DNA of 29,427 bases from an archaeon (GTDB lineage: Archaea > Aenigmatarchaeota > Aenigmatarchaeia > GW2011-AR5), in assembly GCA_035290775.1 (NCBI GenBank), contig DATDTP010000015.1, positions 1 through 29,427 on the forward strand. The letters run 5' to 3'. Of the stretch, positions 1 through 29,427 are shown one piece after another. Under the pieces are notes generated by a model. That model searched no databases and had not been told where the DNA came from. It was given only the letters and a program-made list of their open reading frames with translations. How positions within the stretch are numbered: the first letter of the stretch is position 1; every line of letters begins with the position of its first letter. Position numbers and translations under genes: made by a program.

Positions 1-404
1 GGAGTGCCTGGAGAGCCTGCAGGCTTCAAAACTTCAGTTCCAGTGAAAGTTAAATCTATTTCCTGGTTTGAGCCAGACAGCCATGTCCCTTTTTCAGCAG
101 CGACTAACTTGTTTGTCATCTGCGGCGTCTGTATGTAAAACAAAATTTGGTCCCCGTTTCTCCCATCATATACAGTCAGTTTCCCTTCTGATGCATAGTA
201 TCCGCCGTATTTTCCTTCTGTTGCTGTAACAGACCCTTTTTGCACGCCGTTTATTTCTGCAGTTATTACAGAACCTGTAGGCACTGCACGCCCGTTAATT
301 GTTGCATCGCCATAAAATGCACTTGGCAACGAAGGCGCTGCTAGCACTGGCGCAACAAGCACAACCATTACTAATAAACCGATAAAAATTTTATTTGTTT
401 TCAT
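1..404 (-). CDS. Secreted/surface protein, N-terminal part (runs off window)
   Basis: Manual translation from ATG at 404: MKTNKIFIGLLVMVVLVAPVLAAPSLPSAFYGDATINGRAVPTGSVITAEINGVQKG..., open to position 1. Signal-peptide-like N-terminus followed by a P-x-x-FYG-x3-ING beta-sandwich typical of archaeal surface proteins. Not in the ORF track because it is truncated. Confidence 0.8.
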   Translation of the reverse strand, partial: MKTNKIFIGLLVMVVLVAPVLAAPSLPSAFYGDATINGRAVPTGSVITAEINGVQKGSVTATEGKYGGYYASEGKLTVYDGRNGDQILFYIQTPQMTNKLVAAEKGTWLSGSNQEIDLTFTGTEVLKPAGSPGT

Positions 405-505
405 TTTTTTCCATCTCTTTTGATTTTTTTATCATCATAAATATAATGTGAAATTATAAAAAAGAAAAAAAGGTGAAAATGGGCATTACGCCCAAATCAC
501 TTTTA

Positions 506-3500
506 TCACACAGCCCATCCTTGCAACATGCCTGGAGACGTTACCCATATCCAGTAGCCTTGCTTAGGCTCCATTGTTGCTCCACCGGTTGTGAACTGGC
601 TTATGCCGTCCACATTTGCAACAGGCAATGCATATTTCTGTATCATTTCATTCCAATCTATCACTGATGTGTACATTGGATCGATTGATATCAGCGCATT
701 TTCCATTACCATTGGCGAGTCAAGCGACAAGCCTACAGTGTTCCATCCTGCTACAACGTTCTTTGTTGGTGGTGTTTGCACTCCAGTTGGTGCATATGTC
801 AGAGTCGCAACTGTTGGTGCTGGCATTTCTACCCAATAACCGTTGAGTGGTTGTATGACTGTTCCCATACTTGATGTGAATGTTTGTGTTCCCTCATTCC
901 ATGCATAGAAGCCTGTTGCTGTTGGGAATAGTGTTGATGCATTCGGGCTTCCTTGCAATGCAAATGGGACTGATACAAAGTTCCATCCGCTTACCAAGCT
1001 CAATTGGTTATTTGCAACCTCAAGGAATTCTATTGTTATTGTCTCTGGTGTCAAGTCCTTGAAGTTTGAGTACCCGCAGTTTCTGTACTCTTTTTCGAAC
1101 ATTGGATCTAACAGATCTGGGTTTAGCCATCTGAAGTCAACGCCTTCAAAGAATCCGAAGACTCCGAAGTCATTTGGCTCACAGACATAGGCGTCACCGC
1201 CGACTACTGTTATCTCTGCTGTTCCAGGCTCTGTTGATGTTACAAGTAACATCGTCTGGCCTGTTACTGGATCTGTCATGAAACGTGCTTTTGTTGGATT
1301 TAGCTCGTCAATGTCGCCGTTCCATGATACTGTTACTCCTGACTCAGCTGTTCCGCCTACATACAAGCTGCCCATGATTGCATTTCTTACGTCCATGAAA
1401 TCATTTTCAACCTGTACAGTTATCTGTGCTGCACTGATACCGTCTGCCAGTACAACCTGCTGGTCTGATGTAACATCCCATCTTGTTGCTGGATCCACAT
1501 AGTCTATTGATCCGTATGCTGGATCAAGCTGTGTTGTTTTTTCACTTGCAGGCAGACCGTTTTCATTTATTTCCTGGCCTTGCCATGGCAGTGCATCCCA
1601 AACTTCTGCTTCTATTCTTCCGCCGTGGTTGTTCCATTCATTGCCGTACGTTATGTACAAGCTTCCGCGTCCGAACAAAATGTCGAAGCAATACTGTGAT
1701 GGGTTTATTTGTGAGATGCTTATCACTCCGAATCTTGAATCGTCTACGTCCATCAACCATGGTGGCAATGAAGCGTCTGCGTCATCCAAGTCTATGCAGA
1801 TTTCATCAAATCTGTAATCTGGAAGACCTGTTGTGTCGCCTGGGTCACCTGCGAATCCTCCGCCTAGGTATCCTGTTACCCTGTGGCCCAAAGAGTCCTG
1901 CACTTCAATGGTCATCCATGCTCCTGTTTCTCCGTCTGCTGGTAATCTATCTGATGGTGTTATGCTTACTATTTCCAGCTTTACTGGAGCACCCTGGAAT
2001 ACTACTGTTGTTGTATCTTCTATCAAACCAGGTGAGGATGCTGTTATTGTTGCTGTTTCTGGGAAGTCGTCCAGTACTCTTAGTGTTTTATCTGCACCGA
2101 ACCACTTGCCAAGGAATCCACCTGCAAATTCAAGTGTTCCTGTGACATTGTTGTCATAGTTGTTCTCGCCGTCAAAGTCTTCAGAGATTACAACCTGGTT
2201 GTCTTGGTCGCCTAATGCAGTTACAGTCACATTATCTATATCTTCCTCGATAATGTTGCCGCAGCTGTCTAGTGCACGGACCCACAACTGTGCTTCCTGT
2301 TCGCCGTCAGCTGGGACGCCGAACCCTGGCACTGATATGATGTCCAAGCTTTCTGGATCGCCTGCCTCAAAGTTTACAAAGGTGTAGTCTGCATCCAGTG
2401 CGTATGGTGTAGCAGTTATGCGGTAGAAACCTGCATACTTGCTTGCTGCATAAAACTGTGCCTGACCATTTGCATTTGTCATGATCACGTTGTTTACTAC
2501 AGGCGTACCGTCCAAGTTATAGAACTCTACTTTAGCATTTGTAAAGTAGTTGTCTATCCATGCTGTATACTCTGATCCGAAGAAGTCTGCAAACAATACT
2601 TCGTGGAAGTAATCTGCAAATCCTTCGAACACTTCGTCGTCTTCCAGCATCTGCCTGAATTCTTCTTTATCTACGCAGTGGTCATTGTCCCAATCGAATC
2701 TTTCGCTTAGGAAAATGTCTGTGAAGATTTCTCCTTCTGCATCGAAGTCAAAGAATTCCCATGCAAGACATGAGTCTAGTGTTACTGGCAATGATTTTGC
2801 ATGTGGGTTCTGGAATCCGTCTGCTGTCTGTAGGTTTACGAGGAATGCATTTTCTGGATCAAATTCAAGATCCCCGTCTATGCACATTCCTACAGTTTTT
2901 GCATCAAAGCCGTCATGATTTATCATGACAACTTGTGTTGCTAACTGCTCAGCGAACGTTATTGTCTCTGGATTTGGAACTACGTTTATCAAAGACATGT
3001 CTTCTTGTGGCAAGTCACTGCAGACACCGGAAGATGATCTCCAGCTTTCGCCGCGAACATCCTGGCAGTCTTCTGCTGTTACATCGTCCATTAGAGGACC
3101 GCTGCAGCCATTTCGTACATAACATGTACCTAGCTCAGCTTCGTCTTGGTAGTCGCACACTGTTCCGCTTAGCTGTACGTCAGATGACCAAACTTGTACT
3201 GTTTCTGCTGTCAAGTCCCTGAACTTTATCCATGCGACTCCGTTTTCAAAGTCGAGGTTGTTTAGGAATTTGTCGCCGAAACCATACTCTTCTCCCTGGT
3301 AGAATTCATTTCTTGAGTCTACCCCATCAAAGACGTAGTTGTGGTCGTCCCTGCCTAAATCGTAGTCTTCACCGTAGCCGCTGAATTCCCTGTCTATTAT
3401 GTCAGCGTTGGTGTAATCCTGGTAGAATGCAAAGTTCACGTCGTAAACTCCGCACACGTCTCCGTTATCTGGATCGAGAACAACATAGAAGTCTGTTGTA

Positions 3501-6500
3501 TCTCCTGCTCTAACCAGAACACCGCCTTCTCTTTCTGGACCTGCACCGCCGTCTTCTTCAGTGCCTCTTGAATACCAATCAGCGCCGAAGTATGGGTTTG
3601 CTTTTGCAAGCTCTGCAACAGTCAATCCCTGTGGTGCATTTACGCCACCTGTAAGTGAGTCTATGTTGTTTGCTGGCGCTCTTCCAACTAGAATATCTTC
3701 ATTTGACTGGAAGCCTGGCGTCTCTTCGCTTTCTTGGTATATCTCTACATCAAAGTCGTAGTCTGGCGCGCTTATTGTAAACGCAAGCTTGTCGACCATG
3801 ATGTCGTCTTTTTCAAGATCTGTCCATTGTTTGCCTTCTTGTGCACAGTTGTCAACGACAAGCTTGAATACTGGGTCTTCGTCGTCAAGTTCGCATGCTG
3901 CGTCAGTTAAAAATCTGCAGCCGCTTTGTGCACCGGCTTGGTTTATTGTTTCCCAACATTCATCGAATGTAAAGTCGTCGCATGCATTTGCATCTGCTGT
4001 TCCTTCACATGTATCTACATCCCATGAACAGCCTGCATCCTGGCAAACTGCCTGTCCTTGTTGTGTTAGGCTTGAGCAAGCTGGTTGTCCTGTACAATAC
4101 TGTCCTGCGACATTCAAGTCTGCTGGCGAATCTACTTCTATAAAGCTTACGCAGTCTTCGCCTTTCAACTGAACGTCTACTTCACCGTTGAAATCTTCAA
4201 CGATGTTTTGGCAAGCGTCCAATGCATAAAAGTTGTCGTATATTGGCTCGCTTACAATGTCTGATCCTTTGTCTGGTATAACCAGACCGTTTCTTTCTGC
4301 CTCGAACTCAGTTATTATCCTTGCAGGTTCGCCAATTAGTGTTACTACCAATGGTTCGCACACTGTAAGGTTTGTTGGAAATCCTGATGGACAACACTGC
4401 TGTTGTGGCAGAACGTCTATTGTTACTGTACCGCACATTTCTGAATTTCTTATCATATCTACTGGTGTTGGAGTGTGTCCTGTTTCTGACAAGTCAACGC
4501 AAACTGTGTTTGTTGAAAAGTCAACTAAATTGCTTGGGTCTGTGACATTAAACGTAACACAAGTGTTTGCTATTGCATTTTGCGGGCATTCCTGATCTAC
4601 AACATAGTTGCCGCATACGTCCAGAATTCCTACGTCAATTTGTGCTTCTGGCTGACATGCAAGAAGATTTTCGTCTATTGTTAGACAAGCTGAGTCATCA
4701 GGCGCTGGTGCGCATCCTGGTGTCTGAGCGCATTGTTGCATGTTTTGGATTTCTTCACACTGAGGATCTATAAATTCCAATGCGACGCACGATGGAGGCG
4801 CGTTTATTACACTTACAAAGTCAACGCCTGGTTCTAGCGTATCAGAGAATGCTTCTATATCAAAGATGCCTAATCCCTGACAACCGCATATTGTTACTGT
4901 TCCCATGCCGTTTGTAAGCTTACCTTGCACTGCCTGTCCGTCGTCTAGAATTTCTTCTTCTAGGAAGTCGCTGTCTGTTATGTGTGTTATTCCAGAGTCT
5001 CCGCCGAATGGAGCTTCATGATCTGTTGGCAATGGATGCGTTAGTTCTACTCTTACAAGGCTGCTCCATTGCTGTGCATGGCCTGTAATAGGGTCTATGT
5101 ATTCTTCTAACACGTTTCCGAATTCGTCTGTTATTGTTACTGTTGCTTCAATACAAGCGTCTGCTGTTGTTACTGGTGGCGCTTCTACTATTACTCTTGC
5201 TGGTGCACCTGTAACGCCAGTTATCGTTATTGTTTTGCAGTTACTTGGGTCTGTATCAACGTTTGGTACAGACGGGTTTGTAACGCAAATTTCAACTTCG
5301 TGATCGCCTGTCTGTGTACTTGTCTTTAGATTTGCATCACCTATTCCCTGATCTGCAAGTTCGTCGTGGAATGATGAAAATCCGTCTGGAATGTCATCAT
5401 CGTCCAAACCTGCCCCAGGTGGTGAAGACAATAGATCAAAGCTTACGTCAGGCCTGTTTGGCACGTTTGTAATAACATTGCCATACTGGTCGTAGATTGT
5501 AACTTCTATCCTCTGCAAACTGCCTGCTGGCACGCTTGCTCCATCGCCTTCAGTTACATCCCAGCTTGCTGCCGGGCCTGCGTTTATCCCTACAAACTCT
5601 TCATCCATGCTGTCACTGCCTGTAAGCATGTCCACGCTAAGAACAACGTGAGCTATGCCTTTGACTGTGCCAGACACAAATGAAAGCTCTACTTGGCCTT
5701 TGTTTGTAGTAGCTTTTGGACTTGGATCATTGAATGAGCCGAGGTCAGTTGTAAAGAACACTTTTACAGCATCGTCTAGTACATCGAGCCATATTGTAAC
5801 GCCTGATGAGTTTGTTGTGCTGTTTACCAGTTGTGCAAAGATTGTTCTTGTCTGTCCGCCAACTGATATCACTGTTCCTTCTGTTGTTGCCTCAAAACCT
5901 GTTCCGATTGAAGATGGATCAGGCATTTTTACAACATCTCTCTGACCTAATATTGTCAAAGCTCCGCCAGAATTCAAGTCAATGAAATATTTGACAGATT
6001 CTGCGTCTTTTATAAAGCCGTCTTCAGCTTTTGTTGGTATATCCATTGCAGCCGTGTATGTAAGGTCAATTGTTGTCAGTGATGGACCTATTGCTGCATT
6101 GTCTGCAACCAGGAAGTCTGTTCCTGAGTTGAATATACCGTCGCCGTTGTCCATATATACATCTGCTGTTGTTGATGTACCGCTTGTTCTTCGGACATGC
6201 AGTTGTTCCAATCTACCCCAACCGCCCTTTGCAGTTGCTGTAAATTCATGCTCAACACCAGAGCCAGCTCCAAAGCTGTTTCTTTGGATGTATCTTATCT
6301 GGATGTCTGTTGCTGATGTTATCCTGATAACCACTTGCGGTGGATCTATTGGTGCCCTTACTGCAGACACCGAAGGTTCGTTGCTGTTGACATCTGATGT
6401 TAATATTGCAAATGTAGATGTCTCAGGCGCAGTAGGTGTTGTCAACCCTGTTATTGTGAAAATTACTTTTTCACCTGCGCATAGTATTTTGTTTGAAGAA

Positions 6501-6817
6501 GTAGATGTAATCCTTACAGACTGTAAGTCTGCAACTAATCCGCTTCTTGTCCCATCATCAGCCTCGTTTGTAACCGCCACAGTCCCTCTGCTCCATGATG
6601 AAACGTCTGCGACGCCACCCCATGTTGCCGGTGCTGTGAAGATTAACTCGTCTAGACATGCCGTGCCGTCATTAAGGAATTCGACGGTGATGTCTTGCGG
6701 AACGTTTGTCGTTGCTGATGTTGGGCTGTAAGAAACGACAGTTCCGTCGCCATTAGCAGCAAATGCTAGTGAAGCAGATAATGCTATGGCGAAAACTAAC
6801 ATTGTTAGTTTTTTCAT
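506..6817 (-). CDS. Giant secreted Ig/invasin(Big_1)-repeat surface protein (~2103 aa), S-layer/adhesin-like
   Basis: ORF-track start 6832 is a GTG inside the GGAGG RBS, so ATG 6817 (MKKLTMLVFAIALSASLAFA signal peptide) is preferred. About 8 modules of type G-x-P..ADG..v.v.D..GN.v, acidic and Cys-rich inserts, and a C-terminal GWNxVS/GYW duplicated domain. Confidence 0.9.
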   Translation of the reverse strand: MKKLTMLVFAIALSASLAFAANGDGTVVSYSPTSATTNVPQDITVEFLNDGTACLDELIFTAPATWGGVADVSSWSRGTVAVTNEADDGTRSGLVADLQSVRITSTSSNKILCAGEKVIFTITGLTTPTAPETSTFAILTSDVNSNEPSVSAVRAPIDPPQVVIRITSATDIQIRYIQRNSFGAGSGVEHEFTATAKGGWGRLEQLHVRRTSGTSTTADVYMDNGDGIFNSGTDFLVADNAAIGPSLTTIDLTYTAAMDIPTKAEDGFIKDAESVKYFIDLNSGGALTILGQRDVVKMPDPSSIGTGFEATTEGTVISVGGQTRTIFAQLVNSTTNSSGVTIWLDVLDDAVKVFFTTDLGSFNDPSPKATTNKGQVELSFVSGTVKGIAHVVLSVDMLTGSDSMDEEFVGINAGPAASWDVTEGDGASVPAGSLQRIEVTIYDQYGNVITNVPNRPDVSFDLLSSPPGAGLDDDDIPDGFSSFHDELADQGIGDANLKTSTQTGDHEVEICVTNPSVPNVDTDPSNCKTITITGVTGAPARVIVEAPPVTTADACIEATVTITDEFGNVLEEYIDPITGHAQQWSSLVRVELTHPLPTDHEAPFGGDSGITHITDSDFLEEEILDDGQAVQGKLTNGMGTVTICGCQGLGIFDIEAFSDTLEPGVDFVSVINAPPSCVALEFIDPQCEEIQNMQQCAQTPGCAPAPDDSACLTIDENLLACQPEAQIDVGILDVCGNYVVDQECPQNAIANTCVTFNVTDPSNLVDFSTNTVCVDLSETGHTPTPVDMIRNSEMCGTVTIDVLPQQQCCPSGFPTNLTVCEPLVVTLIGEPARIITEFEAERNGLVIPDKGSDIVSEPIYDNFYALDACQNIVEDFNGEVDVQLKGEDCVSFIEVDSPADLNVAGQYCTGQPACSSLTQQGQAVCQDAGCSWDVDTCEGTADANACDDFTFDECWETINQAGAQSGCRFLTDAACELDDEDPVFKLVVDNCAQEGKQWTDLEKDDIMVDKLAFTISAPDYDFDVEIYQESEETPGFQSNEDILVGRAPANNIDSLTGGVNAPQGLTVAELAKANPYFGADWYSRGTEEDGGAGPEREGGVLVRAGDTTDFYVVLDPDNGDVCGVYDVNFAFYQDYTNADIIDREFSGYGEDYDLGRDDHNYVFDGVDSRNEFYQGEEYGFGDKFLNNLDFENGVAWIKFRDLTAETVQVWSSDVQLSGTVCDYQDEAELGTCYVRNGCSGPLMDDVTAEDCQDVRGESWRSSSGVCSDLPQEDMSLINVVPNPETITFAEQLATQVVMINHDGFDAKTVGMCIDGDLEFDPENAFLVNLQTADGFQNPHAKSLPVTLDSCLAWEFFDFDAEGEIFTDIFLSERFDWDNDHCVDKEEFRQMLEDDEVFEGFADYFHEVLFADFFGSEYTAWIDNYFTNAKVEFYNLDGTPVVNNVIMTNANGQAQFYAASKYAGFYRITATPYALDADYTFVNFEAGDPESLDIISVPGFGVPADGEQEAQLWVRALDSCGNIIEEDIDNVTVTALGDQDNQVVISEDFDGENNYDNNVTGTLEFAGGFLGKWFGADKTLRVLDDFPETATITASSPGLIEDTTTVVFQGAPVKLEIVSITPSDRLPADGETGAWMTIEVQDSLGHRVTGYLGGGFAGDPGDTTGLPDYRFDEICIDLDDADASLPPWLMDVDDSRFGVISISQINPSQYCFDILFGRGSLYITYGNEWNNHGGRIEAEVWDALPWQGQEINENGLPASEKTTQLDPAYGSIDYVDPATRWDVTSDQQVVLADGISAAQITVQVENDFMDVRNAIMGSLYVGGTAESGVTVSWNGDIDELNPTKARFMTDPVTGQTMLLVTSTEPGTAEITVVGGDAYVCEPNDFGVFGFFEGVDFRWLNPDLLDPMFEKEYRNCGYSNFKDLTPETITIEFLEVANNQLSLVSGWNFVSVPFALQGSPNASTLFPTATGFYAWNEGTQTFTSSMGTVIQPLNGYWVEMPAPTVATLTYAPTGVQTPPTKNVVAGWNTVGLSLDSPMVMENALISIDPMYTSVIDWNEMIQKYALPVANVDGISQFTTGGATMEPKQGYWIWVTSPGMLQGWAV

Positions 6818-6860
6818 TCGAATCGCCTCCACATTTTTAATTTTTTATTTCTTAAAAAGA

Positions 6861-6926
6861 TGACGCCTGTATGCTCAGACGCACTTTTTGTGTAGCTTGT
6901 ATTTGGCGTCAGTCTGCGTGCGTCTG
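6861..6926 (-). other. Structured element in the leader of the giant surface gene (pseudoknot or alternative hairpins)
   Basis: Perfect complementarities 6861-6867/6905-6911 (TGACGCC/GGCGTCA) and 6876-6884/6918-6926 (CAGACGCAC/GTGCGTCTG) in crossed order; followed on the minus strand by TCTTTTT. Confidence 0.45.
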
Positions 6927-7109
6927 CCTGTTGTTGTCCAAAGGAAAATCTTAAACCTGAATAAACAATATGATCTTTATGACTTTTGATATGAGAATTA
7001 CTATGAGATGTAAGATGAGAATTAGCCGTAGATGCCGATACGTTGTTAATTAAAATTCCTTTCATTGACACACCCCAAACCCCTGAACTCTATTAATAAT
7101 TAATTTTTC

Positions 7110-7150
7110 CTTATATACCCTAGCTGTTCCAATGTGTTCCAGCGTGTTCC
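7110..7150 (-). promoter_or_regulatory. TATA-like box (7110-7117) with three GGAACA boxes at 10-bp phase just upstream
   Basis: TGTTCC at 7125-7130, 7135-7140 and 7145-7150 on +; minus strand reads GGAACA-GCTAGGG-TATATAAG toward the giant gene. Confidence 0.55.
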
Positions 7151-7178
7151 AGAATAATTTTCAACTTAGCACTATGAC

Positions 7179-7277
7179 TCAATTACGCTGTAATTACAGT
7201 CATTTGTTCCAAAATATGTTCCGTAATGTTCCAGAATGACATTTTATTTCAATTACGATGCACTTACAGCCATTTGT
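7179..7277. repeat. Imperfect 29-bp direct repeat (7179-7207 / 7249-7277) interleaved with a second TGTTCC triplet (7205, 7217, 7227)
   Basis: tcaattacgctgtaattacagtcatttgt versus tcaattacgatgcacttacagccatttgt, 25/29 identical. Confidence 0.7.
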
Positions 7278-7490
7278 GCAGCAATAAATGTGCAAATCTT
7301 GGATAGATTTTTGCGTTATCATGAAGTATAAGCAACTTAAAAATCTATACACATCCAATTTGTTCCAAAATGTTGAATATTTGTATAAAAATTTGTGAAT
7401 TACCTTACAGTTACAGGCAAATTACATTTTTTCACACAAAAAATCGTCTACAGGCTTTTATAAACTCTTGACATAGTTTTCGTGGTTCAA

Positions 7491-7892
7491 ATGGATGACG
7501 ACGACAAAATTTTGGATCAGAATTTCAAGAATGGGTTTTCTATTCGAATGGTTAATGCAATAGTATGCTCAAACAATAACAGGGCAGCCATGCTTTACCT
7601 TCTAAAGAATGTTCCAAAAAATGAGATGCAGGCTGAAAAGATATCAGAGCGCCTGGGCATAAGCCACAGAACAGCGTTATACCATCTCAACGTATTGGAG
7701 GATTGCGGCGTTGTTGAGGTAAGAAAGCACAGGATGAAAGGAAAGGAGCTTGTGCGGTCTGTGTGGGGCATTTCCACAAAAAATGATGTTAATATTATAC
7801 TTAACCAACTGTCAAAAGAATTTGACTTGAGCGAACTGGAAAAGATAATAAATAAAAACTCAAGCGGAAGAAGGAAGATGGGTAATAATTGA
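7491..7892 (+). CDS. ArsR-like winged-helix transcription regulator
   Basis: AEKISERLGISHRTALYHLNVLEDCGVVEV HTH-wing pattern. TTTATAAA at 7457-7464 favours a leaderless ATG at 7491 over GTG 7482. Confidence 0.8.
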   Translation: MDDDDKILDQNFKNGFSIRMVNAIVCSNNNRAAMLYLLKNVPKNEMQAEKISERLGISHRTALYHLNVLEDCGVVEVRKHRMKGKELVRSVWGISTKNDVNIILNQLSKEFDLSELEKIINKNSSGRRKMGNN

Positions 7893-8045
7893 GCAGTTTT
7901 AATAAATAATGAACATCTGTTTTTAAAGAAATTAGCGCTTTATTAAATACAAATATAGTCCTTTGCGCAACATTGAGGATAGTACAAACTCCTTTTTTGT
8001 GTTATTGTTAAGCATAAACAATGCAAAAATCTATAAACCAAAATA

Positions 8046-8699
8046 TTAAAACCTTGATTCTGGATTTCCCAAGTGTTCTTGAATATTCATATCAACAAAT
8101 AGCCAAAATCTAGTGGCACTTGCAAGTTCATCATTTTCACTTGAAGAATATTCTTGTATTAATTTAGAACACAATTTTTTTGCTCTTTCATGAGCTTCGA
8201 TTGATGTATGCCCATTTAAAATAGAAATAGGTATTTCATTGGAAATTTGTTTGAATGGCTCTGCAATTTTATCTTTTGCTGGATTGCATTCTCTATCCGC
8301 AGAATGCAGCCAAGAAAATGCCCCATTATAACCTATATATGAGTTTCCGCCTTTTTCAATAACATCTTTTCCTAGAACATTTGACGAGTAGCAAGCTCTA
8401 GCATAAACTATTGTACCTTTGAGCAAATCTGTATTTTTACCAACCTCTATTAGTGGTTCATCGTTATGCCCTAAAATTGCTGTAGCATTTTCTAATCCAT
8501 GTCCGTTAAATATAACAAGCGTTGGTTTCATTTTTCTTAGGTAATTTTCTACTCTTTCTTTAGTAGCTTTATTTTTATCAAAATCTGTAAATTTTATACA
8601 TTTTTCCTGTGCAATGTCTAATATTTCTTTACTCCATGCATGTAAGTATGCTACTCTATATTCATGATGTGGTCTTGTGATTAAAAATAATTTGCTCAT
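8046..8699 (-). CDS. Cytoplasmic caspase/gingipain-fold (clan CD-like) cysteine protease, putative
   Basis: LVIFNGHG (His67) and IVYARAC (Cys103), each after a hydrophobic beta-strand; 36-residue spacing; no signal peptide. Confidence 0.6.
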   Translation of the reverse strand: MSKLFLITRPHHEYRVAYLHAWSKEILDIAQEKCIKFTDFDKNKATKERVENYLRKMKPTLVIFNGHGLENATAILGHNDEPLIEVGKNTDLLKGTIVYARACYSSNVLGKDVIEKGGNSYIGYNGAFSWLHSADRECNPAKDKIAEPFKQISNEIPISILNGHTSIEAHERAKKLCSKLIQEYSSSENDELASATRFWLFVDMNIQEHLGNPESRF

Positions 8700-8700
8700 T

Positions 8701-8904
8701 TTATAAACCCTTGCTCATTGATTTTAAATATTCTATCTGCATCTTAACTACAAATTTTCCTAAATTCGTGTCATCTTCAACATTTTTAATTAGGTCTTCT
8801 TTTGAAAATGTTCCAAGCGTACCCATAGACACCTTTATGTTACTTGGCATAACTTCGAGGCGTTTTATAACTAATTTTTTTAATTCCTCGTTAATTTGCA
8901 GCAT
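8701..8904 (-). CDS. Small hypothetical protein (67 aa), module subunit B
   Basis: ATG immediately follows the upstream TAA (8905-8907) and its own stop lies 1 nt before the protease ATG, indicating translational coupling. Confidence 0.8.
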   Translation of the reverse strand: MLQINEELKKLVIKRLEVMPSNIKVSMGTLGTFSKEDLIKNVEDDTNLGKFVVKMQIEYLKSMSKGL

Positions 8905-9123
8905 TTATATCAGCTCCAGTTGAATTAATTTCTTTAATATCTCTTTGCCTTTTCCTGTACTATTTTCAATTTCTATAAAAGCAACGTCCCAAGTTATAGG
9001 CTTATCGTCTACTAAAAGTATAATTTCGTTCCTCATACCCAATGGCACGTTTGAATAAGCTCTTAGGAATCTATCTTTATTTTCGAGAGCGTCTTCTTTT
9101 GACATTGATATTATTTGTATCAT
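8905..9123 (-). CDS. Small hypothetical protein (72 aa; alternative start 9105), module subunit A
   Basis: First gene of the coupled three-gene operon; AT-rich TATA-like stretch near 9140-9150. Confidence 0.75.
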   Translation of the reverse strand: MIQIISMSKEDALENKDRFLRAYSNVPLGMRNEIILLVDDKPITWDVAFIEIENSTGKGKEILKKLIQLELI

Positions 9124-9173
9124 ATAGTATTAATCTGAGAATATATTATTAGTATTAACAATTTCATCTTAAA

Positions 9174-9572
9174 TCAGCGCTTCAGTGTTGCCGACGAAGG
9201 CCGGTATTGCGAGTCGCCCAGAAATTCTATCTTAGCTGTTTTCCAGTTGTAAGGGGCTACAATAAACCAAGAGCCGCCAGAGTATGTGCGCGTATAAAGC
9301 ACGACTTTTTTAGTAATTCCCCCCTGAGGGTACTGCAATGTCAGCCTGACGTATTTGAATCCCAAGTCCTGGCCGCTTTCCTTGTCCTTCAAAGAGCCGT
9401 AGAAAATAAATGCGCTGTTGCCAATCGTTAGCTGCGTATCATGCGGGTATGGCGAAAGCACCCTGACTGTTGCCGTGACCTGCGCACTGCTGCTTTCAGA
9501 ATACGCAATGCCTGCAAAGAGCATCAATGCTATGAGAGGCAATGCGAATAATATCAGGCTTTCTTTCCTCAT
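9174..9572 (-). CDS. Small secreted beta-sandwich protein with N-terminal extension (putative minor pilin/tip)
   Basis: Signal peptide, GGTGAGG RBS (9577-9583), mature N-terminus ESSSAQVTATVRV with alternating hydrophobic residues. Confidence 0.75.
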   Translation of the reverse strand: MRKESLILFALPLIALMLFAGIAYSESSSAQVTATVRVLSPYPHDTQLTIGNSAFIFYGSLKDKESGQDLGFKYVRLTLQYPQGGITKKVVLYTRTYSGGSWFIVAPYNWKTAKIEFLGDSQYRPSSATLKR

Positions 9573-9620
9573 TTTTCCTCACCTTTTATCAAAAAATGAA
9601 ATAAAATAAAAAAATCTACC

Positions 9621-10106
9621 TTAACAGCTTGCAGTGAATGTTATTGTTTGCGTGTATGTTCCTGCGGCCTGACCTGCTGGAATTGATAGTCTAAACTCTG
9701 GAATTTTTGTCTCACCATTCAAAACAATTCCATCAAATATTGGCACAGGCGATGATGATAATGCTAAATTTGTCCAAGACAGTTCGTTATCATCACTTAC
9801 TGAAGTTCTACTTACATCCATAGGGACAGTTACAGGATTCGTTTGCCAACCATCACCATACACAGTAAATCCAGTTGTTGAAACAGAACCTGTGTTTTTT
9901 ACGCTTACTGGTTGTGCTAATGATGGATTACCACCTGCAATTAATTGTCCGAATGCTATTGGATTTCCTGCAGTTATAGATAAGCCACAAGTTTCCTCTA
10001 TTGTCGTTTCTGCTGTTGCACTTATCGTTTCTGTTATTGCAAAAACTCCTGCTGCAAACAAAGCCAGAGCCATTACTGCTACTGATGCTCCTATTGCTTT
10101 TTTCAT
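9621..10106 (-). CDS. Secreted pilin-like subunit (Csu/spore-coat-U/WxL-like pattern), 161 aa
   Basis: GAGGTGA RBS at 10112-10118 places the start at ATG 10106. Motifs ATAETTIEETCGLSI..IAFGQL and C-terminal AGTYTQTITFTA. Confidence 0.75.
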   Translation of the reverse strand: MKKAIGASVAVMALALFAAGVFAITETISATAETTIEETCGLSITAGNPIAFGQLIAGGNPSLAQPVSVKNTGSVSTTGFTVYGDGWQTNPVTVPMDVSRTSVSDDNELSWTNLALSSSPVPIFDGIVLNGETKIPEFRLSIPAGQAAGTYTQTITFTASC

Positions 10107-10117
10107 ATTCTTCACCT

Positions 10118-10810
10118 CTAAATTTTTCCTAATTTTTTCAAAATCGCAAATGCGACTAAAATTATTACGATGATTGCGGCTATTGCTGCGCCTGTTGCAA
10201 GGTCTGCAGGGAAAGCTGCGGCAAAACCTGTGGACGGCAGGCCTGCTTGCAAAGGCTCTGCTGCAGGCTGCTGTTCTCCTAGACCGGTTGGTTCTGTGTT
10301 GTCAGGCTGGTCTGGATTGTTTTGTTGGGGTTGTTGCGCAGCCGTTGTATTTTTAGTTGGAGTTGCTGCAGTTCCAGAGCTGCCGGCTGATGATGGAGTG
10401 CTGTTTGCTGGAGCTGAAGAAGGCTGGTTTGTTACTGTAATTGTAAGGCTCTTTTTCATCTGAACGTTAATCTGCACCTGACCGGGCTTGCCCTGTTGCA
10501 GGGCGTAGACAGAACCGGATATTGTATTTCCTGAATTATAATTTGAAGGTATTGCTGCAGTGATAGAAGCATAGACAATTTTGTTCGGCACTAATTCAAC
10601 AGAAGCTGGAAAAGACAGATACTGCGCGGCATCGCCATCTGCTCTTATGCTTATTGTTATGGTTTCATTGCCGTCGTTCACCAAGCCGTATTGGGCTGAG
10701 TTGCTCCCGCCGACAGGCACAGAAATGAGCAGCTGGCCTGCTACCTGCTGCAGTGCAAGCGCGCTTGGCGTAAATAACAAAATGAATAGAATGAATAATA
10801 TCCTTTTCAT
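10118..10810 (-). CDS. Secreted Ig-like (PapD/DUF916-like) domain + S/T/P/Q linker + C-terminal membrane anchor
   Basis: Signal peptide; beta-rich ~105-aa domain; low-complexity linker; LPSTG, hydrophobic helix and KKLGKI tail; GGGGTGGA RBS. Confidence 0.8.
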   Translation of the reverse strand: MKRILFILFILLFTPSALALQQVAGQLLISVPVGGSNSAQYGLVNDGNETITISIRADGDAAQYLSFPASVELVPNKIVYASITAAIPSNYNSGNTISGSVYALQQGKPGQVQINVQMKKSLTITVTNQPSSAPANSTPSSAGSSGTAATPTKNTTAAQQPQQNNPDQPDNTEPTGLGEQQPAAEPLQAGLPSTGFAAAFPADLATGAAIAAIIVIILVAFAILKKLGKI

Positions 10811-10919
10811 TCAGAAATCCACCCCTGTAATGTACCTGTGCTGTGCAGTATATAAGATTATGTTTTGGAACAAGCTGTGTGCACAGTAGTTTAAATAGAT
10901 ACATAGATACATATATAGT

Positions 10920-11180
10920 ATGCTAAGTATGAAACTAATGGAAATGCGAGAACGAGCTAAAGATGAATTGGAACACATAGAAAATGGGAATTTATATCAA
11001 AATATGTTAAGGCAGGTTTATTTTGACATGCGGATGAACAGCATGGGGAAAAAAGCTAAGTATCCTAATGATAAAAATGAAATACTGAAAATTTCAATAC
11101 AAATGATAAAAAAATGGGCTAAAAAAGATAAGGCAGAATTTAATCCCCAATTTGACAATAAGTTTTTTAAAACACAATAA
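10920..11180 (+). CDS. Small hypothetical protein (86 aa)
   Basis: ORF fills the gap between divergent genes; TTTAAATA box ~30 nt upstream; no recognisable motif. Confidence 0.6.
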   Translation: MLSMKLMEMRERAKDELEHIENGNLYQNMLRQVYFDMRMNSMGKKAKYPNDKNEILKISIQMIKKWAKKDKAEFNPQFDNKFFKTQ

Positions 11181-11342
11181 ACTAGGGGGTATCAGACATG
11201 CAAAACGTAACAAACAGAAAAATTGGATTTTGATGGCAGCAACAGAAACTTAAAACTGAGAAATTTTAAAAAACAACAGATGATTTAACAGCGCATCGAT
11301 TTTATAATAAGACAAAATTAATTAAAGAAAATAAAAAATAAT

Positions 11343-12098
11343 TTACTTTGCTAATGCAGCGTCTATGGCGGTCTTGAAAGCGCTGTAAGGCTGTGCGCCT
11401 ACCAGCTTGACACCGTTCACAAAGAATGATGGTGTGCCGCTTACGCCATAAGATGATCCATCAGATATGTCTTTCTGGACTTCAGATGCGTATTTGCCTG
11501 AGCTTAGGCATGACTCAAACTGTGCCTTGCTTGCCCCTGCTGCCACTGCATATTCACTGAATTTTGCAGCTGCGGCTGTTGCGTCAAGATTTGACCATGC
11601 TGACTGAGTTTCAAACAGCTTGTCGTGCATCTGCCAGAATTTTCCCTGCTCGTCTGCACACTCTGAAGCTTCTGCCGCTTTCTGTGCATTTGGATGGAAG
11701 CCTAGAGGAAAGTCCCTGAACACTACTTTGACTTTTCCTGTGTCAACATAGTCTTTTCTTATTGACTGAAGAGTCTGCGTGTAGAATCTTTCACAGAACG
11801 GGCACTGGAAGTCTGAGAATTCTATTATTGTAACTTTTGCATTTGCCTGTCCTTCTACAGGGTCGTCGTCAGCAGAAACCTGTATTGCATCAGGTTGTGT
11901 AGGCTGCTGAGGAGCTGCGGGCGTAGGCTGTGCAACAACGTTTCCTGTTGTTGGTATGCCATTTACAGAACTGTTTCCTACGACATATCCGCCTGTAAAA
12001 GAAAATGCTATTGCTACAATAACAAGTGCTGCTAGCAATTTTGTATAGGTTGCTTTTCTTAATGTTATTGTTTCTCCTTTTATTGTCTCTCCGTCCAT
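11343..12098 (-). CDS. dsbA: Membrane-anchored DsbA/thioredoxin-fold oxidoreductase (paralog 1)
   Basis: EFSDFQCPFC active site, FRDFPL, cis-Pro GTPSFFVNG, GAQPY; N-terminal TM helix. Confidence 0.9.
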   Translation of the reverse strand: MDGETIKGETITLRKATYTKLLAALVIVAIAFSFTGGYVVGNSSVNGIPTTGNVVAQPTPAAPQQPTQPDAIQVSADDDPVEGQANAKVTIIEFSDFQCPFCERFYTQTLQSIRKDYVDTGKVKVVFRDFPLGFHPNAQKAAEASECADEQGKFWQMHDKLFETQSAWSNLDATAAAAKFSEYAVAAGASKAQFESCLSSGKYASEVQKDISDGSSYGVSGTPSFFVNGVKLVGAQPYSAFKTAIDAALAK

Positions 12099-12264
12099 GT
12101 TATCACATCTTTTGCTATTTCAACAAAGTATTAATATGCAATGTTTTGTGCTGTCAAAATGATACGTTATGATAATGTAATATTGCCTTGTTTTATAGCG
12201 CATCTCAAAGTTCAGTGAATGCTTTCTTTGAGTTTGTTATGTATGAGATATTGTTTTGCATGTA

Positions 12265-14031
12265 TTAAACAATACTGCAAATGCAATTGCTTCTGCTTAT
12301 ATTGCATTTCAGGCCTAGTGCTTCGTGCTTTTGCAATTTATTGTCTTTCATGTAACCGCAAATCATTTCTTTCTTTAGTGGCAGAAGAAGATTTTTCAAA
12401 TAGCCGAAAATGACGTCAACTTTGGATTTCAACTCTTCCAAAGAATTAGTTGTGCTGTTTATATTATTTTCCAAAATATCTAGCTTGTTGTTAGTTGCTG
12501 CAAGCTCGTTTTCCATGTCTGATAATTTATTTTCCGTATTGTCTAGTCTTGATTCTAAGTTGATAATTTTATTTTCTGAATTATTCACTTTTATTTCAAG
12601 ATCGCCTACTTTTTGCTTCAATTTATCAATCTCTTTAGTGAGATTTGTGCAGTTGCAAGCAGATGGTATTGATATGTCAACTTTGAACCATATGACATCT
12701 GAAAGATTTGCTGAGTTGCCAGCAGGATCTATGACCTGAATCATTGCATAATGCAAACCATTAGAAACAGATGCGGCATTGATTGTTCCATTTGTGTTGT
12801 TATTAATTAGCTGTGTAGTGCCATTAAAAATTCCGTCGATGAATAGTGTTACATTAATTTTACTAGTTGCAGCATTGTCAGTGACATTGAAGGCAAAAGA
12901 AGGATTTACAGTGGAAAAGTTTGTGTTATTCGCAGTAAGAATGATTATTTTTGGCGGTATTGTATCCATTTTTATTGATTCTTCATTAAATATGAGTATG
13001 CCCGGAAACGACCCATTAAAATACTTTTTCACAATAACTTCATCGACATATATTGTTTGATTTCCTGAAGTTGGGTAAACAAAGATACTAATACCTGAAA
13101 ATTTTTGTGTAGCATTATATCCTGTCTGCGGTTTATGAAAATTAAAATTTTTTGAATCATTTACCAGTATAAAAGTTCCAGATGAATTTATGTTAGCTTC
13201 AAGTTTTATGAATGTTGGACTAGTATCTGAGTCTAAGAAATTTATACCTGTATCTTGATACCCGACATTAAATGTTTGTACTGCATAATTTGTAGTTAAT
13301 TGATCATTTTTAGTTCCAAAGCCTATCCCATCATTACCTAGTTCAGTAAGAAATTCCACCATTTGAAATGAATTTCCTGGATTTCTCTGAAAGTATAATA
13401 TAATTGTTGCATTATCATGTACGTTCAAATTTAATGCAGCTGAAAGGTTTGCTATTTCTACAAGGCTATCTGCTCCATTTGTTGTGACTTGCATTGACTG
13501 ATTTCCATATTTTGATACAGCATTTGTTGGACCACCCGTAACCGGGCTAAAGCCGTTACGAATAACCCATTTCTTGTCTAGCCCAACCTCAAAGTTTTCT
13601 GTATCGGCCCATAAGAAAGTTACATTAGAATTCATTTTATCCAAGGCAACTGAGTTGTTGTAATACATCCAGAACGCCAGACTGTTGCCTTGCGCAACAG
13701 ACAAGTTACCTATTTTGAACCATACAATAGTATCTGTGCTGTTGCATCCTTGCACATAATACGGAACTATTTCTTTTTCATTATTAACGATTCTTATGTC
13801 GCTGCAATCGCTTTTCATTTTATTGCTCGATATAAGCTCTGCAGTATTTTGACTAAAGTTAGCTGTTACGTCTGTAGGACTATAAAAGAATGGATTCTCT
13901 ATATTAATTTGTTTTCTCAAGTTCCATTGCGTTAAATCATCGTCTGCTGCGTGCGTTGGAAATGAGAAGATAGATATTGTAAATAAAAAAAGTATAGTTA
14001 ATTTTATGATATTAGATTTGCATTTGTTCAT
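12265..14031 (-). CDS. Secreted glycoprotein: DUF2341 + beta-sandwich/Ig + C-terminal coiled coil and Cys-rich tip
   Basis: Signal peptide; WNLRKQINI..SDCSDIRIV..VWFK..WMYYNN DUF2341 pattern; heptad region LTKEIDKLKQKVGDLE...LKSKVD; many N-x-S/T sequons. Confidence 0.8.
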   Translation of the reverse strand: MNKCKSNIIKLTILFLFTISIFSFPTHAADDDLTQWNLRKQINIENPFFYSPTDVTANFSQNTAELISSNKMKSDCSDIRIVNNEKEIVPYYVQGCNSTDTIVWFKIGNLSVAQGNSLAFWMYYNNSVALDKMNSNVTFLWADTENFEVGLDKKWVIRNGFSPVTGGPTNAVSKYGNQSMQVTTNGADSLVEIANLSAALNLNVHDNATIILYFQRNPGNSFQMVEFLTELGNDGIGFGTKNDQLTTNYAVQTFNVGYQDTGINFLDSDTSPTFIKLEANINSSGTFILVNDSKNFNFHKPQTGYNATQKFSGISIFVYPTSGNQTIYVDEVIVKKYFNGSFPGILIFNEESIKMDTIPPKIIILTANNTNFSTVNPSFAFNVTDNAATSKINVTLFIDGIFNGTTQLINNNTNGTINAASVSNGLHYAMIQVIDPAGNSANLSDVIWFKVDISIPSACNCTNLTKEIDKLKQKVGDLEIKVNNSENKIINLESRLDNTENKLSDMENELAATNNKLDILENNINSTTNSLEELKSKVDVIFGYLKNLLLPLKKEMICGYMKDNKLQKHEALGLKCNISRSNCICSIV

Positions 14032-14061
14032 TTGAAACCTTTTGGCTGTTCTCTAAAAAGA

Positions 14062-14091
14062 ATATAAAATGCGTGTGTTCCATAATGTTCC
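14062..14091 (-). promoter_or_regulatory. TATA-like box with two GGAACA boxes at 10-bp phase
   Basis: TGTTCC at 14076-14081 and 14086-14091; minus strand GGAACA-CACGCAT-TTTATAT, the same 7-nt spacing as at 7110-7130. Confidence 0.55.
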
Positions 14092-14105
14092 AAAAATATT
14101 GACTG

Positions 14106-14882
14106 CTACTTTGCCAATTCAGCATCTATTGTTTGCTTGAAAACGCTGTAAGGCTGTGCGCCTACCAGTTCCACCCCGTTTATGTAAAATGTCGGAGTGC
14201 CACTTACGCCATAAGATGCTCCATCAGCTTCGTCTTTCTGAACATTAGAGGCGTACTTGCCTGTGCTTAGGCATGTGTCGAACTGCGCCTTGTTTGCGCC
14301 TGCTGCCACTGCATATTCGCTGAATTTTGCAGCTGCAGATGTTGCATCAAGGTTTGACCAGTCTGCCTGAGTTTCAAACAGTGTGTCATGCATTTGCCAG
14401 AATTTTCCCTGTTCTTTTGCACATTCTGTTGCTTCTGCCGCCTTCTGAGCGTTCTGATGGAAGCCTAGAGGAAAATGCCTGAAAACAAGCTTGACTTTTC
14501 CTGTGTCAATATAATCTGCTTTTATTGATGGCAATGTCTGCGTGTAGAACCTTTCACAGAACGGGCACTGCATGTCTGAGAATTCTATTATCGTGACTTT
14601 TGCGTTGGCGTCGCCCAGCACAGGCCCGTTGCCTGCTGCTGCCTGGACAACCACCTGCTGTTGCTGTTCAGGTGCCTGATTGTCGTTTGGCTGTTGTGCG
14701 ACAACATTTGCGCCATTTACAGAACTGTTTCCTACGACATATCCGCCTGTAAAAGAGAATGCTATTGCAAGTATCACGAGAGAAGCGAGAAGCATTTTGA
14801 AGGTTGATTTTTTAATTGATACGCTTTCCTGTTTTTTTACGTGCTCTTCTTTTTTCAAATGACTTTGATTTTCTTCTGCCAT
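14106..14882 (-). CDS. dsbA: Membrane-anchored DsbA/thioredoxin-fold oxidoreductase (paralog 2), 258 aa
   Basis: EFSDMQCPFC, GTPTFYING; GGAGG RBS at 14892-14896 supports ATG 14882 (MAEENQ). Confidence 0.9.
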   Translation of the reverse strand: MAEENQSHLKKEEHVKKQESVSIKKSTFKMLLASLVILAIAFSFTGGYVVGNSSVNGANVVAQQPNDNQAPEQQQQVVVQAAAGNGPVLGDANAKVTIIEFSDMQCPFCERFYTQTLPSIKADYIDTGKVKLVFRHFPLGFHQNAQKAAEATECAKEQGKFWQMHDTLFETQADWSNLDATSAAAKFSEYAVAAGANKAQFDTCLSTGKYASNVQKDEADGASYGVSGTPTFYINGVELVGAQPYSVFKQTIDAELAK

Positions 14883-14923
14883 TATACAAAACCTCCGCCT
14901 TTGGCGGCATTCTGCTATAACCA

Positions 14924-15013
14924 TTACATAAATTGTAAACGTTATTATGAAGATGCAAGTATATAAAGTTATTTTATTTCTAGGGCAAAATAATTTGTTA
15001 CATAAATTGTAAA
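14924..15013. promoter_or_regulatory. Two identical 16-bp operators TTACATAAATTGTAAA (14924-14939, 14998-15013) between divergent dsbA and blaI
   Basis: Exact repeat; each is an inverted repeat TTACA-N5-TGTAA containing the TACA/TGTA half-sites known for BlaI/MecI/CopY. Confidence 0.75.
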
Positions 15014-15044
15014 GCTTTTAATATAATTATGCACAAGCAAATGC

Positions 15045-15401
15045 ATGCAAAAAATAAAATTTGGAAAAAAGAGCGGCGTGCTTAGCCCGCTGGAAAACGA
15101 CATAATGCGCGTTTTATGGAAGAGCGGCGACATGAGAGTAAGGGAAGTGCAGAAAAAGCTCGGTAAAAATGTTCCGCTTACAAGCGTTGCCGTCCTTTTG
15201 GACAGGCTTCATTGTAAAAAGATTGTTTCCAGAAAAGTATCTACAGGCCAGGGCGGCAATCATTATATTTATTCGCCTTCGCTGACGCAGGAGAACTTTC
15301 AAAAGTCTATTGTAGAAGAGACTGTTGACAAGCTCATAGACGCCTTTGGCCCTGCTGCTGTCAGTTATTTTGACGAAAGGTTTAGAACCAAGAAAAGGTA
15401 A
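15045..15401 (+). CDS. blaI: BlaI/MecI/CopY-family repressor
   Basis: LSPLENDIMRVLW..VREV..TSVAVLLDRL..K..VSR..YIYSP pattern plus C-terminal dimerisation helices. Confidence 0.85.
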   Translation: MQKIKFGKKSGVLSPLENDIMRVLWKSGDMRVREVQKKLGKNVPLTSVAVLLDRLHCKKIVSRKVSTGQGGNHYIYSPSLTQENFQKSIVEETVDKLIDAFGPAAVSYFDERFRTKKR

Positions 15402-15406
15402 CCTAT

Positions 15407-16141
15407 ATGGTAGTTAATTTCAGCTCGCCTACATGTTTTGCAGAGTCTACTATTGCGAGCCCTGACATGTTTTTGATCTACGCGCTGTTCCTGTCTCTTG
15501 CATTTATTTCAGTAATAGCCATAAGAAAAACAAGCATGAGCAAAGCAAGAATAGGCCTGATTTATCTTCATCTTGCTTTCTTGTTCATGCCTTTGGCATT
15601 TTTGTCAACGAATACAGCATGCGGGCTTATGTGCTCAAGCTGCCACAACAACATGCCCTTGCTCTTCTTATATTCGCTGCCTATTGCTGTTCTAGGCGCA
15701 GCGTTTTTTGGCTTTGTAGGAATACCTGCGTTTTATGCAATGTCATCCAAGAGAATCAAGACAAGGTGGATAAATGATTTTGTAAAAAAGCATTCTGAAC
15801 TCATGAGCATTAAAGTGCGCGACGTGAGGCTTCTGAACAAGGCAAGCCCTGTTGCTTTTTCATTTCGCAGCCTGCGGTCTGGAATATTTTTATCAGTCGG
15901 AATGTTTGATGTCCTGAACAAAAAAGAAATAGAGGCTGTGCTGCTGCACGAGCTTGCCCACATAAAACGCATGTCTTCTGTCGGCAAGGTATCGCAAAAG
16001 CTTATGCTATTTTCCCCATTTTACAAGATTGCATCTTTCGGGCACTCCCGCGAGGAAGAAATTGCAGATGAGTTTGCAATCCAGGCACAAGGAACAAGCA
16101 TGCATATTAAAAATGCAAGGAAAAAATTTGACGCTTTCTAG
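15407..16141 (+). CDS. BlaR1/HtpX-like (M56/M48) membrane zinc protease
   Basis: Three N-terminal hydrophobic helices; AVLLHELAHI zinc motif; EEEIADEFA third ligand; directly follows blaI. Confidence 0.85.
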   Translation: MVVNFSSPTCFAESTIASPDMFLIYALFLSLAFISVIAIRKTSMSKARIGLIYLHLAFLFMPLAFLSTNTACGLMCSSCHNNMPLLFLYSLPIAVLGAAFFGFVGIPAFYAMSSKRIKTRWINDFVKKHSELMSIKVRDVRLLNKASPVAFSFRSLRSGIFLSVGMFDVLNKKEIEAVLLHELAHIKRMSSVGKVSQKLMLFSPFYKIASFGHSREEEIADEFAIQAQGTSMHIKNARKKFDAF

Positions 16142-16197
16142 AGTGCACAAAGCATATTTGTAAAGCATTAAATCTTCTCATACGAAATGTTAATTCT

Positions 16198-16527
16198 ATG
16201 GATATTTCAGAAATGAAGATAGTTCTAAAAGGAATAGAATCGGTGACATTCAGCAAACACTTCAGCGAGGAAAAAGCAAAATTGAGAGGAATTACCGAGG
16301 AAGAGATAAAGGATAGCATCAACTCAAATCAAAAGCTTGTAGGCGTGGAAGATCAGGGCGAAGAACCAAAAGGTCACAAATATGCACTTTTGTTCAGCAA
16401 ATCGCGCAAGTATGATTTGAGAGTTGTAGTATCTTTAAAAGACAACAAGGTAAATGTTATTACTTCTCATATACAAAATGTAAAGAGGAGAAAGGGGTAT
16501 GAAAAATGGCTAGAAAAGCTAAAGTAG
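16198..16527 (+). CDS. DUF4258-like protein (putative toxin)
   Basis: FSKHFSEEKAKLRGITEEEI..VVV..VIT pattern; overlaps the following DUF2283-like gene. Confidence 0.65.
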   Translation: MDISEMKIVLKGIESVTFSKHFSEEKAKLRGITEEEIKDSINSNQKLVGVEDQGEEPKGHKYALLFSKSRKYDLRVVVSLKDNKVNVITSHIQNVKRRKGYEKWLEKLK

Positions 16528-16859
16528 ATTACGACGAGGAAAGTGACATATTGTGGGCGTATAGCGGTGAGAAGGTTAAAGATAGCCTTGAAATCGACAA
16601 TTTTGTTATTGATTTTTCTATTGATGATAAAATTGTAGGCGTGGAAATAATGAATGCCTCAGAAGTTATAAGCAAACTTTCATTAAACAAAATAAGCAAA
16701 GAAATGCTATCCGGCATAAAGGAAGCCAGTTTAAGTTTCTACCAGAGTAGAGAACTTTTCTATGTTGTCGTAGGACTTGTCATGGCTGTTGACAATATAG
16801 TAAGGGAAATACCTATACAAATTCCAGCGCCTAGATTTGCTATGATTATGCATGGATAA
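16506..16859 (+). CDS. DUF2283-like protein (putative antitoxin)
   Basis: VDYDEESDILWAY..IDFSIDDKIVGVEIMNAS is the DUF2283 pattern. Confidence 0.75.
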   Translation: MARKAKVDYDEESDILWAYSGEKVKDSLEIDNFVIDFSIDDKIVGVEIMNASEVISKLSLNKISKEMLSGIKEASLSFYQSRELFYVVVGLVMAVDNIVREIPIQIPAPRFAMIMHG

Positions 16860-16948
16860 TAGAGTTTGTAATGTGAACTGTTATTCTTTGCCTTTACCTG
16901 TATCGAATAATTTAGTGTATTTTTACAAGATTGTGTTTCACTTCTTTT

Positions 16949-17671
16949 CTAGATTACAGCATAGCCCAGCAAAAATAAAATTGCTACCAGCAACGGCTGG
17001 TGAACTATGTATATCAGCAGCGAATGACGGCCTAGGAATGCGACAGTTTTGTCAATAAACATATTGTGCACTGACTTTGATTTTTTAATGCAGTTGCCGA
17101 TAAAAATCCCTATGAACACAAAGCCCGACCACGGAAGCAACGGGAAATAATCAAACGTCTGGAAGTCAAAAGGCAGAAGCCATAACAGATGCGGCAATTC
17201 TGCCTGTATGTAGATCCCGGCTGTTATGATGGCTAATCCTATGAGCAGGCTCAATTTTTTGTATTTCAGGAAGAAGGAAGATATTATTATTGACAGTCCT
17301 ATCAAATGCAGAATGCCGAACCATATTGTATAATTCTGGTATGTGAGATATGTCACTGCAGTTATTCCCAATCCTAGCAAAAATATTTTCCCTCCACGCA
17401 GGAAATACTTTTTGAAAATGAATTTTAGCGGCTTGTATTTTATCTTTTCATGGCTCAGTGCAAGCGAAATGCCTGCTATTGTTATGAATGATGCGGCAAT
17501 AATACGCGGAAAAAGCCACCAATAAAGCCAGGTGTTGCTGAAAAGACTCATTGCATTTGTCGGACCGCCTTTTATTGCGCCGATAAAACTCAATGCAAAC
17601 GACCAGTTGAATATCACCATTAATACGATGGCTATTCCGCGCAATGCATCTAGCTGGAGTAGGCGTGGCAT
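16949..17671 (-). CDS. DUF1624/HGSNAT-like membrane acyltransferase
   Basis: RLLQLDALRGIAIVLM, GILHLIG, DYFPLLPW, LGRHSLLIYIVHQP; multi-TM. Confidence 0.8.
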   Translation of the reverse strand: MPRLLQLDALRGIAIVLMVIFNWSFALSFIGAIKGGPTNAMSLFSNTWLYWWLFPRIIAASFITIAGISLALSHEKIKYKPLKFIFKKYFLRGGKIFLLGLGITAVTYLTYQNYTIWFGILHLIGLSIIISSFFLKYKKLSLLIGLAIITAGIYIQAELPHLLWLLPFDFQTFDYFPLLPWSGFVFIGIFIGNCIKKSKSVHNMFIDKTVAFLGRHSLLIYIVHQPLLVAILFLLGYAVI

Positions 17672-17721
17672 GCTAAGTTATTTCTGTATTATTATTAATG
17701 CTTTTTTATTGTTATTTTGAT

Positions 17722-18243
17722 ATGAGCGACAGAATCACAAGACGAGAAGATTTAGAAGCTTATTTAGTTACAAATCTTAAAACATACCAAAAGTACGCAA
17801 GGCGGTTATGTCGCGATTTGTATACTTTCGATGATGCTCATGATGTCATGGGCCAGGCAGTTGTGAATGCGCTTCAGCGTTTTCGTGGCTGTAATGATGA
17901 AGAGCACTTAATATCATGGCTTTACACCGTTGTTAGAAATACTTTCATTGATTTTCACAGACGTGAACATAGACGTACATTTAACAGAGCTGATTTTGAT
18001 TATGGTATGGCAGATATAAATCACTCCATGGATGGACAAAACCAAGAGCTTGAAAAAAGAAGCCAAAAACTTAAAGATGCAATTTTTTTGCTGCCGAACA
18101 CTCTTCGTGACGTAATGATTTTGCGCATTTACGAAGAATTGAGCTACAATGAAATTGCTTCAAGGCTTTCTTTACCTTATCCTACTGTAGTGGGACGTGT
18201 ACAACGTGCAACTGTACGCTTATCAAAGAATATTAAAATATAA
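17722..18243 (+). CDS. ECF (sigma-24-like) sigma-70 factor homolog 1
   Basis: Region 2-like DAHDVMGQAVVNAL..SWLYTVVRNTFIDFHRR; region 4-like LPNTLRDVMILR..LSYNEIASRL; ATG 17722 preferred over 17698. Confidence 0.8.
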   Translation: MSDRITRREDLEAYLVTNLKTYQKYARRLCRDLYTFDDAHDVMGQAVVNALQRFRGCNDEEHLISWLYTVVRNTFIDFHRREHRRTFNRADFDYGMADINHSMDGQNQELEKRSQKLKDAIFLLPNTLRDVMILRIYEELSYNEIASRLSLPYPTVVGRVQRATVRLSKNIKI

Positions 18244-18245
18244 AA

Positions 18246-19025
18246 TCATTGGGCTGGCAGCGGGGACAAGTCAGGGTAACCTGATTTTGGTTTCACTTCT
18301 TTTACCTTTGGCTGCAGCCTGTTCAGCTCTTCCTTGAACAGGTTCATTATGACTAGGCTGACGAGAAATATGTCAAGATAGGTGTTTGTTAACATTAAGA
18401 TAATGGAAATTACCGCAGCGCCTGCCCCGAAAATATGCTGGGCTTTGCTTGGAAAAGGCGATGTTTTCGGCTCAAGAAGCATGAAAAATGCAAAGAACCA
18501 TGTTACAGGCTCTGCTGCTGATAGTATGTTTGCTGATGATGGGAATGCCAGCATATTTAATGCGATAAAAACGATGAGGAATGTAAATGACATGCGCAAC
18601 CGTCCGATTTTATAAGCTATGAATATGCCAAGCGGTATTATCAATGGTGAAGCTGCCCACCATGCTATTCCTGCGCCGAACAGCGACAAGATCAATGCTG
18701 CCAGCGCAGCAGGATTGAATATGTTGATATTTTTATGCCGTATGATGTGCTTAAAAAATATTGCAACCAAAGCTGCTGCTATTGAAAACACAATGCTCGG
18801 AGCTATCAAAACTGCAAGAATAAGGCCTGTTATTGCAGCTTCATCTAGTATAGGCTTTGACTTTCTGATTTTTGCCGCAGCAAATTCTGCTGCTACTGCT
18901 ATAATAGGCGTTAATATTATATGAACCAATGCGCCAGTAGAAAAATGAATTCCAAGGCCAACCAACAGTATTGCAGAGAGAAAGACAAGCATGTATGTCT
19001 TGACGTTTAATTTTAAAATATTCAT
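18246..19025 (-). CDS. RnfD/NqrB-like multi-pass membrane protein (short, orphan)
   Basis: AITGLILA, KHII..NIFNPAALA, FAFFMLLEPKTSP motifs. Confidence 0.75.
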   Translation of the reverse strand: MNILKLNVKTYMLVFLSAILLVGLGIHFSTGALVHIILTPIIAVAAEFAAAKIRKSKPILDEAAITGLILAVLIAPSIVFSIAAALVAIFFKHIIRHKNINIFNPAALAALILSLFGAGIAWWAASPLIIPLGIFIAYKIGRLRMSFTFLIVFIALNMLAFPSSANILSAAEPVTWFFAFFMLLEPKTSPFPSKAQHIFGAGAAVISIILMLTNTYLDIFLVSLVIMNLFKEELNRLQPKVKEVKPKSGYPDLSPLPAQ

Positions 19026-19087
19026 CTGTTATTAGTTTAACTCTGCATCTTATATTCTTTTTGTGCATTGAAAATTAGGTTTTGAAA

Positions 19088-19633
19088 ATGGCTACTGCTA
19101 GCGTAAAGGATTTTGAAATATATATGGAAAATAATATGCCTTACTTGAGGCGCATTGCATCAAACGTTACGGGCTACGGGCATGCAATTGAACCAGATGA
19201 TTTGCTTCAGGATGCAATATATAGCGCATTTAAAAGACTTGAAACGTATCGAGGCGGACCAAATGATTTCAAGCCTTGGATATCAAGAATTATTAGAAAT
19301 GCATACATTGACGCATACAGGAGGGCAACAAGAGAAGTCTGCACGCAGCCTATTAAAGAAGCGGCAGAAATACAATGTCGCCGCTTGTCTCCTTTTGACG
19401 TTTTTTCAAAAGAACAAAGTGGTGCAAGAATTATTGCTGTTATTGATGGGCTACCGGATAACCTTGCTGAGGCAGCGAGATTGCGTTTTATTGACGACCG
19501 CAAGTATATAGAAATTGCAGAAACACTGAAAATTCCAGAAGGCACTGTGAAAAGCAGAATTAGCAGGGCAAGAGAGCTTATTCGCAGAAATCTTTTGGAC
19601 AGCGACCCGAATCTGCTTAATTATGATTTTTGA
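19088..19633 (+). CDS. ECF (sigma-24-like) sigma-70 factor homolog 2
   Basis: DDLLQDAIYSAF..FKPWISRIIRNAYIDAYRR and LPDNLAEAARLRF..YIEIAETLKIPEGTVKSRISRARELIR; ATG 19088 after AGGT. Confidence 0.85.
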   Translation: MATASVKDFEIYMENNMPYLRRIASNVTGYGHAIEPDDLLQDAIYSAFKRLETYRGGPNDFKPWISRIIRNAYIDAYRRATREVCTQPIKEAAEIQCRRLSPFDVFSKEQSGARIIAVIDGLPDNLAEAARLRFIDDRKYIEIAETLKIPEGTVKSRISRARELIRRNLLDSDPNLLNYDF

Positions 19634-19734
19634 ATTCTTCCGAAAGCTGCTAGGGTTTATTTCACTATGAATTCGAAAAGACATGCTCAAGAAATCTGCG
19701 GTTTCAACCGTAGATTATAGCGGGTATTTCATAT
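19627..19734 (+). repeat. Dispersed hairpin element family alpha, copy 1
   Basis: TTTTTGAATTC-N31-GAATTCGAAAAGACAT..AAGAAA-[TCTGCGGT TTCA ACCGTAGA]-..ATTTCATAT; homologous to 23050-23158 and 27901-28080. Confidence 0.8.
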
Positions 19735-19765
19735 TTAAATTTCTGATTCTTAGATGATGTTTATG

Positions 19766-19874
19766 GCTAGCCTTTTTCTTATAAAGAAAAATGTTACCGT
19801 CTGCAGAAAGCAAAGCTTTCTGAGAATTTGTAAAGGTAAGTTCTATAAAACTTTACAAAGTATCCAAAAAGAAA
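19766..19874 (+). repeat. Dispersed hairpin element family beta, copy 1
   Basis: GCTAGC-hairpin-GTTACCGT-[AGAAAGC AAA GCTTTCT; TTTGTAAAG..CTTTACAAA]-GTATCCAAAAAGAAA. Confidence 0.7.
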
Positions 19875-19887
19875 TGGTGTAAATATT

Positions 19888-20847
19888 ATGAGCGAGTATG
19901 ATGTTATTGTAATCGGCGGGGGAGCTGCGGGCCTTACTGCGGCTATTTTTACAAGCAGGAGAAAACTCAGGACATTGGTTGTAAGCATAGACACAGGCGG
20001 GCAGACAAACTTGACAAACAAGATATCAAATTACCCCGGATTTCTGGAAAAAAGCGGGCCAAAGCTCATGGGTATTTTTAAAAAACAGGCAGAGTCTACA
20101 GGAACTGAATTTGTCAACGGAAGATTTTCTAAAATGGAGAAAAAAGGCGAAGGCAAGGACCAGAAGTTTACTGTTTACCTTACAAACGGCGAATCATATT
20201 CTGGCAGGGTTCTTATTCTTGCCTATGGAAAGGTGCCGCGTGCTTTGGGCATACCTGGCGAGGAAAAGTTTGTTGGCAGGGGCGTGTCTGTAAGCGCTGT
20301 GCAAGACGCGCCGCTTTATGCCGGCAAGTGCGTAGCTGTAATAGGCGGGGGCAATTCTGCGCTAGAGTCTGCAGAGCTTCTGGCAGAGCTTTGCTCAAAG
20401 GTTTATCTTGTCCACAGGCGCCAGGAATTCAGGGCAGAGGAGATAACTGTTGAGCGCGTAAGACAGAAGAAAAACGTACAGTTTGTGCTTGATTCTGTGC
20501 CTTTGGAAGTTATTGGCGATGAAAAAGTTGAAAAGCTCGTAATCGAGCATGTTGTCAGCAAAGATAGGGCAGAGCTTGCGGTAGACGGGGTTTTCATAGA
20601 CATAGGCTTTGTGACAGACACTTCTGCTGTGAAAGATTTTGTAAAGACAAACGAGGCAGGCGAAGTGTTTGTAAATGCCTTTTGCGAAACATCGTGCCAG
20701 GGCGTATTTGCTGCAGGCGACATTACAAACATACCTTACAAGCAGACAATCGTATCTGCCGGCAACGGCGCTACTGCAGGCCTTTCTGCTTATTCATATC
20801 TGCAGAAACTGGACGGCAAGTCTGTGGTAAAGATAGACTGGAGCTAG
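19888..20847 (+). CDS. Thioredoxin-reductase-fold FAD/NADPH oxidoreductase lacking CxxC (FNR-like?)
   Basis: GGGAAG FAD motif, GGGNSA and HRRQEFRA NADPH motifs, GVFAAGD; SAVQD in place of CxxCD. Confidence 0.85.
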   Translation: MSEYDVIVIGGGAAGLTAAIFTSRRKLRTLVVSIDTGGQTNLTNKISNYPGFLEKSGPKLMGIFKKQAESTGTEFVNGRFSKMEKKGEGKDQKFTVYLTNGESYSGRVLILAYGKVPRALGIPGEEKFVGRGVSVSAVQDAPLYAGKCVAVIGGGNSALESAELLAELCSKVYLVHRRQEFRAEEITVERVRQKKNVQFVLDSVPLEVIGDEKVEKLVIEHVVSKDRAELAVDGVFIDIGFVTDTSAVKDFVKTNEAGEVFVNAFCETSCQGVFAAGDITNIPYKQTIVSAGNGATAGLSAYSYLQKLDGKSVVKIDWS

Positions 20848-20992
20848 CTTTCTTAAACGATATGACGCCGATGTATGGACGCACGAAGTGCGTCGTTGGC
20901 TCGCGTCGGTTTGTGTAAAGAAAGTTACCGTCTTGAGAGAACAAAGTTCTTTAAGACCCCACAAACCTTTGGTTTGTAAGGTATCAAAGAAA
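20843..20992 (+). repeat. Dispersed hairpin element family beta, copy 2 (with inserted hairpins)
   Basis: GCTAGCTTTCTT..AAGAAAGTTACCGT (20924-20931)..GTATCAAAGAAA; inner GACGCAC GAA GTGCGTC at 20878-20894. Confidence 0.7.
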
Positions 20993-21178
20993 AACTTACA
21001 GTAAAAAGTTTAATTAAAAATCAAAGAATATTATCTTTAGGTGAAACACATAAAATGTCTGCAAAGAAAGCCCTAAGGGAAAGAAAGGAATATTATTTGA
21101 AGTAAAATATCCAGAGAAAAACTATAAAATCCATTGCAAAGAAGCGGCTATAAATAATTGCTAATTTCTATAATTATT

Positions 21179-21388
21179 ATGTCAAGAAATTATACAGTAA
21201 TAGTAGAAAAAGATGAAGAAGGATGGCTTGTTTCTGAAGTAGTGGAACTTCCAGGCTGCCACACACAGGCTAAAACGTTAGACCAACTTATGGAAAGGAC
21301 AAAAGAAGCTATAACAGCATATCTGGAAGGCTATGAAAACGGAGAAACCTTTTTGCAATTTGTTGATGTTAAAAAAATAAAGGTGTAG
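21179..21388 (+). CDS. hicB: HicB-family antitoxin (short form)
   Basis: YTVIVEKDEEGWLVSEVVELPGCHTQAKTLDQLMERTKEAI; start ATG 21179 preferred. Confidence 0.85.
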   Translation: MSRNYTVIVEKDEEGWLVSEVVELPGCHTQAKTLDQLMERTKEAITAYLEGYENGETFLQFVDVKKIKV

Positions 21389-21391
21389 TTT

Positions 21392-21619
21392 TTGAAACTC
21401 CCGAAACTTACAGGAAAAGAGCTTGCAAAAATTGTAGTAAAATTTGGATTTGTTTACAGTCATACTATAGGTAGCCACATGGTATACAAGCATGTAGATG
21501 GCAGACGCGTGACTATACCCCATCATTCCGGCGAAGAAATAGGGCCAGGACTGTTAACAAAAATTATAAAGAAAGATCTTGGACTGACAAGAGAAGAGTT
21601 TATGAAATGCATAAATTAA
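21392..21619 (+). CDS. hicA: HicA-family mRNA interferase toxin
   Basis: LTGKELAK..GF..GSHMVYKH..VTIPHH..IGPGLL..I; TTG start after AGGTG RBS. Confidence 0.85.
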   Translation: MKLPKLTGKELAKIVVKFGFVYSHTIGSHMVYKHVDGRRVTIPHHSGEEIGPGLLTKIIKKDLGLTREEFMKCIN

Positions 21620-21656
21620 TAGTAAAGAACATTAATTTTGAGAGCTTTAATGCTAA

Positions 21657-22976
21657 TTATTCCCTGTGAGTTACGCTCGCCATGCAGCGCAGGCCAGCGT
21701 CTTTCCATAACCTGTCGTCTTCAAAACCCGAAACTTGCACCACTTGCTTGTGCTTAGACATTATATCAACGGCTCTGTCGTCTAAAACCCTGCCTATTTT
21801 TGCTATTCTTGGATTTTTGTTGTCGCTTCTTTTTGGCACATATATGGTATCAGACTCCTGCAGGTTGTTGCAATAAGTCATCATGTACAAATATCCGTCC
21901 CTGCTTTCAGTCAGCCAGAATGGGACAGGCACAATATTGTATCCTTGCTCTTCCATTTGTTTTCTTGTTCTCAGGAACCACTGTACGTACGGCTTGTTCA
22001 GCTTTTCATCTTGCGGCGTTACCAAGCGCGCCTTTCTTAATATATTTGCTGCTTCTGACGGGCTTGCAAGCATAATACTATCGTCGCTTATCGGCATTGC
22101 CAAAACATCAAGATGATCATATATGCTCATTTCCCTGGGCACATGCAAATCCCTGTAAGAGTGCCATTTTAAGCCGTCTGTTATTTTGCATAATTCCATG
22201 TCAATTTTATCGGTATCTAGATAGGTCATTGCTTCCTCGTATGCATTCATGCCTATGAAAACAGCCTTTCCGTTTGCCACAATTTGACCACCGACCAGGC
22301 CGTCTAATGCAGGGCCTTCTGCCTGCTTGTAACCGAGTTTAGCCCAAATATCATCTGCCAGCTGACGCCTGTTGTCAAATTTTAACTGGCCTATTACGCC
22401 TGTGCCCATGTATTTTCTTACGGGCGTCAAAATTTTTTCACCATCTTTAGCCAATGGTATAAAAACGTCTGTTGCAAACTCTGATATTAGATAGTCAACT
22501 TTTACCAAATCAACCCTGTCAGCAAACCTTTCTTTGAGCTGCCCGGCAGACCTGCCTTCGTAGACCTTTCTGTTGTTCCACTGGTGATAAAGCGCAGCAA
22601 CTTCAAGAAAATCGCAGAGCAGTTCATATTGCGGACCGGCTGCTAAATTGTGTAATTCTAATAAATGTTTCTGTGATATGAGGGCTTCATAGAATTGCAG
22701 AAGTTCTCTTGTGTTATTTGCTTTTCCTGCAAATTCCTCGTATAATGCAGCTCCGCCGCTTCTTAACAATCGTTTTAACTTTCTATCAAGCATTTCCCTG
22801 ACCTGTTCAGCGCCAGGGCTCTCGAAAATAACAAATCTTGCATATGGCAGCGCATCTATGGCAGATTCAACTGCCGAATGAAGAGGAGGAAAGTAGTTTA
22901 CCATGACTTCCTTTATCCTGCCTCGCGTGACGTCGTGCGGGCGGCCTACGTATTCCATGAATCGACTATAATGCAA
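21657..22976 (-). CDS. Divergent pentein-fold (amidinotransferase/arginine or agmatine deiminase-like) enzyme
   Basis: GGQIVANGKAVFIG, DHLDVLAMP, YCNNL and C-terminal AGLRCMAS match pentein catalytic motifs; N-terminal ~190 aa unrecognised. Confidence 0.65.
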   Translation of the reverse strand: MHYSRFMEYVGRPHDVTRGRIKEVMVNYFPPLHSAVESAIDALPYARFVIFESPGAEQVREMLDRKLKRLLRSGGAALYEEFAGKANNTRELLQFYEALISQKHLLELHNLAAGPQYELLCDFLEVAALYHQWNNRKVYEGRSAGQLKERFADRVDLVKVDYLISEFATDVFIPLAKDGEKILTPVRKYMGTGVIGQLKFDNRRQLADDIWAKLGYKQAEGPALDGLVGGQIVANGKAVFIGMNAYEEAMTYLDTDKIDMELCKITDGLKWHSYRDLHVPREMSIYDHLDVLAMPISDDSIMLASPSEAANILRKARLVTPQDEKLNKPYVQWFLRTRKQMEEQGYNIVPVPFWLTESRDGYLYMMTYCNNLQESDTIYVPKRSDNKNPRIAKIGRVLDDRAVDIMSKHKQVVQVSGFEDDRLWKDAGLRCMASVTHRE

Positions 22977-22985
22977 ATGCTTAAA

Positions 22986-23029
22986 AGAGCCCTTTTTTTT
23001 CTAAAGAAAGAAAACCCTCGGGAAAAGAA
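22986..23029 (+). repeat. Dispersed hairpin element family gamma, copy 1
   Basis: AGAGCCC-T-rich stem-CTAAAG-stem-CCCTCGGGAAAAGAA; matches 25491-25536. Confidence 0.7.
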
Positions 23030-23049
23030 CTATTTGGTTTCACTTTTTA

Positions 23050-23158
23050 TTTTTGAATTCTTCCGAAAACCGCTCGGCTTTATTTACAAACGAATTCGAA
23101 AAGACATCCACAAGAAACCCACAACTTTAGTTGTGGATAATCTGAGGGGATTTCATAT
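23050..23158 (+). repeat. Dispersed hairpin element family alpha, copy 2
   Basis: TTTTTGAATTC-N31-GAATTCGAAAAGACATCCACAAGAAA-[CCCACAAC TTTA GTTGTGGA]-TAATCTGAGGGGATTTCATAT. Confidence 0.85.
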
Positions 23159-23229
23159 TATTTGAAATAAAATCCCTCGGGAACAAAGAACAGAAGGCTT
23201 TATTAAAGCCTTTTTCTCCAAGCTTACTT

Positions 23230-23727
23230 ATGCCCCAAGTAACTAGGAGATTCATGCTTTCGCAGGTGTTTGCTGCCTGTAGCGAAGCGCAAAGAATAAT
23301 GAAGAAAAACGGGATAAAGGCTGTTGGAAGCCCGTTAGAGACACTGGAGGATGTTGGCAAGCGGAACGGCCTTGACAGCAGGAAGATAGACTCTATCGTG
23401 GATGAAATAAACAATATCATTGACAAGGGAACCGACTACAGCAAAATTATAATCAACATTACAGATTCTGGCGCTGAAGTGCTGAAAAACGAATTGAATA
23501 GAAGAAAGAAAAAGTATGTCTCCCTTCGCCTTGCGTCTGACACCGGGATTTATACCTATGACATGGACTTTTCCAACACAAGATCAGACAAGGAGATAGA
23601 AATCAAGTCAAACGGCATATTACTTGCCTTGGACAAGAAGACTTCTATGCTGCTAAGCGGCACGACAATCGATTTTGATCCTGTCCAGGGAGGGTTTGTT
23701 TTTCACAACCCGAACTTTAAGAAATAA
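23230..23727 (+). CDS. DUF1858-like domain fused to a HesB/IscA-like domain, lacking the usual cysteine ligands
   Basis: ETLEDVGKRNGLD (DUF1858-like); INITDSGAE..LDKKTSMLLSGTTIDF..GFVFHNPN (IscA-like), ending before CGCG. Confidence 0.7.
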   Translation: MPQVTRRFMLSQVFAACSEAQRIMKKNGIKAVGSPLETLEDVGKRNGLDSRKIDSIVDEINNIIDKGTDYSKIIINITDSGAEVLKNELNRRKKKYVSLRLASDTGIYTYDMDFSNTRSDKEIEIKSNGILLALDKKTSMLLSGTTIDFDPVQGGFVFHNPNFKK

Positions 23728-23761
23728 ATTTTTCTAAAAGTGTTGCCCAGACAATCTTTAT

Positions 23762-23847
23762 AGCTCACAAGGAAAAAGCATATTTTACTTCCTTGTGAGC
23801 TGTATGTTAACCAAATAAACAATATTCGATTTATTTATTTGGTTAAC
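23762..23847. repeat. Two tandem perfect inverted repeats (13 bp and 14 bp arms, both 14-nt loops)
   Basis: 23762-23774/23789-23801 and 23806-23819/23834-23847. Confidence 0.8.
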
Positions 23848-23898
23848 TATATCTTTATCTACTACCTTGCAGAATTAACTATAACGAGGTGAATTAAA

Positions 23899-23946
23899 AT
23901 GGCTGCAATGGCAAGAGCTGCAAAGAAAAAATCAAAGAGAAAGTAA
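23899..23946 (+). CDS. Putative 15-aa basic peptide MAAMARAAKKKSKRK
   Basis: GAGGTGA RBS at 23886-23892, 6 nt before ATG; long T-tract downstream (~23986-24003). Confidence 0.45.
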   Translation: MAAMARAAKKKSKRK

Positions 23947-24147
23947 TGGCTCATGCTTAATTTTCTGTTAAATCTTCAACACGCAAATATTTTTTTTTAT
24001 TTTAGGTTCATTTCATAGGTTTCTATGAATCTGAAATTTGTAGACCTTTATAACAAATACAAATCTTAATTATAATTGAATTTCAACGTCAAATTTGCTA
24101 TGTGGAAAGAACATAATAAAATGTTCGAAAATTGATGTTCTTGGCTG

Positions 24148-25293
24148 TTAGATTTTTTTATCCAGTGCAAAGAGCAATGGCGTTATGACTATTGTAAGTA
24201 TGATGAAAGCTATCATTATTGTGTATACTTGCTGCGTTATTATGGTCATGCCAAGCGCTATTTGAGCGATAAATATACCGTACTCGCCTCTTGGTATCAT
24301 GCCTATGGCTATCATCCGCTGGTTTTTCCTCGTGAATCCCATAAAGCCGGCGAGGATTCCGGGGCCTATTGCTTTTGTAGCTGCGCCAACCAATAGCACT
24401 ATTAAAATTACGCCTGCAGAAGTCCAGAGAACAGGCAAATCCAGGAATAATGCGCTGTATGCAAAAAATATCGGCACGACAAACCCGTAGCCAAGAGTCC
24501 TTATTTTTGGCATTATGATTTCATTTTTCATTGTCGTATTGCTCATTGCTATGCCTGCAAGAAAAGCCCCTGTTATCCCTGCTATGCCTGCCCTGTCGCT
24601 CAAGAACGTTACGATCATTATTGCTGCCAGGGTTATTGCAAGGAATGTCTGGTCGTCTTTTGCAAGGTGCAGCTTGCGTATCATTGAACTTAGTATCTTG
24701 TTTCCAAATGTTGTAAGCAGGTATATGAATCCGAGCACGGTGAAAAACAAGAGTGCAATTTGTGTAATACCGCCTATCGTATTGCTGAAGTAGCCTATTA
24801 ACAGGGACAATGCAAGGATTGCCGTAACGTCATCTGCAAGCGATGAAACTGCAAATGTCTGGCCGACTTTTGTCTTGTATTCGTTTCTTTCCATGAAAAT
24901 TCGTATTGGTATTACAGTGCTCGTGGATATCATTATTACGCCCATGACAATGCCTATGCTTGTGCTGTTGAACAACATCAGTCCAAGCCCAAAACCGCCC
25001 AAAAATGCAAGAATGCAGCCTGTAATTGAAATGGCAGAACCTGTGTAGACAGCGCTTTTTACTTCTTTGAAGTTTGTTTCAAGCCCAATGAGGAACACAA
25101 GCAGCATGACGCCGATAGTTGAAAATATTTCCAATGACACCGACGGCTCTACTATTTTTAGAACCGGGCCTGCCACAACTCCTGCAAGAATTTCGCCTAC
25201 AACAGGCGATACGCCCATCTTATTTACAATACGGCCAAGAAATTTTGCAAGGAAAAGTATTATACCAAGCTGAAGCAACAGAACAAACGGCAT
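24148..25293 (-). CDS. CPA2-family cation:proton antiporter (NapA/Kef-like, no KTN domain)
   Basis: VVGEILAGVVAGP, LVFLIGLETN, STSTVI, SLADDV, GAFLAG, GMIPRGE. Confidence 0.9.
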   Translation of the reverse strand: MPFVLLLQLGIILFLAKFLGRIVNKMGVSPVVGEILAGVVAGPVLKIVEPSVSLEIFSTIGVMLLVFLIGLETNFKEVKSAVYTGSAISITGCILAFLGGFGLGLMLFNSTSIGIVMGVIMISTSTVIPIRIFMERNEYKTKVGQTFAVSSLADDVTAILALSLLIGYFSNTIGGITQIALLFFTVLGFIYLLTTFGNKILSSMIRKLHLAKDDQTFLAITLAAIMIVTFLSDRAGIAGITGAFLAGIAMSNTTMKNEIIMPKIRTLGYGFVVPIFFAYSALFLDLPVLWTSAGVILIVLLVGAATKAIGPGILAGFMGFTRKNQRMIAIGMIPRGEYGIFIAQIALGMTIITQQVYTIMIAFIILTIVITPLLFALDKKI

Positions 25294-25323
25294 CTAAAGA
25301 CATTGGCATGAAAATAATAAATA

Positions 25324-25367
25324 GCTAGCCTTTCTTTTAGAAAGAAAGGTTACCGTATCCAAAGAAA
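25324..25367 (+). repeat. Dispersed hairpin element family beta, copy 3 (minimal form)
   Basis: GCTAGCCTTTCTTT TAG AAAGAAAGGTTACC GTATCCAAAGAAA. Confidence 0.7.
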
Positions 25368-25432
25368 TCATATTATAAAAGAAGATGCTTAACCTCTCTG
25401 CATATTTATACTAGTATATTGTAATTAAAATC

Positions 25433-25549
25433 ATGGCCAAGCCGAAACAAAAGATAAAGATGGTGTGCAAGGGAAACGTCTGCTACCCAGAGAGCCCTTT
25501 CTTCTCTAAAGAGAAAGAAAGCCCTCGGGGAAAGAAGAATAAAAAATAA
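25433..25549 (+). CDS. Putative 38-aa basic peptide MAKPKQKIKMVCKGNVCYPESPFFSKEKESPRGKKNKK
   Basis: TTTATA at 25405-25410, ~25 nt before ATG (leaderless geometry); 3' half overlaps a gamma repeat. Confidence 0.3.
   Translation: MAKPKQKIKMVCKGNVCYPESPFFSKEKESPRGKKNKK
25491..25536 (+). repeat. Dispersed hairpin element family gamma, copy 2
   Basis: AGAGCCC TTTCTTCTCT AA AGAGAAAGAAAG CCCTCGGGGAAAGAA. Confidence 0.7.
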
Positions 25550-25713
25550 TTGTGAAAAAAGCGCGTGCAAAAAGAAGAGGAAATGAAAACTAATTGTAAA
25601 GAGAAAAATCACTTGCGGAAATCTTTTCTGCGTTTTACAAGCTTAAACTGAAGTTAAATTTTCCAAGCATTGAAATGCTTAATATTAATATCAAATGAAT
25701 GCATATTCTTCTA

Positions 25714-27162
25714 ATGAAACATCTAATGTATATTAATGGCAAATGGGTAAAAGGCCAGAATTATTTTTCATCAATAAATCCTGCTACTGAGCGCATCATA
25801 GCTGAATTTCCTTCTGCTGCATCTGATGACATTAAAAAAGCGGTGAATTCTGCTGAGGCCGCTTACGATGCGTGGAAGGCTACGCCGGCTCCGAAAAGGG
25901 GGCTGATTTTACAGCGAGTAGCCCAATTGCTAAGGGAGAGAAAAGAGGAACTGGCAGTAATAGAGACGCAGGAAATGGGCAAGGCGCTAGCAGAAGCAAG
26001 AGGGGACGTTCAGGAAGCCATAGACGTCTTTGATTACATGGCTGGCGAAGGCCGCAGATTGTTTGGCCATACGACAACTTCTGAGCTTCAGGATAAATTT
26101 GCCATGACTATTCGCATCCCAACTGGCATTTGCAGTTTGATAACGCCCTGGAATTTTCCAATTGCAATTCCTGCATGGAAGATTTCTGCCGCTTTGATTT
26201 GCGGCAATACTGTTGTATTCAAGCCTTCATCTGACACCCCGTTAAGCGCAATGAAGCTTGTTGAGATAATTGAAAAAGCAGGCATCCCGCCAGGCGTTGT
26301 AAATTTTGTTACAGGCTCCGGGAAAGAGCTGGGCAAAGAGCTTGTTTCAAACAAAAAAATAAGGTGCATTTCATTTACAGGGTCAAAAGAAACCGGCGAA
26401 TGGATAACGCAGAATGCAGGGCTTAAAAAAGTCGGGTTAGAGCTTGGCGGAAAAAACGGCATAATAATTATGGATGATGCCAACCTTAGATTGGCGGCAG
26501 AAGGCGTGACATGGGGCGCATTTGGCACAACAGGCCAAAGATGTACTGCTGCTTCGCGTGTCATTGTTCATGCAAAAGTAAAGAACAAATTTGAAAAAAT
26601 GCTTTGTGCAAAAGCAAACGCCCTTCGTTTAGGCGACGGATTAAAAAAGACTACAGACATTGGGCCGCTTGTAAATAAATCTGCACTTGAAAAAACTGTC
26701 GAATATGTTTCAATCGGTAAAAACGAAGGCGCGAAGCTGATATGCGGCGGGAAAAGAACAGGACTGAAAGGATATTTTTTTGAGCCTACAATTTTTACAA
26801 ACGTGCAGCCTGATATGAGAATAGCCCAGGAAGAAATATTTGGACCAATCCTGTCCGTCATTGAAGTTAAATCGCTGGATGAGGCTATTGATGTCATGAA
26901 TAAAATCGAATACGGGCTTAGCTCTTCCATCTATACGCAAGATATAAACAAGGCGATGGCTGCTGTGGAACAAATAGAGGCCGGGATAACTTATGTCAAC
27001 TCTTCAACAATAGGCGCTGAAGTGCACCTGCCTTTTGGCGGCGTAAAACAAACAGGCCATGGAAGGGAAGGCGGCATACTAGGCATAGACGAATTCTCGG
27101 AAATGAAGACAGTGTACATAGATTATTCTGACAGGCTTCAGAAGGCCCAGATAGACAAATGA
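25714..27162 (+). CDS. NAD(P)-dependent aldehyde dehydrogenase
   Basis: ITPWNFP, FTGS, LELGGKN, GQRCTAASR, EEIFGP, PFGGVKQTG; start at 25714 or 25699. Confidence 0.95.
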   Translation: MKHLMYINGKWVKGQNYFSSINPATERIIAEFPSAASDDIKKAVNSAEAAYDAWKATPAPKRGLILQRVAQLLRERKEELAVIETQEMGKALAEARGDVQEAIDVFDYMAGEGRRLFGHTTTSELQDKFAMTIRIPTGICSLITPWNFPIAIPAWKISAALICGNTVVFKPSSDTPLSAMKLVEIIEKAGIPPGVVNFVTGSGKELGKELVSNKKIRCISFTGSKETGEWITQNAGLKKVGLELGGKNGIIIMDDANLRLAAEGVTWGAFGTTGQRCTAASRVIVHAKVKNKFEKMLCAKANALRLGDGLKKTTDIGPLVNKSALEKTVEYVSIGKNEGAKLICGGKRTGLKGYFFEPTIFTNVQPDMRIAQEEIFGPILSVIEVKSLDEAIDVMNKIEYGLSSSIYTQDINKAMAAVEQIEAGITYVNSSTIGAEVHLPFGGVKQTGHGREGGILGIDEFSEMKTVYIDYSDRLQKAQIDK

Positions 27163-27202
27163 AATATTTTGTATTTAAATTCTAAGACTTATACTCATTA
27201 GC

Positions 27203-27568
27203 ATGATGGAAGAAATTGACAAATGGCTAAAATTAGCTAAGGAAGACTATGAAGCAGCAGAATTTAACTTTAAGGGCAAAAAATATAAAGTTGCTGCCTT
27301 TTTATGCCAGCAGGCTGTAGAGAAAGCATTCAAGGCCGTTTTGCTTAAGAAAACAGGTAAAATAAGGAAAATACATGATTTGGTTGAACTGGGGAAAGAC
27401 ATTGAAGTTCCAGACACCATACTCAATGAAGTAAAAGAGCTGACGCTTGCTTACATATACTCAAGATACCCTGATGTAAAAGAAGAATCGGATTTGAAAG
27501 AAAAGGTTTCTTATTTCTTAAAAGTCTCAAAGGAGGCGTTAAAATGGTCAGAAGAAACACTATCGTAG
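27203..27568 (+). CDS. HEPN-domain protein (HEPN-MNT toxin)
   Basis: AKEDYEAA..AAFLCQQAVEKAFKA..IHDL..SRYPD. Confidence 0.9.
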   Translation: MMEEIDKWLKLAKEDYEAAEFNFKGKKYKVAAFLCQQAVEKAFKAVLLKKTGKIRKIHDLVELGKDIEVPDTILNEVKELTLAYIYSRYPDVKEESDLKEKVSYFLKVSKEALKWSEETLS

Positions 27569-27861
27569 GCAAACTCAAATTGTTCAAAAAGAAATTGAAC
27601 AAGGATATTCCAATTGAAACTATGGTCCTTTTTGGCAGCAGAGCCCGAGGCAAGACAGGAAAAGATACTGATGTAGACCTTATTATAGTAAGTTCAAAAT
27701 TCAGGACATTGGATTTTTTCAAAAGAGGCGCAAAAATGTATGACTACTGGGATTTAAGGTACCCTGTTGACTTTCTTTGCTACTCGCCAGAAGAATTCAA
27801 GAAATTGAAAAAAGGCGTTACAATTGTCAAACAGGCGTTGGAAGAAGGCATTGTGATATGA
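27544..27861 (+). CDS. Minimal nucleotidyltransferase (MNT antitoxin)
   Basis: LFGSRARG..DTDVDLIIVS..VDFLCYSPEEF; overlaps the HEPN gene. Confidence 0.9.
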   Translation: MVRRNTIVGKLKLFKKKLNKDIPIETMVLFGSRARGKTGKDTDVDLIIVSSKFRTLDFFKRGAKMYDYWDLRYPVDFLCYSPEEFKKLKKGVTIVKQALEEGIVI

Positions 27862-27900
27862 TAATCTTAGAGTGAAAGACATAAGTTTTTGAACAAATTA

Positions 27901-28080
27901 TTTTTGAATTCTCCCGAAAACCGCTCGGCTTTTCTGCAAAATACTTTATGAAAGTCTTTTGAGAAATTCAGGAAAGCTTTGCTTTCCTCGAATTAGCCAG
28001 CGGATGAGGGCAAGAATTCAAAAAGACATCCACAAGAAACCCACAACTTTAGTTGTGGGTAATCTGAGGGGATTTCATAT
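27901..28080 (+). repeat. Dispersed hairpin element family alpha, copy 3 (71-nt longer inner loop)
   Basis: TTTTTGAATTC-N102-GAATTCAAAAA; CCCACAAC TTTA GTTGTGGG at 28040-28059; inner AGGAAAGC TTT GCTTTCCT; further hairpins follow to ~28200. Confidence 0.85.
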
Positions 28081-28205
28081 GTCTTTCCAACGCCTTCAGA
28101 AAGCATAACTTTCTGAGACATTAGAAAACTTTGTTTTCTCAATGTACCAAGTGACGCATATGCGTACAAAAATTCATGCCGCTATGTATAATTTTGTATA
28201 GATGA

Positions 28206-28562
28206 CTATCCTGATAGATTTGGACATTCTGTGCACGGAGTCGTAAGGCAAAACTCTGGCGCCTTGCTCCATCTTATATTCCAATTTTTAATTTCTGTTA
28301 TTATACCATGAAGTTCTCTGCCTTTTTTTGTAAGACTGTAGCTTGTGCTTTCTTTGCTATTTTTTTTGACAGATTTTTTTTTAATAATCCCGGATTTTTC
28401 CAATTCCTGCAAATGCAACGATAGCGTTCGCGGCGTTATGCTCTTCATTTTACTCATAACTATGTTAAACCCGCCAAAGCTGCCCAAAGCTATTTCTTCT
28501 ATTATAGGAACAGACCATTTTTTACCGATTATATTGCAAGTTTTAATTACACTGCATGGCAT
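28206..28562 (-). CDS. HxlR-family winged-helix regulator with N-terminal Cys and C-terminal Cys cluster
   Basis: CSV..IIGKKWSVPII..ITPRTLSLHLQELEKSGII..YSLTKKGREL; tail CLTTPCTEC. Confidence 0.9.
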   Translation of the reverse strand: MPCSVIKTCNIIGKKWSVPIIEEIALGSFGGFNIVMSKMKSITPRTLSLHLQELEKSGIIKKKSVKKNSKESTSYSLTKKGRELHGIITEIKNWNIRWSKAPEFCLTTPCTECPNLSG

Positions 28563-28670
28563 TGTATCTCACTACCTTATTTCATATAAATCAACAATAA
28601 TATACAATGTTACTATAATATCTTTATTGATACTAGCTGCTATATAGACCCTTGTCTGCAAAAAATTTAT

Positions 28671-29084
28671 ATGCGAGACCTTTTGCTTTATTCACACGTA
28701 ATACTTGGCTTCCTTCTTGTAATACTTCCTGTGTTGTTGCTTGTTTACTGGAAAAAACCTACTGCATTTTCGCGGCTTATTGCTGTTATAACTGCTGTGA
28801 TAAGCTGGGCGGTCCTTATTCCAGCAGGCTCTCTTTATCTTATGTTTTATCCGGCAACAAAAACACTTATATTATCTGGCGCATGGCCATGGGCTCATAG
28901 CGTGTTCATGGAAACAAAAGAGCACTGGGGTATAATGCTGCCTTTGGCAACAACTGTTGCCGCATGGCTGTACATCAAAGGAGACCCAAAGGCCAGCAAG
29001 AAGTGGTGGGTATTGGTTATAGTTTTAGCTATCTTAGTAGCCGTTTTTGGAAGAACAGTAAAATTGGGGGCTGGAACAATATGA
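28671..29084 (+). CDS. Four-TM membrane protein with His residues
   Basis: Hydrophobic helices; YSHV and AHSVFMETKEHWG; divergent from the HxlR gene. Confidence 0.8.
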   Translation: MRDLLLYSHVILGFLLVILPVLLLVYWKKPTAFSRLIAVITAVISWAVLIPAGSLYLMFYPATKTLILSGAWPWAHSVFMETKEHWGIMLPLATTVAAWLYIKGDPKASKKWWVLVIVLAILVAVFGRTVKLGAGTI

Positions 29085-29365
29085 AGTCAATCAAAAAAAA
29101 ATATAATTTTTATGCAGGCGCTGCCGTTAGTTCGTGGGCGCTTCTTATTATGATAGTTGTCGGGGAGATATATGCGCCTTTCAAGGACTTTCTTAAGGGC
29201 ACATTTACCCATCATTGGATTGGAAAAGTTGTAATAGTCGCGATATTGTTTTTCCTAGTCAGCGCTTTAGAAAAGAAAAGAATGGAAGAAAAGCATGCAT
29301 GGTATAGCGTAATAGCAGTTATAGCGCTGATATTTTTGTTTTACATAATAGAATTTTTTGAGTGA
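29081..29365 (+). CDS. Three-TM membrane protein (94 aa)
   Basis: ATGA overlap with the previous stop; FTHHWIGK motif; the ORF-track start 28964 is too far upstream. Confidence 0.75.
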   Translation: MKSIKKKYNFYAGAAVSSWALLIMIVVGEIYAPFKDFLKGTFTHHWIGKVVIVAILFFLVSALEKKRMEEKHAWYSVIAVIALIFLFYIIEFFE

Positions 29366-29427
29366 TATTTCTGAAAAAGAAAAAAAATAATTTGAACATT
29401 GGAAAAATAGGCGCAATTGCAATAGTA

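Follow-up and report, generated by a model that had tools for sequence, protein, structure and literature searches.

The window analysed here, a 29,427-nt stretch from an Aenigmatarchaeota archaeon of the tiny, symbiotic type, carries on its minus strand between positions 10810 and 9174 three co-oriented genes, each with a Sec signal. The open reading frames run from 10810 to 10118 (gene 1), from 10115 or 10106 to 9621 (gene 2) and from 9572 to 9174 (gene 3), and they make up a set of anchor, subunit and donor-only protein with the following features:

11343..12098, minus strand: thiol oxidoreductase, DsbA-like and membrane-anchored, encoded upstream of the three genes (Thioredoxin_4 E 3e-38, DSBA E 2e-21)
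10118..10810, minus strand: gene 1, candidate membrane-anchored PapD-like anchor/chaperone protein, 230 aa
10430..10753, minus strand: Ig-like (PapD/MSP-type) domain of gene 1, residues 20–127 (DSSP and pLDDT; column conservation in 75 sequences)
10202..10429, minus strand: S/T/P/Q-rich disordered stalk of gene 1, residues 128–203 (pLDDT 44–61, no secondary structure)
10226..10240, minus strand: LPSTG of gene 1, an instance of the family-wide motif xTG[LF] just ahead of the TM helix
10133..10201, minus strand: C-terminal TM helix of gene 1, residues 204–226, followed by a basic tail (AlphaFold2 model)
9621..10106, minus strand: gene 2, pilin-like subunit, 161 aa, ATG at 10106 (AlphaFold2 pLDDT 95.7, pTM 0.85)
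9990..10037, minus strand: gene 2, N-terminal extension regarded as a putative donor strand, mature residues 1–16 (ITETISATAETTIEET)
9624..9989, minus strand: gene 2, predicted acceptor domain of incomplete-Ig-like type, spanning the conserved Cys-Gly through the C-terminal YTQTITFTASC
9591..9614, minus strand: possible archaeal oligo-T attenuator/terminator, T-rich, between genes 2 and 3 (read from the sequence)
9174..9572, minus strand: gene 3, secreted donor-strand-only protein of 132 aa, candidate base/terminator (open reading frame)
9456..9485, minus strand: gene 3, segment AQVTATVRVL resembling a donor strand, with LSPYP after it (PSSM)

The starts of genes 1, 2 and 3 are preceded by the ribosome sites GGGGTGG, GAGGTGA and AGGTGAGG, respectively (GGTGA-type). 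For gene 2 the ATG at 10106, 7 nt past GAGGTGA, was preferred to a GTG start (164 aa) that falls within the ribosome site, and it yields the 161 aa given in the initial annotation. The signal peptides of all three products show a positive N-terminus, a hydrophobic core and ALA, VFA or AYS ahead of the cleavage point, and a class III (type IV pilin) signal is absent from the three products. The 78%-complete genome yielded neither a match to usher PF00577 at E≤1 nor one to PapD PF00345, and an NCBIfam search with the three proteins returned no match. What had initially been observed, namely three secreted genes with strong ribosome sites, the motifs ATAETTIEETCG...IAFG, AGTYTQTITFTASC and SAQVTATVRV in the products, and the lack of usher and type IV pilin signals, is thus confirmed; the interpretation as a donor-strand fibre operon is partly supported, as detailed below. 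A search for expression data found none, the matching sequencing runs being DNA only from groundwater and soil.

The AlphaFold2 model of gene 1 comprises a signal peptide, an Ig-like sandwich of residues 20–127 (pLDDT 92–98), a linker of approximately residues 130–200 and a TM helix of residues 204–226, in agreement with the earlier description of a membrane-anchored Ig-like protein on an S/T/P/Q linker. Between homologues the stalk of about 75 residues varies in length and sequence, although Gly195 of the LPSTG is kept in more than 90% of 75 sequences, and nearly all of them end in a hydrophobic stretch with a K/R tail. An LPxTG sorting signal was considered for LPSTG and rejected, because the family-wide motif is in fact xTG[LF]; neither sortase nor exosortase has a match in the genome. 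The fold is of the PapD-like chaperone type, and its best match among solved structures is the enterococcal WxLIP, the DUF916 protein of WxL clusters, followed by chaperone-usher chaperones, with DUF916 clusters at ranks 2 and 8 of the AFDB structure matches, in line with the comparison to WxL clusters and DUF916 in the initial annotation. In terms of sequence, gene 1 had no Pfam match at E≤0.1 in an alignment scan, it had none to PF06030/PF11797 even at E≤1, and 4 of 75 relatives match PF06030 at an E of about 0.03. Multi-domain relatives from the same phylum, which adjoin subunit-like genes, show sub-threshold matches to WxLIP_HBD and WxLIP_PGBD, among them PF11797 in 6 of 11, where the best score of 26.7 bits compares with a cut-off of 28.9. 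PDB sequence searches with the family profiles of anchor and subunit yielded chance matches only. Homology between anchor and subunit was rejected, the profile-profile comparison reaching only 55% probability, which came from the signal peptides. Chaperone-usher chaperones, ElrE and PamC/D have a two-domain cleft that the single-domain gene 1 lacks, which counts against a role in fibre assembly.

Gene 2 belongs to an unnamed family that comprises 445 representative clusters at E≤0.001 and in which Cys17, Cys138, Tyr128 and Gln130 show no or almost no variation (114 sequences). Mature residues 1–18 are unpaired in the AlphaFold2 monomer model, leaving the putative donor strand (residues 1–16) devoid of beta pairing, and the domain, which extends from the conserved Cys to the C-terminal Cys, is predicted to fold like TasA, Csu, WxL and DUF4402 subunits. 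The top Foldseek matches in the PDB are the TasA fibre, the Csu pilus, PapA, Fim pilins, Caf1 and cannulae, at modest scores (TM 0.4–0.6, E 1e-4 to 1e-2; TM 0.60/0.39 for the TasA fibre), and the alignment with the Csu pilus (7zl4_A) begins at model residue 16, equivalent to chain residue 15. Matches in the AFDB include camelysin, three WxL models (E 2e-5 to 2e-4), SCPU and DUF4402, the best mutual match (TM 0.74/0.78). These nearest folds favour the suggestion of a subunit similar to those of donor-strand fibres. The assignment to Csu/SCPU or WxL at sequence level did not hold, all matches being sub-threshold: gene 2 scores 15.3–19.2 bits with DUF4402 (cut-off 25.2) and 11.4 bits with SCPU (cut-off 22.4), and the family matches SCPU in 24 of 114 (best E 3e-6) and DUF4402 in 17 of 114 members, always below the curated cut-offs, with WxL, TasA/camelysin and DUF1102 not among the 25 commonest Pfam matches of these 114 members.

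In this family the domain is nearly always C-terminal, where it stands by itself, follows a payload that can reach 1,500 aa, or is present in tandem, payload-free small proteins being the commonest members. Among the small members (n=74), positions −4, −6, −8 and −10 from the Cys are hydrophobic in 80, 70, 65 and 72%, respectively, versus 18–32% at odd positions, and the donor-strand consensus reads D-V-T-A-S-V-T-V-x-x-x-C-G; about 9 of the 74 do not have the strand. Large payload members (n=37) show a flat profile, the amphipathic N-terminal strand being absent, and tandem members keep a donor-like strand in a 19-aa linker between the domains. The strand behaves as an add-on found in small subunits and absent from large payload proteins, which fits the strand exchange proposed in the initial annotation.

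A comparable strand is present in gene 3, a protein that has no acceptor domain and the body of which resembles a small CnaB/CarboxypepD_reg-type sandwich, with Cna-B, MG4, Big_1 and CarboxypepD_reg clusters as language-model neighbours. With a donor-strand PSSM trained on 60 foreign small subunits its segment scores 18.1 bits and ranks first among 218 signal-peptide-like ORFs of the genome (median −0.2, 99th percentile 13.3). Gene 3 has one non-self homologue only, located in the same slot of locus L007, and was not retained as a conserved family member; a further candidate, P0229, looks like the product of a chimeric contig. Unrelated proteins directly after the subunit score 17.5 (L007), 16.1 (L009), 14.0 (L011) and 10.6 bits (L012), and none of these four contains an acceptor domain, a TM helix or LPxTG. 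The protein following the anchor in L027, donor-like by eye, reaches 6.4 bits only and was not counted. In every donor-strand-exchange system known to us the donor-only piece sits at the base or terminator end, and this polarity makes a place at the base or terminator more probable for gene 3, which would bring a donor strand without an acceptor, than one at the tip. Of the initial proposal of a lone-strand tip, the strand accordingly stands and the tip was rejected. Neither a membrane anchor nor a wall anchor is found in the donor-only proteins themselves, which counts against a fibre as far as tethering of the finished polymer is concerned.

Gene order is conserved, as the synteny survey called for in the initial annotation revealed. 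In each of the 12 loci whose flanks were long enough, the anchor gene adjoins the subunit gene, a scan of species-representative genomes giving 4 loci only; this adjacency spans 35–60% identity and is also seen in the distant multi-domain variant. Tip-type proteins, consisting of a payload and a C-terminal acceptor domain, occur in many family members and in loci L003, L009, L011, L012, L016 and L019, all of which except L016 show the order tip-type protein, anchor, small subunit. No tip-type protein turned up in this window or elsewhere in the genome (78% complete), which has one subunit gene only, and this counts against a fibre. The adjacency in 12 of 12 loci and the family of 445 clusters indicate that the gene set is more than a chance arrangement. 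The genes might still be unrelated neighbours, that is, secreted Ig-like envelope proteins brought together by a shared surface regulon, with the N-terminal strand being the first strand of the subunit's own fold. Ig-like sandwiches are very common among DPANN surface proteins, the fold scores are modest and many other surface genes lie in the window; yet this explanation is improbable given the adjacency across diverged loci and the multi-domain variant, the fact that the domain dispenses with the strand in large proteins, and the recurrence of the same strand consensus on non-homologous neighbours.

The closest parallels are two bacterial pathways. Membrane-anchored chaperones are described to drive donor-strand exchange without an usher both in the Elr/WxL system, which the preprint reports as confined to Bacillota (bioRxiv 10.64898/2026.10.17.759780), and in the Pam system, the pilins of which are reported in a second preprint as exclusive to CPR (bioRxiv 10.64898/2026.03.03.709456). 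The Elr/WxL pilus of Enterococcus faecalis (ElrA-E; WxLIP structure 9i1y; PMC10599100) shares with the archaeal genes a membrane-anchored fold-complementing protein, a small subunit built from an N-terminal donor strand and an incomplete Ig-like domain, large proteins with the same C-terminal domain after variable payloads, the lack of an usher and the common occurrence of "tipless" operons. As in Elr/WxL, the donor strand of the small pilin is missing from the large proteins (74 small versus 37 large members), which there are tip adhesins. Of the Elr/WxL arrangement of a pilin within 10 kb of a chaperone, the adjacency is found here and the WxL domain is not; WxL-domain models are among the best AFDB matches of the subunit, a likeness that is structural only. 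The systems differ in that the Elr/WxL anchor combines DUF916 (PF06030) and DUF3324 (PF11797), whereas the anchor here is one domain with no WxL, DUF916 or DUF3324 Pfam match at cut-off; in the Cys pair of the subunit, which lies outside the WxL definition; in the LPxTG terminator and sortase, neither of which is found here, LPSTG being located in the anchor itself; and in the donor consensus, [ST]-x-[GA]-x-[VI]-x-F there versus V-x-A-x-V-x-V here.

With Pam (PamA/B/E/T, PamC/D, PamR) the archaeal genes share an ultra-small episymbiont-type host without outer membrane, a C-terminal TM helix on the chaperone, donor-strand exchange proposed to proceed without a trans-envelope machine, and parallel parts in the form of the acceptor-only tip pilin PamT and the donor-strand-bearing terminator PamR. 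In contrast, Pam pilins are two-domain proteins (nine-strand sandwich, linker strand and truncated Ig) and Pam chaperones have two domains, whereas subunit and anchor here are single-domain, and PamR has its own TM helix, unlike the donor-only proteins here. Among the defining structural features of Pam that were tested, only TM anchoring of the chaperone-like protein is common to both.

The Elr/WxL precedent also bears on the possibility of a static display platform, in which the tethered Ig protein would permanently bind the C-terminal domains of secreted proteins, no polymer would form and the small subunit would regulate or fill the binding site. The 75-residue stalk and the TM helix suit a tether, the domain is attached as a C-terminal tag to payloads of widely differing kinds, and this was the accepted WxL/WxLIP reading until 2026 (PMC10599100); the genome, with one subunit gene and no payload protein, was also counted in its favour. 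We consider it unlikely. It leaves unexplained why payload-free small members are the commonest, why the amphipathic N-terminal strand is limited to them and why donor-strand-only proteins are kept in the next slot, and the equivalent WxL model was, as stated in the preprint, overturned by cryo-EM of ElrD polymers (bioRxiv 10.64898/2026.10.17.759780).

Csu of Acinetobacter (archaic chaperone-usher; SCPU PF05229) and DUF4402 (PF14352) have the same layout as the subunit, with the donor strand followed directly by a Cys and with a C-terminal G-x-Y-x-x-T-h-x-h strand. The predicted disulfide of the archaeal subunit, from the first Cys to the C-terminal residue, presumably differs from that of CsuA/B. 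Chaperone-usher systems rely on an usher and a soluble two-domain PapD chaperone (PF00345/PF02753), neither of which was found here, and the membrane-tethered anchor is similar to domain 1 alone; archaea, to our knowledge, have no outer membrane. Within archaea, Sulfolobus threads, Pyrobaculum bundling pili, haloarchaeal tafi/Tat-dependent pili and Pyrodictium cannulae consist of Ig/TasA-like subunits joined by an N-terminal strand. Tafi have a dedicated SipW-like peptidase, whereas neither the window nor the related loci have a signal peptidase gene next to the cluster. Threads, bundling pili, tafi and cannulae are described, in the literature considered here, as chaperone-free (PMC9715654, PMC9245690, PMC11821415, PMC12337348, PMC12518558), whereas here a PapD-like membrane protein is invariably encoded beside the subunit.

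This difference leads to the question whether gene 1 acts as a chaperone at all. Conservation across 75 sequences is highest at the mature N-terminus LQQVAG (A strand) and at PGQVQINVQMKKS (F–G loop plus G strand). A chaperone-free donor-strand fibre, in which gene 1 would be the membrane-proximal base tying the fibre to the cell, would agree with reports according to which the archaeal donor-strand fibres considered here need no chaperone (PMC12518558; tafi), with the single domain and long stalk of gene 1 and with the missing anchor of the donor-only proteins. We regard this alternative as rather doubtful, as gene 1 has a complete fold and an N-terminus unlike a donor strand (scores of −2 to 5 bits for anchors), so that a chaperone-like manner is its only obvious way to plug into the subunit; its closest structures are chaperones and WxLIP, and the strongly conserved A and G edge is the surface used by chaperones. 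Moreover, both roles are compatible, since a chaperone that stays on the last groove would hold the fibre to the cell as well.

A DsbA-like gene is located upstream of the anchor also in loci L001 and L007, a second DsbA-like copy lies at 14106–14924 of the window, and such a neighbour fits the conserved Cys pair of the subunit.

In our judgement, with somewhat better than an even chance, the gene set is the archaeal counterpart of the membrane-chaperone donor-strand pili of Bacillota (Elr/WxL) and CPR bacteria (Pam), and it most likely represents a surface fibre in the style of chaperone-assisted pili, not described in archaea before. In this mechanism all three proteins would be exported by Sec, and the Cys pair, bracketing the first and last strands of the subunit domain, would be oxidised, probably by the neighbouring DsbA-like enzymes. 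[quoted passage not shown] In related loci the payload–acceptor protein, which has no donor strand, would start the fibre as distal tip, and gene 3, as donor strand without acceptor, may plug the last groove and thereby end the fibre or adapt its base. More tentatively, and rather unlikely in this full extent, DPANN archaea (Aenigmatarchaeota, Micrarchaeota and possibly others) would possess their own donor-strand-exchange pili, built via a membrane-anchored WxLIP-related PapD-like chaperone, with the acceptor-only, donor-plus-acceptor and donor-only set serving as a host attachment apparatus.

If true, usher-less chaperone-guided assembly would span both prokaryotic domains instead of being limited to Bacillota and CPR, and it would be either ancient or exchanged among envelope-poor episymbiotic lineages. 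An archaeal gene pair following the same logic would alter a picture in which the archaeal donor-strand fibres considered here are reported as chaperone-free and the usher-less pathways of the 2026 preprints are each assigned to one bacterial group. With it, a family of several hundred clusters that is as yet unannotated would gain a name and a role open to testing, and there would be a concrete candidate for the way in which DPANN cells with reduced genomes make adhesive fibres. The 138-residue subunit and the 108-residue ectodomain are simple test objects, and a modular grammar of donors and acceptors would aid the reading of other DPANN surface loci.

A further structural match was obtained with TLP-1b, a solved donor-strand-exchange protomer from pond-water fibrils (TLP-1a/b, PDB 9IKJ/9IKK; PMC11494351). 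Its protomer is approximately 100 residues larger than the subunit and assembles into an 8-nm tubule with n+4 donation, and it shares 15% identity and no known gene context with the subunit, of which 137 of 138 residues are aligned.

The cluster comprises three genes in the following arrangement, as given by the ORF listing:

10810..10118, minus strand: gene 1, ORF of 230 aa encoding the anchor, a membrane-tethered PapD-like Ig protein
10106..9621, minus strand: gene 2, ORF of 161 aa encoding the pilin-like subunit
9572..9174, minus strand: gene 3, ORF of 132 aa

A ribosome site of the GGTG type stands 5' of each start, and all three products carry an N-terminal Sec-type signal peptide; the three co-oriented secreted genes described in the initial annotation are real. 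The anchor stop codon abuts the ribosome site of the subunit gene, and genes 2 and 3 are kept apart by a T-rich tract of ~24 nt. A GTG at 10115 was considered as an alternative subunit start and rejected, as this codon falls within the GAGGTGA ribosome site. A three-gene module 3' of gene 3 (72, 67 and 217 aa; GC ~31%; 8046-9123) adjoins the cluster also in the related locus L007 (7629-8670) but is inverted there, and is therefore a separate unit outside the operon. The 706-kb MAG that contains the cluster is 78% complete and encodes TBP and ribosomal protein L15e, which identifies the genome as archaeal; homologues carry the labels Aenigmarchaeota/Aenigmatarchaeota, and the window DNA is found again in metagenomes of groundwater and soil.

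While a word-based search returned only two relatives of the subunit, an exhaustive profile search yielded a family of 445 representative clusters at E<=0.001, of which 146 also pass E<=1e-10. In almost all members the domain, which begins at Cys-Gly and finishes with Y-x-Q-T-I-T-F-T-x-x-Cys, forms the very C-terminus, either alone (~150 aa), in tandem, or behind a payload of 100 to 1,500 residues. At least 75 proteins belong to the anchor family. The anchor-subunit gene pair is conserved: the synteny survey suggested by the initial annotation finds both genes as immediate neighbours in the window and at 11 other distinct loci (L001, L003, L007, L009, L011, L012, L014, L015, L016, L018, and L019), at five of which the order is large protein bearing the domain C-terminally, anchor, small subunit. 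Strong anchor matches occur in ~7 of 371 genomes of the phylum, all of which also contain a subunit-family match; it adjoins the anchor in the window's own genome (G000) and in G167, G094, G068, and G047, lies <~700 nt away in G065, and is a subunit-like match on another contig in G067, where the anchor match is only a fragment. The window's genome encodes a single copy each of subunit and anchor and thus has a "tipless" cluster, a type also common among operons of the Elr/WxL pilus system of Bacillota (bioRxiv 10.64898/2026.10.17.759780).

In small subunits the domain is preceded by a strand with the consensus D-V-T-A-S-V-T-V-x-x-x-C-G. Counted from the first Cys in 74 small members, hydrophobic residues occupy position -4 in 80%, -6 in 70%, -8 in 65%, and -10 in 72%, and odd positions in just 18-32%. 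The profile of 37 large members is flat, and in many of them a poly-Thr linker or Cys-rich module leads directly into P-T-C-G, so the domain can exist without the strand. Approximately nine small members also lack it, the Cys coming right behind the signal peptide, and resemble acceptor-only cap pilins such as PamT of the Pam pili. In tandem members from Micrarchaeaceae a donor-like strand is retained between the two domains, in a linker whose 19 residues lead from the C-terminal Cys of domain 1 to the first Cys of domain 2; this is the spacing that the strand requires to fold back alongside the last strand of domain 1. Taken jointly, these four sequence arguments make the N-terminal strand a candidate donor, an add-on available for intermolecular pairing, and stop short of proving its insertion. 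The subunits of L014 and L016 contain a Cys-rich insert between donor strand and acceptor domain.

The model of the mature subunit, based on a 114-sequence alignment, is of high confidence (pLDDT 95.7, pTM 0.85) and assigns no beta pairing to residues 1-18 in the monomer. In the Foldseek comparison, for which the initial annotation suggested CsuA/B, WxL, and TasA, the best matches in the PDB, at modest scores (E 1e-4 to 2e-2, TM 0.4-0.6), are the TasA fibre, Csu pilus, PapA, Fim pilins, CfaB, Caf1, and cannulae, with the GH123 N-terminal domain mixed among them, and those in AFDB are camelysin, three WxL clusters, SCPU, and DUF4402. The predicted fold places the subunit among donor-strand fibre subunits, a comparison which by itself reads alike for a complete and an incomplete sandwich.

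The anchor model consists of a signal helix, an Ig-like sandwich (residues 20-127, pLDDT 92-98), a disordered stalk, and a TM helix (204-226); Foldseek concurs with this fold, and DUF916 and CARDB clusters head the AFDB list. Conservation is highest in two stretches, the mature N-terminus LQQVAG, which forms the A strand of the sandwich, and PGQVQINVQMKKS, which forms the F-G loop plus G strand. In PapD-family chaperones the A/G edge is the one that complements subunits. The most conserved part of the subunit is its C-terminal strand, which stops at a fixed C-terminal residue as it does in chaperone-usher pilins. That the "chaperone" has one domain is one main weak point of reading the pair as a chaperone-assisted fibre. 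Across 75 anchor homologues an xTG[LF] motif, its Gly >90% conserved, directly precedes the TM helix and basic tail; the alignment of their C-termini locates the window form:

10226-10240, minus strand: LPSTG

Motif, TM helix, and basic tail follow the three-part order of a sorting signal; the 78%-complete genome gave no match to a sortase or exosortase. In the anchor homologue of L027 (1-765) a Cys-rich knot, similar to the insert of the L014 and L016 subunits, lies within the Thr-rich stalk.

The window anchor is the short, one-domain form. In a more distant version, 183-194-aa subunit-like genes are paired with membrane-anchored anchor relatives of 300-408 aa with two or three domains. This version is more widespread in the phylum (L021-L024, L030-L035, L037; e.g., L022:1504-2658, L024:1507-2667); its multi-domain proteins begin A-[IL]-G-[IV]-S-P-x-R, contain an Ig domain related to that of the anchor, and are each flanked by the subunit-like gene and a gene for a small Ig protein of 137-154 aa. 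These cousins match CARDB and, below threshold, WxLIP_HBD (6/11; best E 6e-6, 26.7 bits vs a cut-off of 28.9) and occasionally WxLIP_PGBD, Pfam matches which hint that anchor and WxLIP are distantly akin.

The only real homologue of the gene 3 protein occupies the same slot in L007; the body of the gene 3 protein resembles small CnaB/CarboxypepD_reg-type sandwiches. A position-specific matrix trained on donor strands, taken from 60 foreign small subunits, gives the mature N-terminus of gene 3 (AQVTATVRVL, then LSPYP) 18.1 bits, which ranks first among the genome's 218 signal-peptide-like ORFs (median -0.2, 99th percentile 13.3). Proteins encoded directly 3' of the small subunit at other loci score as follows:

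L007: 17.5 bits, homologue of gene 3
L009: 16.1 bits, 188-aa dockerin protein, NITASVTVT
L011: 14.0 bits, 320 aa
L012: 10.6 bits, 317 aa

The bodies of the last three are unlike gene 3, those of L011 and L012 looking related to each other, and none of the four contains an acceptor domain or TM helix. Upstream large proteins score ~0-3 bits, except that of L016, which also has an acceptor domain. Donor-like N-termini without acceptor thus recur in one slot, and this donor-only slot is conserved as part of the cluster architecture. The fibres of chaperone-usher, Elr, and Pam systems are closed at the base by a subunit that is donor-only or non-exchangeable. Gene 3, initially annotated as the tip, is by this analogy better read as a base or terminator adaptor, with a polarity that we infer from these systems. 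Two further proteins have donor-strand-like N-termini, a 532-aa secreted protein (G000 contig C2:1481-3091, minus strand; 14.5 bits, second in the genome) and a 2,103-aa giant surface protein (window 506-6832, minus strand; 13.4 bits, third); these may be additional partners that bear a donor strand, or may match by chance. P0229, a 231-aa ENA protein, matches gene 3 at 99% identity over its C-terminal 55% and is unrelated in its N-terminal half; a chimeric metagenome contig is the probable source.

Upstream of the cluster lie two membrane-anchored DsbA-like genes, which flank a 588-aa DUF2341/coiled-coil surface protein:

11343-12098, minus strand: membrane-anchored DsbA-like thioredoxin-fold gene
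14106-14924, minus strand: second such gene

The anchors of L001 and L007, too, have a DsbA homologue upstream, in keeping with the subunit's invariant Cys pair. As initially annotated, the cluster has no usher, neither usher nor PapD_N being matched in the 78%-complete genome.

The Elr/WxL pilus is the closest system in logic: its chaperone is a membrane-anchored DUF916/DUF3324 protein, its small WxL pilins bear a donor strand of 15 residues, its tip adhesins carry the WxL domain at the C-terminus, and its terminator is an LPxTG protein. The system is confined to Bacillota according to the preprint (bioRxiv 10.64898/2026.10.17.759780). Pam pili, reported to be CPR-specific, share chaperones anchored by a TM helix, a tip that is acceptor-only, and a terminator that bears a donor strand (bioRxiv 10.64898/2026.03.03.709456). 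Donor-strand fibres of archaea have been described as chaperone-free (PMC12518558), and our searches of the literature turned up no PapD-like membrane chaperone of an archaeon that is paired with pilin-like subunits. Sequence definitions place the cluster outside the WxL, SCPU/Csu, TasA, and Pam families; by analogy it seems to work like these systems rather than being a member. Of the proposed pilus/fibre operon, the three genes and the conserved pair stand and gene 3 changes from tip to candidate end piece. For the fibre itself we lean towards an usher-less surface structure of a DPANN archaeon, in which donor-strand exchange, with an insertion of the strand that we infer, would be aided by a membrane-anchored chaperone and gene 3 would serve as the donor-only end piece. 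Another main weak point of the fibre reading is the lack of an obvious route for holding it on the cell.

Two observations concern the genome. The L15e match (G000:C7:7935-8360) contains one in-frame TAA, perhaps owing to a sequencing error, a split of the gene, or an intron-like interruption. An ECF-sigma-like ORF with Pfam matches to Sigma70 region 2 and region 4 (window 17698-18243; and ORF 19082-19633) sits in a genome otherwise bearing archaeal TBP and L15e.

Follow-up and report, generated by a model that had tools for sequence, protein, structure and literature searches.

Conserved cysteines on the predicted outer face of a sensor-domain-less BlaR1/PetP-like protease in DPANN archaea: a candidate thiol- or copper-responsive partner of a BlaI-type repressor

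Signalling of the BlaR1 type is known mainly from beta-lactam resistance. The stretch of DPANN archaeal DNA analysed here (the window, 29,427 nucleotides in all) carries a gene for a BlaR1-like membrane protease without a penicillin-binding domain, which follows a blaI-type repressor gene after a gap of 5 nt; the two genes are divergent from a gene for a DsbA-like oxidoreductase (Table 1). The locus raises the question of what such a protease might sense and which genes it might control. The original prediction held that a loop containing Cys72, Cys76, Cys79 and His80 senses the disulfide or metal status of the envelope and derepresses dsbA. Our literature searches turned up no paper on a BlaR-like sensor that is archaeal or has a Cys loop.

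Table 1. Features of the protease locus (positions are those of the window; homolog counts refer to the alignment of 86 full-length proteases; membrane placement is predicted)
Feature	Position	Strand	Remarks
dsbA2, membrane-anchored DsbA-like thioredoxin-fold oxidoreductase, CPFC site	14106-14924	-	PF13462 E 5.5e-39, PF01323 E 3.1e-21
Operator 1, palindrome TTACATAAATTGTAA	14924-14938	.	between TATA-like box and dsbA2 leader
Operator 2, TTACATAAATTGTAA, identical to operator 1	14998-15012	.	directly 5' of TATA-like box of blaI
blaI, BlaI/CopY-family winged-helix repressor, 118 aa	15045-15401	+	Penicillinase_R PF03965 E 3.8e-17
Protease ORF, 244 aa	15407-16141	+	M48/M56 zinc metalloprotease, three TM, sensor-domain-less, BlaR1/PetP-like
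Cys10 codon	15434-15436	+	extracytoplasmic N-terminus; C in 70/86 homologs
Cys72 codon	15620-15622	+	outer end of TM2; C in 86/86 homologs
Cys76 codon	15632-15634	+	TM2-TM3 loop; C in 63/86 homologs
Cys79 codon	15641-15643	+	TM2-TM3 loop; C in 85/86 homologs
His80 codon	15644-15646	+	H in 20/86 homologs
HELAH zinc-binding/catalytic motif	15947-15961	+	H181, E182, H185 (residues 181-185)
E217, probable third zinc ligand	16055-16057	+	invariant in 86 sequences
HGSNAT/DUF1624-type membrane acyltransferase	16949-17671	-	PF07786 E 9e-54
Thioredoxin-reductase-like flavoprotein	19888-20847	+	PF07992 E 2e-43

The protease ORF, which encodes the stretch ACGLMCSSCHNN, was matched by Pfam to Peptidase_M48 (PF01435, E 1.1e-7, 32.4 bits against a cut-off of 20.3), while the match to Peptidase_M56 (PF05569, E 3.5e-5) remained below its cut-off (23.6 against 31 bits). 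No further domain was found in the protease by Pfam, and the chain stops at residue 244, after the protease domain, leaving no space for a sensor domain. In the alignment of full-length homologs, H181, E182, H185, E217 and D221 are conserved in all 86 sequences. The AF2 model of the protein (pLDDT 92, pTM 0.83) contains long helices at residues 19-41, 45-74 and 83-113, with the protease domain after them; its C-terminal helices are short and polar, and the model has three transmembrane (TM) helices. Foldseek searches returned ZMPSTE24, HtpX and BlaR1 (8EXR/8EXP) as fold matches, with the Swiss-Prot models of HtpX as the best structural matches (TM about 0.6). Judged by its zinc site, the PF01435 match and these Foldseek matches, the protein is a member of the gluzincin M48/M56 membrane metalloprotease superfamily.

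Assignment to a narrower class was tried and rejected in two cases. The equivalog models of HtpX in NCBIfam gave approximately 30 bits against cut-offs of 245-420 (best 29.7 against 275), i.e., about a tenth of what HtpX identity demands. Membership in BlaR1/MecR1 was likewise discarded, as a sensor domain is missing and the scores lie far under the cut-offs (MecR1, 18.7 against 1200 bits; blaR1_generic, 14.3 against 400 bits).

The association between the protease and the repressor is strict. Among 43 family loci, blaI lies directly 5' of the protease gene wherever the contig extends to that side, and this pairing is invariant across DPANN orders. Together with the Pfam results, it bears out the view of the protein as a BlaR-like protease without a penicillin-binding domain that is coupled to a BlaI repressor; the label "one-component-like", which had been attached to the circuit, does not fit, as the arrangement is that of a two-protein regulated-proteolysis system. 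The best NCBIfam match of the repressor is CopY_TcrY (TIGR02698), but CopY/TcrY membership was rejected, because the protein is without the C-terminal CxCx4CxC Cu/Zn site and its score (33.9 bits) is far under the cut-off of 121.95. The repressor encoded in the window has one Cys (C57), outside any CopY-type Cys motif, and 23 of the 36 distinct repressor orthologs have none, whereas the region around F101 (KLIDxFG..AV.YFNERF) is conserved among the orthologs. With the CopY metal site absent from the repressor and most of its orthologs Cys-free, sensing must reside in the protease.

A word-based search yielded 116 homologs of the protease, all from DPANN archaea; those with a named source belong to Aenigmarchaeota, Woesearchaeota, Micrarchaeota or Nanoarchaeota. 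The alignment covers the 86 full-length members. In addition, pattern scans of genomes and metagenomes gave mostly bacterial M56 proteins and at least 13 family loci among the matches listed; a search of the phylum and the regions retrieved around family members were used in their place.

The loop residues Cys72, Cys76, Cys79 and His80 were found in the ORF where the original prediction had placed them, and the C72-x3-C76-x2-C79 cluster spans the outer end of TM2 and the TM2-TM3 loop (residues 68-83). The three loop cysteines are real and, as the counts in Table 1 show, conserved among the homologs, but a fourth conserved cysteine, Cys10, had been overlooked. These four are the only cysteines in the protease, and all of them fall inside 36 residues that are predicted to face outward. 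The cluster exceeds chance, because the probability of finding four out of four cysteines in 36 outward residues is (36/244)^4, or ~5e-4, and because the cysteines are conserved. The topology itself was derived from the distribution of positive charges: the mean number of K+R is 0.12 in the N-terminus, 4.1 in loop 1, 0.17 in the Cys loop and 3.9 after TM3. Together with the helices of the AF2 model, this bias places the N-terminus and the Cys loop outside and the protease domain in the cytoplasm. Thus, on charge statistics, the four cysteines are predicted to lie on the outer face and the protease domain inside. The cysteines are the only conserved features of the outer face, and the protease consequently offers no other candidate for a sensor there.

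The cysteine complement varies among the homologs in a limited number of ways. The full set of C10, C72, C76 and C79 is present in 60 of the 86 sequences, and five more have an N-terminal CxxC replacing C10 and C76 in addition to C72 and C79, so that the four-Cys forms together account for 65/86 and an even number of cysteines is commonest. Only C72 and C79 are kept in 13 homologs, and C10, C72 and C79 in five. A fixed site of four thiolates is thus not shared by all members, since those 13 homologs possess only the two loop cysteines.

A sister family of BlaR-like proteases also bears on this cluster. Its members are ~251-255 aa in length, match the protease of the window at ~E 1e-10 and PF01435 at 2e-6, and are also paired with a PF03965 repressor. 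In the sister protease, four cysteines (CLYC-x9-SC-x3-C) are found in the outward N-terminus, and the TM2-TM3 loop is free of them. Its neighbours include a full-length member of the Cys-rich protein family termed cluster 2 (see below) as the divergent gene and DsbA downstream, followed by a triple thioredoxin (Trx3), CcdA and thioredoxin reductase (TrxR), and its operator, TTT(T/A)CA-N5-TGTAAAG, which is related to that of the window, lies beside a TATA box. An outer Cys cluster that recurs at a different position with the same neighbours argues for a function of the cysteines, and this relocation is, in our view, the strongest argument for the thiols as the putative sensor.

The proposal that dsbA and blaI share operators was upheld: twin identical palindromes, separated by 74 bp, lie between the two genes, stand out in shuffling tests and recur across lineages. 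Allowing at most one mismatch, seven operator matches were found in the window against 1.6 expected, and none of 100 shuffles reached seven. In most family loci, TACA-N5-TGTA is found ~45-65 nt 5' of blaI, frequently in two copies, and the spacer in these loci was always N5 in a search that allowed spacings of 3 to 8. In the genome containing the window, TTACA-N5-TGTAA occurs seven times, compared with one to four times at other spacings. Hand counts within the same taxonomic family, in which related genomes are not independent, gave 4.6 TTACA-N5-TGTAA sites per genome in 21 genomes with a strong protease ortholog (1.1 for the reversed-pattern control) and 1.35 in 23 genomes without the protease (control, 1.3). 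The position of the sites relative to the promoter differs between the regulator and its targets. The blaI operator abuts the upstream side of the TATA-like box, i.e., the BRE position, whereas at target genes the TATA-like box comes first and the operator second, such that the start region is covered by the site; dsbA2 and the cupredoxin gene on contig C30 described below both show this order of TATA-like box, operator and leader. Both layouts would be classical for archaeal repression. The true start of dsbA2 is likely the ATG at 14882 after GGAGG, which would confine the gene to 14106-14882 (-). No operator box was found in the window upstream of the other dsbA gene, dsbA1 (11343-12098).

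The source genome is of the DPANN type and comprises 706 kb in 82 contigs, with an estimated completeness of 78%. Its regulon was defined by five intergenic full sites, TTTACA-N5-TGTAAA. Two are in the window, 5' of dsbA2 and 5' of blaI. The third precedes a gene for a His-rich/Cys-rich protein on contig C20, which is followed by genes for a 72-aa protein and a triple thioredoxin; the fourth, on contig C30, precedes a Cupredoxin_1 membrane-protein gene located 70 nt after a P1B ATPase gene; and the fifth lies at a divergent cupin/blue-copper protein pair on contig C65. The ATPase on contig C30 has the motifs CPC, N-x6-YN-x4-P and M-x2-SS, which are typical of Cu(I) pumps (CopA-type). Within two mismatches, no operator was found upstream of copA in this genome. 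Two other neighbours in the window have counterparts elsewhere: the acyltransferase adjoins the protease downstream in 14 of the 43 loci, with the two genes usually on the same strand, and homologs of the thioredoxin-reductase-like flavoprotein are found near the blaI-protease pair in several loci (L002, L015 and others).

The survey of operator targets was extended to nine more genomes, which represent five taxonomic families. In these, operators were located 5' of blaI and of the divergent gene for the Cys-rich cluster-2 protein, which is followed by genes for a small protein, a triple thioredoxin and CcdA; 5' of clu4, encoding a 250-aa six-Cys protein, which is accompanied by clu10, encoding a small membrane protein; and 5' of genes for a TlpA/ResA-like redoxin and for DsbA-like proteins. 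In one genome (G024), an operator precedes an operon whose last gene encodes a P1B ATPase. Although an operator lies at dsbA2 in the window, dsbA is not the conserved target: dsbA adjoins the protease in only ~4 of the 43 loci, and the usual divergent partner of blaI is the Cys-rich protein, which has no Pfam domain, followed by triple thioredoxin and CcdA. The cluster-2 protein could not be named from Pfam, NCBIfam or the ESM Atlas, a Foldseek search of the PDB gave no match, and its matches among the AlphaFold clusters were unnamed entries only; it contains an invariant CxxCC...CGCxH. Searches including NCBIfam yielded no name for the clu4 family either.

Within 5 kb on either side of the protease, genes for thiol oxidoreductases (Trx3, CcdA, DsbA, TlpA-like redoxin or TrxR) are present in 17 of 20 distinct loci, cluster 2 in 13, clu4/clu10 also in 13 and copper genes in seven, and every one of the 20 loci contains genes of the thiol class, the copper class or both. 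In one lineage (f38; G302, G291, G306 and L004), blaI and the protease gene are followed by genes for Cupredoxin_1, HMA and an HMA fusion, with a convergent P1B ATPase gene, and no thiol genes are in view beside the pair. Across the phylum, a strong protease ortholog was detected in 51 of 371 genomes. HMA is present in 31 of these 51 and in 72 of the 320 without the protease, and DsbD_TM/CcdA in 37/51 and 51/320, respectively, the odds being greater for CcdA than for HMA; because related genomes are not independent, such counts overstate the significance. The idea of an envelope disulfide circuit was therefore sound in that the controlled or linked genes are mostly extracytoplasmic thiol-disulfide oxidoreductases, and too narrow in that genes for cupredoxins, HMA proteins and CopA-type ATPases also belong to the set. 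Gene pairing, topology, cysteine conservation, operator conservation and regulon content are all computed results.

Binding of the repressor to DNA, its cleavage, the nature of the signal and the trigger (metal binding or oxidation) are what we infer from these patterns. The explanation that we favour, and to which we give an even chance of being right, is a DPANN regulated-proteolysis switch resembling PetR/PetP, with an extracytoplasmic thiol sensor and with copper, through binding or thiol oxidation, as the preferred signal. The BlaI-like repressor would bind TACA-N5-TGTA at archaeal promoters, covering the BRE/TATA edge in its own operon and the start region in the target genes. The sensor would consist of four thiols on the two predicted extracytoplasmic parts of the protease, which has no others: Cys10 in an N-terminus of ~20 residues and Cys72, Cys76 and Cys79 in the short TM2-TM3 loop. 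A thiol-reactive signal in the envelope, most likely copper, which would either bind the thiolates as Cu(I) or catalyse their oxidation, may alter the packing of TM2 and TM3 and activate the protease, which would then cleave the repressor near the conserved Phe101. The genes derepressed would be dsbA2, the operon for the Cys-rich protein and the triple thioredoxin (with CcdA in relatives), the cupredoxin genes by the CopA ATPase and blaI-protease itself. Copper appears at least as likely as disulfide status, because copper genes occur in the regulon and the neighbourhood and because PetP is copper-responsive; the stronger association with thiol oxidoreductases (17/20 against 7/20 loci) and the operator-less copA of the same genome count against it.

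Several alternative explanations must be weighed against this copper-responsive thiol switch. The main rival, rather unlikely in our judgement, is a pure thiol-disulfide redox sensor, which takes up the redox side of the original prediction. Here DsbA and the thioredoxin-CcdA set would fix the oxidation state of the cysteines, which would report the redox balance of the envelope, and the protease would adjust expression of these systems in a homeostatic loop without any metal. The thiol-disulfide oxidoreductases form the core of the regulon and neighbourhood, CcdA follows the protease across the phylum at the frequencies given above, and CxxC-type spacings are typical redox motifs, all of which would be expected of such a sensor. 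However, the cupredoxin genes of the same genome carry operators, one lineage has its pair in a cupredoxin-HMA operon with no thiol genes in view, three-Cys variants exist, and PetP, to our knowledge the only characterised sensor-less BlaR homolog, senses copper. The redox and copper models are hard to separate, since copper stress is itself thiol stress. It is improbable that the cysteines are only structural, stabilising the TM bundle through disulfides or through a Zn site on the extracytoplasmic side, while the signal is perceived elsewhere, for example as misfolding of membrane proteins, as in HtpX, or by a partner such as the Cys-rich neighbour. Such a role would agree with HtpX homologs as the best structural matches and with the predominance of four-Cys forms and even cysteine numbers, and the nearby DsbA-type genes could simply serve the folding of the protease; yet the outer face has no other conserved feature to act as sensor, the sister family keeps four outer cysteines at other positions, and the three-Cys and two-Cys variants oppose a fixed set of structural pairs.

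A quite different possibility is that the protein is an ordinary quality-control protease of the HtpX type that happens to be encoded beside blaI and does not process the repressor. NCBIfam and the Swiss-Prot fold matches do point to HtpX, but the equivalog scores fall far below their cut-offs, blaI accompanies the protease gene without exception across DPANN orders, and the same genomes have separate HtpX-like genes, seen as weaker matches in the phylum search; we consider this very improbable. Least credible of all, to the point of being nearly dismissed, is the suggestion, raised as an alternative in the original prediction, that C76-x2-C79-H80 attaches a c-type haem or binds a metal at a fixed Cys/His site. 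Although the window indeed reads CSSCH, the haem idea was rejected because the His after the second Cys is not conserved: position 80 is variable, with H in 20 homologs, Y in 24, S in 10 and A, Q, G, T and others in the remainder (n=86).

A further and more tentative proposal, which we regard as possible rather than probable, is that the minimal four-Cys ectodomain is itself a direct receptor for copper, another soft metal or redox state, that it arose twice (in the loop and in the N-terminus of the sister family), and that its main target is the DPANN-wide cluster-2 protein. If true, no simpler transmembrane sensor of the BlaR1 class would be known, copper sensing by PetP-type proteases would gain a tractable model, and the Cys-rich cluster-2 protein might be a missing copper-handling or disulfide-generating enzyme of DPANN archaea. 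The question of sensing is directly testable, because nature provides variants with four, three or two cysteines and with a relocated cluster. DPANN archaea cannot be grown alone. The present analyses give a first view, at the level of the regulon, of envelope thiol and copper homeostasis in these organisms and point to several highly conserved, unnamed Cys-rich proteins as candidate effectors.

Judged by described features, the characterised system closest to the archaeal pair is PetR/PetP of Synechocystis sp. PCC 6803, in which a regulator of the BlaI/CopY type is joined by an M48/M56 protease without a sensor domain (Garcia-Canas et al., bioRxiv 10.1101/2020.07.31.226407; PNAS 2021). PetP degrades PetR upon copper addition; it has four TM helices, with TM4 predicted at 256-278, and a TM2-TM3 loop of ~14 residues in which two conserved Met are proposed as Cu ligands, and PetR binds GAC-N5-GTC and controls plastocyanin (bioRxiv 10.1101/2020.07.31.226407). 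The processing region of BlaI and PetR corresponds to the repressor segment around Phe101 (bioRxiv 10.1101/2020.07.31.226407). Both pairs have a regulator without the CopY metal site and a downstream protease in the same operon, a short outer TM2-TM3 loop with candidate soft-metal ligands, an inverted-repeat operator with a 5-nt spacer and a blue copper protein among the controlled genes. In contrast to the cyanobacterial PetR/PetP, the archaeal pair is found in DPANN; its protease makes do with three TM helices, without a C-terminal TM4, its candidate ligands are C72, C76, C79 and the N-terminal C10 instead of two Met, its half-sites are TACA/TGTA instead of GAC/GTC, and its regulon is composed mainly of thiol-disulfide oxidoreductases and Cys-rich proteins instead of the petE/petJ switch.

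HtpX (M48B) has the closest catalytic-domain fold and the HExxH...E active site, whereas the archaeal protease differs in its TM layout, its obligate repressor pairing and its conserved outer Cys cluster. With CopY/TcrY, the archaeal repressor shares the family, a TACA...TGTA-type box and a copper-linked context, but it is without CxCx4CxC and scores 34 bits against 122. Copper-linked envelope thiol systems are known in bacteria, e.g., ScsABCD, and DsbC/DsbD are needed under copper stress; these are under CpxAR-type or other regulators and not under a BlaI/BlaR-type switch. The likeness to them is one of theme only, in that the archaeal outputs mix DsbA-, thioredoxin- and CcdA/DsbD-like proteins with copper proteins. 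Finally, BlaI/BlaR1 and MecI/MecR1 of Staphylococcus aureus share with the archaeal pair the scheme of a membrane HExxH protease that inactivates a winged-helix repressor at TACA/TGTA palindromes, and the likeness extends to the BlaR1 fold (8EXR/8EXP) and to the conserved repressor Phe at about residue 101. The archaeal protease, however, is without the extracellular beta-lactam sensor domain and TM4, its operator spacer is N5, and it has no antibiotic connection. Taken together, these comparisons suggest an archaeal variant of the BlaR1/PetP scheme in which the receptor may have been reduced to a few outward cysteines.

The main divergent partner of the BlaI-protease switch is a TM-anchored, Cys-rich protein whose C-terminal domain has C169, C172, C173, C187, C189 and H191 (CxxCC...CGCxH) as invariant residues. 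Longer forms carry an extra membrane domain with CPxC and CxxC. No Pfam family matched this protein, and its 2155 homologs across DPANN phyla, with 65-75% identity, are all annotated as 'hypothetical'. An AF2 model was obtained with a pLDDT of 82; its fold search gave no match in the PDB and only unnamed matches among the AlphaFold clusters. Two further neighbour families, clu4 (a secreted protein of 250 aa containing six Cys as well as several HxH motifs) and clu10 (a small membrane protein with three Cys), form a pair predicted from the operator to be under its control in several genomes. Neither could be assigned to a named family, and the Atlas gave no lead for either.

In the window's own genome, dsbA2 and a cupredoxin-membrane gene on another contig (C30) have near-identical leaders of 35-40 nt from operator to start codon, with a CCGCC-AAA-GGCGG hairpin that overlaps the ribosome-binding site, GGAGG. 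The genome has no third copy of this leader. The shared leader could reflect recent duplication of a promoter, or it could control translation. No operator precedes dsbA1, the second DsbA-like gene, which is located 2 kb from dsbA2.

Downstream of the switch, two recurrent neighbours are an HGSNAT/DUF1624 acyltransferase (14 of 43 loci) and an RnfD-like protein (5 of 43). The HGSNAT-like gene lies directly 3' of the protease in relatives; in the window, the two genes are separated by an inserted DUF4258/DUF2283 pair that resembles a toxin-antitoxin module. Two ECF-sigma-like ORFs in the window have domains matching regions 2 and 4 of sigma-70; the genome is otherwise archaeal.

Features in the window and in DPANN relatives (L, loci; G, genomes; C, contigs)
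Feature	Location	Source
dsbA1	11343-12098	window
Leader common to dsbA2 and C30 gene	14883-14923 (-); C30:13672-13706	window; own genome
DUF4258/DUF2283 pair	16198-16859	window
HGSNAT/DUF1624 membrane acyltransferase	16949-17671	window
ORFs with sigma-70 region 2 and region 4 domains	17698-18243; 19082-19633	window
RnfD-like membrane protein	18246-19025	window
Cys-rich partner of switch	L196:205-1023	own genome, contig C20
Cys-rich partner, examples	L001:3929-5443; L206:1887-3206	relatives
clu4	L203:7651-8427; L006:6969-7730	
clu10	L203:8659-9114	
HMA + DsbD_TM open frames, e.g.	G316:C27:1192-2160; G318:C7:13062-14033; G336:C2:1059-2036	other DPANN genomes
Sister BlaR-like protease family	L232-L240, e.g. 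L234:1678-2433	
Protease homolog remnant	L086:3243-3524	

Open frames in other DPANN genomes, about 500-615 aa long and adjoining CopA-type ATPases, give matches to HMA as well as DsbD_TM, which suggests that they encode HMA-CcdA fusion proteins joining copper and thiol transfer. At one locus (L086), a protease homolog is reduced to its C-terminal 92 residues, adjoining a divergent dsbA, and no blaI was detected beside the fragment. This locus may represent a switch that has decayed. A sister BlaR-like family (about 251-255 aa) also has a BlaI partner, and its variant operator reads TTT(T/A)CA-N5-TGTAAAG. Its outward N-terminus holds four Cys (CLYC-x9-SC-x3-C) and its TM2-TM3 loop has none; the sister family and the window-type switch have Cys-rich, DsbA, Trx and CcdA genes as common neighbours.

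Follow-up and report, generated by a model that had tools for sequence, protein, structure and literature searches.

The window analysed in this study, the whole 29,427-nt stretch of contig DATDTP010000015.1, belongs to an archaeon of the Aenigmatarchaeota (GW2011-AR5 lineage; assembly GCA_035290775.1), whose genome, designated G000 here, is partial (706 kb, approximately 78% complete). Three copies of a repeat called alpha lie on its + strand where the first-pass annotation had placed them, and the limits of the element proper were refined to 19627-19731, 23050-23155 and 27901-28077, with TTTCA as the last bases, followed by T. The covariance model R1 detected copies 1, 2 and 3 with E = 4.5e-7, 2e-10 and 3.3e-15 (52.2, 69.7 and 94.5 bits), and copies 2 and 3 matched each other by blastn with E = 1e-28, which is far above chance. 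In every window copy, TTTTTGAATTC pairs with GAATTC(G/A)AAAA around loops of 31, 31 and 102 nt, as had been described, and the linker GACAT..AAGAAA followed by a 20-nt hairpin was likewise present in each. This first stem is real but does not stand alone, as it forms the outer stem of a nested structure.

Copy 1 is preceded by the trinucleotide TGA at 19624-19626, outside the element, which the flank logo marks as a putative target or left cleavage site. Its first domain has the outer stem 19627-19637/19669-19679 with a truncated inner hairpin, and its second domain (19680-19731) bears the inner hairpin 2b, TCTGCGGT-TTCA-ACCGTAGA, at 19695-19714, with AGAAA at the guide position directly 5' of it. 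The sigma-factor ORF at 19082-19633 terminates on a TGA within the TTTTTGAATTC of this copy. Copy 2 lies in a divergent intergenic region behind a left flanking TTA (23047-23049), with outer stem 1a at 23050-23060/23092-23102 and domain 2 at 23103-23155, including hairpin 2b at 23118-23137. Both copies represent a 108-nt deletion form, in which the left inner hairpin has lost its 3' half; the 118-nt form found elsewhere (contigs C65 and C36, and genome G001) retains this hairpin intact.

Copy 3 is a long form flanked on the left by TTA (27898-27900). Its outer stem 1a (27901-27915/28008-28024) encloses an intact inner hairpin 1b (27921-27929/27996-28003) with GAAAA and ATGA on its flanks, and its domain 2 (28025-28077) carries hairpin 2b at 28040-28059, which in copies 2 and 3 reads CCCACAAC-TTTA-GTTGTGG(A/G). 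A 61-nt two-hairpin module (TCTGC-hairpin-GAGAAAT-hairpin-GAAT; 27933-27993) interrupts the TTTA loop of hairpin 1b, and the predicted fold of the whole copy has a minimum free energy of -71 kcal/mol (z = -7.9). The cargo loop proposed in the first-pass annotation proved expandable: the left inner hairpin loop bears the same inserted module in two genera, and the second case (locus L009 on contig C73 of G005) has it in the identical place of the loop, its stems covarying. Long forms of about 180 nt are common in genomes G015, G014 and G050. The module of copy 3 also resembles the window's "beta" repeats (D5/D8).

The genome search and the covariance model, applied across 70 genomes of the order, revealed a family far larger than the three copies to which it might have been confined. 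At least 12 alpha loci were found in the 706 kb of G000, and full-length R1 copies of about 120 nt occurred in 38 of the 70 genomes and 19 of the 36 genera, with up to 38 R1-scored copies per genome in genomes of about 0.9 Mb. The unit is about 105-125 nt long, too short for a transposase gene, and a unit length of 119-125 nt together with the architecture is kept in no fewer than five families of the order. The copies are scattered in both orientations and do not form cassette arrays. In G004 they are 86-97% alike, which suggests recent spread, judging from sequence likeness. Copy 2 coincides with an approximately 10-fold depth spike in other metagenomes. No relevant Rfam family was found for alpha at either gathering or permissive thresholds.

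The alignment of 100 distinct copies from more than 25 genomes showed that alpha consists of two tandem domains on one strand, each with an outer stem, an A-rich stretch, an 8-9-bp hairpin with a TTYA loop, (A)TGA and the returning outer stem. The covariation that had been claimed for the terminal hairpin is very strong: 92.9% of cells were paired, where shuffles gave 67.0% (0/500) and slid partners 31-47%, and compensatory changes were observed at 37 of 39 base pairs. Hairpins 1b and 2b were 95-96% paired, with compensatory changes in 15 of their 17 pairs. Since G.U pairs exceeded A.C combinations (151 vs 64) and two positions were mostly U.G, one strand folds. The complete stem difference between window copies, the original reason for suspecting covariation, was confirmed as a difference (CCCACAAC vs TCTGCGGT) but not as stepwise compensation; it is a swap to another type of IS200 right-end hairpin, the 22/24 match for which is given below, and true compensation is seen across genera.

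The flank logo of 95 copies defined the ends of the element. Conservation starts with T100 T85 A100 T100 C86 and ends with A-T-n-T-(C/G)-A100-T97, and the flanks beyond carry approximately 0 bits. Alpha thus stands 3' of a fixed, short, unduplicated T-T-A (85-100% per base), and, as expected of a flank, the middle base of this T-T-A is not constant within one subfamily of near-identical copies. Among these 95 copies no terminal inverted repeats were found, the 5' TTATC... and the ...AT-n-T(C/G)AT 3' not being reverse complements, and a scan for direct repeats of 3-5 nt at all nearby offsets found no target-site duplication above chance. These ends bear on whether alpha could be a classical miniature element with terminal inverted repeats that a DDE transposase moves, or else a site of site-specific recombination, for example an integron attC. 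Its small size, intergenic position, multiple copies and hairpin potential, and the common strand of the three window copies, are what such elements would show; the missing inverted repeats and target duplications, the scattering in both orientations instead of cassette arrays, and the presence of two tandem hairpins rather than one long imperfect attC hairpin make this origin extremely improbable.

Concerning the spacing within the ends, 81 of 91 copies have the TTA 18-19 nt 5' of hairpin 1b, and T-N-A-T lies 13-14 nt 3' of hairpin 2b. At the right end, 87 of 91 copies (44 C/G, 43 G/C) had complementary bases at the N of the N-AAA before hairpin 2b and at that of the terminal T-N-AT, although the covarying base also belongs to stem 2a and takes only two or three states, so that few independent events are represented. 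At the left end, TTA went with the guide AAAA in 76 copies, TCA with GAAA or GAGA in 7 of 7, and TGA with GAAA in three. Autonomous IS copies with a GAAA left guide nevertheless have a TTA flank, and the left guide/target pairing rule of the alpha variants is therefore not general.

The relationship to IS200/IS605 ends that had been proposed for alpha was borne out by autonomous elements. Eight autonomous IS200-type copies with a Y1 (HUH) transposase, all of one TnpA subgroup and from eight related genomes, have ends of the alpha layout. Their left end reads TTA, 13-20 nt (mostly 16-17), outer stem, (G/A)AAA, hairpin, (A)TGAA and outer stem, and their right end (G/A)GAAA, an 8-bp hairpin with a TTYA loop, about 5 nt and G(G)TCAT. 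In layout, in the place of the TTA and in the terminal TCAT they agree with alpha, and R1 matched beside Y1 genes, on the gene strand, with E = 3e-4, 1.4e-3 and 0.01. Hairpin 2b of window copy 1, the sole instance of its type in G000, is identical at 22 of 24 positions to the right-end hairpin of the autonomous IS200 in G047 and G050. Because of this common layout, TTA position and TCAT end, together with the 22/24 match, we consider alpha to be, probably, a palindrome-associated transposable element (PATE), that is, a transposase-less derivative of the IS200 group that would consist only of the fused left and right ends. The interpretation offered at first, a non-autonomous, structure-selected mobile element with IS200/IS605-like hairpins, was in essence right, with three details changed. 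The first is the hairpin swap described above. The second is that TnpB and IscB guide RNAs are not involved, PF07282 being missing from G000 and almost every genome rich in copies. The third is that the sole Y1 transposase assembled in G000 is of a different IS200 subgroup, as set out below.

Several observations on the transposases count against the PATE reading. The G047-type TnpA subgroup was not found in G001 or in G000, the latter being only about 78% complete, and the same type of IS is also present in genomes without alpha (G008, G058 and G034). Many genomes rich in alpha, some of them well assembled, had no detected Y1 gene; examples are G004 (23 copies), G041 (15), G003 (8), G012 (9), G002 (26), G018 (25), G005 (23) and G060 (25). 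Overall, the co-occurrence is loose, with Y1 genes in approximately 18 of 38 alpha-bearing and 6 of 32 alpha-free genomes, a comparison confounded by phylogeny and by the loss of IS copies at contig ends (for example in G015).

The sole Y1 gene assembled in G000 belongs to another IS200 subgroup, and its matching left and right CCACCAGT hairpins lack outer stems and gave no R1 match. A hairpin upstream of tnpA on contig C3 (GGCACAGC-ATA-GCTGTGCC) was considered as an IS left end and rejected, as locus L177 places the true left end further upstream and makes this hairpin internal. A single Y1 gene in G000 and numerous intergenic alpha copies are what a REP/BIME- or REPIN-like system with a domesticated single-copy RAYT (TnpA-REP), rather than an IS200-derived PATE, would present, and REPs are similar to the hairpins of IS200/IS605 and depend on Y1 enzymes (PMC3333891, PMC8266576). 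In that literature, which also includes PMC3116915, the high-copy intergenic hairpins are, like alpha, related to IS200/IS605 ends, often lie between convergent genes and have a Y1/HUH enzyme as presumed mobiliser. In REPINs and BIMEs, one REP with a conserved 5' tetranucleotide is paired in inverted orientation, and a single domesticated RAYT flanked by REPs serves them. The alpha hairpins are instead direct and differ as left and right ends do, and the relatives of alpha are ordinary multi-copy IS200 elements. Moreover, the Y1 gene of G000 has its own left and right hairpins unlike alpha, no Y1 gene was found between flanking alpha copies, and Y1 genes are multi-copy in several genomes, where they break assemblies in an IS-like manner. 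We therefore regard a RAYT system as very unlikely.

Evidence of mobility was sought by the comparison of filled and empty sites in related genomes. The presence of alpha differed at orthologous intergenic sites in two comparisons (contig C49 of G001 vs contig C5 of G000, and G041 vs contig C23 of G042), the junctions not being nucleotide-precise as the sequences are too diverged. A tandem array on contig C82 has units joined as TTTCA|TTTTTGAATTC, which is how the junction of right end to left end in a circle should read, and nested insertions were also seen. For the window loci themselves, G000 and G001 gave no empty sites, these loci being rearranged, with, for example, another gene in place of HEPN/MNT. 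Neither strain-level empty-site joints nor circle junctions were found in four other metagenome runs among the unitig-like contigs, which break at repeats. That none of these comparisons gave a nucleotide-precise empty site or a circle junction counts against the PATE reading. G047 was rejected as an empty-site pair with G045 or G048, as they differ by a 1.58-kb segment, in which a 362-aa ORF accompanies the element, and not by the element alone. On one contig, C4 of G015, 7 copies lay on the + and 4 on the - strand on one side of the GC-skew minimum and 4 and 6, respectively, on the other, without the clear switch that a tie of orientation to replication direction (lagging-strand template) would predict.

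It was also considered whether alpha is primarily an RNA element, such as a 3'-UTR structure, terminator, stabiliser or small non-coding RNA under selection at the RNA level, the likeness to IS200 reflecting origin or convergence. The strand-specific fold and conserved U.G pairs would fit such a role, as would the tandem-gene contexts, in which 24 copies run in the direction of the genes and 8 against it, and the median distance of 25-37 nt after a co-oriented stop codon. The architecture is kept throughout an order of very small genomes, the alpha copies of G000 and G001 are 95-98% identical, compared with 65-78% for genes, and copies persist where no transposase was detected. Finally, the 108-nt form is present at five loci in G000 although it lacks the putative transposase-binding hairpin, which also counts against the PATE reading. 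Against an RNA role, however, G.T wobbles are tolerated in single-stranded DNA hairpins too, anti-oriented and divergent-region copies also occur (17 of 63), and alpha has no Rfam match; none of the runs listed as holding alpha is an RNA run. Tens of near-identical copies, nested insertions and presence or absence at sites are typical of mobile DNA, and the conserved unpaired bases and end geometry fit the IS200 ends that flank transposase genes. A primary RNA function is thus unlikely in our judgement. Among specific candidates, k-turn, C/D and H/ACA guide RNAs were rejected on sequence and structure alone, since their motifs are not conserved across genera and the copies are near-identical; hammerhead-type ribozymes were rejected on the same basis for a wrong motif order and only two stems per domain, and an IS110 bridge RNA because no recombinase adjoins the copies.

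It is also improbable that alpha has been retained in these ultra-small genomes as strand-specific RNA 3'-end modules (terminators or stabilisers) just after stop codons, or is still spreading without a resident Y1 gene through an outside or unrecognised enzyme, which may come from a virus, a plasmid or a host/symbiont partner. If this were true, the long covarying outer stems would be the selected feature. To our knowledge, such long outer stems are not a requirement of IS608-type transposases. Copies accumulate beside the 3' ends of genes, mostly in the orientation of the upstream gene, and there alpha, as a PATE too, may double as a 3' RNA structure.

If alpha is a PATE, its first domain (outer stem, (G)AAAA, 8-9-bp hairpin with a TTTA loop, ATGA, outer stem) would correspond to an IS left end, and its second (outer stem, N-AAA, 8-bp hairpin with a TTYA loop, about 13 nt, terminal T-N-A-T) to an IS right end. 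On the model of IS608, a dimeric Y1 (HUH) transposase acting in trans would bind both inner hairpins on single-stranded DNA, and the A-rich tetranucleotides 5' of the hairpin feet would help to place cleavage 3' of TTA and at the terminal T(C/G)A. The top strand would then be released in circular form and insert again 3' of a further TTA, with no target duplication. We likewise infer TnpA catalysis, trans-mobilisation and present activity in G000.

In IS608 of Helicobacter pylori, the left site falls outside the IS and precedes the hairpin by 19 nt on its 5' side; the right site falls inside the IS, 3' of the hairpin (PMC3201880). Alpha shares with IS608 the subterminal hairpins of both ends on one strand, the absence of a target-site duplication, a left site outside the element approximately 19 nt 5' of the left hairpin, a right site inside it and an A-rich tetranucleotide 5' of each hairpin foot. 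It differs in its target (TTA(T) vs TTAC), in the distance from hairpin to right site (13-14 vs 10 nt), in the outer stems enclosing its hairpins and in having no transposase gene inside. The guide/cleavage pairing of IS608 is only partly borne out in alpha, being good at the right end and inconsistent at the left.

PATEs were described in Haloquadratum walsbyi and other haloarchaea (PMC3119063), and PATE-like elements in Geobacillus stearothermophilus (PMC10055086). Alpha shows all the defining features of the former report. Like alpha, PATEs have no inverted terminal repeats and no target duplication, are too short for a transposase, carry near-terminal palindromes of IS200/IS605 type and a short 5' targeting oligonucleotide, have their palindrome further from the terminus at the 5' end than at the 3' end, and far outnumber the autonomous IS; they also include deletion variants between short repeats and other small repeats inserted in the palindromes. 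Unlike them, alpha occurs in an order of ultra-small DPANN-type archaea, has a long covarying outer stem around each transposase-type hairpin, and conserves its length (119-125 nt) and architecture over at least five families. Its putative parent is a tnpA-only IS200-type element, with no link to TnpB or omega-RNA, whereas PATEs derive from the IS1341/TnpB type.

As a PATE, alpha would belong to a known class of elements, here in a new host group, an order of groundwater DPANN-type archaea with tiny genomes. It explains a conspicuous repeat family in this whole order, in genomes of about 0.9 Mb that are usually regarded as streamlined, and probably accounts for much of the assembly fragmentation there; the R1 covariance model can be used to mask or annotate the elements. 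The hundreds of copies with compensatory changes make up a large natural data set on the end design of archaeal IS200-type elements, and the nested outer stems and the TTA target could guide the biochemistry of Y1 transposases. In addition, near-identical copies in species with approximately 25% gene divergence point to an exchange of mobile DNA among co-resident DPANN populations.

The alpha unit, as read in copies from nine genera, is 119-125 nt long, begins with TTAT, ends with (C/G)AT and consists of two tandem domains. Domain 1 runs through outer stem 1a (10-15 bp), (G)AAAA, hairpin 1b (8-9 bp, TTTA loop), ATGA or similar and the 1a return strand; domain 2 comprises outer stem 2a (7-12 bp), A(A/C)(A/G)AAA, hairpin 2b (8 bp, TTYA loop), about 8 nt, the 2a return strand and AT. 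RNAalifold recovered three of the four stems from nine sequences, with 17 of 25 pairs compensated, and a covariance model, R1, was built with all four. In 101 copies realigned to R1, standard pairs occupied 92.9% of cells, versus 67.0% after shuffling (0/500) and 31-47% with slid partners; both-side changes were found in 37 of 39 pairs, and the covariation score was 0.648 versus 0.180. Being fitted to R1, this alignment is biased toward pairing, but the margin above the controls is still large. Since G.U cells exceed A.C cells (151 vs 64) and stem 1a has two mostly U.G positions, the + strand is the folding strand.

The three copies in the window (19627-19731, 23050-23155 and 27901-28077) were confirmed on the + strand with the parts that the first-pass annotation had described. 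Copies 2 and 3 are 97% identical in domain 2, and copy 1 has stem 1 and the linker in common with them and a different 20-nt hairpin. Copies 1 and 2 are of a 108-nt form in which hairpin 1b is reduced to its 5' half. In copy 3, this hairpin is intact and its loop holds a 61-nt two-hairpin module, which was also found, with covarying stems, at the identical loop position in contig C73 of genome G005.

At least 12 alpha loci were found in the source genome, G000, by blastn and nhmmer. The 108-nt form, whose presumed binding hairpin at the left is half missing, occupies five loci, those outside the window being on C32, C1 and C7. A 118-nt form lies on C65, and on C36 this form carries 181 nt inserted into hairpin 2b's TTTA loop; C14 carries a copy whose domain 1 interior is deleted between two GAAAA repeats, C82 has three 57-nt minimal units in a tandem array, and other loci lie on C34, at two sites on C53 and at the contig end of C23. 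The C82 tandem junction reads TTTCA directly followed by TTTTTGAATTC, the form that would be expected where right and left ends abut.

The sister species, G001, has 13 alpha matches. Across all alpha loci, copies are 95-98% identical between the two genomes while coding DNA is only 65-78% identical, which suggests recent exchange of alpha between co-resident populations. In more distant genera, blast gave module-wise matches only; when read, these kept the alpha architecture with different stem sequences. Of 70 genomes of the order, 38 gave full-length alpha with R1, and between them they span 19 of 36 genera and 5 of 8 families. The matches number more than 400, and a single genome has as many as 38 scored copies. 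Each alpha-bearing genome has several subfamilies; mean identity is 0.65-0.92 within genomes, where some pairs reach 97-100%, and 0.62 between genomes. In genus g17, a separate repeat family of about 90 nt, unrelated to alpha in sequence, is present in dozens of copies that are 85-95% identical (L131:2110-2200 in G041, and numerous loci in both G042 and G047).

Among 95 non-overlapping copies, conservation begins abruptly (T100 T85 A100 T100 C86) and ends at A-T-n-T-(C/G)-A100-T97, with flanks of about 0 bits; no target duplication was found at any offset scanned, and the compared ends are not inverted repeats. Copies adjoin gene ends, in 24 tandem co-oriented, 8 tandem anti-oriented, 22 convergent and 9 divergent contexts, and the median distance from a co-oriented stop codon to alpha is 25-37 nt. 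The stop of several minus-strand G000 genes is the TCA of the terminal ATTTCAT, and that of the sigma-factor ORF at 19082-19633 is the TGA within the TTTTTGAATTC of copy 1. On the 549-kb contig of G015, alpha orientation showed no clear match with GC skew. Given the 3:1 gene co-orientation and the conservation of U.G pairs, alpha may have an additional role at the RNA level; an omega-RNA role is unsupported, since TnpB is absent from G000 and nearly all copy-rich genomes.

A single Y1 (HUH) transposase (TnpA) gene was found in G000. Of the 70 genomes of the order searched, 24 have such genes, and none was detected in many copy-rich ones, some well assembled. In G015, Y1 is present as fragments only, every one at a contig end, and therefore IS copies are evidently lost in assembly. 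When 13 Y1 loci were scanned with unfiltered R1, weak matches adjoined genes, on the gene's strand (E = 3e-4 and 0.01 at the two sides of one gene, 1.4e-3 at another). Both ends were read in these and additional IS copies, from eight genomes, that belong to a single TnpA subgroup. At the left, TTA is followed by 13-20 nt, in most cases 16-17, then by an outer stem (GCGGCAA, for instance), (G/A)AAA, a hairpin, (A)TGAA and the outer stem return; the right end comprises (G/A)GAAA, an 8-bp hairpin with a TTYA loop, about 5 nt and G(G)TCAT. Domains 1 and 2 of alpha have this layout, and TTA and TCAT are shared as well. The guide-plus-hairpin segment of copy 1 is identical to the G047/G050 IS right end at 22 of 24 positions (score 40 vs 16-17 when shuffled, sd 3). 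G000's own IS200, on a 45.8-kb public contig (L177), has left and right hairpins that match each other (CCACCAGT/ACTGGTGG), no outer stems and no R1 match. Neither G000 nor G001 yielded the alpha-like TnpA subgroup, which is also present in genomes without alpha.

In IS608, the left cleavage site lies 19 nt 5' of the hairpin, outside the IS, and the right site 10 nt 3' of the hairpin, inside it; at each end, a 4-nt guide 5' of the hairpin foot pairs with the matching site (PMC3201880). In alpha, 81 of 91 copies have T-N-A at a comparable distance on the 5' side of hairpin 1b (18-19 nt), whereas 13-14 nt separate hairpin 2b from the terminal T-N-A-T on its 3' side. At this right end, N-AAA and T-N-AT have complementary N bases in 87 of 91 copies, although this base also closes stem 2a and has only 2-3 states. 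On the left, AAAA accompanies TTA in 76 copies, and GAAA/GAGA accompanies TCA in 7 of 7. Near-identical copies of the GAAA subfamily have TCA or TGA as the left trinucleotide, a variation that target DNA at the flank would be expected to show. Autonomous IS copies with GAAA guides are flanked by TTA, so the pairing rule does not hold generally at the left end.

On C49 of G001, an alpha copy and a second repeat lie between convergent genes, and in G000 about 10 nt separate the orthologues of these genes. The syntenic intergenic region of G042 is without a copy found in G041; as these genomes are too diverged, neither junction is nucleotide-precise. A 1.58-kb segment of G047 (L072:1308-2890, on C51), comprising a 362-aa ORF of no obvious family and an alpha copy, does not occur in G045 and G048, which are collinear with G047 in other respects; the junctions of the segment run from ...TAAATT to TATCATG... 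and from ...CACAAGTT to CTTCAGG....

Other repeats were also observed. The beta family, of the form (C)GTCTGC-hairpin-GAGA, occurs at 19787-19849, about 55 nt past copy 1, at 20918-20956, and at 28080-28142, 2 nt past copy 3. The layout of the 61-nt module within copy 3 is likewise TCTGC-hairpin-GAGA, and beta-like modules thus appear to be inserted into loops of alpha hairpins. The 181-nt element (G000:C36:2295-2475) has inverted termini (CAGTAC...GTACTG-like) and TTTA at each side, and a similar 3' junction occurs on C87 of G001 (L044). The intergenic repeat AAAGAAA(G/A)CCCT(A/C)(A/G)GGG(A)AAAGAA (21063-21085, 23007-23029 and 25514-25536), a small CCC...GGG palindrome in A-rich surroundings, is a further multi-copy motif, because Logan contigs join its places.

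The host is an archaeon, since TBP and archaeal SRP RNA were found. Its partial assembly, from groundwater and soil metagenomes, has 82 contigs and 706 kb (40% G+C, about 78% complete), the window being the entire C15, and a genome size estimated at about 0.9 Mb agrees with a DPANN-type lineage. In this otherwise archaeal genome, the ORFs at 17698-18243 and 19082-19633 match bacterial, ECF-like sigma-70 regions 2 and 4 (Pfam E = 1e-8 to 1e-14); the second is seemingly missing from the syntenic contig of G001. A HEPN and nucleotidyltransferase (MNT) gene pair (27203-27861) lies immediately 5' of copy 3, where G001 has another gene, and a paralogous minus-strand pair (11343-12098 and 14106-14924; repeats D1 and D4) is 77-83% identical in DNA over about 430 nt.

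The reading of alpha as a non-autonomous, structure-selected mobile element with IS200/IS605-like hairpins and an expandable loop is supported, with corrections. Alpha has every defining feature set for the palindrome-associated transposable elements (PATEs) of Haloquadratum, namely no inverted terminal repeats, no target duplication, near-terminal palindromes, no room for a transposase, IS200/IS605-type ends and a palindrome farther from the 5' than from the 3' end (PMC3119063). PATE palindromes also receive small-repeat insertions (PMC3119063), comparable with the 181-nt insertion on C36 and the 61-nt module of copy 3; the former is reminiscent of the SMR-A repeats, whose targets in Haloquadratum are PATE palindromes. 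Elements resembling PATEs have been reported from Geobacillus as well (PMC10055086). Alpha is therefore an added member of an already known kind of element, an order-wide PATE family from an IS200-group element in DPANN-type archaea.
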